From the NCBI GenBank assembly GCA_964252035.1, contig OZ176208.1: a stretch of 64,000 nt of DNA, one strand, 5' to 3'. This DNA is from Podarcis erhardii (taxonomy: Eukaryota). Below, piece after piece: positions 1 to 64,000 of this stretch. Position 1 is the stretch's first letter. Each line of letters begins with the position of its first letter. The translations under genes and the position numbers were made by a program. The notes beneath the pieces were generated by a model. The model searched no databases. It was not told where the DNA came from and was given only the letters and a program-made list of their open reading frames with translations.

Positions 1-1227
1 GGTAAATTTTCTGTGAAACCTTTCTAGTAGCCATGTAATACACTTATAAAAAGTAAAGCTATTCCTTAACCTTTAGCTTTTATCTTCAACAGCAATGAAG
101 TCTAGGTATAGATGCAATGCTAAACCATAGTTTAGCACTATGAAAACAAGCCTGAGCAAACGTTGGGCTCACATGCTCCCTACTTCTCCAGAACAGACAC
201 CACCAAGAGACTGGAATTGACGGCCATTTTAAAACAAACAGATTCATTTAAATTTTAGATTTTTTAAACAATTCAGGAGCAAACAATGCTTTATGGTCCT
301 AGTATGCTTCAACAACAGCTGTGAACGAGGAGAGAGAAGGGTTTGGAGTGCATAAACCCAGGGCCTACAAGACAAGGTTCTCCCCAGTAATCGCTAAACT
401 ATAATTTAGCACTGTTTGCAAATAGGACCCTAATATAACTGCTTTTACTCATGTCCATCCCTTATTACTTTTGCTTTCCCATTATTCCAATCCCATCCCA
501 TCTGTTTCAGAGGCAGTATCTCAAAGAAGCAAAATGCTGAATAGAAATATCTTTGTGACCTGGCTGTGAGCGTTCAAATACTGAACTTTTGGTCTGATCC
601 AACAAAAAAGTTCTTGCATGAACATTCTAACCTTTCCTATAATCATGTTTTCACATCCTCACTACATTTATGCTATATTTAAGTGATTAATGAATAGTTA
701 TAAGCTTTCCTAGCAATAAGCTTGCTTTTCAAAGAGACAGAAAGCCAGCAATTACAGATCCCCTGCTTTTTGTTATGTGAATCCCTAGTTTGTGCTAGAA
801 TAACTACACAGAGATACTGCTCATTTACCATTTCTCGCTGTAACCCATGGAAACAAGGGAGAATGAAGAATCTCCACCTACTCTTGCATACTCTGTTATT
901 ATACGTACAGCACACCAACTATTCACTGACATCACCTTCCATGCCCTACATCCAGGTGAGGCAACTGAACAAGTAGTAACAGGTCAGACAGAAGGGTGTG
1001 GGGTGTAAAAAGAGAAGAAGAGCTGCGTCAACTTTTATCCCTTCTATCCTGCCTTTCCTTTTTATCCACACAACTCCAATATGGTGAATTCAGAGGGCGG
1101 ACTGTAAATGTTGCACATTGCTGCAATCAGAATTACCCCTAAACTGAGTATTTTATTTTGTTCATGTAAAGTATTATAGCCACCTTTCAAGCTTCTGGAA
1201 AGATTGTGTCAACATTGAAACCTTGGG

Positions 1228-1368
1228 GTTATTTTTGTTGTCGTTTAGTCGTGCCCGACTCTTTGTGACCCCATGGACCAAAGCATGCCAGACACTCCTG
1301 TCTTCCACTGCCTCCCGCAGTTTGGTCAAACTCATATTGGTAGCTTCGAGAACTCTGTCCAACCATCT
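1228..1368 (-). mobile_element. RTE-BovB LINE 3' fragment
   Basis: Translates to RWLDRVLEATNMSLTKLREAVEDRSVWHALVHGVTKSRARLND, the BovB ORF C-terminus, followed by a CAA-like tail. Confidence 0.8.
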
Positions 1369-2221
1369 GGGGTAATTTACCAAGTAGGAAAATGCTTTAT
1401 TCTTTCCCCCCTGTCCAAACTTAATTAAGTCGTATAGTGAAGAGCTCATGAAAAGAACAGAACACTGAGTAATGCACGAAATAATTCCCTCGGGATTATT
1501 TGATGCTGTAACCTGCAAGACACAGGGTTTCAACCACGGGGTTGTGATCTAAGACTCGAGTTGCACACCAATACTTCTACCATTTAAAAAAATGGAGAGG
1601 GGGATTATTTTCAAAGAGAAGTAATATTCAGAAGGACGATGAGAAGGCAAAAGACCACCCCCCCAAGCACGGTTTCTAAAACAGTAAGTAGTAAGAGGGT
1701 CCACAGCCCCCATTATAGGTTGAGGCTAAAAGTGGGTTCCAAGCCCTTAAAGGCTGAAGGAGATCCAGACCTGTCATCATAGCGATTAATTTCCGAGGGA
1801 GGTAAAAAACAACAACCCCCAGACCGTTCTCTTGCGGAGAATCGGGGGTGCGGAGCGTCACCAATTTAAGCGAGATGAATGCAATCAATCCTTGGGAGCG
1901 GGGGGGGGGGGAGAGGAGAGGGGAAAAATTAAAAGGACGGGGGTGCGGCGAAGAGAGCAAGGGGCGCCCGGCCGTCTCGGGCAGCGGCTGAAGGAGAGAC
2001 ACCGGCGCCCGGCCGTTTCTCATTCGAAGCTCATTATGCGGTGGGGAGACGGCCGGTAGTTGCTGCGTAAGGTGAGGAAGCCGGTAGTTATTTGGGGCGG
2101 GGGGGGGGGAGCGTGCCGGGAGCGGGAGTTGGAGGGGGGCCACTTTCCTTCTCGGGGCCTAAGACCAAATGACGGTTGGGAGGCCGGCGGCGGCGGCGGC
2201 GGCGAGAAGGCCGGTTACTCA

Positions 2222-2461
<240 letters not shown>

Positions 2462-2611
2462 TCACTGCGGAGCAACAGCCACCAACCGGCACTTCCTCGC
2501 CTCTGCGCACGCGCGCCCACGCGCGCCAGAGGCCGCCAAGCGGGGACGCCGCGAAACTCCGGCTGCGGCATTCGGCTCTTTCCGCACAGGCTCTCCGGCA
2601 AGCCTCCCCGA

Positions 2612-2631
2612 GTTCGAGAAAGATCTGGAAA
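2612..2631. promoter_or_regulatory. Heat shock element (HSF1 site) in the HSPA4L promoter
   Basis: gTTCg-aGAAa-gATCt-gGAAa: four alternating nGAAn pentamers with one mismatch, about 280 nt upstream of the ATG of a heat-shock-family gene. Confidence 0.7.
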
Positions 2632-3510
2632 GGGGGCAAGGTGAGCAGCGGAGAGAGAGCGAGCGCGCGCGGGGAGGAGGGGGGGCGGTGGCCTCGGTCG
2701 CCATCTTGTGGCCAGAGGTCAGTACTGCCGCTGCTGCTAAGGTGGTTTGGTCGCGCGGCAGGAACATGTGACTTTGGAAAAAGTATTTCTGGGAGGGGCC
2801 TAACGTGACAGAGGCCCGCGCAGCAGCCCTAGATATTGTTATGCAGAAATAAATTAAGCAACGAATTGAAAATCCTCAGAGAGAGATTGGTTAATTATTG
2901 AAATGGGGCTCCCAGGCGCCTGATGAGCAAATAATAGTAAAAGGGAAAAAAATTAAAGAGAAACACTACAACTCAATCGTATTGCATAAGCAAACACATG
3001 TTAAGTGTTCCTGTTGTCCAAAATATATATTACTTACACAATGTATGCAAAGTATACATTATGGTGTGAAGCCTTTGGCCTACAATTTACTCTGACCAGA
3101 AACATTTATGGAGTGTCATGGATGAGGTTTTAAGTGAAATCAGTCCAGGGAACATGGGCATAGCTAGGATTCCAAGGTTGTTGAGCTTTTTTGAGAAATC
3201 ATGGGTAAATATACCCCTCAAAATAGGACATTATGGGGGGAAGGCTTTGGTTGGGGGGGGCAGAACCTCAGTTAATTGAGTACTTTCAATGCTTTTCAAT
3301 ATTTTTTTTGTGGATCTGGGGGGGTGGGGCAGCTGGTCCCCCCTGCTCTCCCTTGTCAGGGGATGACAGTGGAGGTTGGTTTGTTAGGTTGGGTGGGATG
3401 CTGCTCCACCACTGCCCTTATATCCAGTCCAGCTTCCTGGACTTCTTTTTTATATTCAGTTCTGATTGAAACAGTATGAGGTTATTTCCCGCTGCTGCAT
3501 TTCCAATTTA

Positions 3511-3767
3511 CCGTATTTTTCGCTCTATAAGACGCACCAGACCACAAGATGCATCTAGTTTTTGGAGGAGGAAAACAAGAAAAAAAAATCTGAATCTCAG
3601 AAGCCAGAACAGCAAGAGAGTTCGCTGCGCAGTGAAAGCAGCAATCCCTCTTGCTCTTCTGGCTTCTGTGATAGCTGTGCAGCCTGCATTCGCTCCATAA
3701 GACGCACACACATTTCCCCTTACTTTTTAGGAGGGAAAAAGTGAGTCTTATAGAGCAAAAAATACGG
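3511..3767. mobile_element. Tc1/mariner-pogo-type MITE
   Basis: TIRs ccgtattttt(c)gctctataagac / gtcttatagagcaaaaaatacgg with a TA target duplication on both sides. Confidence 0.8.
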
Positions 3768-5251
3768 TACTTCCTTCTTCTTCTGTTCACACCACAGCCG
3801 GCTGGGTGTGTCTTCACCCAATTATTGCTTTTCCTGCTCTGAACACGTCAGTGAAGCTTTTGTTTGTGCATGTGCCATTATTTGTGTGCACGTATCCTGA
3901 ACTGTTCACACCAATTGTGGCTTCCATTTTCAAATCACACTGAAGCTCGTTTGAGGAAAACATGTATGGAAGAGGAGCATTTCTCCAAAAGCTACAGGAT
4001 ACAGATGGATTGGGTCCAACATCACGTGAACCCGGCTTAAAAATCCGGGGTTGGGAGTGCACTGGAGCCACAGTAAATGGAAATGTGGTCACACCCTATG
4101 ATTGTAAGTCTCCACCCCAGAGTAGTCCTGGAAATTTCCACAGGACAACTGTGACATAAGTCCTTGAGGATTTGAAGCTCAATGAGTCATTATTTCATTA
4201 AACCATGATTGCTTATTAACTTATCATTTTCTGTAATTACACAGATTGACATAGCTAAGCAGATCTTATTTCATGTGGGTGTTATATATTATTCTTCATG
4301 TTGTAAATCTGAAGACATGAAAGGGTTTTCCCATTATTAAACAGCATAAATATGTTGCAAGGCAATGGAAGGATCTGTATTTCAATAAAAAGGTAATACA
4401 AGAAAGGGGGAGGGGAACTACGTTTTTTATTACTGTTTTTATTGTTATGTATTTTGCTGCATATTTACAATAAAATCACTTTTTTAAAAAAGGGCCAACA
4501 ATGTATTTTAAGAAGAACGGAATAAAAACGAACATCTTCGCACTACAGAAAAAGCACATTGCCCTGATTTTCAGTGATGAGTTAATTTATACATGTAACC
4601 TGAACTCACTACATGCACCAGCACTGCTAGATATTAATGAAAACTAAATTCCAATGATAAGAGGCTATACAAATGTTTTGTTATAAAAAGACACGGGCTG
4701 ATAGTAAAAATTAATTGGACAATAATATAAATTAATAGATTATCCATTCAATTCATGTCTTGATTGTTCACACTCAACCCCCATCCTCAATACATGAGCA
4801 ACAAAGATCGCACAGAAATCTTATAGATCTTATCAAAAACTTCTGTGATGTTTTGGGGAAGATGTCATACCATTGTGACATGAAACATGGTAACATTCTG
4901 ACACACACAGTGTACCATTGCCTCATGAACTAGACTCCCTTTGCAGGTGGGGGGAAATAACCTTTACAGTGGGCAAACCAGAAAGGTATTTCAGCTGTAG
5001 TTTTATTTCATTCATCACCTTCCTTGTCTATATGTTATTACTTCAGGACTTTGCATAGCACTCTTCTGATCAAGGAGACCTGACTCCCACATCACTTAGA
5101 GGTTGAGGGCAGTTTTGTTCTATTGATTCCACGCCCTTTAGAATCTTCCACACTGTTAGGTAAGCAGCCAAAGGAATGCAGAATAAGGAATGTTCAATGC
5201 TCACTGCTGTCATAGCAGCAGAAGTATTTGCTTATTATGGTTTCCCTAATT

Positions 5252-5374
5252 CAGGTACTTTGGCCCTCCAGATGTTACTGAACCACAACTTCCATCATCC
5301 CTGGCCATTGGGGACATATGAGGGTTGTAGTTCAACACCATCTGGAGGGCCAAAGGTTCCCCTCACATGCCCTG
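5252..5374. mobile_element. Palindromic squamate MITE
   Basis: Fold-back ggccctccagatgt...acaccatctggagggcc. Confidence 0.6.
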
Positions 5375-6784
5375 ATTAATCACAGCATGGTGTCTTCCTG
5401 ACAGCAGGACCAGACAAGCTCTTGCCCCTTTTACAGCTATTCAGGCCAGAATCACAAAAAAGTATGTTTCTGGTAATTGCTCTATGCACACACAAACCCT
5501 ACTCCCATTTGTAACTGATGGACTATGTATTTAATTTACTTTATAAAAAAAAATTTCCTGCCCTTCACCAGGCCCTTCACACAGTGGTGACAATTACAAT
5601 ATGTGAATGTAATGAAGCTGCATTCTATTGAGTTAGACTATTGGGAAATCTAGCCCAACTCTGCCAACTCTGACTAAAAATAACGGCGTTTTTTGGAGGT
5701 CTGCGCAAATGCACTCTGCTGGACCCTCTGTTATGCTGGTGGGCCATCTCAGGCTCATTTGGGAATGGTCATAGGCGCCATCTATGTGGGGCTGTTGGGG
5801 CCCCGGCACCCACAAATTTTCAGTGAAGGGGCTGCCCCCCAAGTTCTACTCAGCAGCACATGCATGCCACGGGGCGGGCATGTTTGACGTCAGCACACCT
5901 CAGGTGCCCTGGTGCACTTGGCAGTGGTGGTGCGGCAACACTCAAAGAGGGACCTGGAAGTGGAGCTGCCATTTTAATTTACTATTATGCTCAAAGAGTG
6001 CCTAGGGTAGTGACACTCTAGAGCACTTGAAGAGTCTTGAAGACCCAGAAATCCAATGTGGTCTCAGAACAATCTGCATTACCCAAATGCTCTTGTGTCA
6101 TCCAGAGTATGTCACAAGTAACTATGTCATAGAAATCTATTGTGAAGAAAACAATTAAAAATGTAAATGAGAGAGAGAGAGAGAGAAAAAAAAAATAAAT
6201 TTCCACACCCAGTGATCTAGCAAAGCAGCGATTACTAGTCAGGGCATGTGTCGGAGGGATTTCTGTAAAACATGCCCTCTGCATCAAAGGAACAGGTTTT
6301 ACTTCCAGTACTATCTTGTAGCAGTTACCTGCACTGCATTGCAAACCGAATACTGAATGATCAGGCCTGAAATCAAGAGGTGATTAAAGGAGTAGTCACT
6401 AGATTTTCATCATTAAATCATTATTTTCCCTTTTCTGATACATATGTCAATGAACTAAAGTGGCCTCTAAGTGTTCCTGCACTGAATAAAATTAAAATGC
6501 AGTGTTTACAGATTTATAGATGTGTATGAGAAGTGCCAGGAAGGGAATAAGGAGGCTAAGCTCACCACAAAATGTCATGTTGGGAGGAGCAGCTACATGA
6601 TGCTGATAGTTTCCCCAAAAGCATTACTTTAGGGACCATCATAGGTAGCTGGGTATCTTACTTGTATCTGTCAGTTTCTAGATACATTTTTGGTGATAAT
6701 ATTTGTTGCACCAAGTTGCTCACAGACCAGAACTCTTTTTACAACAGTTGAGGCATTGCTTCTTCATAATCAGGTGGAAACTGA

Positions 6785-6912
6785 ATGAAAATGGAGGTTC
6801 AATGCAGCATTTAATGCTCTTATCCATGACAAAGGTATTTCTGTCATGTTTATTCATAAGTCTTATTTTAGCAAATGTTCTTTCCAGTCCTAATTGGAAG
6901 TGTACTGGTAAG
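6785..6912 (-). mobile_element. Possible fossil hAT transposase C-terminal dimerisation-domain remnant
   Basis: Frameshifted translation LPV...ERTFAKIRLMNKHDRNT...RALNAALNLH resembles the hAT motif LPV-ERSFSKL-R-RLN-L. Confidence 0.3.
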
Positions 6913-7210
6913 CGGGTCCCATTGGTTTCCTTGATCCAACCCCCTCTTTTTATAGTCTATAGTGAAATAACCACTGTTTCACTATAGACATAGGCCAGCA
7001 CCATCAGGCTTCTTCCTCTTCAGCTGTCATCTAGGGCAGTCATTCCATCAAACTTCCTCAGTGGGAGAGCTGTGAAGCAGAGTTAATTTCATCCCAGCTC
7101 CATCAGGCACTTCCTGCTCATGAACTGTGCAGGCTGGTCACATACCCTCCAAGTGTCCCGATTTTCCCAGGACAGTCCTGGAAATACAGATTACTTGGGC
7201 ATATATACTA

Positions 7211-7441
7211 CAGTGGTACCTCGGATTAAGAATTTAATTCGTTCTGGAAGTCCGTTCTTAACCTGAAACTGTTCTTAACCTGAGGTAACACTTTAGCTAA
7301 TGGGGCCTCCTGCTGCCGCCGTGCAATTTCTGTTCTCATCCTGAAGCAAAGTTCTTAACCCGAGGTACTGTTCCTGGGTTAGCGGAGTCTGTAACCTGAA
7401 GTGTCTGTAACCTGAAGCGTCTGTAACCCGATGTACCACTG
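7211..7441. mobile_element. Tigger/pogo-like MITE
   Basis: TIR cagtggtacctcgg / ccgatgtaccactg, TA TSD, internal taacctgaa repeats. Confidence 0.8.
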
Positions 7442-7469
7442 TAATTGCGTATTTACACATGGGGTACAT

Positions 7470-8095
7470 GGGGTGTTAAAGGAGGGGTAGTACCTCTGGT
7501 GGGAGACACATCTGGGATAATTTGTCCACCTTGGTCTCCACCCTGCTTTCAGCTGTCAGCAGTGGCTCCTAGAAGCTGTCAGTGTGTGGCAGCTGAGAAT
7601 GGCTTAGATTGGCTGGCTAAATCAAGGGAGGGTAGCCGATGAGTCTCAAACCCTGGATAAATTAGGAACTTCCCTCTGCATGTGGTAATCTCCAGCAGAT
7701 TGAGTAGATGAGACCAATAGTGGGTCCAATGACAAAGACAGTTTCTGCCTGTGCTGCAGAGAAGTGAGGGACAGATGGGGTTCAATTAACCTGGGAGGGA
7801 AGCCCATCTAAGAGAAGGAAAACTCTGATCCTAAACCTCTGCTGCCTTGCAGAATATCTCCAGAAGGAAACGCTAAATTGGAGTGAAGTCCCTAAGACTG
7901 TTGGATGGCGCCTTCTATGTCATCTTCTGGCAACTCCTGCAGTCCAGCTGGTGCCAAATGTATTGCTCTGCTTTCCTTTAAACCACATCAGTGAGGCCAA
8001 GATGGGGGTCTTATTGTCTTGGCATCCCAGGGCCTCCATACACACTGCCCAGGCTTGCACCTCGAGGTCACTTTGGTACTGCTAACACAGAGGTT
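7470..8095 (+). mobile_element. Degenerate repeat resembling an RTE-clade 5' UTR
   Basis: The motif aagagaaggaaaactctgatcctaaacctctgctgccttgc resembles RTE/Expander-type 5' UTRs (from memory, unverified). Confidence 0.3.
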
Positions 8096-8583
8096 TGATT
8101 TCACGGCCAGAGGTGCACTCTATTGTCTCTCAAGATATATGGATGCCAACAAGACTGACACTTATACATACACTTTTTTTAAAGTTCCAATATAATGTTA
8201 TAAATGCACAAGCAAATGAAATTGTGTTCTCCTCTTCTAAAGTAGGAAAATCTACACTGTTAATGAGAAAGCGCCTGTAAAGGCTGCCCTAGAACTGCAT
8301 AGAAAAACAAATGTTCTTATCTCTTGACAAATACAGCCTGTTCTGTGAGAAAAGCTACCTTTCTGAGGGCTTCACTAGGGAAGACTATAAATATAATGTG
8401 CCTTGCAACCTCATCCCTGTGCAGCAGGCTGTAAATCATTTTACCAGCATATTCAGTTCCAAACATTATGCCTCCCTTAAGAGCCACAACTGAGTAGCAG
8501 TGCTTATGAAAAACCACTGAACATAACACCTTGTGCGCTCATATACAATTCATTCCCAAGCAAAACAAGTAGGCTTTGGGAGT

Positions 8584-8597
8584 GTTGCCATGGTAAC
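8584..8597. promoter_or_regulatory. Near-perfect palindromic RFX X-box, intergenic
   Basis: GTTGCCATGGTAAC (14 bp), between the SLC25A31 3' end and the HSPA4L promoter. Confidence 0.5.
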
Positions 8598-10229
8598 CAT
8601 CCTGTAGAATTCCTGGACCTTTTGCCCTTAATGGTGGTCATGCTATTGCATCAACGTATTACTGCTGCTTTTATATTTTGTGGTTCCTTCTCTCCTCCAA
8701 CGTCCTATAAAGGTTGAACTGTTATGGTTTACGTGAGATTCAAAAAAATGTAAGAAATACTTTCCAAGGTTCACAAAGGTTGGTGGGGGGGCGTTTTCAG
8801 AGGAGATGGATGGAAAGGGAATCTGGGCGTCCAGATTCTTAAATGGTGGACCAGGGCCCACAACTGATCCTCATGCCATAGCCTACCCAGTGCCTCCTCA
8901 CACACTCAACCAGCCCTCTGGCCGTGCCATAGTTTTGGGTTGAACTGAAGTTCAACCAGCAACTCCCCACACGCTGAGCAAAGGTTGTTGGTGAATTTGG
9001 GAGGGGTGAAGGCAGGTGCTTCCTTCCTCTGAAGGGAAAGGGCCATAGGATGTGCTAAAGGAAATAGTGAGTCCATACAATTGTTAATAATGTAAAGCTG
9101 CTATAGGAGGAAGGACAGAGAGATTAAAGGAATTGACAGTCTGGGTGTGGAGAAATAAGGTACAAATTGAGAGTGAAAAGAAAAGGGGGAAAGAAATTAT
9201 AGATGTGTAAAAATACTTTTGAAAGCTTTAGGGGATACAGAATAAAAAGCTCTGTCCAGATAGAGTCATTATATGAGTAAGGTGTCGCTAAAATGAGCAT
9301 GTCACACTACAATCAGGGCTAATGCCTGAGGAAAAATTAGTTATGAAACTTTGCCAAAATTAGCAATTTACAAAGAAGGATTAATTATCAACAGAATTTG
9401 ATGTCCATAACTGCTGCTTATGCCAAACTCCTCCTCTACCCAACACTATTTGGCTCCACCCTTTTTCCTTGCCATTTTGCGACTTAGTGGGTTCCAGCAA
9501 TTTCCACGCCTCTCAAGTGTGTCCTGGAGGGTAGAAACTTTGAGAACCTCTGCTCTGCTAGATTCTTCTGCAGATCTACCACCTTTATGTCAAAGAACCT
9601 TGTGGCTTTCTAAATGATGGAACAGGAAATAATGACCCATTATTTCCAGGAGGAACAAGAGTGCCATCACCTAAACCTCATCTTCCAAGACCTCTTTTGG
9701 GCTCCCTCTGAAAGTAGGCATATGGAAACGTGGCATACTGAAACGACTGTAGTTTTGTCCTCTCTGAAACACGCTTTCAGGGTGCTGCCAACTGAGCATC
9801 TGTTATCGCCGCAGGTTTATTCTGCAAGCGTGAAAGGAATGCACCAGGGGAAAGGATTCTCCTGCAAGCTTGTTGGCTAGTAGTATAAGAATTAACACAC
9901 TCCCACCATCTGTTGAATGAGAAGTAGATTTTTTTTTTCTTCCTTAATTTTCTATTTCAAGGTGGTGGAAGTCAGCCATTCAGCTGGCAACCCTGAGTGC
10001 TTTTTTACATTTGATTTGGTGAAGGAGTGGGAACCCAACCAGCCTCGATTTCACATTTACTTAACGGTCAAATGTTGTTTTGTATATCCCCAAGGTCGGT
10101 CAGGGTTACATATCAAGCTGGGCAAATCAGTGTCGTTTTCTTGGGTGTGACTAAATTATAGTAGCTTTCAACTCTTTCTCAAATTATTCAAGGCATGTTC
10201 TCTAATGTTCTCTGGCCTGTCCTTCTCAG

Positions 10230-10840
10230 ACTGGTAACACCCGGGTTACAATACTGTAACACACCACTTGTAAAGCTGCCTCTGAAAAGCACCATGGAAG
10301 CTTCAACTGGTGCAGAATGCCATCTCTAGACCATTTACTGAAGCTAACTGCTAAGGATACATCACTTCAGTATGAATAGATTTTTCACTGGCTCCCACTT
10401 TGCTTGTTTATGGGCTCAATTCAAAGTGCTGTTTTTGCTCTTTATACTCCATGGCAGGGATATCTAAAGGACTGTCTTCTTCCACATGAACCAGACAGAT
10501 CTTTTTCTAAGGCCCTTCTTTTGGCGGCCCAACCACAGTAGGCATGTGACTACTAGAGAGAAGGGCAACTCCCTTCTCAGGCATATCTTCCTGGCACCTT
10601 CTTTGTAATCTTTTAAGTGTCGAAGTTTGTCATGTTCTTTGTGCCTTTAATGACTCATAGTTTATTCTCATTTCTGTTTATGTTGTCTTTATCTGAGTTT
10701 CTAATTACCCTCTCTATTGTTTTATCTGCTGTTTTAGTTAGCTATCTCTTGTTGTTATGTTTATTGCATCTTACTACTTCACATTGTTAGCCGCCTTAAG
10801 GCTATTTGGCAAAAGGCCGGATAGAAGTGCTATAAATACG
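10230..10840 (+). mobile_element. Old degraded L2 fragment
   Basis: Degenerate YCNT...KLPLK...KLQLVQNA and cactggctccca...caattcaaagtgct motifs, also seen in the 28280 copy. Confidence 0.5.
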
Positions 10841-11116
10841 TATGCAAGCAAGCTGTCTAGTAAGTACCATAAGCTACATCTATTCATAGCCATTTGCTTT
10901 CCTCCACATTTCTGTAATTTACACCAGAGCAATTCTATTAACTTGGAAGGGATTAGTGTGGAGTTAAAGATTTGAAAATTACAACTTTTGCAAGAGCTCT
11001 GCTACCTTGATGGCTGTGGATATTAAACTGCCTCATAAAAACAGACGGATGTGTGTCTTGTCAGAAAAAGCACCTCATTTCTGATTGCACTAATTTAAAA
11101 AATCTAAAATCTGGTG

Positions 11117-11243
11117 CATGGATAGGGAATCTGTGGCCCTCCAGATGTTGTGGGACTACAACTCCTATTATCTCTGATCATTGGCCATGCTGGTTTGGGC
11201 TGAAGAAAATTTGGACATCTGGAGGGCTGCATGTTCCCCAATG
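11117..11243. mobile_element. Palindromic squamate MITE
   Basis: gccctccagatgttgtgggactacaactcc...catctggagggc. Confidence 0.6.
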
Positions 11244-11387
11244 CTCTCTAGTGACTGGTGCTGACCTTGGCTCATGGAAATCTAGGTTCCAACCTCAGCT
11301 CATTCATGAACTCAACATGGTTTTGTCAAAACAAAATAAAAAAATTCCTTCCAGTAGCACCTTAAAGACCAACTAAGGTAGTTCTTG

Positions 11388-11425
11388 GTATGAGCTTTCG
11401 TGTGCATGCACACTTCTTCAGATAC
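11388..11425 (-). ncRNA. Minimal type I hammerhead ribozyme motif (sequence-intact)
   Basis: GUAU-CUGAAGA-A-GUGUGCAUGCACAC-GAAA-GCUC-AUAC: stem I GUAU/AUAC, core CUGANGA and GAAA, hairpin stem II, palindromic AGCU stem III, predicted CUC cleavage between 11392 and 11391. Confidence 0.7.
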
Positions 11426-11524
11426 TTCTTCAGATCTGTGTATCTGAAGAAGTGTGCATGCACACAAAAGCTCATACCAAGAACTAACTTAGTTGGTCTT
11501 TAAGGTGCTACTGGAAGGAATTTT

Positions 11525-11530
11525 TTTATT
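11525..11530 (-). terminator. Candidate SLC25A31 poly(A) signal AATAAA (inside a Penelope-like element)
   Basis: First canonical AATAAA on the minus strand after the stop codon, about 363 nt downstream. Confidence 0.4.
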
Positions 11531-11892
11531 TTGTTTTGACTATGGCAGACCAACACGGCTACCTATCTGTAAATGGTTTTGTCACTATAAGTTGCCCAAT
11601 TGTTAGATGAAAATAGCAGCAACCTTGGTTTTGACTTGGTAATGAAAATGAGTGACACAACAAATACAAGTGAAAAAACGAAAGCCAGGCATTTGAAAGG
11701 AATGCACACACACAAAAACAAGTAAATGCAACTCTTTATGAAAGGAAACAAATCACGCTTTAGCTGCCTTCAAATCATTAGTGTAAATGATTAGCAGACC
11801 CATGCAAAACTTTTGATTGTTCTTACAGTACTCATCATATAATAATGAATGACATTTTTAACAGTAGGGACAGGTGACTATTATCAGTGACT

Positions 11893-12093
11893 TTAGTCAG
11901 ATGATCGGCCTATTGATGGATCAATATTAAGAAACTCCTTAATTTTGTCATATAGGACCAACACCAAGGCACCACCTGTCCCACGAAGTACATTTGAAAA
12001 GGCTCCCCGAAAAAAGGCATTTAATCCTTCCTGGTTGTATATCTTGAAAAAGCAGTCAATGGTTCCTTTGTACTGACGTTCAGCCTCTCCACT
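11893..12093 (-). CDS. SLC25A31: SLC25A31 exon 6 (201 nt to stop)
   Basis: [66 protein letters not shown] followed by TAA at 11895-11893. Confidence 0.95.
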
Positions 12094-15000
12094 CTGTGTT
12101 AAAATAATTTTAAACAAAGACAGATGTTTGGAAAACGTACATGCTTACTATGTGGCAAGGGACTAATCTGGCATTTGGTATTTTTATAATTTTCAGTCTA
12201 GGGTCTGATATATGGTATTAGGCATTTTTGTAATTATAAGTCTAGAAACACCTCTCACTAATTTTATCTCTGTTTCAATATAAGAACCTTAATGAGTAAA
12301 TGCTTCCCTGATGTAGTTCTCTGCAGCTAAATTTAGCAAGTCTGTGATCTTCTTGTGATGTTTCTTTTAAGCTTCAGAGTTAAACAAGGTCATGTCATTC
12401 CTCAGGGTGTTTTGAAGCATGCTGATTCTTGGATAATGTCTGAAGCATATTTTTGGAACATTGTTCTTCACTGCCTTTTCGCTGAACTTCACATGGTTCC
12501 TCACCCCCATCACCAACACCGACAAGTACCAATCTAGAAGTGTTTAGATTTCCCCAAAGTTGGTAGTATGGTTTTTTTGATAGATATTTTAAAAAATGTG
12601 TTTGCATCAAAATGTTTACACTGGAGAATTTAATTTTCTTAATCTATTTTTTAAGATAGATATTTATATTGAGACAGTCAAATAGTATTCCATATAAATC
12701 TGTAAGATTAAAAAAATTAATTTCTCTTGCTTCCAAATTGGCATACAGTACTTCCTTTTCAAAAGTCTCTAATGTTGAAAAAAAATCCAGAAGGAAGATT
12801 ACATAAAATTACATAAGTTGTTTCTCTGTTTGCAAATAAAACAGCTGTCAGGCAGACCCATATTGCTGAAATACACAGCAGACCTTCAAGAAAGCACACA
12901 ACAGAGCTTGCGTTCTTTGCACCACAGGGCGACAACAGGATGGTTACTGCCCCCTTACCAGCAACAGGAAAGGAATAAAAATAAATGTATTTCTCTTAAC
13001 ACAGAGACACACACTGCTGCTTTGAAATTAAATCATGAAAAAGGAAAATCACCTGGTTTGCTCAGCACATCAACAGGCAAATACATGTTTCTGATTAGCC
13101 AGCTGGGCAACCACACAAATCTGTGGTCAAAATGTAGGGTCAGAATGTAGGGTCCAAATACCCAGGGAAATGCTCCCCCCCCCCACCTGAGAGGGACCTG
13201 GTGATAGCACTTGTTATATGTGATATGCTATGTTGTGCAATTAGCTGATTGATAAAAATGGCTGCAGGAGCCTCTGCAAATGCAAATTGAAGGATGTCAG
13301 TGGGGGACAGGAGAAGTGTGTAACTTTGAATTTTTTTAATATTTCCCCTCCTAGAATTCCCCCCAGGACTCTACCCTTCTAGATAGGCCTCCCGTGCTTA
13401 GACACCAGCAAGTATATGTCGTTTACCTGCATCATCATGCGTCTTCTGACAGTGTCAAAGGGGTAGGACAGTATGCCAGAAAATACAGTCACAGCTTGAG
13501 CTATTGCAAAAGATACGACAAATGGTGTTTCTTTTGGATTTGGCAACATTCCCTAAGAAGAGAAAAGAGAAATAAGAATTCACTGGGGTATCTTGAGAAT
13601 CTAAATGGAAAAACAGATGCTGTCAAATCATTATATTGCTTCAGAATTTCCTAAGTGCATTGTATTTTGAATGGATTATTTTACATGGTCAGTGTAGTTG
13701 GAAACATATTCTTTTCTCCTTTTGTTTTACGCTTTACACATGGCAAACAAGCCAAATGATTTTTTGGGGGGAGGGGGCAAATAACATATATTAAGATTGC
13801 AACTTAAGCACATTTAACTTGTGCAATTGCAGCTTTACACGCTTTGCAGCTGGCCAGCTGATATCACACAAATTAAAGACACACAAGACAGAGAGCTTTT
13901 AGGCTCTCAGACTTGCTTACTGGGCTTTGGGAAAGTCTCATGCGGGCTCTGGGAGGCTCCTGCAAGATCTCTTGCAGTCCGAACGAGACTGTCCAGGAGC
14001 CTGGTTAGCATTCCTTAGAGCTTAAAAGCTGTTTCTGTAGCAGGAAATCACAAGAGATTTACTTCTAAATAAAAATGCACAGGATTCATCTGTGAGTCAC
14101 ATTAATTAACTAAATAGTATAAAATGTTTTATCCATACATATGAGCATCCCCATGTCCAATGAATACACTGAGATCTTGATCGTAAGGGCTGCCCAATTT
14201 AACAGTCAACTTGCTTTCTCCTTTTAAATCAACAGGGCAGCCATTGTGAGCAAAGGAGCATCATATTGCATCAGACCTTTGGGCTTCAGGAACCAATTAG
14301 CAAATTGGGACGAATAAATGTGTAGAAATAATTAGGTTTAAAACAAGTGTTATCATCAATCATTAGGTAACAACAGAGCTCCTCTGGATCATGTAGTAGA
14401 TTTATTAAATTTATAAAATAATAACAAACTAAAGGAATACAAACCAAATTGGGCATGTCTTTTTATTTTTAAGTCTTAGCTTTCTGTTTCTGCAAAAGGA
14501 TTAATAATATCTTAGCTGATAGGATAAATACTATAAAATGCATCCATAATAAAGGTGACAAATAATCCTTTTTTTTAATGGGAAAGGGTGAGTTTGATCA
14601 GAAAACTTACTTTTATGGTGTCATAACATCCAAAATAGGATGCCCGATATACAATGATCCCCTGTACTGAAACACCAAATCCTTGATATAGGCCGGTAAT
14701 GCCATCTTTTTTTGCAATTTTACCAATACAGTCAGCAAGGCCTTTGAACTGTCGCTCTTCCATACCTAAAATGAAAGAAGAAATAACAAAACTAGGGGAG
14801 CACTTTAGCTCTAAGAATTCCCCACAATGAACAGGGGAACTATTACTATTAATTCATTTTTTTATCCTGTCCTTCTTACCAAAGGAGCCCAGGGAGCCAT
14901 ATAAGGAGCCATACAACAGGTAAAATATCATGAAAAACATTTTTCAAAATAAATACAACAATTTTCAGCTGCTGAAAACCAACTACCCATCACATACTAA

Positions 15001-16075
15001 ACAGTTGGGTTGAAATCCCCCCCAGGTTACATCAAAATGATGGTAATGGAGGGAACAAATCCATATTTCTAGGAAGGGAGCTCCATAAACTGTGGCACCA
15101 CCACAAAGAAGGCAGGAACACAAACTGCTAGTCTCAGCGCACAACCCTTAAAATATGAAGATGAAGCTCTTACCTTTTCCAATGTCAGCACCTAACCGGG
15201 TCCGTGCAAAGTCTAATGGATATACCACACACAATGAAGTTGCTCCAGCTGCTCCACCAGAAGCCAGATTTGAAACAAACCACCTCCCGAACTGAAAAGG
15301 AAAAACTGCTGAGTTCAAAAACAGGGTTTGTAACAATCCTCAATTTTATTTTATTTTTACAAATATCTGAAACAATGGTGCGATGGCACAAGCCTGAAAT
15401 TACTGTATTTTTTACATTCCCAAGGTGATGCTTGAATATAAGCAAATCAACAGTGTTCTATGGAACTTAGATTTGACGGCAACATTTTAGTTGAGGGAAT
15501 TCCAGATGGAGTTTCCTCTTGCAAATTCCCATGAGTAAATCCACAACTTGCGTTGCAAAGGGCACACCAAACTCAAGACTTGGTGGTGAAACTTGGCTTG
15601 TGTGTAAAACAAATTTTAGACAACCTGAGGCTCTTTCACAAAATCCATCCCAACACAAATTGTGCCATAAAAATTGAGTAACAAAGGAACTTCAAAGGGA
15701 AGCAGAAAGATGAAACCAGTGAATTATAATTCATCAAGAGGTTCAGTGTAGTCTCAAACCTGTAGTTTGAAGCAGGAGAAAGTTGTTTTTTAATTATTAC
15801 ACTCATGATAATTGGTTTACCAACGCCAGGATGTCTGTGTTACCCTCAACTGTTGTATGAATGACCAAATTAAATTATGCAATTATCACTGTCACTGTAC
15901 TTACTGCATTTCATTTACCTGTGACCACATTGTTTACCTTCTCCCCTTCCCCATGTGTGTGTGTATCTATTTATACACACATTTATAATGAATTGTTTTT
16001 ATAATGTTGCACTATTTTATTGTTGTTAGCCGCCCTGAGCCTGGCTTCGGCTGGGGAGGGCGGGATATAAATAAA

Positions 16076-16124
<49 letters not shown>

Positions 16125-19100
16125 GGATTAACACTTCATGTATCTGATGAAGTAGACTGTGGTCTACAAAGGCTTCTGCCATAATAGAATATTTAGTATT
16201 TATGGTGCCACAAGTTATTTTTGAATAACTAGGTTAAGGTTGTGTTTTGAAGTAGAAGATTTTTTTGGTTTCTTTATATTTTGGGGGATGGTTGAGTGGT
16301 AGTCAACTGAGTTTTATCGAAGTAGACCTATTAAAATGAATGGGCCTAATTTAAACGGGTCTACCCTTAACTTAGTTAAATATGACCCAGAATCTTTGGG
16401 TACTGGCATTTACAACTTTACAGTTTCAATGGGAGTTATTACACACAACTAACTTAAGCTAGATGGGAACTTCAATATTCAAGACACACATTGTTGAAAC
16501 TATTTATTTGAAAATACAACAGTATGATAATATAAAAAATCAAAAAGACTTTTACCCTTTGGAGCATTTATATCACAAGGTATGTCAAGATGTATTTCAT
16601 GTTCTTTCAGAGCTTTAAAACTGAAATGGCTTATATATGAATTTATATACCGGTAATACTGACAGAAAATGAGCATGCAATGCAAGGTATTAAATCCAAA
16701 TGCAGGGTATTTGTAAATGGTCATTAAGCATGAAATAGTACCAGGTGCTTTAGACAGTAAGCTTCTGGCAATGCAGAAGGCACTGGCAGGAAAGAAAATG
16801 AACCAGCTTGTTAGAAAAAAATCCCTTTAAAAATCCCATGACAGTATCAAACAAAGATTACATAGCAATAAAAGATGTCCCCGAAATACATATATAGTAT
16901 ATTATATGGCATATAACAGCCTTTTTGTGTTGCTGAGGTGATTGTATGTTGTTCGATCCCCCTTCTCAAACTGTGGAATGCTAGGGATGATTCACAATGA
17001 CCGCTCTCCACATCAAATGGGCCCTTAACGTGCCCGTGTGAACCCCCCTCGATCCTACGTGACTCCCGGCAGAGCACTCCTGGATCGCCGCTCCAAGTCG
17101 CAAACCTTGAGGTTCCTTCCAAACCTCAGTTTAAAGTATCTATCGCAACTGGGGAGGCATAGCCAGGGAAGCGGATCAAGTAGGGTTGGGTCCCCTCTTT
17201 AAGCTGATTCACAAAATCCCCATCACTTGGGATCAATTCACACATTTATTTTGCTCCATAAGAAATACTCCCATGCACATGGGAACGATATGAATCAGAA
17301 ACAGACAGCGGTAATTTCCACAGCTGCAACAGTGCCTAAAAATTCTGTGTAAAGTACAATGTCACCTCACACTTTACTTTGATGTTGAAATCACGGCCTC
17401 ACACATTACTGCCCATGAGTGGGGTTTTTTTTTGGGGGGGGGGGACCACAGCTCAAACAAATATCTGAACTAGTCCTGTTGCTGAATGTGTGAACTGTCT
17501 CCACTGATTTTTCTTTTTTTTGAAAATATACTTATAGAGCTTGATTTGCAATGGCACTTTCACATGCACAAATTTTCATGTTATGCTGCAGTCACAGAGT
17601 GATGAACAACAGTGATGTGTAAACCTGCCCTTAAAGACTGCCTTTTCAGTATTCCTTTCAAAGGAGGCAGCTCTGCACTCTGATGGTGTCCTTTGAAAAT
17701 ACATACATCTACCTTTACAGATCAAAAAAGCATAGCTGGGGAACAGTCAGTACCATCAGTGCTATTAACAGAAAACCATTTCCAAACTGCTGATTTACGC
17801 CTCTGCATACCATGCGACTGGTCAAGTCGAACAGGTTTGGAGAGCTCCAGGAATCAGTGAGAGGATTGCTCGCTCCATTTACCAAGAGCAATTGCTTTTT
17901 TCATTTTGGCTTAAAGTACCAGCTGGACTTTTTTTTTTAAGGCCTAATTCAGATAAAGAATGTCTTTGTAAATAGCATGATACTGAGCTTCAAGTAGAAA
18001 CATCCTACACTAATAAGCTTATTCTTCAGAGTACAGACTTGCATTGCTCAAATAGCACCATTCACAAACAAGATGAAGGTATCAGCAGGCTTGAGTGACC
18101 TCCAAGGTTTGCAGAAGTACAAAAACAAAAACCACAGTAAAAACTCTAAGATGTAGCACTGGCCTACTTGTAGGGAGGAGAGCAGGAATGAAGTATCCTG
18201 GAAAAGAGTTGGCAGTAAGCCTGAACATTTTATTACAAGTCCCACTTGTCACATATGATTAATATTGTTCACGCAATTACTCATATTAATTAGCTTTTTT
18301 TCTTAAATACAAATCCTAATGCCTCTTTTATACACCACCTATTGAAATAGTACTGTATACTATTAATAATTCAAAAGGATATCCCAATTTCTTCATGTTT
18401 GGACCAAGCAAAATGGTTTTGGACACATCAGCAATAAGCAAAATGTTAGACCACATTTACCTGTTTATCTTTATCCACTCCAGCCATGAAAATCTGCTTG
18501 TATTTGTCCTTAAAAGCAAAGTTTAGGGCTTGAGTTGGGAAGTACCGGATAACATTGGCAAGATTGCCACGCCAGAAGCTGGCAAATCCTAGAGACAGAA
18601 GATTAAAAAATGTACAGTTGACATGATCTTAAATTGTTTCTGTTGCATAACTACATGTTTATGTGTACTGAACTTGGACCTATGTGAATATAAGTGAATC
18701 CATAAAGATTTCAATGTGCAGTGATCATCCAATTCTGTCACCTCAAATCTAGCTCCCCTATAATTATGTACAACTGTCTCAGTACTGATTTTTTTAAAAG
18801 CAGAGAGAGATGCAAACCCTGGAAAAAAAACGGAAGCTCATTTCATTGATAGCAGTAAGCTGGATGGTATTCATCCTTTAAAGAGCCAGAGTTAGTAAAT
18901 AAACAGTAGGAAATAGAAAGCACACTGTGATGGTAAGGTAAAGGTAAAGGTATAGGGACCCCTGACCATTAGGTCCAGTCATGGCCGACTCTGGGGTTGC
19001 GGTGCTCATCTTGCTTTATTGGCCAAGGGAGCAGGCGTAGAGCTTCTGGGTCATGTGGCCAGCATGACTAAGCCACTTCTGCTGAACCAGAGCAGCGCAC

Positions 19101-22100
19101 GGAAACGCTGTTTACCTTCCCGCCGGAGCGGTACCTATTTATCTACTTGCACTTTGGCGCGCTTTCGAACTGCTATGTTGGCAGGAGCTGGGACCCCATT
19201 GCGGGGATTCAAACTGCCGACCTTCTGATCGGCAAGTCCTAGGCTCTGTGGTTTAACCCACAGTACCACCCATGTCATGGTAAAGCATGCTAAATCTGTA
19301 TGTTTTATCGCCATCAAATATACAACCTAGTCTTAGTAAAATAGTACTGTACTGTACAGCTGTTTCTTAGGTTATGTTTTCACCACCAGAGGGGGTGCTA
19401 AACCCATTTTAATAAGGAGTGGTGGACTTGGTTTTGCAGTACATTGGAGGCATACATGCATAAATTTTAAATAACCAGAATTAGCCAAACAAAAATTATT
19501 TTAGACATTCTGACCACTGTGCTCTTCAGGCTCAGGTGATCTTGGTAAGACTCAGGTCATGCAGTGTATTAGTGCCTTACTAAGTGAAAACTAGATCAAC
19601 AAAAGGAATTATTTTGGAGGAAGAGTTTTGCTGAGAGCTGGGGAAAGTGAAGGCAAAACTAGGCTTTGAGGAAGATCTGAAGAGGCAAAAGAAAGGGACA
19701 TAGGCAGACTTGAATTAAACTACATATGTATTTCAAGAGGAAATACCACATAAAAAGAGCAGCATTTGAGAACAGGAAAAGTCGAACAAAGGGACAAAAG
19801 GAAATGTTGAGGACCCCAGAAGCCAAGGTCTCACTGCGGGAATGTAAAGAGAGCTGAAAAGGAGCATGAAGCCAAACAATACGAAAGCTTGTGGGCACCA
19901 GTTAACTGGAAGGGAGGAGGGAGGAAGAATTATTGGAAAAATCTGAGAATCTTGGTTAAGTCAAAGAGGGCAATTTTACAGGATGAGTTTAGGTCAGTGG
20001 AAAATGAGTTTAGCATGCAAGTAAGATCTGTTCAAGACAAAAAGTAGTCAAAGGATGGAAAAGTGTTGCATCTGCAGGCACCAAGGTAAATAATGGCAAT
20101 CAGTAACGGGCACTCTATATATTCTGATGGAAAACAAGGCTTCTGCAAACATTCAGTACGATGAAAGATCTTTACTGTTGTGACCACTGCAGTTCAGTAC
20201 AAGTTGTAGGGAGAGGGCTTACACTGCAGGACCAAGTATTTAAATTTAAAGTGATGAGGAAAGTATTGCTTCCAAGATCAGTGGCTGTCAAGACAGGAGT
20301 GCAAAAGATAGTTATGAAGAAAGTTAAAACTAATTTTTTTGCTAATAGGAGCAAGCAGGGTATGTTTCCTGTTTTATTCAGTAGCTTGGCAGACCATAAA
20401 TGAAGGGCATACTTTCAACATTTGATGAAGAATAGTAGATAATTATGTTCATTTTTGTGTTCATATTTTATTAAAGTTATGTAACTGAATGACATGGAAA
20501 ATAAAAGTCTGAGCAGTTGGTAATCCATATTTCATTCAACTTATAGAACAAATTTTAGCTTGCGCCCAACATTTAATATGACAACCTTCAATCTGTAGTG
20601 TTTAAACGAAGACAACGAAGGCATTCATTTTCAGAAGAACATCTTCTATCATGTAAAATAACTCTAAAACGGGAACCAAATGTTTCAAGTTAAATGCACA
20701 AAGGTATCACAGTTTGAGAGTCATCAAGCCATGGTAAGAACTTCCAATTGTTTTGAAATATCTTCAAGATACATATTCCTTTACTAGGTCCAAAAGCTCA
20801 CTTCACATTTAGGGATAACACATTTGTATTGTCCTATTTTACCTTACTACCCAAACACTAGCAGTCTAGTTCTACACAGGTCGGTCTGGTATGTCCTGCG
20901 GAGTTCAGTAAAACATTTCTTAATAAAAGTGGTTTGGAACTGCAGCTAAAATGCTCAGAATCTTTGTTTCATGATGTGGGCTCCAAATAAGCCAGGCTAA
21001 ATATTTTGCTGGTAAAACAGACACTGAAGGCATGCTAAACTACAGATTTAGTGCACATTAACACTATATGCACACAGCAAGGAAACAGATCCCATGCCTA
21101 TTGAATTAAAGGTATATGGAGGTACTTGGAACTAGTTGTTTAGTGAATTTGTAGTTTTAGATTTGCTACTTTCCTAATCAAATCAGCACTGTAGTGGGGA
21201 TCCATAAACACAAAGAACTGCTTACACTGACAATTATAATTTAAAAATATGAACATTTGTACAAAACACCCTTAGAATTCACCATAAATAGAGTAGCTGC
21301 ACAAACATACATGGCACAGGTCAGTGTACAATGTTATAATAATTATTTGGAGAAAGACCTATGAGATCTTCAGCTATTATTCCAGGAAGTCAAATTAAGT
21401 TTCTATCCTACGCAATGGCCTGGGAGTAAGTCCCACTGAACTCGGTGGGGCTTAGCTCCAAGCAGACGTATCTAGGATCAGGCTGCACGTGTGGTGCAGT
21501 GGGAGTCTTGTATTTCTGTTGGTTAGAGAAGTAGGGGTATATATTACAGAAGAAATCCTTGCTTGCTGGGTGAATATATTCCCTGTTAGCTAAAATGTGA
21601 GCATGTTGTATTAATTTTGCATGTGTAGATAGGTCAGTATGAATTAGGGAAACCTGGTGTGGTGGAAGCAGCCAGGAAGGGGATGGGAGTTGTACAATGG
21701 GCGGGGGGGAAAGGACGTAAAAAGGATATTATGCACTATGTACTCTGGAGTGTGCAACTGTTTGGTCAGAATGAAAACAATATAGGAATATGGAAGTGAG
21801 GCCTCATTGGAAGCACACAGCCATTAAGGAAAGATTGGAAAAATGTAAAAGCTGGAATACTGCCTTGGAGAAAACACACACACACACTCACTCACTCACT
21901 CTCTATTCAGAGTATTAGTAATAAGTATTTGTTTTGTGCTAGGTATTCAGAGAACTTAATAGCACATTTCCCCACTATCTTTTACAACCACCTCAAAAGG
22001 TAGGCCAGAATTATTAGCCTCTTATTGCAGCTGGTGAGGGGGCTTGGCACAACAGAATTGCCACTTATTTTGTTCACAGTTGAGGCACGATTTAAACAAG

Positions 22101-22387
22101 GGGCAAATGTTTGTGGCTCTCACACCCCACCAACCCTTCGAGGAGGGCCTGTTCTTTGGGGAAGACGTACCTTGCTCCCGAGGGATGCGCACAAAACAGT
22201 CCACCATGCCTTTGTACTGCTGGTCAGCCCGGATCTGCTTGGACGAGGCCTGGACCTGCAGCAGCAGTTTCACGCGCTCAATGGGCGCTACTGCTGTCTT
22301 GGAAACAGCTGCCGCCACCCCGCCTATCATGAGGTCTTTCCCGAAAGAGACAGGGTCGAAAAACTGCTGCCCCTCTGCGGCCAGCAT
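11893..22387 (-). CDS. SLC25A31: ADP/ATP translocase 4 (ANT4), complete 6-exon CDS, 945 nt / 314 aa
   Basis: join(22387-22171, 18588-18461, 15291-15174, 14765-14611, 13552-13427, 12093-11893). All introns are GT-AG and phases are consistent. The product carries the ANT signature RRRMMM and the carrier motifs [14 protein letters not shown] and PFDTVRRR. The 6-exon layout and position between INTU and HSPA4L fit ANT4 rather than ANT1-3. Confidence 0.95.
13427..13552 (-). CDS. SLC25A31: SLC25A31 exon 5 (126 nt)
   Basis: [42 protein letters not shown]. Acceptor cttcttag, donor GTAAAC. Confidence 0.95.
14611..14765 (-). CDS. SLC25A31: SLC25A31 exon 4 (155 nt)
   Basis: [51 protein letters not shown]. 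Acceptor ttttag, donor GTAAGT. Confidence 0.95.
15174..15291 (-). CDS. SLC25A31: SLC25A31 exon 3 (118 nt)
   Basis: [39 protein letters not shown]. Acceptor ttttcag, donor GTAAGA. Confidence 0.95.
15990..16119 (+). mobile_element. L2-type 3' tail with a (TTA)n microsatellite
   Basis: gttagccgccctgag...gggcgggatataaataaa followed by about 14 TTA units. Confidence 0.65.
16131..16212 (+). mobile_element. Older Penelope-like pLTR remnant with a degenerate hammerhead motif
   Basis: gtat-ctgatga-a-gtagac-tgtg-gtctac-aaag-gcttctgcc...tatggtgccac. The GAAA box is lost, and a short inverted remnant acttcat/atgaagt is present. Confidence 0.5.
18461..18588 (-). CDS. SLC25A31: SLC25A31 exon 2 (128 nt)
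   Basis: [42 protein letters not shown]. Acceptor ctctag, donor GTAAAT. Confidence 0.95.
18933..19276 (-). mobile_element. Sauria SINE
   Basis: tRNA-related head (gggtggtactgtgggttaaaccacagagcc...ggtcggcagtttgaatccc), conserved body, and the BovB-like ACCTTT-repeat tail. Confidence 0.9.
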
Positions 22388-22600
22388 GTTGTCGACTGGG
22401 TGGGCACAGGGGTTTGGGTGGAAATGGAAGCCCCAAGTGGCATCCCCCAGCACCAGGCAACACTTCTAACTGCCACTGCTCAGGAAGAGCCAATGGAGTC
22501 CCCCTCCCCCAACCGGATCAGAAGCATGCATTCTCAAGCCACATGACCCAGCAGTGCCCAATCACGAGAGCCTCTCTTCCTGGGCATCCCTTCTCCAAGA
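22170..22600 (-). promoter_or_regulatory. SLC25A31 proximal promoter / modest CpG-rich region
   Basis: Raised CpG content over exon 1, two CCAAT motifs (~22490 and ~22558) and an E-box-like CACATG (~22540). The TSS is not determinable from sequence. Confidence 0.4.
22171..22387 (-). CDS. SLC25A31: SLC25A31 exon 1 (217 nt coding)
   Basis: [46 protein letters not shown]...IPREQG. First in-frame ATG after an in-frame stop at 22466-22468. Donor GTACGT. Confidence 0.9.
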
Positions 22601-23547
22601 AGATTCTGGGCCTCCTGGAGATGGAGGTTAGCAAGGGCCTAGCATTATGAGCAAGGAATAGGAACCTCTGCTAACAAGGGCCTAGAAACCAGCAAAGCAA
22701 GCACCGGGAGAGGGACATTGCCCTAATCACAACGATGGGCTCCTCCGAACGCAGTTTCTCCAACCAAAGGTTAACAGGTGTTCAAGCTCTGTCTGCCGAG
22801 CAAAAAACAAAAGTTTGGATGGCAAGATAGCCCACGAGGGCTCGTGGAATTCATTTTAGGACTAAAAAAATTCAGACTGGCTTTCAAAGGCAGCAGCACC
22901 ATTACTCTAGGGCCTAACTCAATCAATCCCCACTTAATTCAGCATTTCTTGTTGCATTTCTTAGAAGAGGCTTTCAGCAGTGTTGTGGGTTCTGGAGTTA
23001 TGCAACAACAATTTAGCGTCCAAAATTTAGTGGTACAAAAGTTAAGAGGCCACAGTGTCCTTATTTTTATTATTTTGGAGAATTATGACCAAGCGACCCA
23101 CAAAGCTGTTAAGATTACCTAAGGCAAAGATGGGGAACCTCAGGCTAGAGTTCCCATCATCCCCAATTGTTGGTTATGAGTGGGGCTAATGGGAATGATA
23201 ATCCAGTATGTTTTAACACAGGTTCCCCATCCCTGGCCTAGGAGATATTTCTACAGTAAGAGAAGTGATGTTTCCAGTGAAGTTATGCAATAATTAATAA
23301 ACATTAAGAATGAATGCAGTAACTGGGAATCTTGTGAGAATGGTGCAAGATTCTTCTGCCAGCCCCGTAAGATCAGCCCACAGTTAAGTAGATGCCCTTA
23401 ACCTTTTGCAGAGGCTTTTGTGCATATAGGGAGCTTATGGGGAAGTGGAAATGCTGGTTGTGTGACTTGCCTGCTGCTTGTGAAATGTTGTATACAGTCC
23501 CATGAGAGAATATAAAAATACATGGGGGCACGTTCTGCAAATATGTC

Positions 23548-23678
23548 TTTATTGTAAAAAAATAAAATAAAAAAGTTTATACAAAGTTTTTGAAAACAAA
23601 ATGGTTATTTCCTTCTGATGTTTGCCGCAGAGCATCTGCAATAAGGGCAATGTTACTTTATAACAAGTAATGTTTATT
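23548..23678 (-). terminator. Candidate INTU poly(A) signals (AATAAA at 23678-23673 and 23553-23548)
   Basis: Canonical hexamers in the AT-rich tract 0.7-0.8 kb after the stop codon, upstream of the SLC25A31 promoter. Confidence 0.5.
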
Positions 23679-24378
23679 CACTCACATAATTATACATAAC
23701 ATCATTTACTGTATAAAATATTATAGCCCTTTAATGTAAGGTAGTCTTTTTCCTTTCAACCCTCCCCACTGTCCCCTGTATAAGATAAAAATCAGAAAAT
23801 GTTCAGGGGTTTTTTTTCAACCCCACTGATCTTTAATACATTCCATAGCATGTTTAGAATTCTGTACCCTAAGTAATATATTAAACATTACACTCCCTTA
23901 GTTGAAGTCCAGAAGTGTGTGTGTGAAACTGAGTTCTTTACAGATGTTCACATTTTCACAAAGTGCCCCACAGATCGCTGCCTCTGCCCAACTGCATTTT
24001 TAACTTGAGCAAAGTGTAACATGTTTTGAGCTTTTAAACCTTGCAAGAAAGAAACTCAGCTCTGAGAATACAGATCTACATATGGTTCACATATACAGAC
24101 CCTTCTTGATCACAGTGCTTACGTGCAAAATTTGTTGCAAGGCAGTAAAGAGAAAATCACCATTTGCTTAGTTTTTTTTAAAACAAGTAATCTGAAAAGT
24201 CAGTCAACTCAGAATACTGTTGATGACATCTATGCATTATTATAAACATTTGAAAAGTTATTCATCGATATTATTCTAGAGGAACACTTCAAAGAGCATC
24301 CAGGACAAAACCATAATTTAATTCTTATTTGTGTGCCTTAAGTGTGTTGGAAGGTTTATGGTGTATAGCTAAACAGAT

Positions 24379-24490
24379 TTACAGAGCTAAGCCAAAAGAT
24401 AGCTTAAAAGCCAGTTCAACAGCAACCTCTGTAACTGAGTCATGAAAACAGACATAAAACTCCCGAGGCTTGGGATCTATGAAGAGTCTC
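24379..24490 (-). CDS. INTU: INTU exon 16 (112 nt to stop)
   Basis: [36 protein letters not shown] followed by TAA. Confidence 0.95.
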
Positions 24491-27400
24491 CTGTAAAAAA
24501 ACAAAACAAAAAAACAAACAAACTTTGTGTCAGAACAAGATCTTTAGGCTATTCTAAAAACAGTCCGTGCTTTTGTAAGGATTTAATAATGAACTAAAAA
24601 TGGAATAACTATACAGCAGTACGTGCTGAGCTTTCAAAATGTTCTTTGCTAGGTATATTTATGCACACTGAATTGATCCTCTGCTACGTTTTCATCCTTT
24701 GTGGTACAAAAGTTAAAAATAGATGGCTGCATTAGGGAAGTGACTAAGACCACCCATGTAAAAGATGCTGAATTACAAACTTTGGAAAACAGAAGTTTTG
24801 AGGATTTGGGAAGTCCATAAAACAGAAAAGGGGTATTATTGCTCACTTACCCCACAACCCAGTACATTATAGTTGGTGGAGGTTTCTTTTGGTCCGTCCA
24901 GTTGTCAGGAGAACATTCAAACAACACCCCATGTTCTTTCACTTGATGTAGGCCAGAATTTGCTTTTTTGCGGTCTGAACTTCTATTACCTGTAGTCTTT
25001 TTAGTCTGTAATGAAAAACAAGAAAGTAAATGGGCAATGAAATTTAAATTAGCATTATGAGCAAGGAATAGGAACCTTGCTTTCACTGTCTGTTATAAAA
25101 CATAGATCAAATATTTTCTGAAATGTTATGACTAAGGATGTTTTTACACCTTTTGATAAATAGCTGTCCACACTGGCTGAAGTCACACATCAAATTCAAC
25201 CATAGTTTGTTTTTAACTAAGGGTTAATGTGACCATACAGTGTACTTGGTGCACACTCCTGAAAAGTGCTAATGTTGCAATGTCAGGAAACAAACTAGTC
25301 TGGCTTTTTGTGCTGTCTGTACATGGGCTCATTGTTCGTTTCTCTCCAAACAAACCATAAGCAGTAAGACAAGAACAAACCTTGGTTACTGTTCATGGAT
25401 TGTTTGAAGAGAGCAACCACACTCAGGACTATTTTTCTATAAAAAGAGGTGCCAGAACCCACCATTACCACTTCACTGTTCTCTTATAATGGCAATTGCA
25501 CCTACTTGAGAAGTGCCGGAACTGAGTTCTGGCAAGTTCTGGCTGAAAAAAAGTCTTACCATGCTGGATTCAGACATTACAAAAATCCAGATTCTGGCTT
25601 GTTTCCTGGCAGTGCAGTACATTTCAGCAGCATGCATCAGCACAATGTGTCTTCACATTAAATCATAATTTGTTTTAAACTATGGTTTAATGTGATGTAT
25701 GAACCAAGAAATAGCTGTCTACTCAGCTACAGCTAGAATTGAAAAGAAAATTTCAGACTTGGGAGATATAACATTACTCTGATTTCTCTTCGAAGTTGAA
25801 TGTTTGCTTCCAAAGTGACCTTGCTGCAGACATAAAGAATAAAACTAGGCATGGGGCCACAGCTAAGGAGATATGTATACTGAAGAAAATGATCATTAAA
25901 TATACTTCTCAGCTGGATTTTCTTACTAAAGTTAGCAGTTGAAAGAATTCACTTAAATCACATTTTATCCACTTTGTTCGGCCCTCAGCTTATACCAAAA
26001 AAGGTTTTATCTGTGTTACATTAAAACATTATGTAAGCACATGTCTATTTTTGACATAATCACATGCATCAAATTTGAGATTAAAGATACATATAGTAAA
26101 ACAGGTTTAATTTTCATATATAGTACTGACCATTGTGCTAAAGCAGTCCTGATTAAAGAAAGTTGACAATGCAGCAGCCTGGTTCAGGTGTAACATCAGA
26201 CCACAATACAGTGGTGCCCCGCAAGACGAATGCCTCGCAAGACGAAAAACCCGCTAGACGAAAGGGTTTTCCGTTTTTCGATGCACTTCGCAAGACGAAT
26301 TTCCCTTTCGAATTTCCCCGAAAATGTCTTGCGAGTCTTGCGATTTTTTTCGCTTTCCCCCCCTTTTTCTAAGCCGCTAATAGCCTCTTAGCCGCTAAGC
26401 CTTTAATAGCCGCTAATCCGCTAATAGCGCTAATCCGCTAATAGGGTTGCTTCGCAAGACGAAAAAACTGCTAGACGAAGAGACTCGCGGAACAGATTAT
26501 TTTCGTCTTGCGAGGCACCACTGTAACTAAATCCTCTCTTGATTTCATGAATGGTAGAATCAATCTTTCCAGGGAGCTTAAATTCTGTGTCTCAACCTAA
26601 CACAAATACCATAGTTTTTTGATACAAGGACATGCCATGGCATGCTCCAGACTTAGTGCTCCCCTCTCTTCCTTCCATCCTCTCCTTGTACTTATGAACT
26701 GTAGAAAGGTGTGTGTAAGCCCAATACTTGCTACAGCTCATTACTGTAACAAGAAACCATGGTTTGTTGTTATATCTGAATAAGACAGAGTGAATTACTT
26801 GGAAGTACAGATTTTATAAACTCCACAAAGTCTGGCTCTGCCATTATTTAAATTGAGATCATATTTCATTAATAAACAGTTAATTTTGCCATAGTAATGC
26901 AGTTAAGAAGTTAAATTTATTTTAAAAAGTGAATTTATCCCCATTTTAAGAGAAAAGAGTTATGCTGCAATCCTATACTCACTTATCTGGGAGAAAGTCC
27001 CATTGAATTTAGTAGGGCTTACTTGTGAGTAGCTAGGTATTCCCTTGTTAGGAACAAAAGAGTTTCCCCATAATTAACGATAATAATGCATACTTCACTT
27101 GTCATAGTTTGTTGAAAAATGGAACGGATGGAAAGGCAACAGCGATGGAAATTCTTGATGAGCTGGGGATGCATAGTTCCACTCAGCTGTGTGACTTCAG
27201 AATGTGTTGGAGTGATAAAAATTCCATGCATTGTTTCTAGAGAAATATAGTGGAAGAGAGTGTTTTCAGGACCAGATGTCAACCTTCAAAAGCAAAAGAA
27301 AATAGTTAATCAATCATCACCTTTTTACAATTAAGAACACAAATCCTACTGTGCAAAGCAAACCCATCAGCTGCAACATAGTAAGAAATTTTCCTAGGGT

Positions 27401-30400
27401 GTGGCTTGTTTCTATACGAATTAATTGTGAACATAGATAGTGCTTTATTGAAATAGTCATGTATGTTCTGTCCTAAGAAGCTGGTGACTTCTCTTAAGAT
27501 TCCAAGCTATTCTGTTTAGCTGAAATTAAGTTAGATTTTTTTTTTTTTGGTAGGATTTGGCATTTCAACCAACTTGTAGCAGGGTCACAATTTTATTCCT
27601 TACAGTTTCAAGGAAATTAAGCAGGGAAACTCTGATTTTGCTGATAGTCTACCTGCTGACAGTAGAAACAACCAGCTTTTTGGTTGGATTGTCCGTGGAG
27701 GAAGAGTGGCTTAAGACAGCAGATGAAATCAGCTGTTTATTATACCTGTCATTATTAATAGTTACAGATAGGTAGCCGTGTTGGTCTGCCATAGTCAAAA
27801 CAAAACAAATTCCTTCCAGTAGCACCTTAAAGACCAACTAAGTCAGTTCTTGGTATGAGCTTTCGTGTGCATGCACACGTGTATCTGAAGAAGTGTGCAT
27901 GCACACGAAAGCTCATACCAAGAACTGACTTAGTTGGTCTTTAAGGTGCTACTGGAAGGAATTTGTTTTGTTTTGTCATTATTAATGTTGGACCGACCTT
28001 TGTATCCAGACCCTCAAAGTCCCTCTTACTTCTCAGCAAGGCCATTTCTTCTCAGCAAGGCTAGTCCATTATGGCCCATGCCCAAGCATGAGATGACAGC
28101 AAGATCCACTCTTCACAATTTCCCACACCACACTAAGCATAAAAAGTTGCCCCAGCAAAAGTACAGGGAACTGGGCCTAGCTCAAAAGGATTAGTCAAAC
28201 AGTTAAGTTATTTAAAGCAAGAGTTTATAAGAAATGTGCAACAACAGCAAGAAACCTGTACCAATAACAATTAACAAACATCAGGTGGTTTGGACTGGGT
28301 GTCCATCAATATGCAGATGATACCCAGCTCTACCTCTCTTTCAAATCAGAACCAGTGAAGGCGGTGAAGGTCCTGTGTGAGTGCCTGGAAGCGGTTGGAG
28401 GATGGATGGCGGCTAACAGATTGAGGTTGAATCCTGACAAGACAGAAGTACTGTTTTTGGGGGACAGGAGGCGGGCAGGTGTGGAGGATTCCCTGGTCCT
28501 GAATGGGGTAACTGTGCCCCTGAAGGACCAGGTGCGCAGCCTGGGAGTCATTTTGGACTCACAGCTGTCCATGGAGGCACAGGTCAAATCTGTATCCAGG
28601 GCAGCTGTTTACCAGCTCCATCTGGTACGTAGGCTGAGACCCTATCTGCCTGCAGACTGTCTCGCCAGAGTGGTACATGCTCTGGTTATCTCCCGCTTGG
28701 ACTACTGCAATGCGCTCTATGTGGGGCTACCTTTGAAGGTGACCCGGAAACTACAACTAATTCAGAATGCGGCAGCTAGACTGGTGACTGGGAGTGGCCG
28801 CCGAGACCATATAACACCGGTCTTGAAAGACCTACATTGGCTCCCAGTACGTTTCCGAGCACAATTCAAAGTGTTGGTGCTGACCTTTAAAGCCCTAAAT
28901 GGCCTCGGTCCAGTATATCTGAAGGAGCGTCTCCTCCCCCATCGTTCTGCCCGGACACTGAGGTCCAGCTCCGAGGGCCTTCTGGCGGTTCCCTCACTGC
29001 GAGAGGCCAAGTTACAGGGAACCAGGCAGAGGGCCTTCTCGGTAGTGGCGCCCGCCCTGTGGAATGCCCTCCCATCAGATGTCAAAGCTACCTGACATTC
29101 AGAAGACATCTGAAGGCAGCCCTGTTCAGGGAAGTTTTTAATTTGTGACATTTTAGTGTATTTTTCATCTTTGTTGGAAGCCGCCCAGAGTGGCTGGGGA
29201 AACCCAGCCAGATGGGCGGGGTACAAATAATAAATTATTATTATTATTATTATTATTTTGTATGGCCTTTTTTTTTTGGTCAGATTCAATCCTAAACGAA
29301 TGTAATGAAATACTGCAATAGTTTGCACACAAAAATATATGCACACTAGTGAAAAGCTTGTGTTTTCATACCAGATTCCCAAGGAAAGCCTAGCAAAGAG
29401 CTCTTCCTGCTGCCCCATATAGCTTAAGTGGGGAAGGTGAAGAAATCATGGGGAAGTTTCCTGTGTGGAGGTGCATGGTTAGTGGCAATTCATTCTAAGG
29501 AAAAGTGTGTACACTCGCATAGCACACTGGCTAGCCAATGGCTGTACACCTTAATGTAGTTAGTTATAAAGATGGGCTACGAGCCACACAAGGACATTCA
29601 CAGCTTCAAAAACTGACCACTTTCCAATAGGCAGTCTAATAACTGGCACACCAGCCTTATTTTTTTATTTGCATACATCCACACACAAAATATTAATGTA
29701 GTCAGAAGCTAAAGAACAAAAGTTAGTAACACCTTACTTCATAACATTATACAGTTCAGTTTCCTTATCTGTAAGGTTCTTTTTGAGGGTTCCTAAATTA
29801 AAAGGATTTGGAAGAATATTTTTCTTTTTGGCGATCTGAAAAACAAGCAGAATTAAAAGCTCACAGTAGGTGTGTGATTCAGATTTTAACATACAAGTAC
29901 GAGGGCTGTTATTAAAAATATTAAGCTAGTTCAGCAATTCACATGCTTTCTGATCCTATGCTGAGCTATCAAGTGACATGCTACATTATTTTTGAAAGAT
30001 TTATGGTTATTTTCAAAAATGTAATTGTTTTTCAAAACCAACTTGAACAAATCTTCTGTTACAAATTGTTTTGTGCTATTTATTGGAGAGATAAAACGTT
30101 GTAGCCAACAAAGTCATACTTTGAGTAAACCCAAAGAAATAATGGACAATACTAATGTGTGTTCACAGATTTCAAAGCATCTAAGTATAATTTAGTTGCA
30201 TACAACCCATAGCTTTCAGCACAGAGACGTATTATGCAGTTTTAATAAATTATGTGGATCAAACTAAACTAATTTGATGCCAATCAGAATTAAAATTTCA
30301 TGCTTGATTCTTGTTGTTTAGTTTGGAATTTAGAAGTACTGTACTACCTAATGTGTATTATTTTACACATACTTTTGGTTAAATGGTGTAAAAAAACCTT

Positions 30401-33400
30401 TGTAGGATAGGTGCTGGGGGGAAGCCATATGAAAGAAAAAGGAACTCAGCTGGGTATTTATTGAATACTGGCAAGAGAGAGGAACACTTTGGTAACTTCA
30501 TCTTGCAATGACGGCATGCAAAGCACCCTTGAAACAGGGTTATACAACTATGACAAAAACCTTCCCATTAGAATACATGGCACACCCATATACATAACTC
30601 ATTTTTGGCAACTCTCACTTCTCCAAGCTGTGCTTATGGATGGAAAATGATTTAGGAGTTAACCCAAAGGAAGTAAGACTGGGAAGCTACATCATGGACA
30701 TGAACCACACCCTCCCCTTACACTCAGGAAGTACTTCTTCAGCTTGCTTTCGCTGTTTGTGCCAAAACATTACTATGTGGGAAACATAATTTTAAGAAAT
30801 TTAGGGAAAGAAAAAGCATTACCGTAAACAGACTATTACTTCCATCAAGTCGTCCAGGACCTTTCAGTTGCACAGGATTTGTATTAAGGTTCCCACTTCC
30901 TGCTTCAGGGCTGTTGCTATCATTGTCAGGCATCCCACTATTTCTTAAGGGACTAGGCTTACGTGTCCTTAAGGAAGAATCACTAAATGGCACTTTTTTA
31001 CTTGCGGGAGTGCCTGCTGTGTACTGCAGTTTGTTGAGAAAAGACAAGCTGGTCAAGCTTTCCAGTTTGTCCCGCGATGCAGGGAGGAACCAATCTACAC
31101 AGGATAGCAGTGGAGTGGAGGGTGATTCCAAACTCTCATCTATGCTGAGATCTATTCCATCCAACTGAAGGATAGTTGCTTTGACCTGATCCACATATAT
31201 GCAATCTGGCCCCGGATTTCCAATGGCCTTGGAAGCACAACCTCCTGCTTCCAACAAGACACTCAACATAAAGTGCCTCTGAAAGAAAAAGGGAAGAATA
31301 TGTTTGGTAGTAGGATTCCATTTTTCAATGTCTGTGACATTCAAAAGAATACAGAAAAGCCAGAACAAGCAAGAGTCAAAATCTCAGAACTCAAATCAGA
31401 GAGCAAAGCAACTACCAGACATAAAAAAATAACGTGATTTACGATGACAGAGATGGTGGCAACCAAACTTTTCTAGTGGTATATTACTGCAATTGAGAAG
31501 GTCAATACCCCACTGTCAATACCCCACTCAGTGGAGTATGTGTGCATGTGTTGTAGGGTTACTTGCAGCAGGACCGCCTTTGTTGACCTGACACAAAATA
31601 TTTTTCAAATAACTTGAGCAAAAAGGAAATGTTCATAAATGACATATATGGAACCTTAGCACATGTTCATCACAGCATGCATTTTAACAGAAAAACAGCT
31701 GCAAATGTACCCCCCCCCACAAAACTTACCAGACCAACTATGAGTAAAAAGTATCTTGCTCTGGGTTCTTCATACCCTTCAGAAGATGCTTCACATGCCT
31801 GAAGATGATGTTGTGGAAACACTTCTCGCCATATTACCAACTGACCAATGCGCTGTTCTGCTGCCAAGGGCAAGAGGCAATAATGCCTGCTATATAATGC
31901 AATATCAATTAAATCCTCCTTTGGCAAGTGATTACTAATTAAATATCCCTGAATTAAAAACAAAGAGATAGCATAGATTCAAGATATCATATATAACCAG
32001 TTTCTTTATTCAAAGAGTTTTCTGCCTGCAAGGGTTTGGTTTTATTTGCGAAAGAAATCATAGCAACCAGGGAATGTTGCCACATTGCCTGTAACCAAGC
32101 AATGAATCCACTGGATTCCCAAGAAATCCAGCTTTCATTATATTTAAAGACAAAACCTCTAACCCCAAAGGCTGCAAAGGTGAACTTTGAAAAGATGAAG
32201 CTATTGCTTGATAAAAGCTCTGAGACTTGGAGGTATGAAGTTTTGCCTTTTCATATCAAATTATTCCCACTTCCATGGACTTAGGCTGCATTGCATATCA
32301 TACATTCAAAGCACATGATTTCCCCCAAAGAATCCCAGGGACTGTATGTTGGTAAGGGTTCAATGTCTTACCTTGTAGAAGAGACATGAGCCCAAAATTG
32401 TATACTGTCGTCTCATGTCATAGTAATCTTCTGACTGTAAAACAAAACAATTAAGACACCATTTCAGATTTCAGCTAAGCAATTTGAGCATTATACAACA
32501 CAGTACTTTAATTCCTCAGGATACTTTCTTTAAATGGCCAGCAGATGTCTTCCAGTAGTGATACATAGACACTGAAGAAGCTTGAAACTTCTTTTTAGAA
32601 GTTCTAATTTGTCACAAAATTACCAGTTATTTTGTCAAGCTGATTATAACTAACATAATCAATCAATTTATATTCATTTTCAAAAGCTATGTTTGTCAGA
32701 ACATTTTTTGCTTTCAAAGTTGCAGCTCTTGCCACTAGAGGGACTTCTTCCAGCACAAACAGCAAAACAGCATAGCCTTTGATATGTATAGTATTTCTTG
32801 AAAACTTGTGAAATCATGTTTAGAATAAAAGCCAGAAGGGGAGAAAGTGAGTGAAAGAGCTAGAATAATTGTTTTCTTTATGCCTCGGATGTACACATTT
32901 ACAGTTTACTAAATCTACTTTAATTAAAATGAGTATTAAACGCATATTACATTTACTTCAGAATAACGAAATCACTTTTTGCCACCTTCAAGTTCCCTGA
33001 AGCAAGTTTTAAAGTTTCCTAGAGAAACTGCAATACTTTATTATTAGAGAGAAATAATAAAATATGTCTAGAGCTCAAAAGACGTATCACAATGATTACA
33101 GCATGTACACACAGCTTCTGTCAGTATATGTAGAACAGGCACATACTATTTACTAGTAATACCGTATTTTTCGCTCTATAACACGCACCTGACCATAACA
33201 CGCACATAGTTTTTAGAGGAGGAAAACAAGAAAAAAATATTCTAAATGAAACAGTGGATATATGATTTTTGTGGTTCATGCTGTGGTCACAGACATGTGA
33301 TCTGACGGTGAGTTTGGGGTAGCCCAATGCAAAAATCCTGAGGATCCATGTGGATCCATGCTTTGTAACCACGTTTTTGCGCCATTGCGACCCCATGAAA

Positions 33401-36400
33401 CAGTGGGTGCGTGTGTGTTTTGGTGCAGGCTGTAGCCATGGATATGCTATGTGATCTGATGGTGAATTTGGGGTGACCTAGTGCAAAAATCCTGAGGATA
33501 CATGTGGATCCGTGCTTTGTAACCACGTTTTAAGTGGGGAGGGAAGGAAAAGAACTCAAGGGACAAGGAGCTCGCGTGGGGGGTGTGGAGAAGGATGCTG
33601 CTGATAATGCAGGAGAGGCTCCTCTCCAGCTTTGCTCCTTTAGAACAAGCAGGCTCTGCGTCTCTCCCTCCTCCCCGGCAAGGAAACCATGATAGTAACC
33701 ACTCTGAGACAAATCAAGAAAAATTGCGACCAACACTCTCCCCCAAGCGCAGTGAGGTCAAAACACACACACACGCAGAGAGGGAACTGGCCCTAAAGTC
33801 GCAGGGCGCTGGGGGAGTGAACGGGAAGCAAGAGAAGGAGAAGGAGCCCTCACACACACAGAGACACACAGAGTGTCAATTCTAAAGTCGGAGGGACAGC
33901 GCAGGGAGAGTGAAGGGAAGCAGGAGGAGGAGAAGGAGCCCTCTCTCTCACACACACAGACACACAGAGTGTCAATTCTAAAGTCGGAGGGACAGCGCAG
34001 GGAGAGTGAAGGGAAGCAGGAGGAGGAGAAGGAGCCCTCTCTCTCACACACACAGACACAGAGTGTCAATTCTAAAGTCGGAGGGAGAGTGCAGGGGCGC
34101 AGGGAGAGCGAAGGGGAAGCAGGAGGAGGAGAACGATAGCTCAAGCACACACACACACAGCCCCTACAGTGGCTAATCCAAAATCGGACAGCAAAAAACT
34201 GCAGGCAGGGACAGAGAGTACGGTTTTTTTTAAAAGCAGCCAACCCCGCTCTGCTTCTCTCCCTCCTCCCGGCTAGGCTGGCTGAAAAGCTTCGCTGCTA
34301 CTTAGCAGCTCTGTGGGGAGGAGAGAGGAACATAGAGGACGGGTTTTTTTTTAAAGCAGCCAAGCCCGCTCTGCTTCTCTCCCTCCTCCCGGCTCGGCTC
34401 GCTGACAGGAGCCGCTTACACCTGCTTTGCTGTTTCAAAGCAAGCCACGGACTGCTCACAACTGCAGCAGATTCCCCCGCCATCTGTAGGCATTCGCTCC
34501 ATAACACGCACAGACATTTCCCCTTACTTTCTAGGAGGAAAAATCTGCGTGTTATGGAGCGAAATTTACGGTATATTCTGCAGCAACAATTGTACAACAG
34601 ATAGTTGTAATAATCCTCAGTTTTTAAAATTAATTTTCTTTTTTCTGTACTGTTTATAATGGCTTACAGATAAGTAAACATAGATAGTTATATTTCACTG
34701 CATACCACTACAGAGCCTCCCTCCACCTTCCCTTAGTGGATTCAATATTGGCTAGCTGTCACCAAATCTCATTGGTGTCCAAAGGGAGAGACAAGCAAGC
34801 ACTGGCTCTGGCTGCCCTTGCATTTCACCCTCTCTCAAAGGCAATGACAGTGAGGAAAAGCAGAAGCCATTGCTTCCCTGCTTTTCTCTCTACCTTGAAG
34901 TCAGGTTGGGGCCCAGAGGAAAGGGAACAAATGGGAGGTGGCTGATCCTCCCCTTCTGAGTCAGAGGAAGAAAGCCACAAGAAGGAACAGCTAGTCCAGG
35001 GGTCAGCAAACTTTTTCAGCAGGGGCTGGTCCACTGTCCCTCAGACCTTGGGGGGGACGGGACTATATTTTGAAGGGGAAAAAATGAACGAATCCCTATG
35101 CCCCACAAATAACCCAGAGATGCATTTTAAATAAAAGCACACATTCAACTCATGTAAAAACACGCTGATTTCTGGACCATCCGCAGGCTGGATTTAGAAG
35201 GCGACTGGGCCGGATCTGGCCCCTGGGCCTTAGATTGCCTACCCATGAGCTAGGCCATGGGGCTGCAGATCTCAAGCAGAGTCTTCCTGCTGTGGCAGGG
35301 GTTTCAGTGGGCTTCCAGCAGTGCCCCCGACTGTGGCCCTGAAAGAGCTAACGAGTGTGTAAAAAAAAAAAGGTTCCTTACTAGTTCTGCAAAGTCTGCC
35401 GCCTCCAACTCACTCAGAGCTGTATCAATTTCTACCTGAAAAACATTAGCAAATGAAAACACTAAAGATTAAATTTATTCCAAATAATGATAAAACCTCC
35501 TTGGCATCTCTCAGTACTGAGACAATAGTACACAGTACACAGAGTCACCAACAGATGGATATGGCATTTCAGAACTAGAGCAAAATCAGGTTCCAAACTC
35601 TTGTAGATTGCTATAATCAGGGTCGAAAGAAAAGCACCCAGTGGTTGCATACTTCCCCCTTCAGAAATGAAAGAAAAATATTCTCTCTCTGTCTCCTAAA
35701 CCCACTGTTTAATATAATAGACATGCCAATCTCACTATTTTCATGGATTAAAACAAGGCCTGAATTTCCCTTGAAATCTGGCAAAGCTTTAGTATCCAGC
35801 TGAGTTATTAGAAAAAATGCTTTTCACTCAGGATTTAGTTTTTGTCTCTATGGAAATTTTCCAAAACATTCTCACACATTACCATTGTTTCACCCAAGAA
35901 GTGTTAAACTTGCACACTTCAGGATCTAGTGCGTTACAGTAAGTTTCGTTAAGAAAACCTTTTATTTATAGATCTTCATAATCATTCCATAAGGTACCAG
36001 CCAAAAATATGTTCCACAGTGAAAAGAGCTTAATTTGTAAGAAAGCACTTCCTGCAGAGTATGTGAACAAGATATCTTAGTGAGAAAAATTAGGTTTAAA
36101 CCAGTGCTGCCAGAATTGCCAGCTACACAGTTGGTGTTCAAATAGTTAGTTTCTCTGTTCTTCCTAATCTCCAACTGAAAACACTTCCTGTCCCATGTAG
36201 GCAATCAATTTTTCTCAGTTTGTGGGGGTTTTTTGTTTTGAAACTGCTGCTAGCCTTCCACTTAATAATGGGATAAGTAACTTTTACGGCAAAATTACTC
36301 TTTTAACTGAATCTATCAAAAATATAAAACTTCGCACTATAATTGTATCACTCCAAAAACTAGAGAAGGGGTATGCTTTTAACAGACAATATTATGGGAA

Positions 36401-39400
36401 CTGAGTTACGCATAGCGACCTTTTAAATAATTATTAGTGCATTCACTTCACAGGGCTAAGTATTCAGAAATACAAGCCCAAATATCTTTTGAGCTACACA
36501 TTTCTTTAGAGCTGCCCTTTAAACCTCGGATTTACTACTGAAATTCATACATACACTACGCTAGGTTGTGAGAATGAAGTGTGCTTTATCTAAAAATTTT
36601 GCTGTAGTGAGCAAAAGTCTGCCCTGCCACTCCATCTTATGCAGCTTTGTTCCCCCCACCTGCCACTGAGAGATGCAAGGCTTCATGAACTTCCTTCTCT
36701 TGGTTGCTGGGGGGGGGGGGGGCACACAATGAGAGGGACAAAGTATTTCTCCCCTGTGTGTCTTCTGTAGGGTTCCTTCTCTCAGTGGCAGCAGCAGGAG
36801 CCTTAGTCCCTCCCCTGCTGCTGCAAAAAGGAAGCCTTACTTTCATGTTCCGAATTCTTACCTTCCTCTTCCTGGGGCGGGTGAGGGGGCAGGCCTTTCT
36901 ATGGCCACCCACCTCTTCTAATAAGCAAAACTGTTCCATTTATTAGAAGAGGTGGGTGGGCTATAGTCAGGCACACCACATCAGGGCCTGACTTCTCCTT
37001 TACGTTCTTGCTGGTCCAGCAGGAATGTAAAAGAGGAGGAGTTAAGCTGATGAGTTGTGCAAGAGAAAGGTGTACATGCTCAGCGAGTGATCCCTTACAT
37101 TCTGGCTGGCTTGTGCTTATTAGAGAAGGTGGGTGGACAACCACCCACATCTTATAATAAGCAGAACCTGGCTGGACCATAAGGAATGAATGAGCTTGTG
37201 CTTCAGCTGCTGCTCCTCTCTCCTCTTATCTCTCATGCTGTGGGTTTGTCATGACAAGATGCTGTTTTGCCACTCTCCTAATCATCTGTCGAAGACACGT
37301 GCCCCCTCTTACGCCCCACTCAATTTGGGCCTGAGAGTGAGAAAACACCGTTTTAGGCAAGAGTTGTGCTTTATAATATGTGTAATATATGAAGAGTTCT
37401 CTATGCACCTTGGGTTCTTCAACCTTGGGTTCTCATCTGTTAATTCTCTTAAAAGCTGTGGTCAGGGTTACCTTAATTTCTTGTGGAAGGCACAACCACC
37501 GCACTCCTGGAAAGTTGTATAAAAGCAATGCACTGCAGTTATCATAGTGTTGAGAACTAGGACTGGTACATGAGCTGAGTCTGGCAGGGTGAAGGGCTTG
37601 CTGGAAGAACAGGTTGAAAAAGTGATCCAACCGAGAAACATTTCCTACGTGACAAAAAGCACTGAACAAACATAAAGCAAAATTTAGAACAACAAGAAAT
37701 GTCCTTCCATAACCTGTGTGCACAGCAGAAATTGTTTTATGGCAGGATACCACAATTTGACTTAACTTTCTGGAAGGCAGAAGGAAGCACAAGACAGCAA
37801 ACCATAATTTCCCCTTTCATGCTATTTGAACTTCAATAGCGTTGTTTGGATGTCATGATAATTCACAGTTAAAACTCTAACTTAGATATATAATATACAG
37901 CAAGGAGAAAAGTGGATGGGATTGGGGCATTCATGGCAAACCATTAACTATGCTGTTTAGAGCATGGGATTAAAAAGGTATAAAAAGGAAAGGAACTGGA
38001 GGAAATTTCAGTTATGCACATTTCAGCATTTCACACACATTATTTTAGCCTTCATGTAAACACTTAAATTACAACTAAAATTTAATATTTGAAGACAATG
38101 ACACATAATGTTTAATGGGAAAAAATACCACTTAAGGAAGTTTGACAATTAAGAGGTATATTAATAGTTGAAATATAAGAAATGAATAAAATGTTTTCTA
38201 AAATTTTACTGGGGAACATATTTTACAATGTTTTAGACAATGATCCAAAGAACCATACAACAAGTTATGCGCATCTATGATACCTGCCTAGGGTAGGAGG
38301 GAGTTAGGCTTGGAAGAGCTCCTGGTTGAAAATATAATCCTCAAGCCTAGAAGCAGGTGATTTTTACTAGCCAAAATATGAAAAATGTACACTCCTTTGG
38401 CCTCACCCCCTGCAGCAGCTTTTCTATGGTTACAGCATCCAAACAACTTTGGGACTTGTGTTTTTCTAAGAGCATCTCCCTAGGCCACATAGTGAAACAT
38501 TCAAATGAAGTTTGAGCTATGGAATGGGGACGTACTGTTCAAAGAAAGTTCAAACAATGTCACAGGGCATATGCAAGAACTTAAACAAGCATGGAATGTC
38601 TTTCATTCCAGTTTATGATTATTATTATTAAGTGGCATCTGGAAAGTAAAGTGAAATATGAGTAAGTTATGATGCTCAGAACACAAAATTCATTCTGTCA
38701 CTGAGAAATGAAGTAGGATAACCTTTAGCAAATTATGTCAAAGAAACACATAAATTACACATAGCCTGAAACTGCCCAGCTAATTCTGTACACAATAAAG
38801 CTTTGAAATTGAGTTTCTCACTATGCCGCTTCAAGGCAAATCATTTTGGAACTGCAAGTTTGCAAATAAAGGGACAGGGATTTGTGATCCAAATGAAAAT
38901 TCTCCTGAAATCAGATTTCAAGCAACACAACATCATATCCAAATCCCAAATTTGCAAAAGGATTAGTAATTACAAAACAGTGTATATTTAGGAGTATTTT
39001 ACCTGTCCAGAGAGCCATACATAAATTTCAAAGTCCGGACAACATCTGCAATCATGTTCCTTAGCTGAGAGAGAGGGACACTGTAATACCAAAACAACTC
39101 CTCTAAGAATTGTGCTAACATAATACAATGAATACAGATACAGCTGAATGACAAAATGAGCACAATCCAGGAAAAGGTAATTAGTTGAAACTAAGTGTCA
39201 CTGAAAGTAATTGAATGCCAGTTCTGAATTTAGGATTACCAGCTGTTACATAATGTCAGAAACTATCTACATTATCCAGCAACAATATAAGAGAGCTAGT
39301 GGCTTATTTTAGACATTACCAGCACCACCACCATTTAAAAATGTCACTTAGAAAAAATATCTCACAAATTTACCTTTCAGCTGGAAGGCCAATTACAAGG

Positions 39401-42400
39401 AGATTATCCGATTCCTTCCAGTAAGCGACATGGATCAGTTTTCCACATAAAAACATTGATGAACTACAAAACATCAGCACACAAGGGAACAATTTATCAT
39501 GAAAGCAGCTTATAAAGAAATATATAGGCTACAATACCTTGCCCCATAACTCTGATTAGCTGGCCATAGTGGCTATATAGTAAAATGGTTAATTCTGTGA
39601 TTTTGAGCTTATAATTAGGGGGAAGGTTGGATAGAGGGGGGTGAACTCTATCATCACCAATAACAATTCAAGTTTCTTTTTCCTGAGTGGTAATGTGGAT
39701 GTTTTTGGCTACAAAGTTATATGATTTATTTTTTCAGTCAATGTTTTATTATTTCTTTATTTGCAAATTCCACAAGCAGCATAATTTATATGAGACAGTT
39801 TAACATTACTGATGTAAAACTAGTATATCTATAAAATTTGTGCCCACAAGGCAGAGGAGAGAAAAAGGAAGGAAATAAAGGACTCTGACCTGATTATATG
39901 TGTTCCTGTCATGTTTTCCAGTATGTCACACAGCGTAAGAAATATTCCTCTTACACTTTTCATTTTTTGGGAAGCTTCTGATATGGGATATTGGTAAAGA
40001 ATTTCTTGCTGCCAAAAAATGCCAGTTTGTGTATCAGTTAAGAAAGAATTATTGATGAATTATATTTTAGCAGGTTTTAGCAGCCCCCCCCAAATCTCCT
40101 ACATGAAAAACTGCAGATAATGTTGCTTTAAAAATATATCTGTGAAAAGCATATACTATCAATAGATAGTTCTATTTTGTTTTCTTACAATTACAATTAC
40201 TGTATGTATGAGTTGTAATGCTTAATTTTGTGGGTGATATTCAACACTAGTCTGAAATAAACTGAAATATGATGTCACCTGTTTCAGGATACCATTGCAT
40301 AATTATCTAAACCTTTTAAAACAAGACTCAAGATTCAGATTTAAAAGTTAATCTTAGGCATATTTACTTGGAAGTTAGTCCCACTGTGTCCTAGTAAGCT
40401 CGTTTAGAATTGCAACCTTAATTATTATTCTTAACTAATTTAACTGTGTCCTGGAGGCTCTTTCTCTTTTTCTTTCTAGGCAGTACCAAAACCCTGTTGG
40501 GAAATTTTTCTTTTCAAACTATTAAAAAGGACCTTCAATCTCACAACTGAGAGAACTGGCAAGTCCGTGCCACTTTCATTGAGTTTAATTATCTGTCTTT
40601 AAAATGCCCAACTAACAAGGATATTATTATGCATCAATCTGTCTCATCAAGGGGGGGAAATGGGCTTGTTTTTTTTATCGCACTGCACAAAACGGAGAAA
40701 AAAACCTTATTCCTTTTTAATGAACAAAAATGCTTTTACAAGGTTCATCTATGAAATATCTATACTCTTTCCCAGGGAAAGAAAAGAAAATGCAAAACAA
40801 AGAACTTAGCAGCAGCTTCGCTTCTAAATATTAAGTGTTGGTAAGGTCTAACACGTATTGCTGCACCAGATTAGGCATCTTCAAAACAAACTGAAAGGAG
40901 TCTTGGGGGTTTAATGGGTAGAAAAGCCAGGGATAATGGACTTAATAAAAGAAAAGAAATTGTAGTTGTAAACGCAGTGGCTTTTTTCTAAACAGAGCAG
41001 CGTTCTATTAACTAGTTTGACAGTAAATAAATTACATTTTAATTTTGCTTGTTTCTAATGTAATGTACTTTTCCTCCAATCAACAGAGCTTGGGCATTAT
41101 GAGAGCACTGAATGGAATTCTTGACATAGAACTGTGCAGCTGAAAGGCTGCAAGAGCCTCCAAGAACTGGACTCTAAAAAAGCACCCTTTGTTGAAGAGT
41201 GTCTTTTCTCAGGGAAAGGAGATAATAGTCTGCTGCTCTGTGGTAAACAAAAAACCGTAGCCTCTATGAAACTCATTCAAATTCATGGTATTAAATCGGG
41301 AGCTATCTTATGAAAACTTCAGAATTTGCATACCAGAAAGAGCTTATGAAGCCCGAGTCCTTGGTTTAGATGAGCACTAAAATTCTAATGGTGTGGGCAG
41401 CACTTGCTCTGTTAAGGCACACACATCATATAAAGATGAAGCAAGCTCAGGTACACCAAGCTGAAACAATGGCATGTAACATTCATATTAATAGTGCAAG
41501 ACAAGATTAAAACTAGCTGCAACAGTGATTTCATTGCAGATTAATTTCCTTCAGCACTTTCCCTGGGTACAAGGTATCAGTTGCCCCTGCTAAAACATTT
41601 TAAAACATTTTTTTCACAGCACTAAAGACTAGAAAGTTGCTATTTAAAAAAAAAACCACAGCAGAAATTCACACACGGTTCTGAGTATTATATTTCTTTA
41701 TTTCTACTACTGTAGTTCAGAATTAGTAATGGGTTTCAAAATTTTTTATGTTAAGAATACATACCTCATCCTTAGATGTATCAGAATCCAGTTTGAGTGA
41801 GAGGTACATAATAATATGTGGTATACTTTGGATAGAGAACTGTGGGTCATTGTAATGGTCTCTCCACAACACTTTGAGCAGGTTATTCATGGAGGATTGT
41901 GTCTGCTTACATCTTTGTTGGGATGCATCTTTTGACTCAAAGAATGTTGTTTCAAATGTAAGCTTCACCTATTGTAAGAGTTAAAATAATTTAACAGCTT
42001 GTACCTGCTAGGTGAAGACCAGTCCTTTAAACTGCTTTTGAACTTAATCCCAAAGTGTGACAGTGAGCAGGTTTCACAATACAGTACAAGTGTTTGGCTT
42101 ATTCAGAAGTTTTTAGCATTAGCCTGAAAAATAGTCAATTTCTGCTACAGTATAAGAATTAATTTCAATTGCAAAGCATCCAAGTTAAAGCTCTCCAGAG
42201 GTTTGCTTTCAGTGATCCTGCTTCTCTTTTGGCTCAGCTTGTTCAGTACATGAGGAACAAGCGAAATATAATACAGCATTTTGGGAAACCTATGTGAGAA
42301 GCAATACAATATTTCTATTGAATACTATCCAATAGCTTTAGAAATGCAGGAAGCATTTAATTCATAGCAGCCATCTGCTATGAAAGGTTTTATCTGGAAT

Positions 42401-45400
42401 GTTTGAGCAACATGCAAATCAATGCTCTACTAATAAATGGACAGGGAATTCACTAAACAAAATTGCCCATTCCTGTTCAAATGCCAGCATACTGCAGTAA
42501 CTACAGCAACTCTGAGTCTGACTAAAAGCAGCCAGTGAACTAGATTTTCATTGGAAACCATCCAATGTTTAACATTAGTTTTAACTAACAAGTTCAGGCA
42601 TAATACCATCTCTTATCCAAGGGCAAAAGACAAGGGGTGAATGTTAGTTAGACAGATTGAAATCAATGGATTTATGTCTATTGATTTCAATGGTCTATTC
42701 CAAGTATGACTTTGCCCTTGGGGTGGAATTACATGCTTCTCTCTCTCTCTCCCCCCCCCTGCAACTCCCCCACACTCCGAAACAAGGGGATATATTTTGA
42801 GGGGAGGCTGCATTTTATAGAGAAATGTACTTGTATAAATTGCATGTAAAAACACAGGCTTCAAGTCTGTATGTTTTTCTTAGAACACTAATTTTTAAAA
42901 AACTGAGTATAGTATACCTGCATAGGACCAGGAATGCAAGACAAAACCCTTTCTATATTTTCAGAGTTTACATCAACATCATTTACTGCGACAAGAACAT
43001 CTCCTGAAAGTTGAAACAAAAAAATAAGATTAAAATAGCAGCAGGCAAGCAGAACAAGAACACACTTTTTGATAAGAAAGTATGGCACAGAAGCTTTTCT
43101 GTTAAGAATTGGTTAAGCTACTACTGAACACCGAGGGTTAATTTGGCCCACAGGCCGAAGGTTTCCCACCCCAATGTAAAGTAATTCTTGGAAGGCCCAG
43201 TGTAAAAACCAACAACTTCCGGTTCCTCTCAAATAACATTTTCTTATTCTGCCTGCTTAGCAGAAGTTTATATAGAAGTCTGACTGACTCTTGAATTCAT
43301 CTGTCAATCACATTCCTAATCTAATTACACAGTCATCACTGGAAGCAACAGAGGAATTCTTCAGAATAGTATGTGTGCTAACACAACTGAAAAGGAAGAG
43401 CACTGCCATGTTTGAACGTACCAATTCTAGGTTTCTCAGCATCAAGCAAGTTGCTATATGGCAACAGCAAGTTTCTCCTTGAGACAGCATCCAGCTCAAC
43501 TTTTGCATTTCTCTATTTGCCCAGCAGGCACACATCTATTTCTACTAAATTCAAATCAGACAGCCTGGCCCTCCCAAAAAAACACGCTGGAAAGGAGAGA
43601 GATGGGATTGTAGAGTGTCTCCCTAGGTTTGCTGGAAGATTAGTTCTGTCAGGCTTCTCCCTCATCAGCAGCCACTCCATTAGATGATGATGATGATGAT
43701 AAAATTTCTACACCACCATAAACAGAACACCACCCCACAGTTTAAAAGGCAATAGATTATTTCATTAGCCAAAGGCTAATATAGGAGGAAAAGAGAGTTG
43801 GGACTGCAGAACCTCTTCACCTGCTCTGTAGAAAGACCAGCAACTTCTTGAGCCTTCTCTCCTTGAAATTTTTCCATTTCAGTCAGCCATTACAACTAAA
43901 AAAACTTTTAAGTTTGAGTCTGCTTCCCCCCACTCATCTCCTCCAAACCGTTTCCCTTTACTGCCATGTCTTTTTAGATTATAAATCTGAGTCTAATCAG
44001 CCCTGTTTAGGGAAGTTTTTAATGTCTGATGTTTTATCATTTTAAATTTTTTTTATTATCATTCATTCTGTTGGGAGCCGCCTAGAGTGGCTGGGGAAAC
44101 CCAGCCAGAATGGCGGGGTATAAATAATAAATTGTTATTATTAATGAAATTTGTAAGCCGCTCTAGGAATCATTTTTGGCTGATGAGCAGGATAAAAATG
44201 CTTTATATAAATCAATAGTGAGTATCAGTGCCAAGTGGCCAATATGACATCATCTTGCTTTTCTAAACTTTCTTTTGGAAAAAGCCTTCTGACTGCTGTG
44301 GGCTCTCCTCTCTTACATCTCTGATTGGCTTCTATGCCAGACAAACCATGGTTCATCAGCTTGAACCATGTCAATTTTGTTACCACTAACCTAAATTGTT
44401 ACCCCTGCCCACAGCACCTCCCTACCCAAAAAAGATTCCCTGAAGAGAAATTACCACTAATTAATCAAACTAATATCTCAAAAACTAGAGAGGAAAAAAT
44501 ACGGAAATAAAGTTTCCTGTACTCAGCTGTGGGATTCCATTTTTATTTATTTTGCTCCTGCAGCTGTAACATTAAAATTTTCCATTGTGGCTGGATAGAA
44601 ACTGAATACCTAAAATCTAGCCACCAGAGTATCACTGTTATTACCTTTTCTTTAGGCAATTCCTTCATAATAATGCATTGCAGGAGTAAGCTGCTCAAAA
44701 ATGCCATGATGACAGAAGTTGTAAGGGATGCCAATTTTCACTGAAAACTCACAATCTCGCCTCTTGTTAAGGCTCTTGTAGCTCCAAGCCTCTTTACCCA
44801 CCTGGTTAATATACCAGGTGTCTTACTTGGAATACAGAAAAATTAATGGGGGGAAATGTTGCATGGCAGGCAATAAACAAAAAGTGAAAAAATGAGTTTA
44901 GAATTCCTTGGCATGCTTTAGAAGTTAGCCAGGGTATAGGCCTGTACTAGCATAAGCTCATTGAAAGAAAGCTGGGCAAGCAAGAATACTTATCCACTTT
45001 ACACTGTATCGGCAATGATTTAAAACTACTGTTTTTAGATCACAAATAAAGCCTGAATAAAGAACCTCAATAGTTTTATTAAAAATGGGGGGCGGGGATG
45101 ACACACTTGGTCAAAAATCAGAAAAAGGGAGAATGAAGTATCAATTTTCATTACTTTAAAGTCAGCTGCACCTGTGGCATTTTTTAAAAATCAGATCAGT
45201 TTGAAATTTGGCACTTTCATGGACCTCATCAGATAGCCCATATACGCCAAGCTCAAGAATTTTAAGGCTTATAATTGCAGGCCATTGTTTTTCTTACTTA
45301 AGTAAAAGGGCACTCCCATGTCCCTTTAATAAGGTACAGAAATAGATTCATATATAAGGTGCACAACAGAAATATGCCATGCAGATTTCAGACAGCTGTC

Positions 45401-48400
45401 TTAAATAGCGGTCTTCTCAAAATTTACTTATTTGTATTTATTTAACAAAACACATACACTGCTTGATAGTAACAAAAGCTCTAAGTGGTTTATGATAAAT
45501 ATTAAAATTATAAATAAAAACAAGTAATTGGAAACATTCAAAAACAATTAAAATCAACAGTAAAGAAACTGAAAACATTTCAACATCAATGTGTTTGGAT
45601 ATGCTGGCCTAAACAAAAATGTTTTAAGCCAGCACCAAAAAGAATACGCCAAAGTGCCTATCTGGTGTCAGCAGACAGAGGGTTCTTAAGTGTAGGTGCT
45701 GCTACACTAAAAGAATGATTTCTTGTAAGTGTGGAACTACTGTGTGGCAACCCACAGACTGAAGCAGCCAAGTGGGCACATTTGAGGTAAAGCGATTCTA
45801 TAATAAAAAACCGTTTAGATGTTGGTTGACATGAATTCTACAGTGCTACTTTATATACTAACAAATCTTACCAGTTATGATGATAGCTACCAAATATTCT
45901 TACTAAAGATGGCTAAACAAATACACGGATTTCCATGTATCAATGTTGTAATTAGTCAATGTCACATTGTGGTTAGAGAATGACTTCCACGAGGTTCACT
46001 GAATAGTCTCGAGAAAGCCTTGCCTAGCCCATCTTTGAAAGCTGTATGGAGGCAATAAATGAGAATGATGTAGGCCCTGATCCAGCTAAGGTTAGTTCTG
46101 AGTAAGTCCCGTTGCTTTCAGTGGAACACAATCACAACTGACTTTAGCTGCATTAAGGCCAGGAAATATGGTTTAACTACCGTTCAAATAAGGGAGGAAA
46201 GAAACAAGAATAAAGAAATGGAATAATTCAGGTTACAAATACATGAAAGGATTTATTGGCAGAACCCCAGCTAGCGAGATGGCAAATGCAATGAAGTGTT
46301 GCCATTTCCCAGCAAACACTATGCTAGATTACTGCTCCAGGCTAACTCTTTACCCATAGTAGACCAAGTTTCATTATGTTCATAGCTATTTTATTATGGA
46401 CCCTGTATCATTACAAGGGTACCGGTAACCTCTGCTGGTAGGTCAGGCAGGATTGCTGTTCTTTAAGAGTTTTAGCACAGAGGCATACAGCAGGCTTCCT
46501 TAACCTCAGCCCTCCATATGTTTTTTGGCCTACAATTCCCATGATCCCTAGCTAGCAGGACCAGTGGTTAGGGATGGGAATTGTAGTCTCAAAACATCTG
46601 GAGGGCTGAGGTTGAGGAAGCCTGGGCATACAGCATAATATCACCTTCATTTTAAGCTGTCCAGTTTAACAAACAACTTGTTTCTTTGGCAGTGACAACT
46701 GCTGTGGAAACACACAAAACAAAACACCATCTGGTTGCATGATTTTCTCCTATGTATCCATGCCTACTTCCATTTTTGGATTCCACTCAGGTCCTATTCC
46801 AACTTATTCCTGAAACAACATGGTAGAGAATTTAAAGTTTCAAAGTAAGTGGGGTTTTTGTATGTTTGCTTGTTTTTATAAAACTCTGGAATCACATCAG
46901 TTTCTTAAAATTAAAGGTAAGTGTTCATTTTAAAAGCAAGATGTACAGTTCGTTTAAAACTTTCTAGTTCTAAATACACTACACTAACATATTTCTTTTG
47001 CCAAAAAAGCAAAATTTGATCAAGATATTTGACTAAAAAGCAATGTATTTGTGCTTAATTACAAGTTATTTCTGCCAACTATAACAAAATTTGTAACATA
47101 CACATTTTGCTGTGTGCCACATTTAGATCTAAAAGTACCCAGTGTTCACTGCACATCTATAATTTTAAAGTACTTTATAAGGAAATTATATATCTGGATA
47201 TGAGTTGGCAGAAGATGCAGCTCACTTACCAGTTCAAAGCCAAACGACTGAAGTATGATAGAAAGGAAAGCAGAACATAATATAAAATAGCAGTTGGTAG
47301 CTTGGGATACTGCTTTTGTTCAATGCTAATATGCTTTTGAACAAAAAATAGTTTTAATTCTTCGTTGCCATTTTCCCAAGTTGCCATTTGCCTAAATGAA
47401 CCTTCCATAAATGTAAAGTTCATAATTACTCAGTAGCGTTCATAATGGATTTCATTTCTGCTAACATTAATGAGATTAGGTATTACATAATACCAGTATA
47501 GCCAAAAACAGAAGTGCCATTCAAGGAATTAAAAGGATATGCACACAAAAGGAAACCTTAACATTGTGCACGTTTGCATGTAATTCTTTTTAAAGGAACA
47601 GTGTTTACTGGATGAGTATGTGTGCTTGAAAGCTACCACAACATGCTTGCTCAGGGAAGAAAAATAATATTGGAACCTAGAGAGGTATTCTATTGGAGAT
47701 GTTTTACATTGAAATTAGGAAAAATATTCAAACTGTGACCGACTCCCTAATACTTACTGCTATTACTATACAAGCAACAACCATTTTAGGTGTGTCCAGC
47801 TGACATGCAGGTCCTTTTAGACCTGGAAGAGGGCAGTTCAGGGTGCGCTAATGCCTGCTCTGCTGATGCGCATGGGGGCCAGTAACGGAACCCTTGCACA
47901 ATATGGTTGCCGCCTGCACATGCCGCAGGGACAAGTCTATTGTCAAAAAAGAGCTGAGATTCTGAGATTCCTCGATCCATGGCAAGACCATGACCATGCC
48001 AACCAATTAAAAAGTCGTCACTTGGACTGAAATAAGTAACCCTTTCACCTCCCACAATACTGACTTGCATGGCCAGAATTGCATAAATTGTGACACTTAC
48101 CAATCAAGATGTGACCAGACTTTATTGCTGAGCTGCCTGGTATCAAACCATGTACTACAAGTTTCTCTTCATTGGCACTTCTAGATTCAATACTGTGATT
48201 ATGTTTTTCAGTTTTTCTCCATGGAGATTGATGGATAATCCCTATTAATGCTTCCAGAAGCTTGAACTGCTCTCCTCTCTCAGAATTTGATAGCCTCTTT
48301 GGATTTACATAAAGGCAGACATCTTTGTACCATTGCTGGGCCACATCCTCCACCCTCTGACCAGAATGGTGTTTCAGTATGGATGCTGGGCCAGAGGCAC

Positions 48401-51400
48401 GAACATCGCATTTGTCACTTGACATCTTCTTACTAGAATGTTTTGATAAAAACCTTTTATATTTTAATATTTTAGTGAACTTTTCCAGTCTGTGTTCACT
48501 CTTTCTATCTTTTTGAGATCGCTCACGAATAACCTCAGCTTCATTTTCACAAAACCTGACACGGTTCACCACAGGCATATCCAGAGAGGTGTCCGGAAGG
48601 AGAGTTTCTTCCTCATCTTCACTCAGCTCTAGATAGAATAATTCTCCATTTTTCTGTACACTATCTAACCATTCAGGTTCAAGGTCACTGTGAAAGACAA
48701 GGGCAGTATTAGAATGACAGTGAAGACAGAATGACCTACAATGTGCTTAATTTTGCAGCCCTCAGGAGCTAGTAACATAAAAGCACTTACAAGGAGGGGG
48801 ATGGGATGAACCACAGACCTCAGTCTAAAGCAGCTGCATTCAACAGAGACCTACTATTCAGACCCGGCGAAAGCATCTATCATAGAAACCAACATTATTG
48901 AAGCATTCTTTTCACACCCATGCCTCAATAAGCAACCATACATTTACAAGTGAGAGGTCTCATTTTGATTAAAAGGACAAGGCAACCTGCCCCATCTCCA
49001 GTTCAGTCTAAGCACATGGAAAGAAAAATATTTGCTGGGGCATCATGAGCAGCATGCAAATTAAAACTATATTGCTAGCCTACATTAGAGAAATTTTCTG
49101 TTGTTACATCTAAAAATGTTCCCCTTTTGACACTTTAGACTGATAAAGGCAAACCAAGAAAGCTACTTTTGCGTTTTAAACTTGTTTTTTATTAGTTAAA
49201 CAATTTAGAAACAATAATGCCAATTCCCTGCAATTGCTTTACAGTGGCACAGTTTGCATGTAATCCTAAATAATGGATTAGTACAATATTTATGAACTGC
49301 AAGAAGCCTTGGGCTTGTGTACTGCCCCCTCTTATATCCTATGTGGCTAGAACAAAGACTTTGGAAATTTTTACTCCTGGCTTCCTTTAAATACATACAA
49401 CGGGGGATCATGGTTTATCCAATGCTTATTTTCAACAAGCCAGCTTCAGAAATGATGGTTTGACATTGGCTTGTTTTAAAACTGACTATGTTAGTGTTAA
49501 ATTATCACCCTCGGTTCAGACTCAACAAGCAGCCATGTTTAAAGGAAACCAAAAGTCATTACCCCAGCAAGTAGAGAAGGGAGTGGATGAGCCCATGGTT
49601 TAGCAGGATGTGGCCAGATATGTGGGTGTGAGATGCAGTATATAACTCCATCACTCTTAACCCCATTATTTCAGAAAGGATGTTACTGACAACTTCAGTT
49701 GTCTCCCTATGTCTACAGTCCACTATAAAATAGGTATGAAGCAAAACACTAACCTGCCCAGCTATTTGCTAACACTGCCTCACAACAACACAGGATCTTT
49801 CTGCTTGTGCTCCTTCATGGACTGATCTTTTTCTCCCTAATGTATTGGACACCATTCCCACTTTCTTCAACCAGTACTACAGAACTGTCTCTCTTACTAT
49901 GTGCTTGCTTCATGGGACACAGCAGGGTTACCAGACAGTTCTTAAAATGTTGCTACTCATAGCTTACCCAATTAAGTTGAATGGGTGCCTATCTAAAGTA
50001 CTGAAACTGATCACTTGTCAAAATGGAAAGTGATCAAGATGCAGTAGGGGTAGGTTGGTGGGTACAATATAGCCATCTGGCAAGCACAATTTTTTGTCAG
50101 GCAGACTCTACTCAGACAGGTCTAACAATAGCATACTATGACCAGGGGGTCTGTTTGATCCCAACAGAAGATTGATACTATAATTTTGAGAAAATGGTGG
50201 AGGCAGCCTTTATGGTCAAATTTAAATTAACTTCTCAAAAGAGCTTCTAGTTCATATTAGGTCCTGCTTTTTTTTTAGTGCAGACTTGCAAATTAAGGGT
50301 TATATCCAAATAACTCATACGCAGCACAGATCCATTGAAATCATGACTGAGTATGGGTTAGTTGAATACAACTCTATGATTTGTACATAATTAGGAAATT
50401 AAGGCTGCAATCCCAACCCCACTTAACTGGGAGTAAATCCCAGGAAATTCAATAAGCCAATTTTCAGCAGACATGGTTAGGACCGTACTGTAAACCAAAG
50501 CCTATTCTACCAGCTCCCTTCCAAGTCTTACATTTCTGATTTTGACGTAGTTAGTGGGATATGGTACTGATCTGAGCACAAAATCAAGTTTCATATTTCC
50601 TTGCAACCTACAACTTATTGCATTATCCTACGACTCGTTTGATTTTATTCAGAGTCAGCAACTAAAACATCTGTACAAATTATGTGGTTTAAAATGTTAC
50701 CAATAAAGAGGTACTGGAATTTAAGAGCTTATAATCTGTGTTCTGTCACTAAAACCAGATAGAAAATTTCAGATGCATTAGGATGCTTTTCTACTTTTAA
50801 GAGCAAGAGCATGTGAGATTACCAGGAAAGGATGGGAGGGACCTGATAGCAATTAAAATCCTACTCTGAATGGAAAAAATCACAAGACAAAGAAAGGGTT
50901 TTTCTACGTGATTGAGAGAAGGAACAGGTTGGAAGGTAATAGCACTATTTAAATGTGCACATTGCTTCTGAAAAAGCCAGACTTCTGTTATACACTCTAT
51001 ATGCTAAAAACCCTGGGGTCTAGTACCACTGCTGGAAGAGCTGTATGCATTAAGACTTGACATGGGAAGGCAAATAAAGGGAGATTGAATTTATATGAAT
51101 TGTGATGGGAAAAATGGTTTGTGGGCCAAAGGTGCAGAAAGAAAGAAGAACACAATGGCTAAAAAAATTTCCTGTTGCACTTTCCTACTCTTCCCCTGTC
51201 TCAGACACTTTACAGGTAGAATACAAATAAATCACCATGCTCTAACCCAGGAGAGGCTGCTAACATTGCAAGCATTACTAGTACTAGTACTTGTCTGAAT
51301 GAGGTGCAAAAACTGCTTTGCAGCATCAGGATACATGTGTGTATAGAAATACTGTGTGTATGTCTGGTAGTCTGCGTTTTGTGCTTTAATATTTATTTGA

Positions 51401-53607
51401 CCTCTGTTGATGCCAGAGTTCAAGGCCTTGTGCTGCTATGCTGGCAAACCTGTTCAGTGGTAGCTGCTTAGTAACAGGTTCTGAAAGTGGAGAGAAGGTA
51501 TTTATAGACCGGGTCTGGATCAGGTAAATTCATTGTGATTGATCTTGGAAAAATAGACTCCAGTAGGCTAGAGGTTCTTCACAGTGAAACTGTTTGTGAT
51601 GGGAGTCAGATGAGGAGGGAGGTTTAGGTAAAAAACAGAGAATGTTAAAGGGGACAGCAGAGAGCTGTATATTAACACTATTCATCTTTGGTTTCGATCA
51701 GAAGTTCTATCCAAATATTTTTACCAAAATAAGGTTGCACAAGTGGGTTTTTAAAACCAGCTAAACGGTCCAAGCAATTAGAAGTACAACTGGAGAAGCT
51801 TTGGAGTAAGAGGCAGATTGTACCTAGTATCGGGACCCAACTGAGTGAATTTGGCTGAGGTGAAGGTTGAGGGAATTTAGCTTGCAGTAAAACCACTTAG
51901 AAGCTGGTGTTAGCAATAGTGGCTCTTGAGTCCTTAGAAATTGTCCAATACATGTATGACCCCAATGTAAATATCAGTATTCCCTTACATACAAAATATT
52001 CATTTGATAAATTATGTTAGTTAACGGTTCATCCTATTTCCAGTGTCGGTATCAATCTCACGCTTAAGCCTATGATACCAAGCTATTAGATGGATTTAAA
52101 AGCATTCTGAAGTAATTGGTGGCAGCAAAAAAGTGATACACTGACGAATTCTAAAGTGGCAAGGAGTTCCATAGATTCTGAAATATAAAATTTAAAGAGT
52201 CACAAATATCTATACTTCTGTGAAATAACAGCACCCTGATTACCTAACTCCTGAAGGGCTTGAGGCTGAAGATGAACAGAGAGAGGGCATGTAAACCACA
52301 GATGCTACAACTGGGGTAGAACAAATGCAAAAACAGGGCTAGTGAGTGAAGGCTTACATTTTATACTTACACCCCAAAGGGAGGAATATCTGAATTTCTT
52401 GCCCAGGGCAACTGAACAATCAGCAGCCCTCTTTTCAGTAAACCTAGCCAAGAATCAACAAAGGTGAGGAATTCCCATCTATCCCATTCTAATATAGTTC
52501 ATGTATACAACTTATTTTTATTTTCCCCCCAAAATCATTTTCTTCAAAGAATTGTGGGAACTGCAGTTTGTTAAGGGTGCTGGGAATTGTGGCTTTGTGG
52601 GGGGTAAACTACAGTTCCCAGTTGCTCCTTTACGTTCCTTCCCTTATGGTTGCTTTTAACCGTTTGTCCTTGTTTTTATCTTTTTAAGTTATGTATGGTA
52701 TAATCACATTTTAATTATTCGTTTTTATCCCTCACCTGTTTTAAGTCTTATGTGTTCAGTTTATCTGTATGTTTTATCTTATGCTGGCCAAAATAAAGTT
52801 TGATATAGAGACTGAAATAAACACAGTTCCCAGGATTCTCTGGGGGAAGTAAAGTGCTTTAAATGTACAGTGTGTACATAGCACTAGGAGGCATGAAGAG
52901 TGTTCAAATGAAGAGACAGGAAGGTTACCGCTGTTTAGAGAGGAGGGGATTTTAAGCAAGTACATCCATCATCAAAGATCCTAGTTCTGCAGTTTGGAAA
53001 AACTCACGTCAGCAGAGCATGAGGATCTTAATCTTAGGGTTCTGGGTTCAAGTCCCAAGATGGGCCTAAGATTCCTGCATTGCCTGGGGTGGGACTAGAT
53101 GACCCTCGTGACTCCTTCCAACTCCACAATTCTATTATCTGATGCGATGACTGAGGGGAGGTTGTGGTGGAAGGAATCTCGATCTTTTCGGAGTAGCAAA
53201 GAATAACATATGGACAGATTTTTTTAAATAAAAAAACAGCCTAAATCCCAACATTTGGAAGTAAGAAACAGAAAACGCTGGAATAGCAGCAGCAGGAGGG
53301 CCCAATTACACAGCGCCCCCCTCCAGCGGTTCTCAACCTGTGGGCCCCCAGATGTTGTTGGACTACAACTCCCATCATCCCTGAGCTCTGGCCTTGCTAG
53401 CTCGGGGTGATGGGAGTTGTAGTTCAACATATGGGGAGTCACAGGTTGAGAAAGGCTGCGTCCACCCCCTTCTCTTCCTTACTCGGAGCCGCTGGACAGA
53501 GACGCAGAGCAGGAGCTTCCGCTGCCAGGCGAGAGGCGGCCTTCGCATTCCTCAGGCTGCTGCGGTTCTCGAGGAACCTCAAAGGGCAACGGCGACGCTT
53601 TGTCCAT
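24379..53607 (-). CDS. INTU: Protein inturned (CPLANE / planar cell polarity effector), complete 16-exon CDS, 2826 nt / 941 aa
   Basis: join(53607-53483, 48687-48101, 43003-42918, 41968-41765, 40008-39890, 39463-39374, 39080-39003, 37661-37472, 35435-35382, 32434-32372, 31948-31730, 31278-30823, 29835-29738, 27283-27094, 25005-24851, 24490-24379). All introns are GT-AG and the frame is open. Recognisable INTU motifs include [27 protein letters not shown], the PDZ-like [29 protein letters not shown], and the C-terminal [20 protein letters not shown]. Confidence 0.95.
24851..25005 (-). CDS. INTU: INTU exon 15 (155 nt)
   Basis: TKKTT...[30 protein letters not shown]. Confidence 0.93.
26209..26523. 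mobile_element. Tigger/pogo-like MITE, second family
   Basis: TIR cagtggtgccccgcaagacgaa / ttcgtcttgcgaggcaccactg, TA TSD, CpG-rich (young), internal ccgctaa repeats. Confidence 0.8.
26965..27040. repeat. Short palindromic squamate repeat (ctgcaatcct...gggagtaagtcccattgaa...); other copies at ~21415-21487, ~40355-40415, ~50404-50488 and ~54060-54290
   Basis: Recurrent ~80-bp fold-back unit seen at several positions in the window. Confidence 0.55.
27094..27283 (-). CDS. INTU: INTU exon 14 (190 nt)
   Basis: [26 protein letters not shown]...[12 protein letters not shown]. Confidence 0.93.
27764..27973 (+). mobile_element. Penelope-like palindromic element, copy 2 (INTU intron 13)
   Basis: Near-identical to copy 1 in the opposite orientation. 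The left arm is truncated at stem II. Flanked by a 13-bp direct repeat tgtcattattaat (27747-27759 and 27974-27986). Confidence 0.75.
27881..27918 (+). ncRNA. Minimal type I hammerhead ribozyme motif (sequence-intact)
   Basis: gtatctgaagaagtgtgcatgcacacgaaagctcatac, identical to the copy-1 motif. Predicted cleavage between 27914 and 27915. Confidence 0.7.
28280..29257 (+). mobile_element. Young 5'-truncated L2 LINE (RT C-terminus and 3' UTR), antisense in INTU intron 13
   Basis: Open frame 28280-29095 including [13 protein letters not shown] and [17 protein letters not shown]...[14 protein letters not shown]. The 3' UTR ends in (TTA)n. Confidence 0.92.
29738..29835 (-). CDS. INTU: INTU exon 13 (98 nt)
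   Basis: [32 protein letters not shown]. Confidence 0.92.
30823..31278 (-). CDS. INTU: INTU exon 12 (456 nt)
   Basis: [33 protein letters not shown]...GSNSLFT. Confidence 0.93.
31730..31948 (-). CDS. INTU: INTU exon 11 (219 nt)
   Basis: [48 protein letters not shown]...RYFLLIVGL. Confidence 0.95.
32372..32434 (-). CDS. INTU: INTU exon 10 (63 nt)
   Basis: [21 protein letters not shown]. Confidence 0.93.
33162..34571. mobile_element. Long non-autonomous member of the same Tc1/mariner-pogo family, with internal tandem repeats (INTU intron 9)
   Basis: Same TIRs as 3511-3767 (ccgtatttttcgctctataacacgc ... gcgtgttatggagcgaaatttacgg) with TA TSD. No transposase ORF. Confidence 0.75.
33873..34085 (+). 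repeat. 94-96 bp tandem repeat
   Basis: The unit gtgtcaattctaaagtcggaggg...cacacaga starts at 33873, 33969 and 34063, with a degenerate partial unit upstream. Confidence 0.85.
34997..35247. mobile_element. hAT (Charlie-like) MITE
   Basis: Termini caggggtcagcaa / ttgcctacccatg with an 8-bp TSD agctagtc/agctaggc. Confidence 0.7.
35382..35435 (-). CDS. INTU: INTU exon 9 (54 nt)
   Basis: [18 protein letters not shown]. Confidence 0.93.
37472..37661 (-). CDS. INTU: INTU exon 8 (190 nt)
   Basis: [28 protein letters not shown]...[13 protein letters not shown]. Confidence 0.95.
39003..39080 (-). CDS. INTU: INTU exon 7 (78 nt)
   Basis: [25 protein letters not shown]. Confidence 0.95.
39374..39463 (-). 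CDS. INTU: INTU exon 6 (90 nt)
   Basis: [29 protein letters not shown]. Confidence 0.95.
39890..40008 (-). CDS. INTU: INTU exon 5 (119 nt)
   Basis: [39 protein letters not shown]. Confidence 0.95.
41765..41968 (-). CDS. INTU: INTU exon 4 (204 nt)
   Basis: VKLTFETT...[19 protein letters not shown]. Confidence 0.95.
42918..43003 (-). CDS. INTU: INTU exon 3 (86 nt)
   Basis: [28 protein letters not shown]. Confidence 0.95.
43998..44143 (+). mobile_element. L2 3' end fragment
   Basis: Matches the 3' UTR of the 28280 copy (gggaaacccagccaga...gggtataaataataa). Confidence 0.8.
45420..45840 (-). mobile_element. Old L2 3' fragment
   Basis: Antisense L2 3' pattern (ttattt tail, aaatgttttaagccagcacc...). 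Confidence 0.4.
46491..46624. mobile_element. Palindromic hAT-like MITE
   Basis: TIR caggcttcctcaacctcagccctcca-like at both ends, flanked by a 9-bp direct repeat ggcatacag. Confidence 0.7.
48101..48687 (-). CDS. INTU: INTU exon 2 (587 nt)
   Basis: [32 protein letters not shown]...KSGHILIG. Acceptor tttcacag, donor GTAAGT. Confidence 0.95.
53002..53140 (+). mobile_element. tRNA-Lys-derived SINE with a CR1-like 3' tail
   Basis: Head cagagcatgaggatcttaatcttagggttctgggttcaagtcccaagatgggc resembles tRNA-Lys(CTT). Tail ggactagatgacc...ccttccaactccacaattcta. Confidence 0.7.
53324..53458. mobile_element. Palindromic hAT-like MITE at the start of INTU intron 1
   Basis: Termini cagcggttctcaacctgtg / cacaggttgagaaaggctg, with an internal actacaactccca inverted pair. 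Confidence 0.7.
53483..53607 (-). CDS. INTU: INTU exon 1 (125 nt from the GCCATGG start)
   Basis: [41 protein letters not shown]. Phase-2 donor GTAAGG joins in frame to exon 2. The start choice is uncertain (see findings). Confidence 0.75.
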
Positions 53608-53729
53608 GGCGTCCGGAGGAAGCTTCCCCTCAGGAAGATCTGCAGCAGCCCGCCGCCATGACAGCGAACTCCGGAAGCCCGAGGCGCAGCACGTGACCCA
53701 CAAGCGGCTCGCCGATTGGCGCAGGGTGC

Positions 53730-53744
53730 GGAAACCATGGCAAC
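53730..53744 (-). promoter_or_regulatory. RFX X-box in the INTU promoter
   Basis: GTTGCCATGGTTTCC on the minus strand, close to the X-box consensus GTTGCCATGGCAAC. RFX X-boxes are the known regulatory signature of ciliogenesis genes such as CPLANE members. Confidence 0.65.
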
Positions 53745-56188
53745 CTAGGAAGCTCCTCGTTGCAAAGATTTGCTCCGCTCTGGTTGCTCACAGGAAACGT
53801 TCTCTTTTATATACCCTTTTCATTCGTCGCCCTGCCTAATGATCTAGGGCCCACTCGGTTCAGTGGGTCAGATACAGCCCACTTTACCTGCTCCCAGGTC
53901 ATTTGTCAGTAGATTGCGTCGCAAGACTACAGTCCTCGCACTTTACCTGCTCCCAGGTAAGGTGCGAGGACTGTAGCCTTGCAACGCAATCTACTGACAA
54001 ATGAATTCAACTGGGTTCAACGGGTTCCCCCCCTCTTAGATAAAGTGGGTTTGGGCGCCTTGCAGCGCAATCCTGCGCACGTGCAAATCCTTGCTCACGT
54101 GTAAATTCAGTGGGACTTATTCCTAGGTAGAATGTGCTATGGATCATTGCCTTACAATCCTACGCACGTTTATTCAAATGCAAATTCCAATGCGTTCAGT
54201 GGATTTACTCCCTAGTAAGTGAGTTCACGGTTGTGTTTACAAGAATGTAAGTGCCATTTAACTCTCTGGGCAAACATGCATAGGACTGAGCTCTTAAGGC
54301 TGCAAGTCTTGGAAACCTTTCAGTTGCATTCGTATCTGAGGCACTTCATAGGTCTGGATGAGGAGTAGGAAACGTTTCTTCTCCAGCTTGAAAGCAGAGG
54401 AAGAGCCAAGCGTAACTTCAATGAGGAGAGATGTATGTAATATGCAGTCAGATGCTATTTGTCAGCAATTTATAGAGGAATTGCCTGTCATGCAGGTAGT
54501 TCCTCCAAAAACTGCTAGCACGTAGTAGTCACTGGGTGCCATTTCAGTTTTTCATTTTAGGTGCCATTCTCTTTTTTTTTGTACTAGAGATGCACAGCCA
54601 ATGTTTTGGCTAGTAAATATTTATCCCGTTCCTCTCCTGTATGCTACAGTTGGGGCTTACAGCCTACACCTATACTTACTTACTTAGAAATAAGTCCCTC
54701 TTTTGAACTAAGCACATTTCTAAGAAGAAAGCACACTTTATTTTCTAAACATTAAAAAGAGTGTTCCAGTCGTCAGTTTCTTGGATGAATCTCAAAAGGA
54801 GTAAATGTAGATTGTGACTCATCAGTGAAGAAATGGAGAAACAACGTGTAATTTTAACAACTGCCATTCTTGGCTTTAATTTCTTGTGGTTATGCTAAGC
54901 AAAAGCAGTAGCCATGCTGAACTGCTACTTGTATAAGCAACATTAAGTCTCCTGTTACACAGAGGCTACCGTCTGCTCCTCAGCAGTATGTCCAGCACCA
55001 GGGTCTATAAATTAAGTTATATGAAAACAGCAAGAGATGATTTCTTTATTGCACAGTCTGTAAGTAAAGCTCACTGGAGATGTCCTGCAGTATTTTAAAG
55101 TCTTTTTTGTTGTTATTTTCTGTTCCGTCTAGACTAGGAATTAAAGGCAGGTTATTACAACACTACCATTTGCCATCTCAGTCAGGGAGACAAAGTGATG
55201 TGCATACCTTAATCAACAGAGTGAATACTACTCCCACTTATCTTTTGTTTCTGCATTTGATATAGTGTACTATACTACAGAAAAACTAAACTGTGGGAAA
55301 GAAGCAATTATCCTTGTCACAGAAATTTTATTTACTGAAACTACAGAAGAGGTAGACAACATGGTGCCCTCCAGATGTTACAATCACTCTTGACCATTGA
55401 ACAGACTGGCCAAAGCTGATGGGAGATGCAGTCTAGTAACATGGGACCATGTTGAATACCTACGACCTACAGCAACATTACACCAATAAAGTGTGAAGGA
55501 TGGATAACTATTTTTACAATGTTCAATTTTGTGTATGAAGTAGATGGAGGAAAAGAAAACAGTTCCTCTCTCTCCAAAAAGAGTCAACTATGTTTACCTT
55601 CAGAAGAATTAATAGTCTGTTAAATGATGCTTTTTCAGTAAGTAAAATAAAGATATATATGATCATTCAGTCTTACAGATGTCTAGCTGCTGAAAAATAG
55701 GTTGATATAGACACAAAACATTTAAACTCAAAGGATATAAAAACTAAAACCATGCATTAAAATAGTTACATCATTCACTTGCAATTAAGCACCCCATGAT
55801 TTTGATTTACAATAATCATCACACTTTCCCCAACTTTCTCAGAAAGGGTGTGTATGGGGGGGGGGCTTCATCTAAGCCAACAATTTCAAGTACTATATGT
55901 ATCTTAATAAAGATCATTACCATAGTCACAAGTATTTGTGTGTCTCACATTATAATGTGCAATGTGTTGGCAGGCATAAGGGCAACGTTAATGCCTATCA
56001 GACCTGGCCAGTGCCCTATGAGAGCTGAGGGTGCCCCTTATAATACATCACAGACTCCTCTGCTATATGCAGAATTATGACATTGAGCATTTTCCACATG
56101 GAAACGATGCGAGAAAATAAAATAATTAGAAAGGGGGGTATGAGGGTGTGTGTGATGCATGTAACCCCAGCTGTGTGCAGGAAAGAAA

Positions 56189-56316
56189 GTGAAGGCAATC
56201 CTATTTAGGGAAGTTTGTAATGTTTGATCGTGTTTTTAATGTTTTGTTGGGAGCCGCTCAGAGTGGCTAGGGAAACCCAGCCAGATGGGCAGGGTATAAA
56301 TTATTATCATCATCAT
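56189..56316 (+). mobile_element. L2 3' end fragment
   Basis: Matches the 3' UTR of the 28280 copy. Confidence 0.8.
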
Positions 56317-56394
56317 AAGAGAAGAGAGAGAAAATTGTAACACATCTCACATTCCAAGGGGAAGCATTAACGAAGGATGGGGAATCAGTGTGCA

Positions 56395-57100
56395 CTCCAG
56401 ATGTTGTTGAACTCCAAGCTCTCATCACCCTTGAGGCAGACATGGCCAAACTTGGCCCTCCAGATGTTTTGGGACTACAACTCCCATCATCCCTAGCTAA
56501 CAGGACCGGTGGTCAGGGATATGGGGATGGTAGTCCCAAAACATCTGGAGCAGTGGCGTAGCGTGGGGGGTGCAAGGGGTGCCAGCCGCACCGGGCGCAA
56601 CATTTGGGGGGGGCGCACTCGCAGCTCTCTGCCCCTACCTGGCTCACTCACTCTCTCTCACTGCAGTGCTGGCTGTGCAAATCCAATCCGAGCTGCCGGG
56701 TCGCCGCCCACTGTGGAGGGGGAGGGTGCCAGGTGTGCGTTGCGGTGCGGAGCGGAGAGAGAGCGAGGGAGGGACTATCTGGGGGAGGGACAGTGCAGCG
56801 GCCGCCCAGCGCAGCGCTGAGCGCGGGTGAGAACCACACCCGACCAGCCCAGGCAGCAGCAAGAAGAAGCTGGCAGCGGCGGCAGGTTAGGGGTTAGGGG
56901 CACAAATTATTTGCCTTGCCACGTGTTAGGGGGCGCAAATTACTTGCCTTGCCCCAGGTTAGGGGGCGCAAATTACTTGCCTTGCCCCGGGTGCTGACAA
57001 CCCACGCTACGCCGCTGATCTGGAGAGCCAAGTTTGGCCATGCCTGCGACCATGCTGGCTTGGGAAGATGGGAGCTTGAGTTCAGCAACATCTGGAGGGC
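56395..57100. mobile_element. Two nested palindromic 'ccagatgt...actacaactccc' MITEs hosting the 56551 element
   Basis: Inner host at 56437-57046 (TIR cagacatggccaaacttgg / ccaagtttggccatgcctg). The outer host halves lie at 56395-56432 and 57047-57100. Confidence 0.65.
56551..57017. mobile_element. hAT MITE inserted inside two nested MITEs
   Basis: TIR cagtggcgtagcgtggg / cccacgctacgccgctg with a perfect 8-bp TSD atctggag (56543-56550 and 57018-57025). Three subterminal ttagggggcgcaaattacttgcc repeats. Confidence 0.85.
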
Positions 57101-57929
57101 TCCCGGCTCCTCATACCCTTAGTTCACAATGGTTCGCACTGACCTGTGCAGCAGGATGCTCTGAACGGAATCCAGATCCTCCAGGTTCCTGGTGACAGGT
57201 CTGGGGATTCTGCGCTTGCTAACGCGGAACATGCTGCGGAAAGAGACGGCGCCTTTTCCTCCTCATTGCCGGGGTGCAAAGCCACGTTTGCAGAGTCCAT
57301 CGGGATTCATGCACAATCTTGCAAAACCGCTCCTCGACTTCAGACAAGGTAAACAGCGCAGAGGAGGAGAGCTGGGTCGTTGAAACCTACTAAGCTGCTA
57401 GCAGCCCTTTGCGTCCGGGAGTTGGAAGGAAGCAATTTACTTCCCAATGTCTGGCGTCTGTAGCACCCGGCGATCTCCACCTCCTTCGAAGATCTCACTT
57501 CCCCACCTTCTTCCCATGGCCAGCTGCAACCGGGACACAGCCCTAACCTGCCGTTGCAACAGCAAACTACTTCTGCAGATGAAACTTCGCGGTTTGCTGC
57601 TCTAGTTTAGCAGAGCAGGTGGGACGCCTGTCCGCCCTCCCTCCTCCTCTCTTATTCTCCTGGGTCTTAAAGTCCCCTCAAACTCTGAAAATTAGGCAGG
57701 GCTGGTGACATTTTAAAACCGAGACACGAAAAAGCTCCAATTTTATGCAAACTTAGCCGGGCGTCAGTCCCATAGAGCTCAGTGACACACACTTGGTTCT
57801 GAATAAACGTGCTTAATCTCAGGATACCAAAAAATGAGCTCTCTTGTCATATTTGTGTGCTTTGTTTCTGAAGGGTGTTCATGCAATGCATAAAACAGCA
57901 TTACAAGTGGTTTAAGCAAAATTGATTTA

Positions 57930-58171
57930 CAGTGGTACCTCAGGTTAAGTACTTAATTCGTTCCAGAGGTCCGTTCTTAACCTGAAACTGTTCTTAACCT
58001 GAAGCACCACTTCAGCTAATGGGGCCTCCTGCTGCCGCTGCGCTGCCGGAGCATGATTTCTGTTCTCATTCTGAAGCAAAGTTCTTAACCCGAGGTTATA
58101 TTTCTGGGTTAGTGGAGTCTGTAACCTGAAGCATATGTAACCCGAAGCATATGTAACCCGAGGTACCACTG
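57930..58171. mobile_element. Tigger/pogo-like MITE (same family as 7211-7441)
   Basis: TIR cagtggtacctc / gaggtaccactg, TA TSD, highly similar internal sequence. Confidence 0.8.
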
Positions 58172-58312
58172 TAGTTTGTTAAAGGTGCTCAGAGTTGTTA
58201 GGAGGAAACCCCCTATTCCTCTCGAGAGCTAAAATTCCCAGAGTTCCCTGGGAAGAGGGATTGATTGTTAAACCACCCTGGGAAATGATACCAACGATAG
58301 CTTAGAAAACTA

Positions 58313-58470
58313 CAGTGGCGTAGCGTGGGTTGTCAGCACCCGGGGCAAGGCAAGTAATTTGCGCCCCCTAACCCGTGGATTTACGCCCCCTAACCCGTGG
58401 ATTTGCCCTAACCCCAGATGTTGCGCCCGGTGCGGCCGGCCCCCCCTGCACCCCCCACGCTACGCCACTG
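58313..58470. mobile_element. hAT MITE, internally deleted inverted relative of 56551-57017
   Basis: Same TIRs and a perfect 8-bp TSD gaaaacta (58305-58312 and 58471-58478). Confidence 0.85.
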
Positions 58471-58911
58471 GAAAACTATATTTCCCAGGATATTTTTTTT
58501 AGGGGGATGCCTTCACTATTTACTGTATTTTTATTCAGTTCCAAATGTACATTTGCTGAGAGGGGTATCTGATTTCTCAGAGGAAAAGGGTAAGAAATAT
58601 CATATAATATTAACATTACTCCGTCCTTTGCATCTGGTTGTGAAACAGTTGACAACTGGATTTTTCTTGATACACACAGGGTTGGGGGAATACAACTGTT
58701 GAGAATTTGTTCACATAAAAACCCCCGGCACACAGCCTTAGGTGTTTTTGTAGGCACCCAAATAAAATAATAATAATAAATCAACAATTATCAAACACTC
58801 CAGTTAACCTCGGATTCAGGAAACAGCTGCAAATGCCACTGGAGAAAAATGACTGCAGGTCATTTCAGGAAGCAACATGGAAATACACCATAAAATTTTG
58901 TATAGCTAGTA

Positions 58912-59280
58912 AAAAGGTAAAGGTAAAGGACCCCTGGCAGTTAAGTCCAGTCACGAACGACACTGGGGTTGTGGTGTTCATCTTGCTTTACTGGCCAAGG
59001 GAGCCGATGTTTGTCCGCAGACAGTTTTTCCGGGTCATGTGGCCAGCATGACTAAGCCACTTCTGGCAAAACCAGAGCAGCGCACAGAAATGCCGTTTAC
59101 CTTCCCGCCGGAGCAGTACCTATTTATCTACTTGCACTTTGACGTGCTTTTGAACTGCTAGGTTGGCCGCAGCTGGGACCGAGCAACGGGAGCTCACCCT
59201 GTCGCGGGGATTCGAACCGCTGACCTTCCGATCGGCAAGCCCTAGGCTCAGTGGTTTAGACCACAGCACCACCCACATCC
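58912..59280 (-). mobile_element. Sauria SINE
   Basis: Full-length body with a (cctttacctt) tail. Confidence 0.9.
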
Positions 59281-59546
59281 AGTACTCCACCTCATATAAG
59301 TGAAATAAGAGGAGTTTGCTTAAGTATAAGAGGGTGTGTTTTTACATATCAGAGATAATGAGATTAGTAGAAAGTTTCCACAAGCTAGGGTATTTCTTTT
59401 TGAGGATATGGTGTAGTGTGAATTAACTCAAGGGGTAAAGTACTTGCATACAATGACAGTGGATTCTAGGTTGACCTTATCTAATTCCCTTTTTCTCCAT
59501 GCTGTGTATCTGTCCCCTACCCTGTCCCCATCCGTTCACTCGGAGG

Positions 59547-59547
<1 letters not shown>

Positions 59548-59578
<31 letters not shown>

Positions 59579-59585
59579 AATAATA
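59548..59585 (+). repeat. (AAAT)n/(AAT)n microsatellite
   Basis: Direct reading. Confidence 0.85.
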
Positions 59586-62017
59586 TTTGTGATCAGATCA
59601 GTAAAGGACAGACAGGGTGGTGCAGCCAAGCAGAGCCCATGGACCAAGCATATCAGCTGGCTGGCACTGCCATGTTAATGATACCAGGCAGGACTTGCAC
59701 ACCATGTGAACCTAGAGTTCCCATCAGCACCAGCACTACCCAAGAAGGCCTCATCAGCTGTAGTAATGCCACTTATACCCCAATGGCAACAGCAGTGGGC
59801 CCTGAAATTTGTCCCACCATTTGCCTGTGTGTGTGTTTCAATGTTCCCTGAGCAGTGGAGTCTCTATTGTTCAGAAGGTTCTGATGCTTACTTTTAAAGT
59901 CTTGAATGGGTTGGAATAAAGTCACTAGATAATATATTGCCTCCACATCAACATACCTGTATATTCAGACTGCCTCCTCTAGGTGACCCCACCATTTGAG
60001 GAGAGGCAGGTAGGAAGAACAGCCAGGGCCTTCTTAGCGGTAGAATACTCTTTCCAGAAAATATCACCTAGTACCTACTTAGTTTTCACAGCCATAATAA
60101 ACCTTACTATTGTCCCAGGCCTTTTAATAACTTCTTAATCTGGATGGAATTAGATTTATTCAGCTTTATCTGCTGTTTTGACTGTTGCTGTTCTTTTGTA
60201 AAATTACAACCCATCCTTTCTATTGAATGTAATTTGCTTGTGTGTGTGTGTGTGTGTAAAGTTGCTCTGTTAACCTTAATAAATTTATTAGACAAACCCC
60301 TCAAAGATATGTTCTCTGTTTGAACGTATAGCTTACAATCATCAATCTAGTTTGAATACTGCTTATTACATATGGATTTCCTATATTAATTTACATGCTT
60401 AAGTCAAGATCATATGAGTGTTTTTATTGTTAATGTTAACTGACAATGTTTCTTTTTATGTTTTAGTTACAGAAATAAAATTAATTTAACCCCTCAACAC
60501 ATATTTCTTAGAAAAGAGTATTGACTTTGCAATGCTTGCAACTGCAATACTCAAATATGTGAAATTGACTCAAGTTGCAATTAGAGCACTCAGCCGGTAA
60601 GAAACAGCAGGACCTCTGCTTAATTTCTCCCAGAGAGTCTACAACCTGAAACATTTTTATTCAGAGAATCACTCATAAAACAGTCACACAATATTGGCTG
60701 TTTAAGCAGGTGAAATACTTTTAACTTAGTAAGACTTACTTTGGAATAGACGTGACTAGAATTCAGCCAACACATCTGATCATGCTAACTTTGTATCTCT
60801 ATTATTATTGGTTAAAAAGCAAGCCATAAATATATTACATTAACAAATGCTTAAAAACCCAACCAACCACTTGAAAATGGAATAATTTTGTAGATTCTTG
60901 CTTGGTAGAATTACCTTGCAGAAGGCTATCATTTTACTATCAAAACACCAAGGCATATTTGAGAAGAAATGGTTCATAACATTTTCTTTGCCATGGCCTC
61001 ATCATCTTCTCCAGAACGTCTATGATGATATAAGGTCTAAGACAGGAGTAGTCAGTGTGCTGTCCTCCAGATGTTGTGGGACAACATTTCAAACCAGCCA
61101 CACATGACATTTAAAACCTTTGTTGTCTCTGTTTGTAGTGTGAATGTGAAACTTATTCTGTTCTGGTAAATTTCACTGCAAAAGGGTCATGTCTGTTTTC
61201 TATCTGAAGCTGACTTTTATTTGCAGATGCAGATGTGTGATATGAGAAAGGTTTGAAGATACGTTCAGGGTCAAGTGAAGGTACCAAAATATATTCAAGG
61301 CTGGCTCAAGATAGTTTGCTACCTGAGTTGGAATAGCAAATGGTACTTCCCCTCCAAAACAAAACAAAAAACAAAACAAAACAAATTTGGGTGCATAGGA
61401 CCCAAGATTGATCAAATTATTTTGCCACCTAAGTCAGAAAATCCCACAAGCACCTCTTGCCCTCCCTGACAGTAAAAGTACAACATAATTAAATATCTAA
61501 CAATTTGCTGCCCTTCCATGAAACCCAAAACCAGCTGTTTGGGGCAGCGACCTCCCTGTGCCTAATGGCAGAGCCACATATACCAACCCTCAACTGCTAA
61601 AACTCATCTGACTCCAGTCATTACAAAATAGGCTCTTAATTGAGAGCAAGGTGAGATCTTTACAGAGGCAATGTAGAGGTATAGCTCAGCAACAGGTAGT
61701 GGGGTCACAGCAGCCTTTACGCTCAGGCTAGATGACAGGAAAGTCAAGACTATCTGGGCTAGAACCAGCAGTTCAAGTTTATGGAGACTGGGGCAAGGAG
61801 TTCAGAACTGTGCTGAAGCAACAGAGTTGTCCTAACAGGTTGGCCCACCTGCCCACCAAGCTTTTAAAGACAGTCAAGGCAAGCTTACTTGCAAGACTCT
61901 TGTGCCTTGCAAGATTGCTGAGCATGTAGGTGCTCACTACATCAGGGAGGATGAATCTGTCCCCAGCAATGGGAGTGTTGCTGGGTCCTGGGTGACCAGG
62001 CTATGCCTCCTTGTCCT

Positions 62018-62281
62018 TGTTAAGTTGTGGGTGAATATATCAGACAACACAGCGATTCTTCAAACAGCTCTTGTTTATTCACAGGCCAGAACAGAACTGA
62101 ACTGAAGGGTTCAACCAGCCTGCTTATATAGAGCTCCACTACAATGCAACTGTAACCATTTTCTGTAACTATCCAATCACTGAACGTCACTTTCAATCCC
62201 CTATTTGCATATGTGGACCTGAGTGAAAACTATCTACAGTATCCCCCTGCTGGCCCAGGGTGAGAACTTCAGTACATAACA
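62018..62281 (-). mobile_element. Solo LTR (264 bp)
   Basis: TGTTA...TAACA termini and a 5-bp flanking duplication gtcct/gttct. On the minus strand, octamer ATGCAAAT, ATTGG, TATATAAG and AATAAA occur in U3-R-U5 order. Confidence 0.75.
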
Positions 62282-62971
62282 GTTCTGATTCTGCTTCCTC
62301 CAATCCCTAGCGGTTGAATGATCCCCTATCCTGGATTCTATTGCTTCCCTCTCTGGGAAGGAAGAGGGGAAATTGGGTCCTGCTTTCCCATCCAGAGCAG
62401 CCGTATCCTGGGAGGAGTACCTGCCTCCTCCAGCCTTTATTTCACTGCCTCAGCTCACCACCATGTCATCCCCTTGTTCCCCCACCTCATGTGTCTCAGC
62501 CTGCCACTCCACTTGGCAACGTCTCAGGGCTCACAACAAAAAAACAAACTTAAGGGATTTGCTATGGTTGAGAAGGATTAGAAGAAGTTTGCCAGTACCT
62601 TTCCCCACAGATCTGTATCACAGATGTTTCCTGTAGACACCAAAATTGAGTACTCTCTTACAAAAGAGCAAACTTAAATATTGCTCAAGAGCAGTTTCAT
62701 TAAAAACCAGAAATAGCTTCACCAAAAGCTGTTTATGTTAAAATAATGGAGACAGCATGAAAGAGAGGAGGAAATTGACTGCTCGGGGTCCTAGTACAAT
62801 TACTGAATGCTGCTGATTTCATAGTATGCAATAATTTTTAACACAAATTTTGATGGAGGTTTTATTTAAATCATGTTTTATTGGAGGCATCTTGCAATTG
62901 TCATGTTTTAAACAGCATTTTGTTAACTAGCCTGGTATCCTGCTTGGACAAATGGTGGTTTAAAAAGTGAA

Positions 62972-63002
62972 ATAAATAAATAAATAAATAAATAAATAAA
63001 TA
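62972..63002 (+). repeat. (AAAT)n microsatellite, probable LINE tail
   Basis: Direct reading. Confidence 0.85.
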
Positions 63003-63356
63003 GGTCTGTACAATTTCCCCAGAGTTATATGATTCCAATCTCTTTTGTTGCCCAGTGGGCCTGGGACACTGTCCAAGAGCAAATATGATGGTATGTCTCT
63101 GTCTTCCTTTAAATCCCTCCTCACACCATATCTTTTCAGTGAAACCCTATTTTTACAGTGGCCAAGGCATGTAAGCTTGGAGCTAAGCATTCTTCCCTCA
63201 TGGCCTGTGATTTTCTGACTTCTTTTCCTCTGTATTATTTGTTGCTCCTGTGTCTCCTTCCGTTCTCTCTCAACTTCTCCCACTGTCCAGGTTGTCAGCT
63301 CCATGGGGCAGGGAGCTGTCTCTTTTGTTTATAGCTTTTTACAGGCGTATATGTAA

Positions 63357-63718
63357 ATGCGGGTGGCGCAGTGGTCTAAATCACAGACCCTAGAGCTTGC
63401 CGATTGGAAGGTCGGTAGTTCGAATCCCAACGACGGGGTGAGCTCCCGTTGTTTGGTCCCGGCTCCTGCCCACCTAGCAGTTTGAAAGCATGTCAAAGTG
63501 TAAGTAGATAAATAGGTACCACTCCAGCGGGAAGGTAAACAGCGTTTCCGTGTGCTGCTCTGGTTTCGCCAGAAGTAGCTTAGTCATGCTGGCCACATGA
63601 CCCGAAAGCTGTCCGCAAACGCCGGCTCCCTCGGCCTATAGAGTGAGATGAGCACCGCAACCCCAGAGTCATCTGCAACTGGAACTAATGGTCAGGGGTA
63701 CCTTTACCTTTACCTTTA
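63357..63718 (+). mobile_element. Sauria SINE
   Basis: Head gcgggtggcgcagtggtctaaa...ggtcggtagttcgaatccc and tail cctttacctttaccttta. Confidence 0.9.
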
Positions 63719-64000
63719 TGGTTTTGTAGGCCAAGGGCAAAGCGTCTGCCCACATCCAGCATGTTAACTGAATATGATTTGAAATGGTTGGACAGTGTTT
63801 ATGGAAGATACCATGTTAAAATAGGGTTGCCATATGTCTGGAATTTCCTGGACATAGCTGGGATTTGGTTGTCAGAAGCAGTGCCTGGGTGGAAATCGCT
63901 GAAATGTCGGAGAAATATGTACAGAATATAAAATCCAGAACAAAAAAGACCAATCTAAAATAACATGGTGAACAGATTAAAGGGGGGAAAGTGCTTTTTA

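What the first reader, a model, noticed from the sequence alone, without database searches (positions are those of the whole stretch)
11325..11572. Hammerhead-ribozyme-bearing palindrome just downstream of SLC25A31, intact motif on the gene's sense strand
Seen: a 216-nt hairpin-forming insertion with a 12-bp TSD starts about 320 nt after the ANT4 stop. The distal arm read on the minus strand (11425->11388) is GUAU CUGAAGA A GUGUGCAUGCACAC GAAA GCUC AUAC, a complete minimal type I hammerhead. The other arm has GAAA->AAAA (G12A), which should inactivate it. Established: Penelope-like pLTRs carry minimal hammerheads whose palindromic stem III (here AGCU) favours dimeric cleavage, and an extra A after A9 is tolerated in a known viroid hammerhead. 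Inference: SLC25A31 transcripts running past the poly(A) signal would contain a potentially self-cleaving RNA that could influence termination or 3' processing. Alternatively the ~100-bp fold-back would sequester the ribozyme and instead form an ADAR/Dicer substrate.
Basis: partly seen in the sequence, partly recalled or inferred. Interest (0 to 1): 0.75.

Follow-up and report, generated by a model that had tools for sequence, protein, structure and literature searches.

The report
Young Penelope-like mini-insertion beside ANT4
The hammerhead-bearing palindrome is real, but it is an ordinary, recent, dead-on-arrival fragment of a very abundant lizard Penelope-like retrotransposon, it lies past the apparent end of the ANT4 mRNA, and its ribozyme motif would be locked inside a 100-bp hairpin.

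Summary
A DNA contig from a close relative joins 11316 directly to 11573. That is a precise empty site, so this is a young insertion.

Inverted 5'-ended arms, a tail at one end, a variable TSD and a minimal hammerhead together match the published signature of Penelope-like element (PLE) insertions. A second copy lies at 27760-27974. This scan already holds 153 notes on such elements in this genome.

The proposed effect on SLC25A31 is not supported:
- A high-depth, probably RNA, contig ends near 11729, 157 nt before the element.
- The two motifs lie on opposite strands, so there is no partner in cis for the dimer that this ribozyme type needs.
- Forcing the hammerhead fold costs about 46 kcal/mol against the fold-back.
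- Raw RNA reads show no pile-up of ends.
- Rfam reports no hammerhead.

Already known; low interest.

The parts
11317..11328 (.). Left copy of the 12-bp target-site duplication ATGGTTTTGTCA. Its last 4 nt (GTCA) also match the arm end, which is microhomology at the priming site.
   Evidence: empty site in organism F
11329..11425 (-). Tail-less arm, sense on the minus strand: the module from the hammerhead to the inner reverse-transcription start site. It carries one private change at 11378.
11388..11425 (-). Intact minimal type I hammerhead motif: helix I 4 bp, CUGAAGA, extra A, helix II GUGUG/CACAC, GAAA, palindromic AGCU, C17. Predicted cut between 11392 and 11391.
11426..11437 (.). Junction filler between the two arms, forming a 12-nt tandem duplication (ACTTCTTCAGAT x2 with 11412-11423).
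   Evidence: (D4)
11438..11540 (+). Tail-bearing arm, sense on the + strand. It starts at GTGTATCTG, the same base where longer family copies diverge from this one.
   Evidence: loose ends at 11438
11440..11477 (+). Second hammerhead motif with G12A at 11466. G12 sits in a CpG, so this is the expected methyl-CpG decay change. 92% of organism B RNA reads from family copies carry G here.
11541..11572 (+). 32-nt unpaired tail present at one end only (TATGGCAGACCAACACGGCTACCTATCTGTAA). The same tail occurs in copy 2.
11573..11584 (.). Right copy of the 12-bp target-site duplication.
11525..11530 (-). AATAAA in the gene's sense, supplied by the element's T-rich arm end. It is the first canonical signal after the stop codon. 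This T-run varies within the family and the hexamer is absent from copy 2.
   Evidence: 5-nt deletion at 11529 in 111 of 547 reads
11729..11740 (-). Apparent ANT4 mRNA 3' end. The X1 contig stops at 11729. CATAAA lies at 11740->11735 and a GU-rich run follows.
11893..12117 (-). Last coding exon of an ADP/ATP carrier (ANT4-like C-terminus), including the stop codon at 11893-11895.
27760..27974 (-). Second copy of the same element in the opposite orientation: tail at 27760-27793, tail-side arm 5'-truncated inside helix II, distal arm complete. TSD (T)GTCATTATTAAT at 27747-27759 and 27974-27986.
27881..27918 (+). Intact minimal hammerhead of copy 2, identical to the one at 11425->11388.

Best explanation
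A 244-nt, non-autonomous, dead-on-arrival insertion of a very high-copy Penelope-like retrotransposon family of this lizard lineage. It consists of two copies of the family's roughly 100-nt terminal module, running from just before the hammerhead to the reverse-transcription start site, joined head to head.

Inferred mechanism, following the published in vitro behaviour of the Anolis Poseidon element. The element's endonuclease made nicks staggered by 12 nt. Both freed 3' ends primed reverse transcription on element RNA. One started at the inner start site (...UUUUGAC, with 4 nt of microhomology to the target). The other started 32 nt further 3', which produced the tail. The two cDNAs ran to or near the RNA's 5' end and were joined with a 12-nt duplication. 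The result is a near-perfect palindrome with a hammerhead motif on each strand.

The hammerhead is the family's own minimal ribozyme. It has no monomeric helix III and needs a second sense copy to build one. It has no demonstrated or likely role for the neighbouring ANT4 (SLC25A31-like) gene. The element lies about 157 nt past the apparent mRNA 3' end. In any read-through RNA the motif would be paired with its antisense arm.

Shown: the anatomy, the insertion and empty site, the family's abundance, and the energetics. Inferred: double-strand priming, a transcription start at the hammerhead, and lack of function.
For: - Anatomy: arms, TSD, tail and junction duplication.
- Empty site: contig 18 of X16 (1444 nt, depth 97) joins 11316 directly to 11573, skipping 256 nt, which is the 244-nt element plus one TSD copy. 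X15 matches the flanks with 0 differences and its contigs run 22 nt into each end of the element.
- Abundance: summed word depth on the element is 2-5 million against about 98 on the unique flanks.
- Second copy at 27760-27974 has the same tail, a different TSD and a different inner truncation.
- Published PLE signatures:
  - An inverted 5'-truncated copy plus a 30-40-bp tail at one end only (PMC8557442).
  - The Anolis Poseidon protein cleaves and extends both strands and starts reverse transcription at two internal sites, and the tail is the sequence between them (PMC11167929).
[quoted passage not shown] All are met here.
- Poseidon_Ac shows the same ribozyme layout.
- Longer family copies continue upstream of 11438 and 11425 with a shared sequence containing a TATA-like ATATAG about 30 nt upstream (loose ends).
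- Energetics: the fold-back scores -188.6 kcal/mol against -6.8 for the isolated motif. Forcing helices I and II in the nascent RNA costs +45.8 kcal/mol.
- Transcripts: the X1 contig ends near 11729 and covers nothing unique beyond that.
Against: - No full-length, RT/GIY-YIG-encoding relative carrying this exact terminal module could be retrieved with the tools at hand. The link to an autonomous PLE therefore rests on architecture and on unchecked notes from this scan.
- The arm has no sequence similarity to Poseidon_Ac.
- Rfam hammerhead models do not score the motif.
- X1 is only guessed to be RNA and comes from another species (organism A), which may lack the insertion. No RNA from a carrier of the insertion was available, so read-through has not been measured in a carrier.
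- Contigs cannot prove an RNA end.
Confidence: 0.87

Rival explanations
1. One reading: the intact minus-strand hammerhead self-cleaves SLC25A31 read-through RNA, as a monomer or by pairing in trans with other PLE transcripts, and so influences termination or 3' processing.
For: - The motif is letter-perfect and on the gene's sense strand.
- It lies only about 157 nt past the apparent poly(A) site, a distance RNA polymerase II normally still transcribes (established knowledge).
- PLE hammerheads cleave weakly as dimers in vitro (PMC4209133).
Against: - There is no second sense motif in cis. The other arm gives the antisense.
- The complementary arm is transcribed first and lies 14 nt away. The hammerhead fold costs +45.8 kcal/mol, with pair probabilities of 1e-19 to 1e-31.
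- In vitro activity of such motifs is low even as dimers.
- No read ends were found at the cut site in the Anolis element, and there was no pile-up of ends in X23 here (table 6).
- There is no RNA coverage between 11573 and 11728.
- The insertion is absent from a close relative.
Confidence: 0.03
2. As a passive by-product, read-through or antisense transcription across the element yields a hairpin RNA of about 100 bp that is edited by ADAR or diced into small RNAs. There would be little or no consequence for ANT4.
For: The fold-back is near perfect, with 99 of 101 pairs and -188.6 kcal/mol. Family copies are transcribed on both strands in another species (X23).
Against: There is no RNA evidence at this locus. 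The A>G and T>C differences come from other genomic copies and cannot be read as editing. No small-RNA data were available.
Confidence: 0.15
3. The element is a fold-back or MITE-type DNA transposon, and the hammerhead-like motif has no connection to Penelope-like elements.
For: It has long terminal inverted repeats and a small size. The Rfam hammerhead models are silent.
Against: - A 32-34-nt tail sits asymmetrically inside the TSD in both copies.
- TSD length is not fixed, at 12 versus 11-13 nt.
- The inner ends of the arms differ between copies, as 5' truncation predicts.
- Most family contigs continue upstream of the arm's inner end rather than stopping there.
- The motif meets all descriptor features, with zero hits in shuffles.
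Confidence: 0.03
4. In carriers, the element-borne AATAAA (11530->11525, gene sense) creates an alternative, longer ANT4 3' UTR that ends inside the right arm.
For: It is the first canonical hexamer after the stop codon, 363 nt downstream. The apparent native signal is the weak variant CATAAA.
Against: There is no RNA from a carrier. The site lies downstream of an apparently efficient end, where X1 depth of 488 drops to 0. It would also be buried in the hairpin stem.
Confidence: 0.06

Closest known systems
Truncated or inverted insertions of Penelope-like elements (Penelope/Poseidon/Neptune clades), as described by Craig et al. 2021 (PMC8557442) and for Anolis Poseidon by PMC11167929
   Same: An inverted copy abuts the main copy. 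A 30-40-bp tail sits at one end only. The TSD has variable length. A hammerhead lies in the terminal repeat. A TATA-like block lies upstream in longer copies. The anatomy fits priming from both cleaved strands at two start sites.
   Different: This copy is an extreme miniature, with two modules of about 100 nt and no ORF or promoter. The arm shows no sequence similarity to Poseidon_Ac. The clade of the autonomous partner is unknown.
Minimal hammerhead ribozymes of metazoan PLEs (Cervera & de la Pena 2014, PMC4209133; Lunse et al. 2017, cited in PMC6765202)
   Same: Helix I is 4 bp. The CUGANGA box is present. There is an unpaired nucleotide between A9 and G10.1. The G10.1-C11.1 pair is present. 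Helix II is long. GAAA is followed by a palindromic AGCU with no monomeric helix III, and then C17.
   Different: Helix II is itself a 14-nt palindrome (GUGUGCAUGCACAC). Two molecules therefore prefer to pair through helix II rather than helix III. Activity is untested.
Animal non-LTR retrozymes (tandem hammerhead repeats giving circular RNAs; PMC7229834, bioRxiv 10.64898/2026.07.22.740005)
   Same: It is a small, non-coding, hammerhead-bearing derivative of the PLE terminal region.
   Different: Retrozymes are direct tandem repeats with two sense ribozymes that excise a unit. Here the motifs are on opposite strands, so no unit can be excised or circularised.
Co-transcriptional cleavage elements downstream of poly(A) sites, such as the human beta-globin CoTC (from my own knowledge, not checked here)
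   Same: Its position is a few hundred nt past a poly(A) site, on the sense strand.
   Different: There is no evidence of cleavage. The insertion is young and lineage-specific. The motif is sequestered in a duplex.

Membership tests
Penelope-like element insertion | Hammerhead motif in the terminal (pLTR) region | tested here: met
   The descriptor hits at 11425->11388 and at 27881-27918, with none in 200 shuffles. Features are as listed in PMC4209133.
Penelope-like element insertion | An inverted, 5'-shortened copy abutting the main copy, forming inverted repeats | tested here: met
   The 101-nt arms are 98% complementary. Copy 2 has arms of unequal length. The layout is described in PMC8557442.
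Penelope-like element insertion | A 30-40-bp tail at one end only | tested here: met
   The tail is 32 nt at 11541-11572 and 34 nt at 27760-27793, identical in sequence and absent from the other arm.
Penelope-like element insertion | Retrotransposition signature: a TSD of variable length and a precise empty site | tested here: met
   TSDs are 12 bp and 11-13 bp. The organism F contig joins 11316 to 11573.
Penelope-like element insertion | Full-length relatives encode an RT plus GIY-YIG endonuclease and share this terminal module | not testable with these tools
   No eukaryotic genome search was available. Longer copies exist (loose ends and 1015-nt contig 19), but their sequence is not returned. 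Scan notes s1-268925 and s1-238298 mention such ORFs and remain unchecked.
Hammerhead ribozyme (type I) | Conserved core C3-A9, G12-A14, A15.1-U16.1 and H17 | tested here: met
   The sequence is exact at 11425->11388. The other arm has G12A.
Hammerhead ribozyme (type I) | Three helices around the core within one molecule | tested here: not met
   Helices I (4 bp) and II (5 bp) form. Helix III exists only as an intermolecular AGCU/AGCU, and no second sense copy lies in cis.
Hammerhead ribozyme (type I) | Match to the Rfam hammerhead covariance models | tested here: not met
   No hammerhead family was reported at E<=10 on 1.3 kb or on a 55-nt slice, and none at gathering score on the whole window.
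Hammerhead ribozyme (type I) | Self-cleavage at C17 | tested here: inconclusive
   There is no pile-up of read starts or ends anywhere on the element in the X23 raw RNA reads (table 6). Those reads come from other copies in another species, and the library is not end-specific.
Non-LTR retrozyme | Two or more sense hammerheads in direct tandem repeats | tested here: not met
   The motifs are on opposite strands in both copies.
MITE / fold-back DNA transposon | Symmetric termini abutting a TSD of fixed length | tested here: not met
   An asymmetric tail lies inside the TSD, and the inner arm ends vary.
microRNA precursor families (Rfam MIR1222, mir-3149, mir-581, mir-466 and others) | Score at or above the family's gathering threshold | tested here: not met
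   The best score is 63.9 bits against a threshold of 90. Both strands score about equally, as any long hairpin would.

The most novel reading that the evidence does not exclude
In animals that carry the insertion, nascent ANT4 read-through RNA in meiotic germ cells folds into the 101-bp hairpin just past the poly(A) site. This hairpin then acts either as a source of hairpin-derived small RNAs against the still-active Penelope-like family, or as a polymerase pause or cleavage site, possibly through trans-pairing of its hammerhead with abundant PLE transcripts. Because the insertion is present in one lineage and absent in a close relative, this would be a natural test case for how a ribozyme-bearing palindrome affects a germline gene's 3' end.
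Probability: 0.04. Interest if true: 0.5.

Novelty: already known. Interest (0 to 1): 0.15.

Why it matters
The value here is mainly in annotation. Hammerhead-bearing palindromes next to genes in this lizard genome are by-products of how Penelope-like elements integrate, not gene-associated ribozymes.

This locus gives a clean worked example. It has exact boundaries, an empty site in a relative, a tail, and microhomology at the priming site. All of this fits the two-strand, two-start-site model proposed from in vitro work on the Anolis Poseidon element.

Two smaller points may be useful to specialists:
- The catalytic G12 always sits in a CpG (C11.1-G12). Methylation-driven decay should therefore inactivate genomic hammerheads preferentially by G12A, as seen in one arm here.
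- The filled and empty alleles in close relatives offer a natural comparison, should anyone wish to test effects of such palindromes on a neighbouring germline gene.

Tried and rejected
- **Rfam.** I ran it at E<=10 on 1.3 kb and on a 55-nt slice, and at gathering score on the whole window. No hammerhead was reported. Only sub-threshold microRNA-hairpin models hit, equally on both strands, and I rejected these as the generic effect of a long hairpin.
- **Metagenome scan.** An exact scan for the 35-nt motif, meant to fetch further copies, found nothing. The bacterial genome and viral collections were not scanned because they cannot hold lizard repeats.
- **Poseidon_Ac.** I searched its consensus for the arm, tail and ribozyme strings. 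The ribozyme architecture is the same, but there is no sequence match, so this family is not Poseidon_Ac itself.
- **Cervera 2014 supplements.** These are not held.
- **Scan notes by sequence.** The search was blank.
- **Tandem or circular template.** I considered that the 6 nt before the right arm (ATCTGT) might be the tail end of a preceding unit. I rejected this because the match is only 6 nt and is explained by the 12-nt junction duplication.
- **ORF starting in helix II, as in Poseidon_Ac.** I rejected this because stop codons follow within 10 codons.
- **G share at 11466 in DNA contigs.** I did not read the 23% G share as a subfamily signal. Contigs can be laid on either arm and sort themselves by best fit.

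Full report
**What is in the sequence**

The region holds two 101-nt arms, 11325-11425 and 11440-11540. They are 98% complementary and 14 nt apart. They are flanked by an exact 12-nt direct repeat, ATGGTTTTGTCA, at 11317-11328 and 11573-11584.

Between the right arm and the right repeat lie 32 nt with no partner, TATGGCAGACCAACACGGCTACCTATCTGTAA, at 11541-11572. The inserted DNA is therefore 244 nt, not 216 nt.

The centre carries a 12-nt tandem duplication, ACTTCTTCAGAT twice (repeat D4). I read 11426-11437 as junction filler.

The + strand copy at 11440-11477 differs only by A at 11466, which is G12A.

The last coding exon of an ADP/ATP carrier lies on the minus strand at 11893-12117. It matches bovine ANT1 at E = 2.4e-30 and carries a C-terminal extension beyond the end of ANT1. 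The stop codon is 321 nt from the element's edge. I did not test which ANT paralogue this is.

**Is the motif more than chance?**

I wrote a descriptor for the minimal hammerhead:
- helix I of at least 4 bp
- the CUGANGA box
- 0-1 extra nucleotide
- helix II of at least 4 bp closed by G10.1-C11.1
- GAAA
- a self-complementary 15.2/16.2 pair
- U16.1
- H17

It finds exactly two hits in the 64-kb window, at 11425->11388 and at 27881-27918. It finds none in 200 dinucleotide-preserving shuffles. Both hits lie in copies of the same repeat.

Rfam's hammerhead models do not report the motif at any threshold I could set. The probable reason is that the motif has no monomeric helix III. The sub-threshold microRNA hits score the same on both strands and reflect only the long hairpin.

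**It is an insertion, and a young one**

Reads and contigs of four public runs were laid on 10400-11892.

Run X15 (organism E) matches the unique flanks with no differences. Its contigs run 22 nt into each end of the element.

In run X16 (organism F, about 1% different in the flanks), one 1444-nt contig at depth 97 joins 11316 directly to 11573. It skips 256 nt, which is the 244-nt element plus one copy of the 12-nt repeat. That is a precise empty site, so the 12-nt repeat is a true target-site duplication.

The summed word depth on the element is 2-5 million, against about 98 on the flanks. This is not a copy number, but it shows a very high-copy family.

**A second copy**

Positions 27760-27974 hold the same element in the opposite orientation.
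- It has the same tail, 34 nt here.
- It has a different duplication, (T)GTCATTATTAAT.
- Its arms are of unequal length. The tail-side arm starts inside helix II. The distal arm starts at GTGTATCTG and carries a perfect hammerhead.

In both copies the arm without the tail has the intact motif.

Two of the four arms begin at GTGTATCTG and a third begins within 2 nt of it.

In longer copies of the family the sequence continues upstream as ...ATATAGAAGGATCTGGCAACTTCTGTTTCA (loose ends at 11438 and 11425). The TATA-like block lies about 30 nt upstream. This fits a transcription start at that base.

Earlier notes of this scan, s1-234774 and s1-234773, propose the same idea. I have only partly tested it.

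**What it is**

Three papers describe this anatomy.
- Craig et al. 2021 (PMC8557442) state that Penelope-like element (PLE) insertions are 5'-truncated. They often carry an inverted 5'-truncated copy that forms inverted repeats. They often have a 30-40-bp tail at one end only.
- The Anolis Poseidon study (PMC11167929) shows that the purified protein cleaves and extends both DNA strands. It starts reverse transcription at two adjacent internal sites in the RNA, and the tail is the sequence between them.
- Cervera and de la Pena 2014 (PMC4209133) define the PLE minimal hammerhead by these features:
  - a 4-5-bp helix I
  - a long helix II
  - a G10.1-C11.1 pair
  - a palindromic 15.2-16.2
  They also note pairs of motifs close together on opposite strands.

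Every one of these features is present here.

The Poseidon_Ac consensus has the same ribozyme layout (CUGAGGA, U, long helix II, GAAACGUC) and a TATA-like run upstream. It shares no sequence with this family's arm. This is therefore another PLE family, whose autonomous partner I could not retrieve.

**How it most likely arose (inference)**

1. Nicks staggered by 12 nt freed two 3' ends.
2. The + strand end ...TTTTGTCA paired through GTCA with the RNA's ...UUUUGAC and copied the tail-less arm.
3. The - strand end primed 32 nt further 3' and copied the tail-bearing arm.
4. Both cDNAs ran to or near the 5' end of a short RNA and were joined with a 12-nt duplication.

The two targets share TGTCA, and both overlap the arm end by 4-6 nt.

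The mini-copy has no promoter and no ORF, so it is inert.

**Does it matter for the ANT gene?**

*Transcript end.* Run X1 (organism A) is guessed to be RNA, and its coverage pattern fits that guess. It covers nothing on unique intergenic bases, yet a 767-nt contig at depth 488 covers 11729-11892 and continues into the gene.
- That contig stops at 11729. The stop is just after CATAAA (11740->11735) and just before a GU-rich run.
- Nothing covers 11573-11728 or 10450-11099.
- The apparent mRNA end is therefore 157 nt before the element.
- Contigs cannot prove an end, and organism A may lack the insertion. This argues against abundant read-through in that species but is not a measurement in carriers.

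*Signals.* The first canonical AATAAA in the gene's sense lies inside the element, at 11530->11525. Its use is untested.

*Dimer partner.* A read-through RNA would contain the antisense arm first, and then, 14 nt later, the sense hammerhead. It would have no second sense copy to build helix III.

*Energetics.*
- The fold-back scores -188.6 kcal/mol against -6.8 for the isolated motif.
- Forcing helices I and II in the nascent RNA costs +45.8 kcal/mol.
- The pair probabilities are 2e-31 for the outer pair of helix I and 2e-19 for G10.1-C11.1.
- Even two free motifs would prefer to pair through the 14-nt palindromic helix II.

*RNA ends.*
- Raw RNA reads of organism B (X23) cover only the repeats. 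99% of them run on into unlike sequence, so they come from other copies.
- They lie equally on both strands and show no place where molecules begin or end in excess (table 6).
- The Anolis study likewise found no reads ending at the cut site. It also found that ribozyme mutants inserted normally in vitro.

Whether that duplex is edited or diced is untested.

**The G12A arm**

92% of X23 reads carry G at 11466, so A is a change relative to the family's common state. G12 follows C11.1, which makes it part of a CpG. G12A is the change expected from methyl-CpG deamination on the opposite strand. This follows from the sequence and general knowledge and is not tested further. I did not use the lower G share in the DNA contigs, because contigs can be laid on either arm.

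**Standing and scores**

This kind of element is described in the literature. The same scan has already recorded it many times on other DNA of this genome: 153 notes hold the words 'hammerhead' and 'Penelope'. These include palindromic mini-inserts (s1-220647, s1-259090, s1-259088) and the second copy in this window (s1-241383).

I rate it already known, with interest 0.15.

Noticed in passing
window 11100-11240: A very high-copy SINE-like repeat, with word depth about 9e5 against about 98 on unique DNA. It has 24-nt inverted arms at 11125-11148 and 11215-11238. Copies are transcribed in organism B RNA.
   Followed up: no
window 11700-11745 (minus strand): Apparent ANT4 mRNA 3' end near 11729, with the weak hexamer CATAAA (11740->11735) and a GU-rich run just downstream. 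There is no canonical AATAAA between the stop codon and the element.
   Followed up: partly
window 11465-11466 and 11399-11400: The hammerhead's C11.1-G12 step is a CpG in the DNA, so methylation-driven decay should hit the catalytic G12 (or C11.1) first. One arm shows exactly that change.
   Followed up: partly
window 11325-11328 and 27974-27976: Both insertion targets share TGTCA and overlap the arm end (GTCAAAAC) by 4-6 nt. This suggests microhomology between the nicked target and the RNA at the inner reverse-transcription start site.
   Followed up: partly
window 11525-11533 versus 27962-27970: The T-rich arm end varies within the family: TTTTTTTATTTTG here and TTTGTTTTG in copy 2. A 5-nt deletion appears in 111 of 547 RNA reads. 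An AATAAA on the antisense of each arm is therefore present in only some copies.
   Followed up: no
window 10400-10449: The edge of another high-copy repeat, with word depth about 4.5e4.
   Followed up: no
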